From positions 1-29,904 of IMG/VR virus record IMGVR_UViG_3300017707_000587: a DNA stretch of 29,904 bases, one strand, 5' to 3'. A program made the position numbers and the translations under genes. This document shows positions 1 to 29,904 of this stretch, piece after piece; position 1 is the stretch's first letter, and each line of letters begins with the position of its first letter. Source of the stretch: a virus. Taxonomy: Duplodnaviria; Caudoviricetes. The notes under the pieces were generated by a model that searched no databases, was not told where the DNA came from, and was given only the letters and a program-made list of their open reading frames with translations.

Positions 1-765
1 AATCTGGCGTTCGATCAAATTAAGATCAGGCAAATCATATCCTGACATATCAAAACCAATATCAGCAGGTTTATTAAGCATAATTGCCCACGACCCTACA
101 AACTGATAAAACTGTTTCACTGCATGACCTTTCAACCTCCATTTAGCCGTTTCACCTCCGTCATGCACAAAGTACATAGCTAGCATTTCATTACGGCTCA
201 TTACGTCTAGGAATTCAGAATGGTTTCCTAATTCCATTGGATCATTTGGTGACGGAGTTGCAGTACACGCTAATTTATAAGGCGTGTGTTTAAATTTCTG
301 AATGATCGTGTTTTTGGTTGCACCTTCAAAGTTTTTCAAAATTGAACTTTCATCAAGAACAACACCTGATAAATTACTAGTATCTACGTTTTCAAGTTGT
401 TCATAGTTCAAAATATAAACACCAAACTCATTAGATACTGGAGGCTCTACAAAATCATATTTTTCGCATTCAAGATTAAATCGTTTAGCCTCATTAATTG
501 TCTGACGTGATACTGCCAATGGACAAAGTATCAATACAGGATTATTAGTTTGTTTGCTCACGCGATTAGCCCATTCAAGTTGCATGAATGTTTTGCCTAG
601 TCCGCAATCGGCAAACACCGCATACTTACCCGCCTTAATTGCACGATGTACAATGAACTTCTGAAATTCAAATAGATTTTCAGATAGTTGCGTTTTTTCA
701 ATGTCGAATCCAGATAGTACGTGGTTCTTTTGTTTTGATTCCAGAAACTGTTGATATGTTGTCAT
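1..765 (-). CDS. SNF2/DEAD-like superfamily II helicase, N-terminal part (runs off the left edge; missing from the ORF track)
   Basis: Manual translation from ATG 765: MTTYQQFLESKQK...FADCGLGKT (Walker A), VVLDESSILKNF (motif II), LACTATPSPND (motif III), ELGNHSEFL; frame open to base 1. This phage family is often adjacent or fused to a DNA methylase, which is not visible here. Confidence 0.85.
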   Translation of the reverse strand, partial: MTTYQQFLESKQKNHVLSGFDIEKTQLSENLFEFQKFIVHRAIKAGKYAVFADCGLGKTFMQLEWANRVSKQTNNPVLILCPLAVSRQTINEAKRFNLECEKYDFVEPPVSNEFGVYILNYEQLENVDTSNLSGVVLDESSILKNFEGATKNTIIQKFKHTPYKLACTATPSPNDPMELGNHSEFLDVMSRNEMLAMYFVHDGGETAKWRLKGHAVKQFYQFVGSWAIMLNKPADIGFDMSGYDLPDLNLIERQI

Positions 766-774
766 AATGAATTA

Positions 775-868
775 ACCGCCCAGAACTTACAAAGATGCAC
801 CCGAAACTGAGAGTATCGGCAATGTAAGTCTGAGCGGTGTTTTAGTTTTTTTCATTTAGTCGGTGCAT
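775..868 (-). promoter_or_regulatory. Structured 5' leader of the helicase gene (long stem plus pseudoknot or alternative pairing)
   Basis: 775-791 ACCGCCCAGAACTTACA pairs with 823-838 TGTAAGTCTGAGCGGT; inner CCGA/TCGG (801-804/816-819); loop ATGCACC (795-801) is complementary to GGTGCAT (862-868). Confidence 0.55.
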
Positions 869-877
869 TCGACGTTG

Positions 878-885
878 TAAAAGTA
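878..885 (-). promoter_or_regulatory. Putative Bacteroidota -7 promoter element (TACTTTTA, 1 mismatch to TAnnTTTG)
   Basis: Sits immediately upstream of the structured leader and the helicase ATG. Confidence 0.45.
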
Positions 886-986
886 ATACTTATTTTGGAA
901 TAAAAAATTAATCGTGCGGGTATTCTCTGATTCGTAACAGGTCTAGTTGGTTCAGTTACGATTCGTGATCCTCGCGCCCACGATTG

Positions 987-1256
987 TTACTTTTCCAGCT
1001 TCTTCAGTAGTTTTCGCGCGTAAGGTCTGCTTGAGGCTTCAATGTAATATCGAGAATACTTGAGCCTTTTTTCATTGCTTTCATCTCTGATAATAAATGC
1101 ATAATCGCTTATTGCAATTATAGCCCGAAGATCGCTTATTCGGCTTGTTAATTTGGATGTGTTATGCCTTTTCGCATAATCCATAGCCGTTATCTTCTTG
1201 CCTGCGATCATTTCTTTGAGCGCGGTTATCATTATTGTCTTGCGTCGGTTGCTCAT
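987..1256 (-). CDS. Small winged helix-turn-helix DNA-binding protein (HTH_39-like)
   Basis: ITAMDYAKRHNTSKLTSRISDLR resembles the phage IT..EA.....RL.ARI.DLR pattern; basic, 89 aa. Confidence 0.7.
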   Translation of the reverse strand: MSNRRKTIMITALKEMIAGKKITAMDYAKRHNTSKLTSRISDLRAIIAISDYAFIIRDESNEKRLKYSRYYIEASSRPYARKLLKKLEK

Positions 1257-1344
1257 AGTTTTTTGTTTTAGTTAAGTAAAATCCGCTCGGTGTATCTTCG
1301 CTGCCCATTCACACACACGCAGCGATTCACTCGCGCCAGCGGAT

Positions 1345-2103
1345 TTATGGTTGTGCGTTGTAGTATTGTTTCAGAAATTCACGAGCGTCAATCACTCTAT
1401 TCTCAATTTGCATTACTGTTTCAGTATCATGACCGAATTCAAGAATATAAATGCGCTCAGTCAAAGGAATCTCAACAAATGATTCAATAGCCTTATCTGT
1501 AATATCGTCGCCACCAATCCCACGCAAATTAATGAATCGCATGAACTCTGATTCGGTGTAAACAAGATTCTTGATAATCTCTACCTCAATCCATTCGGGT
1601 GTTTCGCGTTCTGGATGCTTAAATGATTCACGTTCAAGTTCACGGAATAACACTTCGTCTGGCGCTGAATTGAGAACGTAGCAAAGTTTCGCAGTATGGC
1701 AATCGAACAAATCCATGTAACCATTAAGCTGCCAGAAGTAATCATTGTTCAGTTCAAGTTTCGCGTCTGTGAAAGTGTGAATATCCCACGATGACTTAAC
1801 ATCATAAACAATGTCGTTATGAATCACGTCACATTCGCCTGTTATGAATTCGTTTGATTTGCGCACTTCGTTTTTAATCAACGGCAACTGAAGGTGATCG
1901 GCAATAACCTTAATAGATTCGGATTCTGTGATCAACCCTTTTTCCATTTTGTTAGATGTAAATCGTTTTGTTCTGCCGTACTTGTATTCTATGTACGTTT
2001 GAATTGCGCGCTTTTTACCAGTTTTACCTAGCCCTTTAACACCCATAATATCGCCTAAAGAATGGCATCGGAACAGAATTTCATCAATATATACTTCGCT
2101 CAT
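1345..2103 (-). CDS. YqaJ / lambda-exonuclease-like PD-(D/E)xK nuclease
   Basis: Motifs MEKGLITESESI, FITGECD, YDVKSSWD, YFWQLNGYM. Confidence 0.8.
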   Translation of the reverse strand: MSEVYIDEILFRCHSLGDIMGVKGLGKTGKKRAIQTYIEYKYGRTKRFTSNKMEKGLITESESIKVIADHLQLPLIKNEVRKSNEFITGECDVIHNDIVYDVKSSWDIHTFTDAKLELNNDYFWQLNGYMDLFDCHTAKLCYVLNSAPDEVLFRELERESFKHPERETPEWIEVEIIKNLVYTESEFMRFINLRGIGGDDITDKAIESFVEIPLTERIYILEFGHDTETVMQIENRVIDAREFLKQYYNAQP

Positions 2104-2477
2104 GATTTCTTTTGTTTGATGTATTTAACTCTTACGGCATCCACGATTTCGCCAAATGCACTAACAGGGACAACGTGTAATGTGATCTTCTGACCTGCCC
2201 ATTCTTCGATATAAGGCGTACCGAGAACTTTTGAAATCAACTTCATGTTCTCTTTATTCAACAACAATGGTTTTTTAGCGCCTTTGAATTTAGCCAATAC
2301 GCATTGTTTGTTCTCCAGTTTCTTTCCGTTGAATAATTCGATTTGTTCCTGCGTTACCGATTCAATCACGACTGTTATTTCCTGATTCGGGGCAAAGTCA
2401 TGTGATCCGATAAATCGCGGATCGGTTAGTTTCTTCCAATGCGTTACTTCACGTGGCGTTTCGTTTGCGTTCTCCAT
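2100..2477 (-). CDS. Phage hypothetical protein, possibly an ssDNA-binding or recombination partner of the exonuclease
   Basis: THWKKLTDPRFIGSHDF...LLLNKEN...IEEWAGQKITL; 4-bp ATGA overlap with the exonuclease. Function inferred from position only. Confidence 0.6.
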   Translation of the reverse strand: MENANETPREVTHWKKLTDPRFIGSHDFAPNQEITVVIESVTQEQIELFNGKKLENKQCVLAKFKGAKKPLLLNKENMKLISKVLGTPYIEEWAGQKITLHVVPVSAFGEIVDAVRVKYIKQKKS

Positions 2478-2478
2478 G

Positions 2479-2751
2479 TTATTCGATTGTTAGCGTGATC
2501 TTGTTCGTGATTACTTCGATGTCGAAGTTTCTTAGTTCATCATGAGGAAAAATGTATTCGTCATTTTCATTAACCTCGACTGGATTACCCCAACTACTGC
2601 CGTCTGATAAACAATACAGATTAAGTTCTAATAGAACGTCATAATCATGTCTAGCGCATAGATAATAATCCTTATCAATTCTTACTACATCACCTTGCTT
2701 CGGTCTGGGGTCTTTCGTTGCGGTCTTCCGCGTGTCTTTGATTTCGATCAT
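2479..2751 (-). CDS. Hypothetical protein (start revised to ATG 2751, MIEIKDTRK)
   Basis: The track start at 2817 lies upstream of the promoter at 2774-2806; ATG 2751 follows an A-rich leader. Confidence 0.6.
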   Translation of the reverse strand: MIEIKDTRKTATKDPRPKQGDVVRIDKDYYLCARHDYDVLLELNLYCLSDGSSWGNPVEVNENDEYIFPHDELRNFDIEVITNKITLTIE

Positions 2752-2773
2752 TGTTTTTCGGCTTAGTTGTCTG

Positions 2774-2806
2774 CAAATGTAATACGGGGTAATACTACTT
2801 CCCAAA
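2774..2806 (-). promoter_or_regulatory. Leftward Bacteroidota-type promoter TTTG-N21-TACATTTG
   Basis: Reverse complements of CAAA (2803-2806) and CAAATGTA (2774-2781) match the -33/-7 consensus and spacing. Confidence 0.75.
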
Positions 2807-2883
2807 TGTTTTAGCATTTATTTTCACCGACTAAATTTAAATGCCTGTAAATCAACGCAAAAAAGATTTTAACAAATTAATAC

Positions 2884-2914
2884 TTGCGTGTTACGGGTAA
2901 TACATTTAGATTTG
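2884..2914 (+). promoter_or_regulatory. Rightward Bacteroidota-type promoter TTG-N20-TAGATTTG
   Basis: TTG 2884-2886 and TAGATTTG 2907-2914; ATG follows at 2932. Confidence 0.7.
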
Positions 2915-2931
2915 CAGAAAATCAATTAACC

Positions 2932-3270
2932 ATGACAGCAAACGAACTTAGAATTGGGAATTATTTTTATGATTCAGAATTTGAAATTTTTACCGTTGAA
3001 GAAATTTGTAAATACCAAACTCATGGCAGTATTGGTGTAAGATTTAGAAGCGGTGGATCGTGGGGCTCTATTGAAGTGATTGAGCCCATCCCCCTCACCG
3101 AAGAGTGGCTGGTGAAGTTGGGGCTTGAGAACAAGAACGAAATTATAACTGATTCGCTAGGTCGATATTATTTACTGAGATGCCAAGGCGTTCAGTTGAG
3201 ATATGTTCACCAACTCCAAAACCTTTATTTTGCTATTACAGGAGAAGAATTAACAATTAAAAATAAATAA
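2932..3270 (+). CDS. Bacteroidota-phage-type hypothetical protein (start revised to ATG 2932)
   Basis: MTANELRIGNY...EPIPLTEEWL...YVHQLQNLYFAITGEEL is a recurrent small phage protein pattern; the TTG start at 2884 coincides with the promoter. Confidence 0.75.
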   Translation: MTANELRIGNYFYDSEFEIFTVEEICKYQTHGSIGVRFRSGGSWGSIEVIEPIPLTEEWLVKLGLENKNEIITDSLGRYYLLRCQGVQLRYVHQLQNLYFAITGEELTIKNK

Positions 3271-3272
3271 CC

Positions 3273-3440
3273 ATGCCAAAGAAAAAGAAACTCAAAAACC
3301 CTACACGACGTTCAATCAATCTCGGAGTGGGTCGTACGCAACGAATCAATAAAGCAATGGAGCAGAACGCCGCTAAGACTGAACACGGATTTATGCTGGA
3401 TGCAATAGACGAAAAACTGAACCGACTTAAAATTAAGTAA
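3273..3440 (+). CDS. 55-aa ribbon-helix-helix-like DNA-binding protein (below the ORF-track cutoff)
   Basis: MPKKKKLKNPTRRSINLGVGRTQRINKAMEQNAAKTEHGFMLDAIDEKLNRLKIK; fills the gap between neighbours with 2-nt and 1-nt spacers; strand-helix-helix pattern. Confidence 0.65.
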   Translation: MPKKKKLKNPTRRSINLGVGRTQRINKAMEQNAAKTEHGFMLDAIDEKLNRLKIK

Positions 3441-3441
3441 C

Positions 3442-3705
3442 ATGTACTACGAAGGAACTGTTACCATACCATGCGATCTGTCAATAGACGAAGATATAGA
3501 CGCATTTGAACTCGACTTTGAATGTAGCCTCGATTGCGACGAATCGACGCACGCATCAGACCCGTCGAACGGTGGCGAAGAGTTTACAATAACTTACCTG
3601 CCAGACGGAAGCGCCCCGTCGTGGGTTTCGGATGTTATCGTTGATCTGGCGAAAGAAAAAGCGAAAGACTACTTTCTGAATAACCTGAGTAAGTATCGGT
3701 GCTAA
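3442..3705 (+). CDS. Acidic hypothetical protein
   Basis: 87-aa ORF in operon context; its TAA stop is part of the TAAC that begins cassette site 1. Confidence 0.65.
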   Translation: MYYEGTVTIPCDLSIDEDIDAFELDFECSLDCDESTHASDPSNGGEEFTITYLPDGSAPSWVSDVIVDLAKEKAKDYFLNNLSKYRC

Positions 3706-3848
3706 CGTTTTGCAGCTAACAGAAGTGGCGGCTTTGCGTTCGTTACCGAATTAGAATTACATCACTTCAAAATATATTCAAATGCTCAATAAAGAAAAAA
3801 AAGTACAGCCAACTTCCAAAAGAGGTAATGAATCAAAACCGATTGTTA
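3703..3848. repeat. attC-like hairpin site 1 (TAAC...GTTA)
   Basis: Starts TAAC 3703, ends GTTA 3845-3848; arm GGCTTTGCGTTCGTTACC (~3730-3747) pairs imperfectly with GGTAATGAATCAAAACC (~3824-3840). Confidence 0.55.
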
Positions 3849-4012
3849 TAAGCCGTTTTATTGTTGGGAATAAAATTCCATTAAAGAACAACAGCTACTT
3901 GTACATAATGGCTTTAGTTGATAATTATTATATGGCTCGGTACAAAGGCTGCGTTCCGTTCGTCTGCCGATTGGATATGTTGAAGCAGATAGTTGATAAA
4001 AATGGCTTATAA
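3782..4012 (+). CDS. Cassette 1 hypothetical protein
   Basis: 76 aa; starts in the loop of site 1 and stops at the TAA of the terminal TAAC. Bracketed by GTTATAAGCCGTTTT (3845-3859) / AAAATGGCTTATAAC (3999-4013). Confidence 0.65.
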   Translation: MLNKEKKVQPTSKRGNESKPIVISRFIVGNKIPLKNNSYLYIMALVDNYYMARYKGCVPFVCRLDMLKQIVDKNGL

Positions 4013-4055
4013 CTAGCAGATATGTCCTACAAACACAGACCAATCCGCCCGAATC
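3999..4055 (+). repeat. Array-terminal repeat, copy A
   Basis: 49/57 identical, ungapped, to 5676-5732. Confidence 0.85.
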
Positions 4056-4074
4056 TAACAGATAAGACTTAATC

Positions 4075-4356
4075 ATGAGCCTGAAACGATACGCTGCTAA
4101 ACGCGACGAAAACGAAAAAGATATTATCGACGCACTTCAAAGAATGGGCGCGGAAGTTTACAGATTATCTTCGTCTGGTTTGCCTGATCTATTGGTCGGG
4201 TGGCGCGGAATCAATATCTTAGTTGAAGTGAAGACGGATAAAGGTAAGCACACTCCAGATCAGATAACATTTCAACAGACGTGGACGGGTCAGCAATGCA
4301 CGATCCGTACCGTTGACGAAGCGATAGAACTTTTACAAACAATCAAAACAAAATAA
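4075..4356 (+). CDS. VRR-NUC domain endonuclease (Holliday-junction-resolvase-like)
   Basis: KRDENE..I, GLPDLLVG, LVEVKT..G..T.DQ..F...W motifs. Confidence 0.85.
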   Translation: MSLKRYAAKRDENEKDIIDALQRMGAEVYRLSSSGLPDLLVGWRGINILVEVKTDKGKHTPDQITFQQTWTGQQCTIRTVDEAIELLQTIKTK

Positions 4357-4357
4357 C

Positions 4358-4711
4358 ATGAACATCATCGAATTATCCCTTACATCAGAGCACGGCAGCT
4401 TTGCGTGTGATACGAATCTAAGCGCAACTCACGATCCAACATTGGAACTTTATATTTTTGATGGATTAGAAGGTTTTTCAGGTAATGACATCAGATTTGA
4501 ATTTTCGTGTCAAGATCACCCGATTCAATCCAACTCACAACTGGCAATAACTTACGCCTGTTTCGTTCTGAACGACGTATACTACCACATCCGCCTCACA
4601 GGCACACCATCAATAAAGATCGGTGATAACGAATACGTGGTAACATACGAAGACTGCCGACTTCCTTTCGACGGCTCAACGGTGAAGATCGTTTGCAGAT
4701 GGAGTGAGTAA
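4358..4711 (+). CDS. Hypothetical protein
   Basis: 117-aa ORF starting 1 nt after the VRR-NUC stop, followed by a terminator. Confidence 0.65.
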   Translation: MNIIELSLTSEHGSFACDTNLSATHDPTLELYIFDGLEGFSGNDIRFEFSCQDHPIQSNSQLAITYACFVLNDVYYHIRLTGTPSIKIGDNEYVVTYEDCRLPFDGSTVKIVCRWSE

Positions 4712-4764
4712 ATCTTTTTTCAGTTCGTTCTTTATACCCTGTTTAAGTGACAGGTGTTTGCACT

Positions 4765-4790
4765 AAGCCCCTCTTAATTGGGGGGCTTTG
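4765..4790 (+). terminator. Rho-independent terminator-like hairpin
   Basis: AAGCCCCTC-TTAATT-GGGGGGCTT followed by TGGTTT. Confidence 0.6.
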
Positions 4791-4793
4791 GTT

Positions 4794-4921
4794 TAACGGT
4801 TTCGGGCTTGGCGTTCGGCAGGGCTTGATAGCACTACACTTGATTTGAAAAACAAAAATTTGAAAATATGAATACAGATAATTTGAAAAACGAAACCGCC
4901 AATGGCACAAAACCCGTGTTA
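4794..4921. repeat. attC-like hairpin site 2 (TAAC...GTTA)
   Basis: TAACGGTTTCGGGCTTGGCG ... CCGCCAATGGCACAAAACCCGTGTTA; same layout as site 3, with only partial arm complementarity (CGGG/CCCG). Confidence 0.6.
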
Positions 4922-5146
4922 GCAGCCGTTAATTTTGATGCTATCCACAATGCAATAAGCAATTTCGTTCTAACAAATAATCGAAGACCAACGATAATTG
5001 CAATGCACCCTGATGATGGCGAAAAGTTTATAGAATTGCTTTACAAAGAATACGGATATTTTGCGATGCAAAACCTTATGAATTACAGAGGTATGAGATT
5101 GCTTCGTTCTTTTGATGTCGAAGAAGGTCGTTGGTCGGTCTATTAA
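4868..5146 (+). CDS. Cassette 2 protein; pattern resembles a stand-alone HK97 capsid A-domain
   Basis: 92 aa; starts in the loop of site 2. Bracketed by GTTAGCAGCCGTTAAT (4918-4933) / ATTAATGGCTGCTAAC (5142-5157), 15/16 complementary. Confidence 0.65.
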   Translation: MNTDNLKNETANGTKPVLAAVNFDAIHNAISNFVLTNNRRPTIIAMHPDDGEKFIELLYKEYGYFAMQNLMNYRGMRLLRSFDVEEGRWSVY

Positions 5147-5153
5147 TGGCTGC

Positions 5154-5244
5154 TAACGGGTTGTGGCTTGGCGAAGTACCGCCTTTCACAAATGTTGAAT
5201 TATAGTACAAAGGCTTGTGGCGGTATTTTGCCAAACCACTGTTA
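5154..5244. repeat. attC-like hairpin site 3 (best preserved)
   Basis: TAAC-GGGTT-GTGGCTTGGCGAAGTACCGCC (5154-5183) pairs with GGCGGTATTTTGCCAAACCAC-T-GTTA (5219-5244): a 21-position stem with one mismatch and two G.T pairs, and an unpaired spacer next to the TAAC/GTTA core. Confidence 0.8.
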
Positions 5245-5290
5245 TAAGCCGTTTTTTATTGGTTTGGATTAACAATTTAATTAAAAAACA

Positions 5291-5677
5291 ATGGTAAATA
5301 TTAAAGGATTTCCACTTTTGCACGAAGAAGAATGCAAAGAAATGTTCAGTGCTGATATGTCTTTTTCAGGCTATTATTTTATAAAACCAATTTATAAATG
5401 GCTACCTGATTTTAGTGATTTAGATGATGAAGAAAAGGCAAAATACATCTTCAAAAACTTAAAAGAAGGTATGTATTTAGTTGGATTAGAAATAATATCT
5501 GAAAAATGGGTAAACAAAGGATTTTGCGGAATGCTTTTAGAAACTTATGGACTTGTTTTAGATGAAGCAAATCCGATGGTAAAGAAAGGCGATAGAGGTG
5601 ATGAAGAAAGTCTTATTTATTTGTCATTTGACCACGTTGCTTTTGCTGTTCATTCTGTTACGGTGTCGGTGTTCTAA
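5291..5677 (+). CDS. Cassette 3 hypothetical protein (AT-rich)
   Basis: 128 aa; bracketed by GTTATAAGCCGTTTT (5241-5255) / AAAATGGCTTATAAC (5676-5690). Confidence 0.7.
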   Translation: MVNIKGFPLLHEEECKEMFSADMSFSGYYFIKPIYKWLPDFSDLDDEEKAKYIFKNLKEGMYLVGLEIISEKWVNKGFCGMLLETYGLVLDEANPMVKKGDRGDEESLIYLSFDHVAFAVHSVTVSVF

Positions 5678-5732
5678 AATGGCTTATAACTATCCGATAT
5701 GCCCTACAAATACAGGCTTATCTGCCCGAATC
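5676..5732 (+). repeat. Array-terminal repeat, copy B
   Basis: 49/57 identical to 3999-4055; contains hairpin GATA-T-GCC...GGC-T-TATC. Confidence 0.85.
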
Positions 5733-5764
5733 GGATTGATAGGTATTGAAACAGCATCTAATGG

Positions 5765-5787
5765 AAGCCCCGTAATTGGGGCTTTAT
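5765..5787. terminator. Terminator-like hairpin between convergent early and late operons
   Basis: AAGCCCC-GTAATT-GGGGCTT followed by TATTT; lies at the convergence point. Confidence 0.65.
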
Positions 5788-6279
5788 TTATTTGCTCATC
5801 ATCTTATCCAACTGATCCTGCTTATTACGGCTGCCAATTGATGAACCGAAGTAATAACCAACAACTCCCATTGCAATAGTTGTAAGTGACCCAACAATAC
5901 CTGCAACTAACATCTCCTTTTCCTGTGGAATATCTTTGAACAGAATTGTGTACCACATCACGAAGCACGACCCCAACAGCAACAGCGCCAAGACTGGCTG
6001 AATGATCTTATTAATCAATGGTGCTTTATCGGAAGTTGCAATTTGAATCTCACGGTCACGCGCTGAATCCATGTCTTTCATCAGCGTTTCTAATTCAGAA
6101 TTCTGAGCCGATGCCATAGCCTCAATATGACGGTTTACTTCTTTGGTCACTTCCGCTTTGAACTCTTCTTTCTCCTGACCCGTCGTGATGAACTTATCGG
6201 CTACGTTGCCGACTGATTCCACGATGTTAGCCGCGCCCTGTGACGTGACCTTTCCGATAATGTTTGCGAAAAAACTCAT
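5788..6279 (-). CDS. Holin (3TM / GTA-holin-like)
   Basis: DKFITT..EK, D.DSARDRE and GYYFGSS motifs plus two C-terminal hydrophobic helices; last gene of the late operon. Confidence 0.75.
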   Translation of the reverse strand: MSFFANIIGKVTSQGAANIVESVGNVADKFITTGQEKEEFKAEVTKEVNRHIEAMASAQNSELETLMKDMDSARDREIQIATSDKAPLINKIIQPVLALLLLGSCFVMWYTILFKDIPQEKEMLVAGIVGSLTTIAMGVVGYYFGSSIGSRNKQDQLDKMMSK

Positions 6280-6704
6280 GCTTTTGTTATTTCAATTTCA
6301 AACTCCGTTCCTTCAGGCATGATCTGTATCAACTGCAACTCCATAACGGTTGACTGTATTACAGATTCAATACTACGTTTGCGCCCTACTAAAATGCAGC
6401 CTAATGAATCCTTGTTAGTATTGCCCTTATGGATCAATATACCGTCAAATGCAGGAACATTCAATAGACGTGGCAACAATCTCTTTTTAGACGGAGACAC
6501 GTTGACAATGCCTTTGTACTTACCATAAGGAATACAAGTCTGCCCCTTAACTTTCAGCCGCTTGTTTTCTTCCAATGGCAACGACTGATTCAATCCGCGA
6601 TCTTTGTCCTCCAATGTTTCGCAGAAGTATTTACCGTCTATGTACATCTTACCTAGTGTACAATTCTCCGTGAACGTATCGCGGACTACTTTGATCTGTA
6701 TCAT
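6276..6704 (-). CDS. DUF5675-family protein; candidate endolysin with an L,D-transpeptidase-like His/Cys motif
   Basis: TLGKMYIDGKYFCETLED, TCIPYGKY, VPAFDGILIHKGNTNKDSLGCILVG; flanked by membrane-protein genes. Confidence 0.75.
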   Translation of the reverse strand: MIQIKVVRDTFTENCTLGKMYIDGKYFCETLEDKDRGLNQSLPLEENKRLKVKGQTCIPYGKYKGIVNVSPSKKRLLPRLLNVPAFDGILIHKGNTNKDSLGCILVGRKRSIESVIQSTVMELQLIQIMPEGTEFEIEITKA

Positions 6705-7054
6705 TTCTTTCTAAATATTAGCCAGTACACAATGTTAAGACTTGCAAATACTACGAAGTCCATAGTACTATCCGTTTGGTTCTCATTCAATATGCAGTCG
6801 AATACGTCTTTCAATTGAAAGATTAGAAACGTACCCGAAACCAGATAAACCCACGATTCATTGTCGCGCTTATCCATCGGCACTAATCGCGCTAACGTCC
6901 AATAGAGCGGCAACAACGCCTTACTCATAAACATCGTTGCAGGATAGTAACGATAATACAACCATTCAGGATCGCATTTAAACCACTCCAGAACAACATA
7001 ACTGTTCTGAATCAGTATATCAATCAGGATGAATATGTAAATGCGTCTAATCAA
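6701..7054 (-). CDS. Multi-TM membrane protein (lysis region)
   Basis: Several hydrophobic segments; overlaps both neighbours. Confidence 0.6.
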   Translation of the reverse strand: MIRRIYIFILIDILIQNSYVVLEWFKCDPEWLYYRYYPATMFMSKALLPLYWTLARLVPMDKRDNESWVYLVSGTFLIFQLKDVFDCILNENQTDSTMDFVVFASLNIVYWLIFRKK

Positions 7055-7418
7055 GGTTTAAGTGCTTCTTAATCGCGTTAATGTCGCGGCTCTGGTCTTT
7101 CTGTATTTCCGAATGTTCCCGTTGTGCTTTCTCCGCTTCACCCAATCTCCTGAGTATTTCAGTATCGGATTCTTTCAACTGCTTAATATCTTTAGCAATA
7201 TCCTCAACCTTACCAACGGCATTCTCAATTCGCTCAACGTATTCGTTAAACTTCTTCGTAATCCAGTTGCCTATTAACTTAGCTATCCATCCGAATAGCA
7301 TAGTCAATAGTGCGACGAATAAATACCCTAAGTATTTAAGTCCTTCCTGTACTGCGTTGTCTTGTGCTTCAGCCATAATTTCTCTGTCTGAATCACTCAG
7401 GCAAAGGGTCTGTGCCAT
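7047..7418 (-). CDS. Single-TM plus coiled-coil protein (holin- or spanin-like)
   Basis: TM YLGYLFVALLTMLFGWIAKLIG followed by a heptad-rich charged tail. Confidence 0.65.
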   Translation of the reverse strand: MAQTLCLSDSDREIMAEAQDNAVQEGLKYLGYLFVALLTMLFGWIAKLIGNWITKKFNEYVERIENAVGKVEDIAKDIKQLKESDTEILRRLGEAEKAQREHSEIQKDQSRDINAIKKHLNLD

Positions 7419-7452
7419 TGTGGTTCGGTTTATGAATTACGATTGATTACGA

Positions 7453-7677
7453 TTACGCGTTTGGCTTCGGACGACGGGGGCTGCCTCCGATTGCAATGAT
7501 CGTGTTATCTGGCAAAGTGCCTTGTAATTTTGTCGGGTCGCTGATCGCGTCTGCAATTTCGTAAAGCGAATCCAGTTGATCGCTCAAATCGTCTTTGCTG
7601 ATCGTGTCTGGTAATGCGTGCCAGAATGAACCAGACGCAAGGAAGAGAGCCGTTTCTTGAATGTTGAATGTTGTCAT
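7453..7677 (-). CDS. Hypothetical protein
   Basis: 74-aa ORF co-oriented in the operon with an A-rich leader. Confidence 0.6.
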   Translation of the reverse strand: MTTFNIQETALFLASGSFWHALPDTISKDDLSDQLDSLYEIADAISDPTKLQGTLPDNTIIAIGGSPRRPKPNA

Positions 7678-7688
7678 GTTGTTTTAGT

Positions 7689-9281
7689 TTAAAATCCGTC
7701 TGCGATTATTTGTGTTGCTGCTAACTGAGCGTTGTTTTCAGTTCCTGATTTATCATAGTGAACTTCATCAACGTCAGTAGTAGAAGTGTCCGTATTAATG
7801 GTTCTGTAATATGTTGTATTTGTCAATCTAACTGCATCCTTTGCTGAGTTAATAGTTGACTTATACAGAAGAGTAGCCAAAGTCTGATTTGCTGATAATC
7901 TGAAATCGTAAAGATACGGGAACGTAAAGAACACTTGCTGAATCTTTGTGTCAAATACAGAATTAGCCTGACCTGTTAGCCAGTTAGTCCACGATGTTTG
8001 ATAAGCGTTAGCGTATGCCAGCGTCAATGAATCGGCTTCGCCCTGAATCCAAATGAATCGCATCTTATTGATCGTGTAACCGCCTGCAAGTTCCCACTCT
8101 TTCAATGCTGTTAAGTCATTGCTCAACTGTGTAAACTCGCCTCCTATTGGGTTGCGTGACCATGTAGGAGGATCGTTGGCTAAGTACGAACCGCCTTGTA
8201 CTTGCTTAAACACGTAAATTGTTTTTCTGAATTCACGATTAAGAAGATCTCCTAACTTAAACTCAATACCAAACTCATTACCACTTTGCGTGTCTGAGTA
8301 TTGGTTATTATTTATCGTCGAATTAATGTTTTCGAATCCTGTTCCGTTCCACACTTTCAGCCATTGCTTTTCACCTACATACTGCGAATCTAGTTCAGCC
8401 ATAGGAACGCGACCAGAAGCATTTGATTGACCGTGAATCATTACCACGGAAACCATTTTTAACGCTGGTGCGTCTGCGATCTGATCAGCTTGTACCATTC
8501 CAGAAGATGTGAATACAGCGCCTCCCACTAAGTCAGTCCATGTCCAGTTAGTTGAGAATGTAGCCGATCTGTCCGCAACCAAATACATAACCAATGATGA
8601 GTTCAGCGTTGTATTAGTTCGAATGTCAAACGGCACACGATTGTTATACAATTCCGTTACGTTAGCCTGTGATAAGTTTGTGTTGAATAACGCAAAGCTA
8701 CATACTGCTACATTAGCATAACTCGCAGCATCAGAACGACCAAGTATATTCATAACAGGAATAGAACCGCTAGAGTTAATAGCCGCTCCCATTGTTCCCG
8801 TCTGCGTTGTTGTTCCTGCAAATGGCAATCCGTTACGATAAACAGTTATGCGACTTGTTGCGGATAACGCTCCGTCATATACTACTGTAAAGTGATTCCA
8901 TTCACGCGTTTCTGTGATCGTTGCAGTAGATGAAAAAGATATTAAGTTCGTTGAACTTGAGTAAAAGTTAGCCTGAAAGTTATTTGTGTTATTGAAGAAC
9001 AATACGAATTGCCTCTGTGTTGTTGCAGAAGATTTATCGCGGCAAACAATAAACTGAGTAACGCCAGTAACCGTTCTTTTAACCCATACCGACATCGTGA
9101 ACTTATCGTTGCTTGCCGTGATCGCGTTATTGATTATTGTCGTAGATGTTGCGTCGCCACTAAATATGTTATTTGACGCGTCACCTTGAAATGATTTCAG
9201 CGCCCACGTGTTCGTAGTGTAGTCTAATACTACGTTACCTTCAGTAGGAAATCTTGTTAAAAAACTATTTACCCCGATCAT
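7689..9281 (-). CDS. Putative receptor-binding protein: LamG/ConA-like lectin plus SGNH carbohydrate esterase (SASA/CE6-like)
   Basis: LamG: FTMSVWVK, EWNHFTVVYDG, ITVYRNG, LSQANVTELYN. Esterase: HGQSNASG, QGGS, WIQGEAD, DEVH (DxxH). Confidence 0.8.
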   Translation of the reverse strand: MIGVNSFLTRFPTEGNVVLDYTTNTWALKSFQGDASNNIFSGDATSTTIINNAITASNDKFTMSVWVKRTVTGVTQFIVCRDKSSATTQRQFVLFFNNTNNFQANFYSSSTNLISFSSTATITETREWNHFTVVYDGALSATSRITVYRNGLPFAGTTTQTGTMGAAINSSGSIPVMNILGRSDAASYANVAVCSFALFNTNLSQANVTELYNNRVPFDIRTNTTLNSSLVMYLVADRSATFSTNWTWTDLVGGAVFTSSGMVQADQIADAPALKMVSVVMIHGQSNASGRVPMAELDSQYVGEKQWLKVWNGTGFENINSTINNNQYSDTQSGNEFGIEFKLGDLLNREFRKTIYVFKQVQGGSYLANDPPTWSRNPIGGEFTQLSNDLTALKEWELAGGYTINKMRFIWIQGEADSLTLAYANAYQTSWTNWLTGQANSVFDTKIQQVFFTFPYLYDFRLSANQTLATLLYKSTINSAKDAVRLTNTTYYRTINTDTSTTDVDEVHYDKSGTENNAQLAATQIIADGF

Positions 9282-9568
9282 TACACTAAGTTATAACAAA
9301 TTACAGAACCTGATGATAGTGTAATGGCTATAATTGCTGAGTTCTTGGGAGCAGAAATGAAAGCGCCAGCCTTCAATGTTTTGCCGTTAAGATTAGCCTG
9401 TGTTAGATAATTCGACGACGAATAACCTTCTGGTGTTCCGTTAAGAGTTAATGTAGTTATTACAGTATCTTCTTGTACGACAAATCCAAACCAATTACCA
9501 GTTTCAGCACCGTCTGATGAATTTACGTGAAACGCTCCACGCGCTCCTACAAGTCTTTCTATTGACAT
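9281..9568 (-). CDS. Small beta-rich virion protein
   Basis: Ends AITLSSGSVICY; located in the tail-fibre region. Confidence 0.6.
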   Translation of the reverse strand: MSIERLVGARGAFHVNSSDGAETGNWFGFVVQEDTVITTLTLNGTPEGYSSSNYLTQANLNGKTLKAGAFISAPKNSAIIAITLSSGSVICYNLV

Positions 9569-9586
9569 TTTATTTTGTTTTAGTAG

Positions 9587-10387
9587 TTATCTTCTTTTAC
9601 AAATTAAGTTAACGCGAACACCGCAACCAGTAGGATTAGTTACATACGCTGGAGCATCCCATCGTAAACAAAATGAATCGGACGCATTTACGTTTATATT
9701 TAATCCAGTTATTGTTGTAGTAATGTTTACAGTTGCAGACCCATTTGATTTAAAAGTACCTATAAGACTGGATGTATTTGCAGTGACATTTCTCAACTGA
9801 ATGGTATTGTCTTCTGTTGTTCCTGCCGCTGTATTTCCTCCTACCATAATAACCGCACCAACAACAGTGAAGTTATAACCGAAAATAATATCTTGGTTCG
9901 TATCTGTTGTACTTGGTGCTATACCTGCACCGCCAAAATAATACGTTGTCGAATCGGCTGGACTTAGCACGGCAGGATAAACAGGTATTACAAAGTACGT
10001 TTCGTAAGTTGTTTCAGGAACAGCACCGCCAGACGTGAACACTTGCCATCCTGAAGACTGTGTATAAATTAAATGCGATCCTGACGCTAGTGTTACTTTA
10101 ATTATCTGCGTTTCCGCTCCGCTGACATTCATATGAATCGACACAGTAGCATTCACAGTATCAAGATTCAGCACGTTTAGATAAGTAACTTCGCGTCTGA
10201 AAGTATCTGTAACATTTGGCACTAGAGTAACGGCAGTAGTATTATTTGTCTGTGTTACTGTCTGACCTGATGCGAATGAACTCGAAGGAGTATCTACCCA
10301 AGTAGCGACACACTTCAGTTGATTCGTTGTTACCGCTCCTGCTAGTACAACTTCAATACTTGTATTTACGTTATTGCTAAGTATCAT
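9587..10387 (-). CDS. Tail fibre / minor tail protein (start probably ATG 10387)
   Basis: T/S/V/G-rich beta composition; ATGA overlap with the upstream gene. Confidence 0.6.
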   Translation of the reverse strand: MILSNNVNTSIEVVLAGAVTTNQLKCVATWVDTPSSSFASGQTVTQTNNTTAVTLVPNVTDTFRREVTYLNVLNLDTVNATVSIHMNVSGAETQIIKVTLASGSHLIYTQSSGWQVFTSGGAVPETTYETYFVIPVYPAVLSPADSTTYYFGGAGIAPSTTDTNQDIIFGYNFTVVGAVIMVGGNTAAGTTEDNTIQLRNVTANTSSLIGTFKSNGSATVNITTTITGLNINVNASDSFCLRWDAPAYVTNPTGCGVRVNLICKRR

Positions 10388-11475
10388 CGTAATGGAGGAC
10401 AACAAAGTGATTTAATAAGACCCTGAAAACCGTTACGGAATTTCAACTCTACCTTCTGTTTTCTATTCCAGACTTTATCCTGATACGTTGGTTGATATGC
10501 AGACGCTTTAACAACTGGCAACTGACGGATATTATAGTCTGCGTTATTGATGTTGTAATCCGAAATCTGAACAGCATCAGCCATCATGCCGTAAACTTTC
10601 AGGCGATCATGACCGTCTTTACCCATGTAATTCAGATAGCACGAATACTCCAACACCGCCTCATCTTTTACGCGCTCCTGTTTTCCGTTCTGATATTCGT
10701 TCATGACTTCGATATACTCAGCGACAACTTCACGCCCGAAGAAACCGCGATAACGTCTGGAATCATACCAGCCAGTTAACTTTCCGCGCCCTCCGTCTTC
10801 TGGTATCGGAGCAAATCCGCACATATTGTAAACTTTTCCTTTGTAACCATACGCCCCGATCTGACCATTCAACAGCGTTTCAATTTTAATTGTGCCGTGC
10901 GCGTCGTCGCAATCGAATGGTGATAGATCGAATTCCTGAGAAATTAGGCAATCGTTAATGTCGCCCATCTCAGCATAAATTCGGATGCGGTAAATACCAC
11001 GCCCGAAAGCCTGATATACTTTGCCCCAATTAACTCGGACGCCTGAGTACGTCGGGTTATTTACGTTCGACCCTAGCGCCCAGTAATAGCCGTATGTGGT
11101 ATTCGCTAGCGACGTTTGATTCGTCCATGTGTCCGCGCCTGAACACTTCTGCAAATGCCAGTTTACGTTCAAAGTTCCCGTGTTCGCTGTGTACAGTTGG
11201 CAGTCCACTAGGAATGAACTAACGTCATTCTCATAGCTACCCAAATTACTCAGCGCGTAATCGTCGCCAGCGAATACTGTGATACGTTCGCAACATTCAT
11301 CAAGCGGATTAACGCGACACTCAGTATCTGTGCAATCGTATAGCGGCGTAAGTCCTGCGACTTGCACCATTGTAAGATAAGCCAACGGCACTCCACCGTT
11401 ACCACCTGTTTCGGTGTACGTAGAGCCGCCTATAACGTCACGCGGCACGGTTGTCGATGGTTTCTCTACGCTCAT
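10384..11475 (-). CDS. Cys-rich minor tail / tail-tip protein
   Basis: 363 aa, downstream of the tape measure gene; function by position. Confidence 0.55.
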   Translation of the reverse strand: MSVEKPSTTVPRDVIGGSTYTETGGNGGVPLAYLTMVQVAGLTPLYDCTDTECRVNPLDECCERITVFAGDDYALSNLGSYENDVSSFLVDCQLYTANTGTLNVNWHLQKCSGADTWTNQTSLANTTYGYYWALGSNVNNPTYSGVRVNWGKVYQAFGRGIYRIRIYAEMGDINDCLISQEFDLSPFDCDDAHGTIKIETLLNGQIGAYGYKGKVYNMCGFAPIPEDGGRGKLTGWYDSRRYRGFFGREVVAEYIEVMNEYQNGKQERVKDEAVLEYSCYLNYMGKDGHDRLKVYGMMADAVQISDYNINNADYNIRQLPVVKASAYQPTYQDKVWNRKQKVELKFRNGFQGLIKSLCCPPLR

Positions 11476-13946
11476 GTGCTGATGTATTTTTGTCCTAAAC
11501 GCGGAAGTATCAATACCATTTCATCCGATTCACCAAGATAGGTAGAATCAAAATAACCTTCAACGACTATTGATGTAATAACTCCAAGCGTTTCGTAAAT
11601 ATTTATTCTTAGATTCCCATTAGAATATGAACTTGCCGCAGAAGGCGCTACATCTGTTGCACTCCACGGCGAATCCTCTTCTGAATCCGTTTCAGTTGAT
11701 GCGAATCGCTGAGTAAATATCGAACCTCCAGATGTTGTAACAGCCAGCATACATCCGTAATATCCAGACGCGTCAGCAGTATTTGCGTAATCCGAGCCGC
11801 TAAATGATACTACCACTCTAGTTCTGCCATTTCTTTGAAGACAATTAATTAATTCTAAAGTGTCAGGATCGTAATACGTTATTGATTGTACTGGCGTTCC
11901 GCTTGCTCCCGTCCAGATAATTTGATCGGAAGTGTTGACGGTTATATCCGCATCAGAATAAAACTCAGTATCGTTACCGTCATTGTCAGTAACAACCGCC
12001 GTAAATCTCAGCACCAATGATACACCGTTAACGCCTGAATAGTTCGACCATTGCTGTGTGATGTTGCGGATGAACTTAGATATGTCTGGCGTTGTGTTCG
12101 TGCCGTTCTCGCTCAATACCTGCGCATCAAATGCAGACTGCCACCATTCGTAACGTAGCATTATACCGCATTGCAAATAGAAAGCCGCCTGTGTTGCGGT
12201 GTCTTCGGTATCGTCGCGGAGTAGCGCAAATATGTTTCTCGGATCGTTGTCGTAAGAAATCAATCCCTGATCATCTTCAATTTCAATCTGCTGAACGCCG
12301 TCAAGTTTACGGATCGAATCACATTGCACAACTTTTTCCTGCAACACAAAATCGTCATACCCAGTCTTCACCGCCAACACTTGTAACTTAACGGTTTTCA
12401 ATGTCGGCGTGTTTCCGTCTGCGTCCGATTGCTTATCAATAAGGAATGGAATCTTAACCATCCACCAATCACCCTCGAAACCGTTAATATCACCGACACC
12501 ATACACGCCAGTATCAGGATATTCATAGCAGTAAATACCGCTGCCGTTGAATTCAAATAGTGTTGTATCTTGTTTATCCCAGAACGCTGAATTGAAATCG
12601 CATAACACGACGTTTGATTTAGTCGCCTTTGTTTCGGTTACTGTTACGTCATCTGACGAAAATCCGAAAGCATACTTTCTATTCCCGTCGTCTTTCGTCT
12701 GCCAGTAAGCAATAAGCCACGCATTAGGCGTAACCGTTGCTACAATTGTAATCGTTTCCGCATCGTTACGCGTGAACGTACAGTTGCTCAGTAATTCACG
12801 ATCAGTACCGTACTGCATACCAGCGGCAGCGGCAGCACCGGTTAACGAAACAACGGTATCAAAGTTGAAATTATCAAGCATCGTTTCGTCTGGCGTGTTC
12901 TGATAATCGTCTGGCGAATCAGGGCAAAGATGGAAACTCAATAACACCTTCGTTGTTGTTGCGGTAAATAATCCGCTGCGAGATTTAACGACAATCGTTA
13001 CCACCGTCGGGTCAGTAACTGATAAGTTATCAACCGTTTCGCCTCCTGTTTCGTATGCAATTGATTGAAAATAATACTCAGGACGTGAACCGAAATTAGC
13101 TTCGTCGTACCATCCGCCGTTGCCGTTGTCCGATTCAAACGTGCCGACGTGATCTGGAACAGATGTATCAGGTGAAAAACGCGCTGCAATTTGTCCGACG
13201 TACTTTAGAGAACTACCGTAATTATAATAGTCTGGCGGTATGTTGTTTTCAAAATTGTCGAGTTGGTCAATAGTAAAAAAAGGCGTAATGTAGAATCGTT
13301 TGGTTATTGTAAACGCTTGCTTATAATCCGTCACGCCAGCACCGATAATTTCTATACCGTCACATTCACCAGTTGTTTCGTCAGCTAGTTTGAAGTTTAC
13401 CCATCCACGCGATTTTGATTTCACGTAAAACGAAACAGCATGAAGTGTATCGGTAGCATCTACACCCGTTGCCGTGATGCGCTGACGGTATGTAGTATCG
13501 ACCTTTGACAAATACGTCACTGCTTCATCATTGCCGATCATGTTGTAAGACAAATCAATCGTATCTACTGGCGTAACCCCGTGAATAGAAACCGATTCAA
13601 CCGTTTCAGAGTTCAAAGCCTCCGCAACCGTTAACGTGCGTCCGTCTTCGCTTATTGCAGTAATCGTGTAATCTCCGTCGTTAGTAGTAGAATCGACAAC
13701 TGTAATCGTATCGCCGACTTTAAATCCTTCATCAGTGAATGTACGCGTGTCGTAATCGTTCAGCATTTCAATAGTCTGAACGCCTGTCGTAAATTTCAAA
13801 CGTGCGTCTGTCAGATTCCATGCGATGTAAAAGTCAATCTCTACATCCATGCGCGATGTAACAGGCTGATTCGGATAGCTAGTGCCGCCGCCACCAGTTC
13901 CAGTCCATCGGTTGTAGAATCGTGTATCTGTTACCGTTACGCCCAT
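11472..13946 (-). CDS. Large acidic tail-tip / baseplate protein
   Basis: 824 aa, D/T-rich; GFKVGDTITV..ST.NDG.YTITA beta-barrel motif common in virion proteins. Confidence 0.6.
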   Translation of the reverse strand: MGVTVTDTRFYNRWTGTGGGGTSYPNQPVTSRMDVEIDFYIAWNLTDARLKFTTGVQTIEMLNDYDTRTFTDEGFKVGDTITVVDSTTNDGDYTITAISEDGRTLTVAEALNSETVESVSIHGVTPVDTIDLSYNMIGNDEAVTYLSKVDTTYRQRITATGVDATDTLHAVSFYVKSKSRGWVNFKLADETTGECDGIEIIGAGVTDYKQAFTITKRFYITPFFTIDQLDNFENNIPPDYYNYGSSLKYVGQIAARFSPDTSVPDHVGTFESDNGNGGWYDEANFGSRPEYYFQSIAYETGGETVDNLSVTDPTVVTIVVKSRSGLFTATTTKVLLSFHLCPDSPDDYQNTPDETMLDNFNFDTVVSLTGAAAAAGMQYGTDRELLSNCTFTRNDAETITIVATVTPNAWLIAYWQTKDDGNRKYAFGFSSDDVTVTETKATKSNVVLCDFNSAFWDKQDTTLFEFNGSGIYCYEYPDTGVYGVGDINGFEGDWWMVKIPFLIDKQSDADGNTPTLKTVKLQVLAVKTGYDDFVLQEKVVQCDSIRKLDGVQQIEIEDDQGLISYDNDPRNIFALLRDDTEDTATQAAFYLQCGIMLRYEWWQSAFDAQVLSENGTNTTPDISKFIRNITQQWSNYSGVNGVSLVLRFTAVVTDNDGNDTEFYSDADITVNTSDQIIWTGASGTPVQSITYYDPDTLELINCLQRNGRTRVVVSFSGSDYANTADASGYYGCMLAVTTSGGSIFTQRFASTETDSEEDSPWSATDVAPSAASSYSNGNLRINIYETLGVITSIVVEGYFDSTYLGESDEMVLILPRLGQKYIST

Positions 13947-14182
13947 TTCGATTTTTTGTAATGCTTTTTAGCCGTTTCAAATTCAGCGAACTCAATAAGA
14001 ATTGCGCCGTTTTTAAGTAGCGACATACTTACTGCATCGTTCCCAATCTTAGTAGGTTTTTTCTCCACCTCCATTGACTTGATACCGTTAGCCTCTGACA
14101 TTAGCTTTGATGCTTGCTTTGAAAGCGATTCGGCTAGCTTAGTGTATTGCTTAATGAAGTCGTTTGGATCGTTACTTTCCAT
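13937..14182 (-). CDS. Hypothetical protein
   Basis: 81-aa ORF overlapping both neighbours by ~10 nt. Confidence 0.55.
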   Translation of the reverse strand: MESNDPNDFIKQYTKLAESLSKQASKLMSEANGIKSMEVEKKPTKIGNDAVSMSLLKNGAILIEFAEFETAKKHYKKSKWA

Positions 14183-16088
14183 CTATGATAATTGTTTCTT
14201 GCAGGTTCGACGTAAAATTAACAAATTCTGACCAACTTGCATCACGAATTATGTTGTTATGCAAATCCCATTTTAACTCCCCTCTGAATTTGGCGGGTCG
14301 CCCATTAGGAGATATTGCCACGTTGCGATTTCTTAACAAGTTATAATCAGCGCAACAGAACGCAAACTGTCTGTTTTCGTAAATGAGTTGTTGGTTTCCG
14401 CGCGTTCCGAGATTCTTCCCGTGAAAATTGCTCATGAGTTTCTGTGCGCTCATAATCGTTTCTGACGCTGGCGAAATAATCCAGTCGTTACCCTGAGCCA
14501 TTCCAATGAATGTTTTTGGAACAGCAAAAGAATCATTCGTTAATTCCATCCACCCGATACGGTTGTTCAGGATATTTGTCGGTAAAGGCGGTATTGTCGG
14601 TACGGTTGCCGTGTTGCCGCCAAATAAACCGATTGCCCAGTTCAGAGCGTTGATAAGTCCGTTAACAAGTCCTGTAATTGTATTAGCAAGTACCGAAACA
14701 GCGTTAATAATCTGATTCACGGCTTTCTCTACGTTCGACAAATACGCCTTACGTTTCGCCAATGCTTCAGGCAACGTGATCTGAACGCCTTTCTGTTGGC
14801 TTCTGCGTTGTACGTTGTACGTTGTGATCGGACGCACCTGAACTTCACACGACGTACCCTTGTAACGGTGTACGGTATTCAATTCGGACTGGTCAATACT
14901 GAACGCCAGATAGTAATTTGCCGCCAGTTCTGATGCGTTTGTACGGCTAGGATCTGGCAGGTTAAACGTGTTTCCCTGTTCGTCAGTGTTCGGAATTGTC
15001 CATGATGCTGTGTTATTGAAGTAGTGAACCTCTTCAAAGAACAAAGTATTGTTTACGATCGACACTCCTGCGTTGTACTTCTGACACATACGCGCTATGA
15101 AGTCCGCGCAGTTTTCGTCCGGGTGTCCGTACACGCTGTTGTTATTCGGAAAGTTTACAGCTTCGTCAAATGGTCGGTCAAATACGTTTAACGGGTTGCT
15201 GTTTGACGGTATAACGGTCTTACGCGGCACGTGTGTCGCGTTGTAATACTGCGAAGACGGAGCGTAAATAGTGGAACTGAACCCTAGCCCTAAATACTGG
15301 CAGATGCGATTCCATGCTGTACGCTCCAGCATTCCTAACTTGTATTTTTTCGTTTGCCAGATGTTGTTGATAATCGCTTTTACCATGTTCACAATAGCGA
15401 TAATGATTGCTGCTAAGTACAATATGTAAAGCACGGTTTTGATTATCTCCGCAACGATCAGGGCAATGGTAGCTCCGACGGTTGCCGCCGTTGTTGTTGC
15501 CGCTCCGATCAGCGATTGAATCTGAGCTGGTATCTTTTCAATAAGTTCCTGCAATTCCTTCAGGATAATCACGTTACTAACTGCTAATAAAGCTATTTGC
15601 GTACCATCAGGAATGTAGGATAAACAGTAGGGGATTTTCTTATAATCCGTTGCTGGGTTTATTCTCCCCGCAGCGTTAGTCGGAAGCATAGCCAAAGCCG
15701 CGAATGAGATGCCGCCAGCTAGATCAGAAACTTGATCGGTTCGCCCTTTCTCCACACACGGGGCAATAACGCGGTCACATTCCCACTCCGCATTTGGTGC
15801 TGCAAGGTCAATGAAGCCGTCGAAGAATACTTCACCGCCTGAACACGGGGCAATTCTCAATCCTACTCCCTCATAAATTCCAGTGCCACCATTAAGACCA
15901 GCGGCGCGATATGCGTTCAGCTTCGTTGCTGTTTCCCCTACCCATTCGAGATTGAGATTCTGCAATGACGCGTTCGGCTGATCGTCCAGAAACAGGATCG
16001 AAATGATAATCCCTTTCCAGTTGCGCGGAGGCGGTACGGTTTGAAATCCCTGCCCGAAATCTAATTGAAAGTTCCAGTCGTTGTTCAT
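14172..16088 (-). CDS. Minor tail protein with long hydrophobic helices
   Basis: 638 aa; directly follows the tape measure gene (TAATG overlap). Confidence 0.6.
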   Translation of the reverse strand: MNNDWNFQLDFGQGFQTVPPPRNWKGIIISILFLDDQPNASLQNLNLEWVGETATKLNAYRAAGLNGGTGIYEGVGLRIAPCSGGEVFFDGFIDLAAPNAEWECDRVIAPCVEKGRTDQVSDLAGGISFAALAMLPTNAAGRINPATDYKKIPYCLSYIPDGTQIALLAVSNVIILKELQELIEKIPAQIQSLIGAATTTAATVGATIALIVAEIIKTVLYILYLAAIIIAIVNMVKAIINNIWQTKKYKLGMLERTAWNRICQYLGLGFSSTIYAPSSQYYNATHVPRKTVIPSNSNPLNVFDRPFDEAVNFPNNNSVYGHPDENCADFIARMCQKYNAGVSIVNNTLFFEEVHYFNNTASWTIPNTDEQGNTFNLPDPSRTNASELAANYYLAFSIDQSELNTVHRYKGTSCEVQVRPITTYNVQRRSQQKGVQITLPEALAKRKAYLSNVEKAVNQIINAVSVLANTITGLVNGLINALNWAIGLFGGNTATVPTIPPLPTNILNNRIGWMELTNDSFAVPKTFIGMAQGNDWIISPASETIMSAQKLMSNFHGKNLGTRGNQQLIYENRQFAFCCADYNLLRNRNVAISPNGRPAKFRGELKWDLHNNIIRDASWSEFVNFTSNLQETIIIDGK

Positions 16089-18676
16089 TAGAATCGTTTA
16101 TGGCGTATCACTTTTGTAATGCCAGCCTGTTTTAACTTCGTTTCAAAGACGCGCTCCGCCTGATTGTAATCAAGTCCGCTTTCTGGCTTATCTTCCACCG
16201 CCTTTTTCACCTGCAAAAGCCCGTTAATAATGGCTGATTGATACAAATTATCGCTTGTTGATGCCGTGCTGATCGTGTCGGTACTCATTGCGCCCGTCAG
16301 TTCTGGCATGAAAATATTCTCAAACGCCCACTTTTTAGCACCCTGAAACCCATCTTTGTTGACCATTGTCACTAGTCCTGCCGTTTCTTCCGTGCCTTTT
16401 GCCGTTACAACCGATTCACCTGCTGAGAATCTGATCAGGTTGCTGTCAGATGTTCCCGTTCCTTTACCTTTGAAGTCCTCGACACCCGTAGCAAATGACC
16501 CTGAGATAGCGTCAGCGATTGCGCGTACTGCTATTGTCTGCGTGAAAGCCTTAGCCGCAGCGTCTATACTTCCGTCTTTAGCGTATGCCTTTGTAAATTC
16601 CACAAATAACTCCGAGAACTCTTTCGCTTTTTCAACTTTGCGGCGCTGTTCATCTAACTCAGCTTGCTTTGCTATGTTCTCAGCTTTTTTCTGCTGCATT
16701 AGCGAATAAGTGTTGTCCAATCCTGCTAGTTGGCGGTCTGATTGTCGTTGCAGTTCATCGTCAATGAGCGTCGATTCATCCTGCAAAGCCTTTTCTTTTG
16801 CTGCTAAACGACGGTCAACGCCTTTAAAATAAGCATCGCTAAACGCCTCTTCGAGTGAAATCAGATAGTCTAATTCCTCCTGACGTTTGCGTTTTTCTTC
16901 TTCGCGTTGCTTTTGCTCTGCTAATTTCTTAGCCCGATACGCATCTTCTTCACGTTGGCGTTTGTCTTTCTGGTCTTGAATCCACAATTTATGTTGATGC
17001 TTCTGCCACTTCAACCTATCAGCCGCCCGTTTGCGTTCGTCCGCCTGAGCCGCTTCCGCCTCGTCGTTGACCGATTTAATAGCCGCCTCCCATTCCTTTT
17101 GCCAGTCGTCTGAATCCTTCTTTGCGTCCTTTCCTGTCATTCCTAGTCGCTGATCTAGCGTCTTATTATTTTGAGGGTTTAAAATCTCGCTACGGGCCTT
17201 TAAAAGGCGGTTTAATTGTTCCTCCATTCCTGCAATACTTCCCTCCAAACCGCTCACATCTTCACCGCGCATACGTGCTTTTGCCAGTTCTCCGCGATAA
17301 CGGTTGATAGTCAACTGAGCATCTAGGATTCTTTGATTCAGGTAAAGCACTTTATTACCAGCTCCATCAATCGCATTAACTCCAGAAAGTGTGTTATCAA
17401 CTATTCCAGACCACGCATCGGACGCAGTTTTTTTGAACTTATTCATGGCAAATGTAGCCGCGTCAATTTCGCCCGTGATCAAATCCCAATGTTGCAAGAA
17501 TTGATAGCCTGTATTTACCAAATATTCCCCGATCTGCTCTTTCAGATCGTCAAAGCGATTCATCAGAACTTTGTAACGTCCTTCAGTAGTTGTTGCAGCA
17601 TCTGCCGCTGCCCCTTCAAACTTTGTTAACTTATCTAGAATGATATTGTAATTCTCCGCTTTACTTCCCGTGTCTTCAAAGCCAAGCCCTACCGTTTTTA
17701 AGCCCTTTGTTTGACCGTTGATACCCTTAATGACTGTATCTGTTGCCGTTGCTAAATCAACGCCCTGAACCGTCGCTAAATCAAGGATTTTCGGCATTAA
17801 CTTTTCAACTTCGTCGGACAACAAACCGTAATTGACTAACTGCGTTTGCGCCGCCGTGATGTCGTCGTCAGAGAATATGCCGCCAGTAGCCTGAAGTTTT
17901 GCGCTCTGTTCCTGTAATTTGATAAACGCCGCCTCACCTTCACCACCAACATTATTCAATGCAAACGCCAAAGCATTAGCGTTTTTCTCCGCATCGGCAA
18001 AAGACTTAATCGAATCAACGAAAAAATCTTTTACTGCCGCAACACCAATGCCGATACCCAGACCGCCCAGTAAATTCTTAAAGCCAGTAACCACACCGCC
18101 CCATGCAGACGCGTAATTACCTACGTTACGCTGATGCTGACCTAGTGACGCGTCAATAGTCTTTAACTGTCGGTCTAACTGATTCGCTGCCGCTGCCGCT
18201 GCTTTCGCTTCTTTGCTTTCTGCGCCATACGCAACCGCTAAGTTTTTAGCCTCACGAACCAGTTCCCGATGCTTTGCCGAAAGTTTGCCGTATTCGTCCG
18301 TAGCCTGTCGGTTTACTTTGTTTAGTTCCTTCTGCTTTTGAATCTCAGCCTGTGATGCGCGTTTAATTTCTTCTTTCTTCCGCAACTCTTCAGCGCGGAT
18401 ATTAGCCAATGTTTCAGCAACTAATATACGCTGCTTCTGGGCTTCCGTTAGTGCAATCTCAGCGGCGTTGATGTCGTTAATAGCCTCCGCTTGTTGTTGC
18501 ATTTGCTTTAACGTGGTAGGGTTGCCGTTCAGATTCTTCGCGGCTTCAGCACCTACGCGCGTAATAGTGCCTATCAAATCCTGCAACTGAGCATCGAAAC
18601 GCTCCGCTGATTGCGTAGCATCCATGAATATGTCGGATTCAATTATATCCTCGTGCCTGATCTTATCCTCTGCCAT
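16088..18676 (-). CDS. Tape measure protein
   Basis: 862 aa, Ala-rich helical; LGQHQRNVGNY motif, coiled coils and C-terminal FATG...GTGTSDS...GESV motif. Confidence 0.85.
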   Translation of the reverse strand: MAEDKIRHEDIIESDIFMDATQSAERFDAQLQDLIGTITRVGAEAAKNLNGNPTTLKQMQQQAEAINDINAAEIALTEAQKQRILVAETLANIRAEELRKKEEIKRASQAEIQKQKELNKVNRQATDEYGKLSAKHRELVREAKNLAVAYGAESKEAKAAAAAANQLDRQLKTIDASLGQHQRNVGNYASAWGGVVTGFKNLLGGLGIGIGVAAVKDFFVDSIKSFADAEKNANALAFALNNVGGEGEAAFIKLQEQSAKLQATGGIFSDDDITAAQTQLVNYGLLSDEVEKLMPKILDLATVQGVDLATATDTVIKGINGQTKGLKTVGLGFEDTGSKAENYNIILDKLTKFEGAAADAATTTEGRYKVLMNRFDDLKEQIGEYLVNTGYQFLQHWDLITGEIDAATFAMNKFKKTASDAWSGIVDNTLSGVNAIDGAGNKVLYLNQRILDAQLTINRYRGELAKARMRGEDVSGLEGSIAGMEEQLNRLLKARSEILNPQNNKTLDQRLGMTGKDAKKDSDDWQKEWEAAIKSVNDEAEAAQADERKRAADRLKWQKHQHKLWIQDQKDKRQREEDAYRAKKLAEQKQREEEKRKRQEELDYLISLEEAFSDAYFKGVDRRLAAKEKALQDESTLIDDELQRQSDRQLAGLDNTYSLMQQKKAENIAKQAELDEQRRKVEKAKEFSELFVEFTKAYAKDGSIDAAAKAFTQTIAVRAIADAISGSFATGVEDFKGKGTGTSDSNLIRFSAGESVVTAKGTEETAGLVTMVNKDGFQGAKKWAFENIFMPELTGAMSTDTISTASTSDNLYQSAIINGLLQVKKAVEDKPESGLDYNQAERVFETKLKQAGITKVIRHKRF

Positions 18677-19160
18677 TGGTATTTGTTTTTTTTCGTTTCT
18701 TCATCAACTTGACGTATGTGAAAAACTCCGCAACAGTTACTTTATAGTGATCAATTGCAACGCCTCTGCTCTGTTCGATCAACGCTTTCACCTCGAAAAA
18801 ATCCCCCTCACCCTGATCGTTGGCTTTCATCAACGCGTTCAACTCCTCCTCCTCAATTTTAATCTCAGTGTTCAGCGTCTTATTGCCCGTCTGCATTTTC
18901 TGAACTTTCAACTTCGCTATGTAACACCGCTTTTTATGAATCTCCAATAACTCAGGCGAAAACCCGAACCGATCAATATATCCTTCATAAACCGCCTCCC
19001 ACTTTTTACTCAGTACCTTATTCAGATACTTGCTTTTCACTTTAACCCTCAGTAGATGCGAGTAATCATTCGTCTTATGTATCTGCCACCAGTAATATAT
19101 CGGGAGTTCGTCGATGCTTTCATAGACGTTACCCGATAATCGCTTTTCTAGTTTCAGCAA
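18663..19160 (-). CDS. Putative tail assembly chaperone (start uncertain; TTG 19160 chosen to limit overlap)
   Basis: Immediately upstream of the tape measure gene; YESIDELPIYYW...ID..KVTVAEFF. Confidence 0.55.
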   Translation of the reverse strand: MLKLEKRLSGNVYESIDELPIYYWWQIHKTNDYSHLLRVKVKSKYLNKVLSKKWEAVYEGYIDRFGFSPELLEIHKKRCYIAKLKVQKMQTGNKTLNTEIKIEEEELNALMKANDQGEGDFFEVKALIEQSRGVAIDHYKVTVAEFFTYVKLMKKRKKTNTNGRG

Positions 19161-19587
19161 GCATTGATTCTCGTACCTCTGGGATAATTTCCTGAACGGA
19201 TTCTTGAGTAAGTCCCACGATCTTACCAAAAACTTTTTCCAAATCATTTCCATCTTTTACGCTGTCGGCTGTGATTGTGAAGCCGTCCGATTGATTTACA
19301 AATCTGAACGACTGATAAAATTCTCCTGTGTCATTAAGTGTAATGTGATCGAATCGCTGACCTTTCTCAATCTTACCAGAGAAATTCGATGTTCCGTAAA
19401 TAGTCGCAAGTGAGTATTCACCTAACGATCTACCTTCTGCGTCAACGCCTTTGTTATACAACTGCGATGTGGTATTAAGGTCAATGATTTGCGCCTGAAG
19501 ATTTTTGTCTTCAAATACTTTGAACGCGATCTTGTTTTCATCAAGTTCACGCACGCGTTTAGCCATATCTCTGAGTTTACCTAGCAT
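19129..19587 (-). CDS. Neck / tail-completion protein (virion-morphogenesis-like; start ATG 19587)
   Basis: YS..T....K...G...HITLNDTGEFYQS motif typical of neck/morphogenesis proteins. Confidence 0.65.
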   Translation of the reverse strand: MLGKLRDMAKRVRELDENKIAFKVFEDKNLQAQIIDLNTTSQLYNKGVDAEGRSLGEYSLATIYGTSNFSGKIEKGQRFDHITLNDTGEFYQSFRFVNQSDGFTITADSVKDGNDLEKVFGKIVGLTQESVQEIIPEVRESMLAETRKAIIG

Positions 19588-19599
19588 TGTATTTATGTA

Positions 19600-19630
19600 A
19601 TAAAGCCCCCACATTAACGCAGGGGCTAAA
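19600..19630 (-). terminator. Terminator-like hairpin after the tail tube gene
   Basis: Minus strand AGCCCCT-GCGTTAATGT-GGGGGCT then TTATTA. Confidence 0.55.
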
Positions 19631-19655
19631 CCATTAACGCATCAACCCCGATTAA

Positions 19656-20600
19656 TTACGTGGTCGGGATTTCGATTTCCTCAGCGATTACTGAAGCAAA
19701 GTCGTAACCAGTCTGAGTTGGCGTAAGACGCAACACATCTCCGATTGTTTGTGATGTGAAAGTGAATGTATAAACACCGTCAGCCTCAGTTACTGTTGAG
19801 ATCGTTACAGAAGCTGCGTCTGTTACGTTGTAAAGTGCGAAATCACCAGATACAAGTCCTTCAACGCGTACAGGATTAATCGGAGTGCCGTAACCCTGAA
19901 CGCGAAGATCAGCGGTGAACTCAGTTTGTGAGATGTTAGAAATTACCGCGCAAACTGTTTTCAATCCTGACAACTGATTCAGATCATAACCTGCTTCAGT
20001 TGCTGTGATCATGCGGAGATTTTTATCCTGCTCTGTCTGTTTCCAGTTGAATGAAATCATGAGTTTCTGAGTAGCCGCGTTTGTCTTTTTCATAAAGCGC
20101 GGATCGAATGAACCAGAATCAACAGCGATAGGATAAAGGTACAACGGGTCGCAATCGTCCTGACCTGTTCCGAGTGAACCGATAAGGTTTCCGTTTACGT
20201 CAACAACATAGAACCCGAAATCCTGACAGCGGAAAGTTTCGAGGTTTCCGAGTAAGATTTGAGTTCCACCTGTTGACCCAGTGATGACAGCGGAGAAAGT
20301 GCGAACGCCCTGCTGAATAAATTCAGTAGAGTTGTCCTCGAATGTTTCTTTGATTGATTCCGCGCGTTCGTCAACTGCATTTTTCATTGCAGGTAGCGGA
20401 TACCAACGCACTGTTGTATCAGCGTTGTTAATCAATGCTTCCCAATACGCTTGGTTAAGAGTTGCGGAAAGAGTGATTTTGTTGCGGTTGCCGTCTGCAT
20501 CTTTCAGCGGAACAGCGATAAGTTTGTTTGCAATCTCAAGGATTGGAGTACACGCCGTACCCGTGTTACTCAGTGATGCGTTACAGTCGCAAGCTTGCAT
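19656..20600 (-). CDS. Major tail (tube) protein (start probably ATG 20600, MQACDC)
   Basis: 314 aa; ETFEDNS..FIQQGVRTF; C-terminal Ig-like segment; has its own leader and terminator. Confidence 0.7.
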   Translation of the reverse strand: MQACDCNASLSNTGTACTPILEIANKLIAVPLKDADGNRNKITLSATLNQAYWEALINNADTTVRWYPLPAMKNAVDERAESIKETFEDNSTEFIQQGVRTFSAVITGSTGGTQILLGNLETFRCQDFGFYVVDVNGNLIGSLGTGQDDCDPLYLYPIAVDSGSFDPRFMKKTNAATQKLMISFNWKQTEQDKNLRMITATEAGYDLNQLSGLKTVCAVISNISQTEFTADLRVQGYGTPINPVRVEGLVSGDFALYNVTDAASVTISTVTEADGVYTFTFTSQTIGDVLRLTPTQTGYDFASVIAEEIEIPTT

Positions 20601-20658
20601 GGTTATTTGTGTTTTTGGTTTTACGTCTTTTAGTCGATCAACCGCAGGGAAACACAAA

Positions 20659-20701
20659 CAGCCGACTAAGGAAGATTTGTATTTCTCCTGTTAGTCGGCT
20701 G
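20659..20701 (-). promoter_or_regulatory. 11-bp perfect inverted repeat in the tail-tube leader
   Basis: CAGCCGACTAA (20659-20669) / TTAGTCGGCTG (20691-20701). Confidence 0.6.
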
Positions 20702-20734
20702 ATCTAGGCGTAAAAATAACAAAAAAACATCATG

Positions 20735-21676
20735 TTACAACTCCGAGTAATATTTTTTTAATTGGTTGCCGATCGGATTAATATCATGCTTTCTTAGCAT
20801 CCAATCGTAATGATCCAATTTAATCCGCTTTATTTGCTCCTGACTAAGTGAAATAAGGTAGTCGATAGTGCCTGTAAATTCTGATTCCGTATGCGCTAGG
20901 AATAGTGGAGAATATCCGTAAACCTTCTCATAAGCATCTCGGTAAATGTTCTGAGTTAACACTATTTTACCCATAGCCGCCGCCTCAAATGCCGTAACCC
21001 CGTGACAACCGTATGGCTTCCCGTTCAACTCAGCCTTAAATAACTCAATGTAAACGTCACATTTAAACATTCTGATTAGGTTCTGATCGTGTCCAGTAAG
21101 CCCGTCGGAGTATTCAAAATGCAATTTATCCCCGTATGCCGCCATCATTCGGCGTATATCTGGCGACCCTTTTACTTCAGGCTTACTAGGGAAGTGCGAA
21201 AACCATAGCTTAGACGCCATTAGAGGCTCATATCCTGAAGGATTTACCGTTTCCAACACTTCATTCACGTCGATGGCTGCTGACGCGTAGGTTAGCGTGG
21301 AATCGTGAATCAGGAACTCGCACTGATCGGTAAAATGTCGCTTTACTCCGATCTGTTCAAAATTATTCCTTACCTTTTCAGGTTCTGCCCGATATTCGCT
21401 ACCCGTGTGCCATACGTTAATGACTTTGCCGCGTAGTGACGCAGCCTCTATCAGGTTTGCAATCGGTTTTGCTGAGTGATACACGTTGATAATGTCAGCC
21501 CAACGCATCAGCCTCATGATCTCGGAAGGTGCTAAAACAGGCGCTTGCGTTCGATAACCAAACTGATGTGGCTTCAATTTCGCCTCCATCACGTCAACAC
21601 CGACTGACTTTAATGCCTTAGTGTGTCCGTGCATTAGGTTGGCATAGTCGTCGTAGCTTACGTTAAGTATTTTCAT
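20735..21676 (-). CDS. GT-B fold glycosyltransferase (GT4-like)
   Basis: MKILNV, WADIINVYH, HFPS...KG, CDVYIE, HGVTAFEAAAMGKIVL donor-binding motif. Confidence 0.75.
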   Translation of the reverse strand: MKILNVSYDDYANLMHGHTKALKSVGVDVMEAKLKPHQFGYRTQAPVLAPSEIMRLMRWADIINVYHSAKPIANLIEAASLRGKVINVWHTGSEYRAEPEKVRNNFEQIGVKRHFTDQCEFLIHDSTLTYASAAIDVNEVLETVNPSGYEPLMASKLWFSHFPSKPEVKGSPDIRRMMAAYGDKLHFEYSDGLTGHDQNLIRMFKCDVYIELFKAELNGKPYGCHGVTAFEAAAMGKIVLTQNIYRDAYEKVYGYSPLFLAHTESEFTGTIDYLISLSQEQIKRIKLDHYDWMLRKHDINPIGNQLKKYYSEL

Positions 21677-22254
21677 TCAGGCGTGTATTGAATCAACAAA
21701 ACTTTCTCGGTCAGGTAATTTGAATATGACACCTTCCATCCTTTCATTAACTCATGCAAAAGCGGCTCGGTGATCTTGAATGTGTGATACTGATCAGGCT
21801 CAATGTCAATTCCAGTAAGAAAGATAATCGACTTCTTAGCGATACCCTTCATATTGTTGCAAGCCTTAACCAGATCGTGCATAGAATCCAATGCAGCAAA
21901 GCAAACAATAGTATCAAATTCGCCGTACTGAATCGCAAACATATTCGGATGCGCGTCTTCGATCTTTAACCCAGTAACCTGATCGTTAACAGGAAACGCG
22001 TCAACACCCATGTACTTAACATTCGGGTAGTGCTGTTCAAGGATTCTGCCAATACTCATATCACCACATCCGACATCAAGTACCGAATTTCCGATACCAG
22101 CCCCGTGCTGAATGATTCCGCGTAGGTGTCTGTGATAATCCGCAACAATGTTTTCGCACTTTGCATTATCACTTACTCCTGTTGATCTCCGCTTGATGAG
22201 ATTACCCGTTGCGGATTCCCATTTAGTCTTAGTGGTTTTAGTTTCCTGTGTCAT
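21673..22254 (-). CDS. Class I SAM-dependent methyltransferase
   Basis: SVLDVGCG (motif I), YMGVD, FDTIVCFAALD. Confidence 0.85.
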   Translation of the reverse strand: MTQETKTTKTKWESATGNLIKRRSTGVSDNAKCENIVADYHRHLRGIIQHGAGIGNSVLDVGCGDMSIGRILEQHYPNVKYMGVDAFPVNDQVTGLKIEDAHPNMFAIQYGEFDTIVCFAALDSMHDLVKACNNMKGIAKKSIIFLTGIDIEPDQYHTFKITEPLLHELMKGWKVSYSNYLTEKVLLIQYTPE

Positions 22255-22997
22255 TTTCCAAATTCATTATCGGTTAATAGATTTCTTTTAGGTCGCTTCA
22301 CTATCTGCTCGTAAATGCGGTATTTGTACTGAACACCCAACCGCTTTAACGTGCCAGATGGTAAATTCTTATTGTAAATGTAAATAGGTTCTCTGATTAT
22401 TCCAATACGATCCTTTCCGCACATCTCCAAACAGCTAAACATTACCTCGCTTTCCGTTGTCGAATCAATCCATTTTCCAAATAGTTTGAAATCGCATGAA
22501 GGAATCCGATCGAATAGAAACTTGTAAAAAGTATTCGGTGCTGTCGATCTGTATTTAACCTGACGATAATCGCGCGTGTTGTGGACGTATGCGTCAAAGT
22601 CAAGATCGAAATTCTCAGGTAGCCCTTCACCGTTCTGGTCTATCCAGTTTCCGTATGTCATCCACTTACCTGATACATATTGCTCCGCGATCTTCTCCAG
22701 TGCGTTCGGCAGTAGCCTGTCATCCATTCCGACCAATACCACTACGTCAGTTTTGTCGCCGAAGTTCTGCAACACTTCCAATCTTCGTTTTGCCGCACCT
22801 TCGTTTTTCTTATGGTAAATCTTGAAAAATCGTGGATCGGTTACAGTTTTCTCAATGGTGTATTCGGTTGTATCGGTTGACCCGTCAGAAACGAACACGC
22901 ACGCGAAGTTACGATACGTCTGCGCTACTATTGATTCATAGCAAGCCCTAACGTACTTTGTACAATTGTACCCCGTTACGACTACAATAAATCGCAT
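22251..22997 (-). CDS. GT-A glycosyltransferase family 2
   Basis: VVVTGYN...V..C.ESI.AQTY.NF...FVSDGSTD, KNEGAA; the usual DxD reads GMDD. Confidence 0.85.
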   Translation of the reverse strand: MRFIVVVTGYNCTKYVRACYESIVAQTYRNFACVFVSDGSTDTTEYTIEKTVTDPRFFKIYHKKNEGAAKRRLEVLQNFGDKTDVVVLVGMDDRLLPNALEKIAEQYVSGKWMTYGNWIDQNGEGLPENFDLDFDAYVHNTRDYRQVKYRSTAPNTFYKFLFDRIPSCDFKLFGKWIDSTTESEVMFSCLEMCGKDRIGIIREPIYIYNKNLPSGTLKRLGVQYKYRIYEQIVKRPKRNLLTDNEFGK

Positions 22998-23350
22998 TAC
23001 TCCGATACTGTTTCAGTTGTAGGCTCTTCAAAATCTTCGCTGCCCCATTTACCGAGTACGGAAGTAGCCATGAGCGCATCCCAGTTTTTATTGAACTGGT
23101 ACTCTGACTTTCCTTCGAGGAATTGAATCTTTTGATCTGCGTCGAAAATCACTTTCCCGTTTTCGTCAGTTAAGAGGAATTCCTTTTTCAGGAAATCAAT
23201 ATCGCGGTTCAACGCGTCGATGTAAACCTGATTCTCTTTGTAGAAATCGGCAATGCGTCCTTTCATCAGTTCAGCTAGTACGCTTCCGCCTTGCTGAAGT
23301 TGTACGATCTGTTTGTGGTACGAATGGAGTAATCCTTTTGTAAGTGTCAT
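22997..23350 (-). CDS. Hypothetical protein
   Basis: 117 aa; TAATG coupling to the GT2 gene. Confidence 0.6.
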   Translation of the reverse strand: MTLTKGLLHSYHKQIVQLQQGGSVLAELMKGRIADFYKENQVYIDALNRDIDFLKKEFLLTDENGKVIFDADQKIQFLEGKSEYQFNKNWDALMATSVLGKWGSEDFEEPTTETVSE

Positions 23351-23381
23351 TTGTCGGCTGTATTAGTTTCGGCTAAGATAA

Positions 23382-23525
23382 TCAAAAAACCAAATACGCA
23401 ATTAACATCCAGAATAAAATGCAACCCAATGAAATTACAAGGCATCCCGTCTTTGTTCGCGTTGCCTCGTATGTTTCGCGCTCCTGCGGATAGCGCGTCT
23501 GCTCAAATGGTCTGTTCGTTCGCAT
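23382..23525 (-). CDS. 47-aa small membrane protein (not in the ORF track)
   Basis: MRTNRPFEQTRYPQERETYEATRTKTGCLVISLGCILFWMLIAYLVF; starts 8 nt after the upstream stop, same strand as the operon. Confidence 0.55.
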   Translation of the reverse strand: MRTNRPFEQTRYPQERETYEATRTKTGCLVISLGCILFWMLIAYLVF

Positions 23526-23533
23526 CTGTTAAA

Positions 23534-24259
23534 TTAATGTGCAACGTATGCAGGACAAACGTCCGTACAAGTGTGATCTTTGCGAATCTTTAACTCAGTA
23601 AAACGCATCTCCCACCCTGATAAATTGTCAACGAAGAAATTCGCTAACGATCCTTTGTTGGTTACATATGCTCCGAATTTATACTGTGGAATCGTACCGA
23701 ATCGAAAACCGTTTGTGTCGAATGACATTTTATCGGCTTTGATTGCTTCGATTAGTGCCGTGTACATTCGTGTCATAGGCTTGATGCAACGATCATGAAT
23801 GTCTGACGTTAGCCATTTGCCATGATCTGAATCGGTAACGGCGTACAATCTGAAATTAACCGTGCGCTCAATCGGGTCTTCGTCGTCTTCGTAGTTCTGT
23901 TCTTCGTAGTTCAGCAACAAATAGAACATCGGATATTTGTCTTCTGAGTTCGATATTGCTTTAATGTCGTTGCCCGTTTCAATCGGAGTGCCGTAAAAAA
24001 AGATAGGGCGGTAAATGTTAAACGTGAATACTGTAATCGGATTTGCTCCAGTAAGCGTCAGTACGTTTGTCGCGTAGTTGATCGCCGTCACAGTGTACTC
24101 ATTCGCTCCGATTGTAACCGCGCGACCTACCTGAATCCATTTCACATCACACACTTCTACGGTATGCGTTGTGCCTGTATAGCTGTAATCCGTTATGGTC
24201 ATTGATACGTCAATGTCCTGAATCACGCTGTATAGTATGTCGCTTAGTTCTGTTTTCAT
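23534..24259 (-). CDS. Neck / tail-terminator-like virion protein
   Basis: DKYPMFYLL, F.D.LSG.E patterns; follows the adaptor gene with no gap. Confidence 0.55.
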   Translation of the reverse strand: MKTELSDILYSVIQDIDVSMTITDYSYTGTTHTVEVCDVKWIQVGRAVTIGANEYTVTAINYATNVLTLTGANPITVFTFNIYRPIFFYGTPIETGNDIKAISNSEDKYPMFYLLLNYEEQNYEDDEDPIERTVNFRLYAVTDSDHGKWLTSDIHDRCIKPMTRMYTALIEAIKADKMSFDTNGFRFGTIPQYKFGAYVTNKGSLANFFVDNLSGWEMRFTELKIRKDHTCTDVCPAYVAH

Positions 24260-24811
24260 TTAGAAAATAGGGCTGAAACGGAAATCCAAACAATGACCAT
24301 TAAACTCAGTATATAGCATATCGGGGTCAGTAGGGTACACTCTAGGTGCTTCGTATTTGATATACCAGTAAATTGCCTCTGACGTACTCTGTGCCTCATT
24401 CCATTTACGTTCAGCAAAGCGATACGCTCCTTCTGGAGATAGTACCGATCCGTTCTCTGTTACTGATACCGTCACGCCGTTAGTCGTTAATTGCGCTGCG
24501 TTCTCAGTTACGAAGTGATAAAACACCAAAGCCGATAGAAAATCAACCATTCCGCGCGAATGATATTGAACGCCAGTCCGTGTTGATGAATCAAAATAGA
24601 ACTCGTCCTGAATAACTGTAAACCGCGCCTCCTGCGATGCGTTAGCAAGATCAGCTATAAATAACTCCGCCAACTCAACACCGAGCAACTGACATAAGTA
24701 CATTTTCTCATAACGGTCAATGTAAGTCTGTAATAATGCGAGTGTTTCCCGTGCGTTTGACGTAGGTATGTTGAAATATCCAGTAAAGTCGGACGTTGTG
24801 AGTAGTATCAT
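24260..24811 (-). CDS. Head-tail adaptor / head-completion protein
   Basis: YIDRYE..YL..LLG.EL...F...L and GM..FL...V.YHF patterns; positioned after the capsid gene. Confidence 0.65.
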   Translation of the reverse strand: MILLTTSDFTGYFNIPTSNARETLALLQTYIDRYEKMYLCQLLGVELAELFIADLANASQEARFTVIQDEFYFDSSTRTGVQYHSRGMVDFLSALVFYHFVTENAAQLTTNGVTVSVTENGSVLSPEGAYRFAERKWNEAQSTSEAIYWYIKYEAPRVYPTDPDMLYTEFNGHCLDFRFSPIF

Positions 24812-25677
24812 GGTCTATCAATTATACCGCGTTCCTGCCAGTTTATTGCCTGTTTCCCTGTTACGTGTAAGATTTTACCGAATAACGGATGCCGTCGATC
24901 GGTTATCTGTACGTCATAGGTGTTATCAGGTACGAAGATAAGATTTTTTCGCAAAGTGCGACACGCAATTAATTCAGGTAGAAAGTGTTTTTCAATGTCC
25001 GAATTTGCCACAATCCTATCCTCGGCGTGAATAAACTTCCAATTGGTCAGCGATACGTGCGGATGCTTTATGTCAACAGCGCAACCGCCAGCATCAGCCA
25101 TTGTGATAATATCCTCCCCGATGCCTCGTCGCTTCATTTGCTTCGTACTTGACGAATCAAGACCTCGATTCAGTTTCTCAGCTTGCCAAGGTCTGAAATC
25201 CATACGCTCCAATACCTCCCGACTGAAGCAACGCCCTGCACCGATAGAACGGGGCGCGTTTTTGTACCCCAGTGAATTGTAACCTCCGAAGTATAGCGTC
25301 TGATCCTGCGAAATTGAATAGAAATATAGGTCTTTTAAGCCGACTAAATTTGTATGCGTGGGCTTTACGTTGTTGATATAGTATTGCACTATCTCAGGCG
25401 AGATAAGATCGTCCGAGCCTGTAAGGATTACAAGGTCAGGATCATGGGGTTTGGTTGCCTCAAATAGCGCGTTAAACTTCTGCGAAAGGGGCTGATTCGG
25501 GTATTCAAGGTATCCCCAGCCAGTATTGGTACACAGTTGCTCCGATTTCTTACCCTCCGACCCTACGGCAATAGGTATAACTAAGCCGCTGTCTATTGAT
25601 AGTTTAGCGTAGTAATCCAATACAATCTTCGTCAGGTCATGCCGTCCGAATACGGCTGTAACGATGCAAATCTTCAT
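24808..25677 (-). CDS. GT-A fold glycosyltransferase (GT2-like)
   Basis: MKICIVTAVFGRH, YPNQPLSQKFN, VILTGSDDLIS, IGAGR. Confidence 0.7.
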   Translation of the reverse strand: MKICIVTAVFGRHDLTKIVLDYYAKLSIDSGLVIPIAVGSEGKKSEQLCTNTGWGYLEYPNQPLSQKFNALFEATKPHDPDLVILTGSDDLISPEIVQYYINNVKPTHTNLVGLKDLYFYSISQDQTLYFGGYNSLGYKNAPRSIGAGRCFSREVLERMDFRPWQAEKLNRGLDSSSTKQMKRRGIGEDIITMADAGGCAVDIKHPHVSLTNWKFIHAEDRIVANSDIEKHFLPELIACRTLRKNLIFVPDNTYDVQITDRRHPLFGKILHVTGKQAINWQERGIIDRP

Positions 25678-25868
25678 TTGCCTAGTGATTTAAGTAATGC
25701 AGCATATCCGCGTTTAGCCCAGTTATTTTTGCAAGCCGCACATACCCAAGCATCGCACACGTTGCAATATCGCACCATGCGTAACGATGAATCATTATGC
25801 ACCAATCTATGAACGTCGCAAATTCCCTCGCGTCGTTTACCGCCTCCGCATGATTTACACTTTGCCAT
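25674..25868 (-). CDS. Small Cys-rich (zinc-finger-like) protein (start ATG 25868)
   Basis: CKSC, CDVH, CNVC, CAAC within 64 aa. Confidence 0.6.
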   Translation of the reverse strand: MAKCKSCGGGKRREGICDVHRLVHNDSSLRMVRYCNVCDAWVCAACKNNWAKRGYAALLKSLGK

Positions 25869-25889
25869 TGATATAGTCGGCTGTTTCGA

Positions 25890-25897
25890 CAAATATA
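25890..25897 (-). promoter_or_regulatory. TATATTTG -7 promoter element
   Basis: Exact TAnnTTTG 21 nt upstream of ATG 25868, adjoining the capsid-gene terminator. Confidence 0.55.
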
Positions 25898-25927
25898 AAA
25901 AAAGCCCCCTATTTACGGAGGCTCTTT
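25897..25927 (-). terminator. Rho-independent terminator after the major capsid gene
   Basis: Minus strand AGCCTCC-GTAAATA-GGGGGCT followed by a T run. Confidence 0.75.
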
Positions 25928-25947
25928 CATTATTTATTTAGACCCGA

Positions 25948-27228
25948 TTACGTTGCAGGGTCAAGTGCAACGATTGCATCGGTGATATCACCGTACACGA
26001 TAGCCTTTTTGTGGTTTGACTTAACGTACATCGCAACACGTGCTTCAGCAAGGATTGTCACCAAGTTCTTAGTGAAGTCGTCGTTCTCATATCCGATCTG
26101 GATATTAACGTCTTCACGAACTCGGAAATTGATCTTGCTCGAATCAGCAACGATGAACTTGTCAACAGTCAGCCAAGGAGAAGATACCACAGTAAGACCT
26201 GCGATGTTTGGAGTGCCGGGCAAAGAAACAGGGAACAGGTACTGTCCGTTTGTGTCTTTTGTAAGTTTCAACTTAATAACATCTTCTGGATTGAGGATAA
26301 CGATGTTAGGCATAAAACCAGCAGGGCGACCAGAAATAACCTCAGCAGTCATGATCTGCGATGCAGCAGCATTTACAACGTCGTAAATATTCGCGTCTGC
26401 AATTGTATTCGCAAAGTTACCAGCAGAGAATGCTGTCGATACGTTTGTCGTGTCGTTCAAGCCTGCAAGATCAGGAGCAACTCCAGTGCCTTCGAGAACG
26501 CTGTCCGTGATCTTGTTCATGATCAATGTCATGAGTTCGCCGTTGATTACTGTGCTGAGTTCGTTGATGTCTGCCAAAGATTCCTTAGATACTTTGATGT
26601 AATCTGTGATCTTACGTGCATCTGCTTTTGCCTCAACGAAATCGAAATCCATCTGAGTTTTAGCAGAACCTTCAGAAGTCCAACCTGCTCCGCCGTCGTT
26701 GTTTTTCATTTCAGCATAAACAACGTAAGAACCAGTCATAGTTCCACGATTCAAATACTGAATGATATTAGGTGTTGCAGATGGAGTTACTGTAATTCCC
26801 GGCTCGATGTCTGCCAACAGGATAGAGATACCGTTAGTACCTACCGCATCCACGTTTGAAGTTGTGAATGTTCCTGCCGCTTTCAAATTCAGGTCAAACG
26901 AAGCGTTTGCAGATTTGTTTTTACCGAAGTTCTGAAGGTCAGCCTTCTTAGCTTCTAGTGATTCAGAAATCTGATCGCGTACCGATTTGCCTTTGATGGA
27001 TTTACCTTTTTCCATCTTAGCCTCGATAGACGCGCTGAGTTCGTCGAACGCTGTTTTGATCGCGTCGATCTGTGTTTTTGTCATAGCCTCAGCCGCTTTT
27101 GTTACAAGGGTCTGAAACTCTTCGGAATTTTTGAAAGCGTCGATCTTAGCCTGAGCGCCTTCTGCCGACTTCTTTTCGATGTCAGCAAGCAATGCAGCCT
27201 TTTCTGCTGCGATTTGTTCTGGTGTCAT
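25948..27228 (-). CDS. Major capsid protein, HK97 fold (start probably ATG 27228)
   Basis: N-terminal coiled delta-domain; GWTSEG..K, VSKESL.D, PNIVILNPED..KLKLTKD.NGQYL, DDFTKNLVTILAEAR. Confidence 0.95.
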   Translation of the reverse strand: MTPEQIAAEKAALLADIEKKSAEGAQAKIDAFKNSEEFQTLVTKAAEAMTKTQIDAIKTAFDELSASIEAKMEKGKSIKGKSVRDQISESLEAKKADLQNFGKNKSANASFDLNLKAAGTFTTSNVDAVGTNGISILLADIEPGITVTPSATPNIIQYLNRGTMTGSYVVYAEMKNNDGGAGWTSEGSAKTQMDFDFVEAKADARKITDYIKVSKESLADINELSTVINGELMTLIMNKITDSVLEGTGVAPDLAGLNDTTNVSTAFSAGNFANTIADANIYDVVNAAASQIMTAEVISGRPAGFMPNIVILNPEDVIKLKLTKDTNGQYLFPVSLPGTPNIAGLTVVSSPWLTVDKFIVADSSKINFRVREDVNIQIGYENDDFTKNLVTILAEARVAMYVKSNHKKAIVYGDITDAIVALDPAT

Positions 27229-27357
27229 TTTATGAGTAATTGATAAGTGATACAATAGTTGTTTTCACTCACTTCATTACTCTTAGGCGCGGCTCATATT
27301 GAGTGCGCGTTCGCGTGGATGCTGTGTAGTATGGGCGCTAATTTACGAAAATGTTTT

Positions 27358-28206
27358 TTACTTCCGCAAATTTTCACGTAAAAAAGAATAGTCGATGCCT
27401 TTTCCCTCAATAGTCGGCTCTGGTTCAATTCCCTTTTTCAAGTCTTTGAACTCCACGTTATCCATCAAATCGGAAATAAACTGCTTTAACTGCAACGCCT
27501 GAGCTTCAATCTGCATCATCATATCGTCGGTCTGTGTACCATTGCGCAACACGTTCTCGAATTTCTTCAGCCTGTTATCAAGTTCAAGTAATGTTGTGTC
27601 CTTCTGCATTCCCGACTTCATACCCAGAAAAGGTGTAAGCATATTCGCGCCGAACGCAACCGTTGACCCCTCCCATAGTTTGATTTCTTTGCAGATGTAA
27701 ACGCGCTGTTTACCTGCTAGGTCTTTCGGGTTCTGCAACCACGTCAGCATTTCATCCCACTTCGGCGTATTAATCTCCACCGCTTGCATCTTTTCCCAGA
27801 TGTACTGAAATCCGATAGAATGGTTGTCGTACACGCCACCAATGTAATTTTTCAGCGTGTCGTTTCCGAGTTCTGTGTCAGCCATTTTCGTTTCAAAATA
27901 GATGCCAGAAAACCCGTCGACTTCACGTTCATCTAGTACCTGAATTTTCCCCACCAACTGAGCGAAGTCATGATTGAGGCAATGCTTAATTTTTGCGACT
28001 GCATTAGAATCAGCGCCGCGTTCCTTAATTGATTTCTTAGCGCACCCAGATACTAGGATGTCTGAATCCGAATCGACTACATTAAAAGTCGAGAAAAAGC
28101 CCGTAACTATACGCGCTGTGGGGTCGATGTCTTTAACAGCAAGCTCGCCGCCAAATGATTTTACCGCGTAGTGCTGGGATGCTTTTTTCTTTTCTTCTGC
28201 TGACAT
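27358..28206 (-). CDS. HK97-family prohead protease
   Basis: GFFSTFNVVDSDSD, LNHD....VGK, HSIGF, LWEGSTVAFGAN. Confidence 0.92.
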   Translation of the reverse strand: MSAEEKKKASQHYAVKSFGGELAVKDIDPTARIVTGFFSTFNVVDSDSDILVSGCAKKSIKERGADSNAVAKIKHCLNHDFAQLVGKIQVLDEREVDGFSGIYFETKMADTELGNDTLKNYIGGVYDNHSIGFQYIWEKMQAVEINTPKWDEMLTWLQNPKDLAGKQRVYICKEIKLWEGSTVAFGANMLTPFLGMKSGMQKDTTLLELDNRLKKFENVLRNGTQTDDMMMQIEAQALQLKQFISDLMDNVEFKDLKKGIEPEPTIEGKGIDYSFLRENLRK

Positions 28207-28254
28207 GGCTTTGTTTTCTTAGTAAGTGATTCTGATAGTCTTTCCTGAAATGGT

Positions 28255-29619
28255 TTATTGGTTGTTGTTCTCATTTGGTTGCGCTGTTACGCGTTCTCCG
28301 ATTAGACTGTTTGCCTCTAAAATATCGTATTCGTGCGTCATGATAAGCATCTGAACAGCCGCTTCGCGTGTCATTGTTCCGCGTTGTACTGCGTCATTTA
28401 GCTTAATAACGGTATCAACCTCCGTACTGATTGCGCTTGCTTCGGCTTGCTCCGCTTGATGTTCCTTCAGTTCATCGTTTTTCATTACAGGCAACCAGTC
28501 GTAATCCGCACAAAGTGTTTCACCTTCTTTGAATAGCTGTTTGAAAAAAGGATCGGTTTGAAAAGTGTTACACACCCAATCGGCAAACGGCTGAATCGTA
28601 TTCTGATAAGTACCGATCATGGCTTGCTTCATATTTTCATACGTCGCCCCTTTAGTTGAAGGGAACAGATCGCGAGCCATTCCGTATGAACCGCATATCA
28701 CTTGCGTATCTTCCTCAATTTCCTCAAATAACAACAAGTCCCTTGTCGGATATGTCATTGGTGTGTACTTCAAAGAGGCGTTCGTTACTATTGTCCGCGC
28801 TTGTTCGTCCTGTATTCCGTATTCGCGACGCATCTGCTTTTCAATCTCTAATTTTTCGTCTTTGCCTAGAGGAATAGCGCCTACGTTATCTTTCGATTCC
28901 GACGACAAAATACCCAGCGCTCCACGATCAAAGATGATACAGTTCCGCGTTCTGTAAGCCCCGACAATATTACTAAGCGGCTTCTGAAGCGTTACGATCT
29001 TGCTTTCACCGACGATGTACTTGTTCGATATGCCCTTTGTAAGGTGCATAATCTCTGATGGCTTAAACTTGCGCTCAACGCCTCCTGATTCAATGTCACG
29101 CAATACATACGAATCAATAATATCTTCTAGTTTGAACTGATCCCAAATTTTACCAGTTGGCAATACGCTCATATTAGCTGGCGGTAACTGCCATAACGCA
29201 CGGGGTATATTTGTTAATCTTATTTCAGGCGCAAGTATTCGGATAAAGCCCTGATTATACAATGAATCATAAATTGATAACATTGTCATGAACTGCTCAC
29301 GCGATTGTATCGGGTTCGGGTTGTCCAGAATCTTAATCATCTGGTGATTCTCTACTTCCTTGCCGTTTTTGTCTTTAACGTAAAATCGTGCGTTTGCGAA
29401 CATCTCCGCTTTCATGTCAATGACCATTCGCAATTGCGGAACAGCCATGTACACTCCGAGTACGTTGTCAACGTCAACCCATACAGGGTTGTTTTTGTTC
29501 AGTATGTAGTTCTGTGAATAAGAAAGCGACGGACTGCCGCTGAATATCTGCCGAAAACGGGAAAACCATCCCATTATTCCAGAGCCGTTTATGTTGTAAA
29601 ATGGAGCTTCAGCCGCCAT
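28255..29619 (-). CDS. HK97-family portal protein
   Basis: ILDNPNPIQSREQF, LWQLP, EIMH, GESKI..L, GALGIL, ATYEN; lies between terminase and protease. Confidence 0.92.
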   Translation of the reverse strand: MAAEAPFYNINGSGIMGWFSRFRQIFSGSPSLSYSQNYILNKNNPVWVDVDNVLGVYMAVPQLRMVIDMKAEMFANARFYVKDKNGKEVENHQMIKILDNPNPIQSREQFMTMLSIYDSLYNQGFIRILAPEIRLTNIPRALWQLPPANMSVLPTGKIWDQFKLEDIIDSYVLRDIESGGVERKFKPSEIMHLTKGISNKYIVGESKIVTLQKPLSNIVGAYRTRNCIIFDRGALGILSSESKDNVGAIPLGKDEKLEIEKQMRREYGIQDEQARTIVTNASLKYTPMTYPTRDLLLFEEIEEDTQVICGSYGMARDLFPSTKGATYENMKQAMIGTYQNTIQPFADWVCNTFQTDPFFKQLFKEGETLCADYDWLPVMKNDELKEHQAEQAEASAISTEVDTVIKLNDAVQRGTMTREAAVQMLIMTHEYDILEANSLIGERVTAQPNENNNQ

Positions 29620-29657
29620 GAAGTCGAGAATTTAGGTACGAACATACGAAAAAAATA

Positions 29658-29904
29658 TCAAACGAATAAATGTGGCATAAAAGATCGACACATTACAGTT
29701 AATCCCGACAAAGCATCTGGAGCGTCATCATGCTTATTTTTCGTCTGGTCGCGGTTGTAATCGAATATCCCTTGTAAGAATCGCTCATAATCCGATCCTG
29801 AAGGTATGTCGGCATCGTCTAATAGGTAAACGTATTGGACGGTAAATAATCGCTGGTCTAATATGCGCGTATGCTTATTCGTGTTGTTATTAACCGCTAG
29901 TATC
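29658..29904 (-). CDS. terL: Terminase large subunit, C-terminal fragment (missing from the ORF track)
   Basis: Manual translation ...TNKHTRI...KNKHDDAPDALSGL...; the HDDAPDAL nuclease motif lies directly upstream of the portal gene. Confidence 0.85.
   Translation of the reverse strand, partial: ILAVNNNTNKHTRILDQRLFTVQYVYLLDDADIPSGSDYERFLQGIFDYNRDQTKNKHDDAPDALSGLTVMCRSFMPHLFV

Follow-up and report, generated by a model that had tools for sequence, protein, structure and literature searches.

Two cassette arrays of a phage end in a predicted attI-type site, a homologue of a four-box site beside Bacteroidota recombinase genes

Both cassette rows of the phage genome studied here terminate at a 57-base repeat that, judged by its sequence, is a predicted attI-type site and neither the end of an element nor a terminator. 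The repeat is homologous to a four-box site of Bacteroidota, and we consider it probable that it serves the phage as a docking site for cassettes, with a host recombinase acting in trans. Such a system would work like an integron and its attI site but would not be a classical integron, since the candidate enzyme appears to lack the IntI insertion and the cassette genes run against integron polarity.

Results

The repeat and the arrays that it ends

The window, as we call the whole stretch of DNA analysed, is a 29,904-nt whole phage record with an estimated completeness of 87%, in which portal, protease, capsid and tail genes are present. A plus-strand block with three small cassettes sits between its replication and lysis genes, one cassette forming array 1 and two forming array 2. 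Every cassette body follows a TAAC...GTTA spacer, and its GTTA...TAAC ends are self-complementary. In cassette 1, the attC-like spacer (3703–3848, minus strand) has arms that do not pair (fold z = +1.2/+0.8) and is likely hybrid or decayed; the body (3845–4013) has ends corresponding to inverted repeat I10, and the 76-aa ORF (3782–4012, plus strand) starts inside the spacer and stops at the TAA of the R box described below. The attC-like hairpin of cassette 2 (4794–4921, minus strand) has a long loop (z = −1.4), in which the 92-aa ORF starts (4868–5146, plus strand). Cassette 3 has a well-folded attC-like hairpin (5154–5244, minus strand, z = −4.0/−3.8) and an ORF of 128 aa (5291–5677, plus strand). 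The bodies of cassettes 2 and 3 lie at 4918–5157 and 5241–5690 and likewise have self-complementary ends. A Pfam/PHROG search with the cassette 1 ORF gave no match, and the ORFs of cassettes 2 and 3 had no family match.

Several further features of the region were observed. The left and right arms of the spacer at 3703–3848 (z about +1) look as if they were derived from different hairpin types. The ORFs starting at 3782 and 4868 begin within a hairpin loop, and their frame runs through GTTA. Array 2 is flanked by two similar terminator-like hairpins (4766–4790 and 5764–5785). A 341-nt gene at 2926–3268, an indel gene without cassette ends, is skipped in contigs of three runs with a junction ambiguous by 8 letters. 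The virion genes of the window (21673–22997 and 7689–9281) include methyltransferase, glycosyltransferase and SASA esterase domains.

The initial annotation had described 3999–4055 and 5676–5732 as a structured terminal site of about 57 bp shared by both arrays. These stretches are indeed identical at 49 of 57 positions in an ungapped alignment and at 34 of the 42 positions after TAAC, and the aligned GATA is found at 4061 and 5738. The next best match to the 42 nt elsewhere in the window reached only 23–25 positions, and a 29-nt pattern common to both copies occurred twice in the window and in none of 100 shuffles. The repeat is therefore real, but its extent had to be corrected: the first 11 nt are cassette end, and they are common to both copies because the proximal cassettes (starting at 3845 and 5241) have the same end type. 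The site proper occupies 4010–4066 (site A) and 5687–5743 (site B), and its top strand is the minus strand.

In site A, the R core (4010–4013), with the predicted crossover G|TTA between 4013 and 4012, is followed by a 5-nt spacer, the L box (4019–4024), a 15-nt eroded palindrome (4025–4039), box 3 in the DR1 position (4040–4045) and box 4, inverted, in the DR2 position (4061–4066). The same elements of site B are found at 5687–5690 (R core, predicted crossover 5690|5689), 5696–5701 (L), 5702–5716 (palindrome), 5717–5722 (box 3) and 5738–5743 (box 4). To the right of site A lies a VRR-NUC-like endonuclease gene (4075–4356, plus strand). To the right of site B are a terminator-like hairpin that is separate from the repeat (5764–5785, plus strand) and a holin-like gene (5788–6279, minus strand), by which the constant flank of site B is recognized in related phages.

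Both pairings proposed for the repeat were found in both copies, and the compensatory change noted between them (GTC/GAC versus GCC/GGC) proved to be one pair of an inverted repeat running from L to box 3. In thermodynamic terms the word 'structured' is weakly borne out: folding as ssDNA gave z = −0.7, −2.4, −0.9 and −1.3, against about −4 for the hairpin at 5154–5244 used for comparison.

A four-box site downstream of Bacteroidota recombinase genes

A scan with the left arm of the hairpins yielded 123 loci in viral and 123 in bacterial records, and long flanks were available for 80 of each kind. The bacterial records were mostly Bacteroidota, and some of their arrays directly followed a tyrosine recombinase gene of the same orientation. 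From searches of 91, 81 and 81 genomes we obtained 36 recombinase loci; the IS91-linked recombinases (L380, L419) were treated apart, as a clade of their own. A host-type site was found at 21 of the 36 loci and, under our selection rule, none at the other 15. It lies 90–118 nt past the recombinase stop codon at 20 of the 21 loci and 27 nt past it at one, and it has the layout YAAC, 5 nt, L box, 15 nt, box 3 and 5 nt ending in CC. A cassette inverted repeat (at least 11/14) occurs downstream of 9 of the 21 sites; several of the other contigs end too soon. In bacterial arrays the host homologue of the repeat is thus flanked by the recombinase gene on one side and the first cassette on the other, and this location supports the attI-like reading of the initial annotation. 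All 17 site-bearing proteins long enough for a tree fell on one side of a 100/98 branch. In host sites the arms of the L-to-box-3 palindrome were paired in 77 of 105 cells, versus at most 36 of 105 when slid. This inverted repeat, with 5-nt arms, shows many double changes, and across 29 host and phage rows its covariation of 0.363 was reached in 0 of 500 shuffles.

Against TIGR02249, for which the IntI cut-off is 265, two host enzymes scored 209 and 194 bits, each in two stretches, and when one host enzyme was compared with IntI1, 20 of its residues spanned about 57 IntI1 codons. The split scores below the cut-off and this shortened stretch indicate that the IntI insertion is missing in the host enzyme. 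The IntI-specific insertion in the catalytic domain has been described as essential for integron function (PMC8138268).

Two plasmid cases were also seen. A Chryseobacterium oryzae plasmid (L598, 5780–6760) carries a recombinase, a four-box-type site and a single VOC-family cassette, and many Acinetobacter plasmids carry recombinases 49% identical to the host enzyme (matches H12–H28), one of them annotated as TnpF.

Match between the host site and the phage repeat

A profile trained only on sites beside Bacteroidota chromosomal tyrosine-recombinase genes ranked 4010 and 5687 first and second among the 684 YAAC positions and the 59,726 positions of the window, and none of 11,988 background YAAC positions reached the score of either copy. 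The L box had helped to select the host sites, which makes its share in the selection rule partly circular; box 3 and the tail, which had no role in picking, were therefore scored alone, and the scores of the two copies were reached by 6 and 0 of the 11,988 positions. The first training set contained two mispicked sites and the second one (L510), and the ranks were unchanged. A chromosomal array end outside the training set (L382) matched in register. When a TAAC-free profile was run over 6.0 million positions of the collected loci, which are array-enriched and in which matches below a score of 17.5 were chance-like, YAAC stood in register at 14 of the 15 best new matches (training sites removed), versus 0.8% of the background, and 10 of these 14 had a cassette repeat of at least 11/14. 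The new matches are thus tied to cassette ends; the initial annotation had named matches independent of such ends as an outcome that would refute its reading, and this outcome was not seen.

When 58 other array ends of phages were scored, 15 of which are probably unresolved inner hairpins, box 3 gave a score in just 2, and the site of the window is therefore assigned to the host type. Most phage array ends are shorter than the site of the window. A viral locus, L302, carries three near-identical host-type sites (minus strand, 3545, 4443 and 5906), and every one of them comes after a cassette end.

Exact-pattern scans for the 42-mer gave no matches, since the site family is too divergent for exact patterns, and blastn against cultured phages gave none. 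A register-fixed pattern built from sites A and B and L382 had one viral match, nine metagenome stretches (two of them the window's own contig) and matches in 2 of 401 genomes of the phylum, one being that of L382; none of the other metagenome stretches abuts a cassette end or TAAC in register. Two looser patterns brought up 238 loci, which we rejected since all of them, the best at 29/46, were at chance level; we likewise rejected 19 matches of an off-register pattern with one N too many, which were chance matches in coding frames, none with a cassette repeat of at least 11/14.

The site is kept in related phages while cassettes change

A holin search in which the site was not used as a query led to eight loci from seven records. 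Seven sites orthologous to site B were present in six of the seven records, always on the same side of the holin; the seventh record (L565) ends at the holin. Every one of these sites follows a cassette-type end, with a clean junction. The adjoining cassettes are unrelated to those of the window, four of the seven encoding DNA methyltransferases and three being without a Pfam match, and the flank on the holin side stays constant while the cassettes differ. The phage lineage has one site beside the holin; the window and L563, which share the same layout, have a second copy upstream of the VRR-NUC gene. Copies A and B are closer to each other (34/42) than to their positional orthologues in L563 (22 and 28). 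A VRR-NUC search (33 loci) brought up distant relatives only, the one inspected (L529) being without the site, and a tblastn search with the holin gave one distant match.

The box cores and their exact spacing are kept across the nine sites of the lineage, and the sequence between the boxes diverges. The inner palindrome is eroded, its arms being paired in 18 of 45 cells, no better than when slid. The second pairing proposed in the initial annotation covaries in the lineage, with 80% of cells paired, 10 double changes, 0 of 500 shuffles reaching this value and slides reaching at most 42%, a result that stands on nine related sequences and a shuffle that ignores their relatedness. In the seven relatives alone, two of only three top column pairs (of 1,485) were stacked in the register of this pairing. 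It is absent from host sites (25/84).

No empty site was found in the relatives or in related contigs of the assembled runs. Related contigs that diverge at 4797 lead into a cassette-end remnant and another arm and not into a site; one contig, in which the stretch from 4797 to 6056 is reduced to 318 letters, was rejected as an empty site, as it runs into such a remnant. The left borders of the arrays are ragged in the relatives, and deletion or homologous recombination may therefore also alter the array content. In L568 (about 6290–6320), some 30 nt resembling the 3' end of the holin gene follow the site, and two extra ORFs precede the holin.

Source of the enzyme and polarity of the genes

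PF00589 was absent from the window (87% complete) and from the seven relatives, which include one with terminal repeats and one 98% complete. In the complete relative, 55 of the 66 listed ORFs were scanned; RecT and YqaJ families were found, and none of the 55 was a site-specific recombinase. An enzyme acting on the site would therefore act in trans, unless its gene lies in the roughly 13% of the genome that the window lacks. Three other phage loci (L276, L281 and L271) encode their own tyrosine recombinase of about 280 aa (277–294 aa), the genes starting 55–70 nt past short array-end sites and reading away from the array, and the enzyme could therefore also come from another phage.

Read on the minus strand, the order is site, G|TTA, cassette, hairpin, which the initial annotation had likened to an integron. 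The strands of the genes in bacterial arrays back this polarity: by hand count, 55 cassette genes (one a duplicate) lie on the minus strand of the hairpin pattern and 18 on its plus strand, two loci accounting for 15 of the latter. It follows that the cassette genes of the phages run against integron polarity: all three ORFs of the window read toward the site, and so do 158 of 177 viral cassettes, on the plus strand (6 opposite, 13 uncalled).

Discussion

Proposed mechanism

With the mechanism of integrons (PMC8946536) as an analogy, recombinase monomers would bind R, L, box 3 and box 4 as dsDNA, and the recombinase on R and L, aided by boxes 3 and 4, would join a folded cassette hairpin at G|TTA, so that the newest cassette would end up adjoining the site. 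The covarying inverted repeats would then reflect the symmetry of binding sites and not a fold that is needed. The host-type boxes point to a host enzyme; we suppose that this enzyme is the one at work, rather than a recombinase brought in by a co-infecting phage, and that the site remains active. The gene faces the site, as does its start, often in the hairpin loop (3782, 4868), and cassettes would therefore presumably be expressed from phage transcription and not from a Pc-like promoter behind the site.

A wider form of this reading is put forward tentatively, and we hold it to be somewhat less than evenly probable. A lineage of Bacteroidota siphophages would, as a kind of satellite integron, keep one or two working copies of the four-box host attI but no recombinase, and borrow the insertion-less host recombinase during infection to load cassettes of phage polarity, often DNA methyltransferases. 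The same pair of enzyme and site may lie behind homology-independent gene uptake in Bacteroidota.

Other explanations of the repeat

An unlikely explanation, although the most probable of the rivals, is that an attI site was captured once together with cassettes and is now inactive, the turnover of cassettes being due to homologous recombination of the RecT/YqaJ type with the hairpins and the site as patches of homology. The lack of a recombinase gene in the window and the relatives, the RecT and YqaJ families of the complete relative, the hybrid look of the spacer at 3703–3848, the ragged left borders, the eroded inner palindrome and the closeness of the two copies to each other, as compared with L563, would all fit such a relic. 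Against it stand the box cores and exact spacing, which were kept across nine sites while the sequence between the boxes diverged, new double changes in the second inverted repeat and a clean junction with a cassette end at every site.

It is improbable that the site acts as a folded single strand, attC-like or mixed between attI and attC, with positions 1–55 as one large inverted repeat in which the GATA of box 4 replaces GTTA. The covariation of the second pairing in the lineage and its stacked column pairs are what this explanation predicts, but inverted binding boxes in dsDNA yield the same signal, and the small set of related sequences limits its weight. Host sites moreover do not show the pairing, which cannot form together with the first helix, and the z-scores of folding are weak.

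Slightly less probable still is the alternative of the initial annotation, in which the site and cassettes are the end of a non-autonomous mobile unit present twice. The second copy must stem from some duplication or transfer, and two copies are found in the window and in L563 and three of host type in L302. However, no matching left end or target duplication was found among the repeats listed, the holin-side flank is constant while the cassettes differ, and the host homologue sits inside a platform of recombinase and array. A duplicated promoter, terminator or structured RNA is very improbable: terminator-like calls do occur inside both copies on the minus strand, but they are weak (5 pairs), a stronger terminator lies outside the repeat (5764–5785), Rfam gave no match near the gathering score, both copies are free of a sigma-70-type promoter and of TAnnTTTG (which we take to be the Bacteroidetes promoter consensus), and the matches are tied to YAAC and cassette ends.

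Comparison with known systems

The predicted attI-type site resembles attI1, whose four binding regions are R, L, DR1 and DR2 (PMC12901181; for DR1 and DR2, PMC3146285). In a column alignment with attI1 the R box and the inverted L box of our sites are 5 nt apart, and in attI1 as read from a plasmid record, DR1 and DR2, which lie 32 and 51 nt from the crossover, fall in the columns of boxes 3 and 4. Both kinds of site stand at the head of a cassette row. Box 3 has the position and direction of DR1, while box 4 has the position of DR2 but is inverted. Unlike attI1, host sites join L and box 3 by a covarying 15-nt palindrome, and the host enzyme, without the IntI insertion, is encoded co-oriented upstream of the array. 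The phage has no adjacent intI and its genes read toward the site; most host arrays do have cassette genes reading away from the site, as in a classical integron. The hairpin of the window folds, and by eye it shows a 5-versus-1 spacer, where a classical attC has a canonical 5/6-nt central spacer and extrahelical bases. With its three attC-like spacers and no integrase the window is also like a CALIN, with the difference that it keeps attI-type sites. IMEX elements such as the CTX phage have no integrase of their own and rely on a host tyrosine recombinase. The CTX phage genome itself integrates, at dif, whereas in the present case the phage would instead receive cassettes.

CALINs with methyltransferase cassettes and no integrase have been reported in phages, including Polaribacter phage P12002L, whose P12002L_attC2 recombined with attI1 via IntI1 while its hairpin attC1 did not (Qi et al. 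2023, PMC9892861). P12002L is a phage of Bacteroidota with TAAC...GTTA hairpins of the same look, and P12002L_attC2 (L599, 29237) is the sequence right after its last methyltransferase cassette, that is, an array-end site and the positional analogue of the site of the window. We found no four-box site in P12002L, and attC2 does not score with the four-box profile. Qi et al. named the array end attC, and the accessible parts of their text describe no attI, cognate recombinase or reversed gene polarity. For the Bacteroidota bacterium Riemerella anatipestifer, integration of a gene that bears an attC-like stem-loop at its 3' end has been reported to occur without homologous flanks, by a mechanism stated there to be unresolved (PMC13148043); in contrast to the present system, no attI or recombinase is named in the accessible parts of that report. 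The accessible parts of PMC8876359 and PMC8618304 added nothing specific on the site, and a literature search, with subscription journals largely outside its coverage, found no description of the four-box site or of the system.

Significance

IntegronFinder 2.0 reports few complete integrons in Bacteroidota (PMC9024848). The boxes set out here would supply a named acceptor site and a candidate enzyme for a cassette system widespread among Bacteroidota and their phages, and this site-enzyme pair makes the proposed reading directly testable by a standard assay. Integron specialists would be surprised by an enzyme that lacks the insertion and yet handles hairpin-bounded cassettes. If the reading is true, a phage that swaps methyltransferases with an enzyme supplied in trans would represent a new route of counter-defence.
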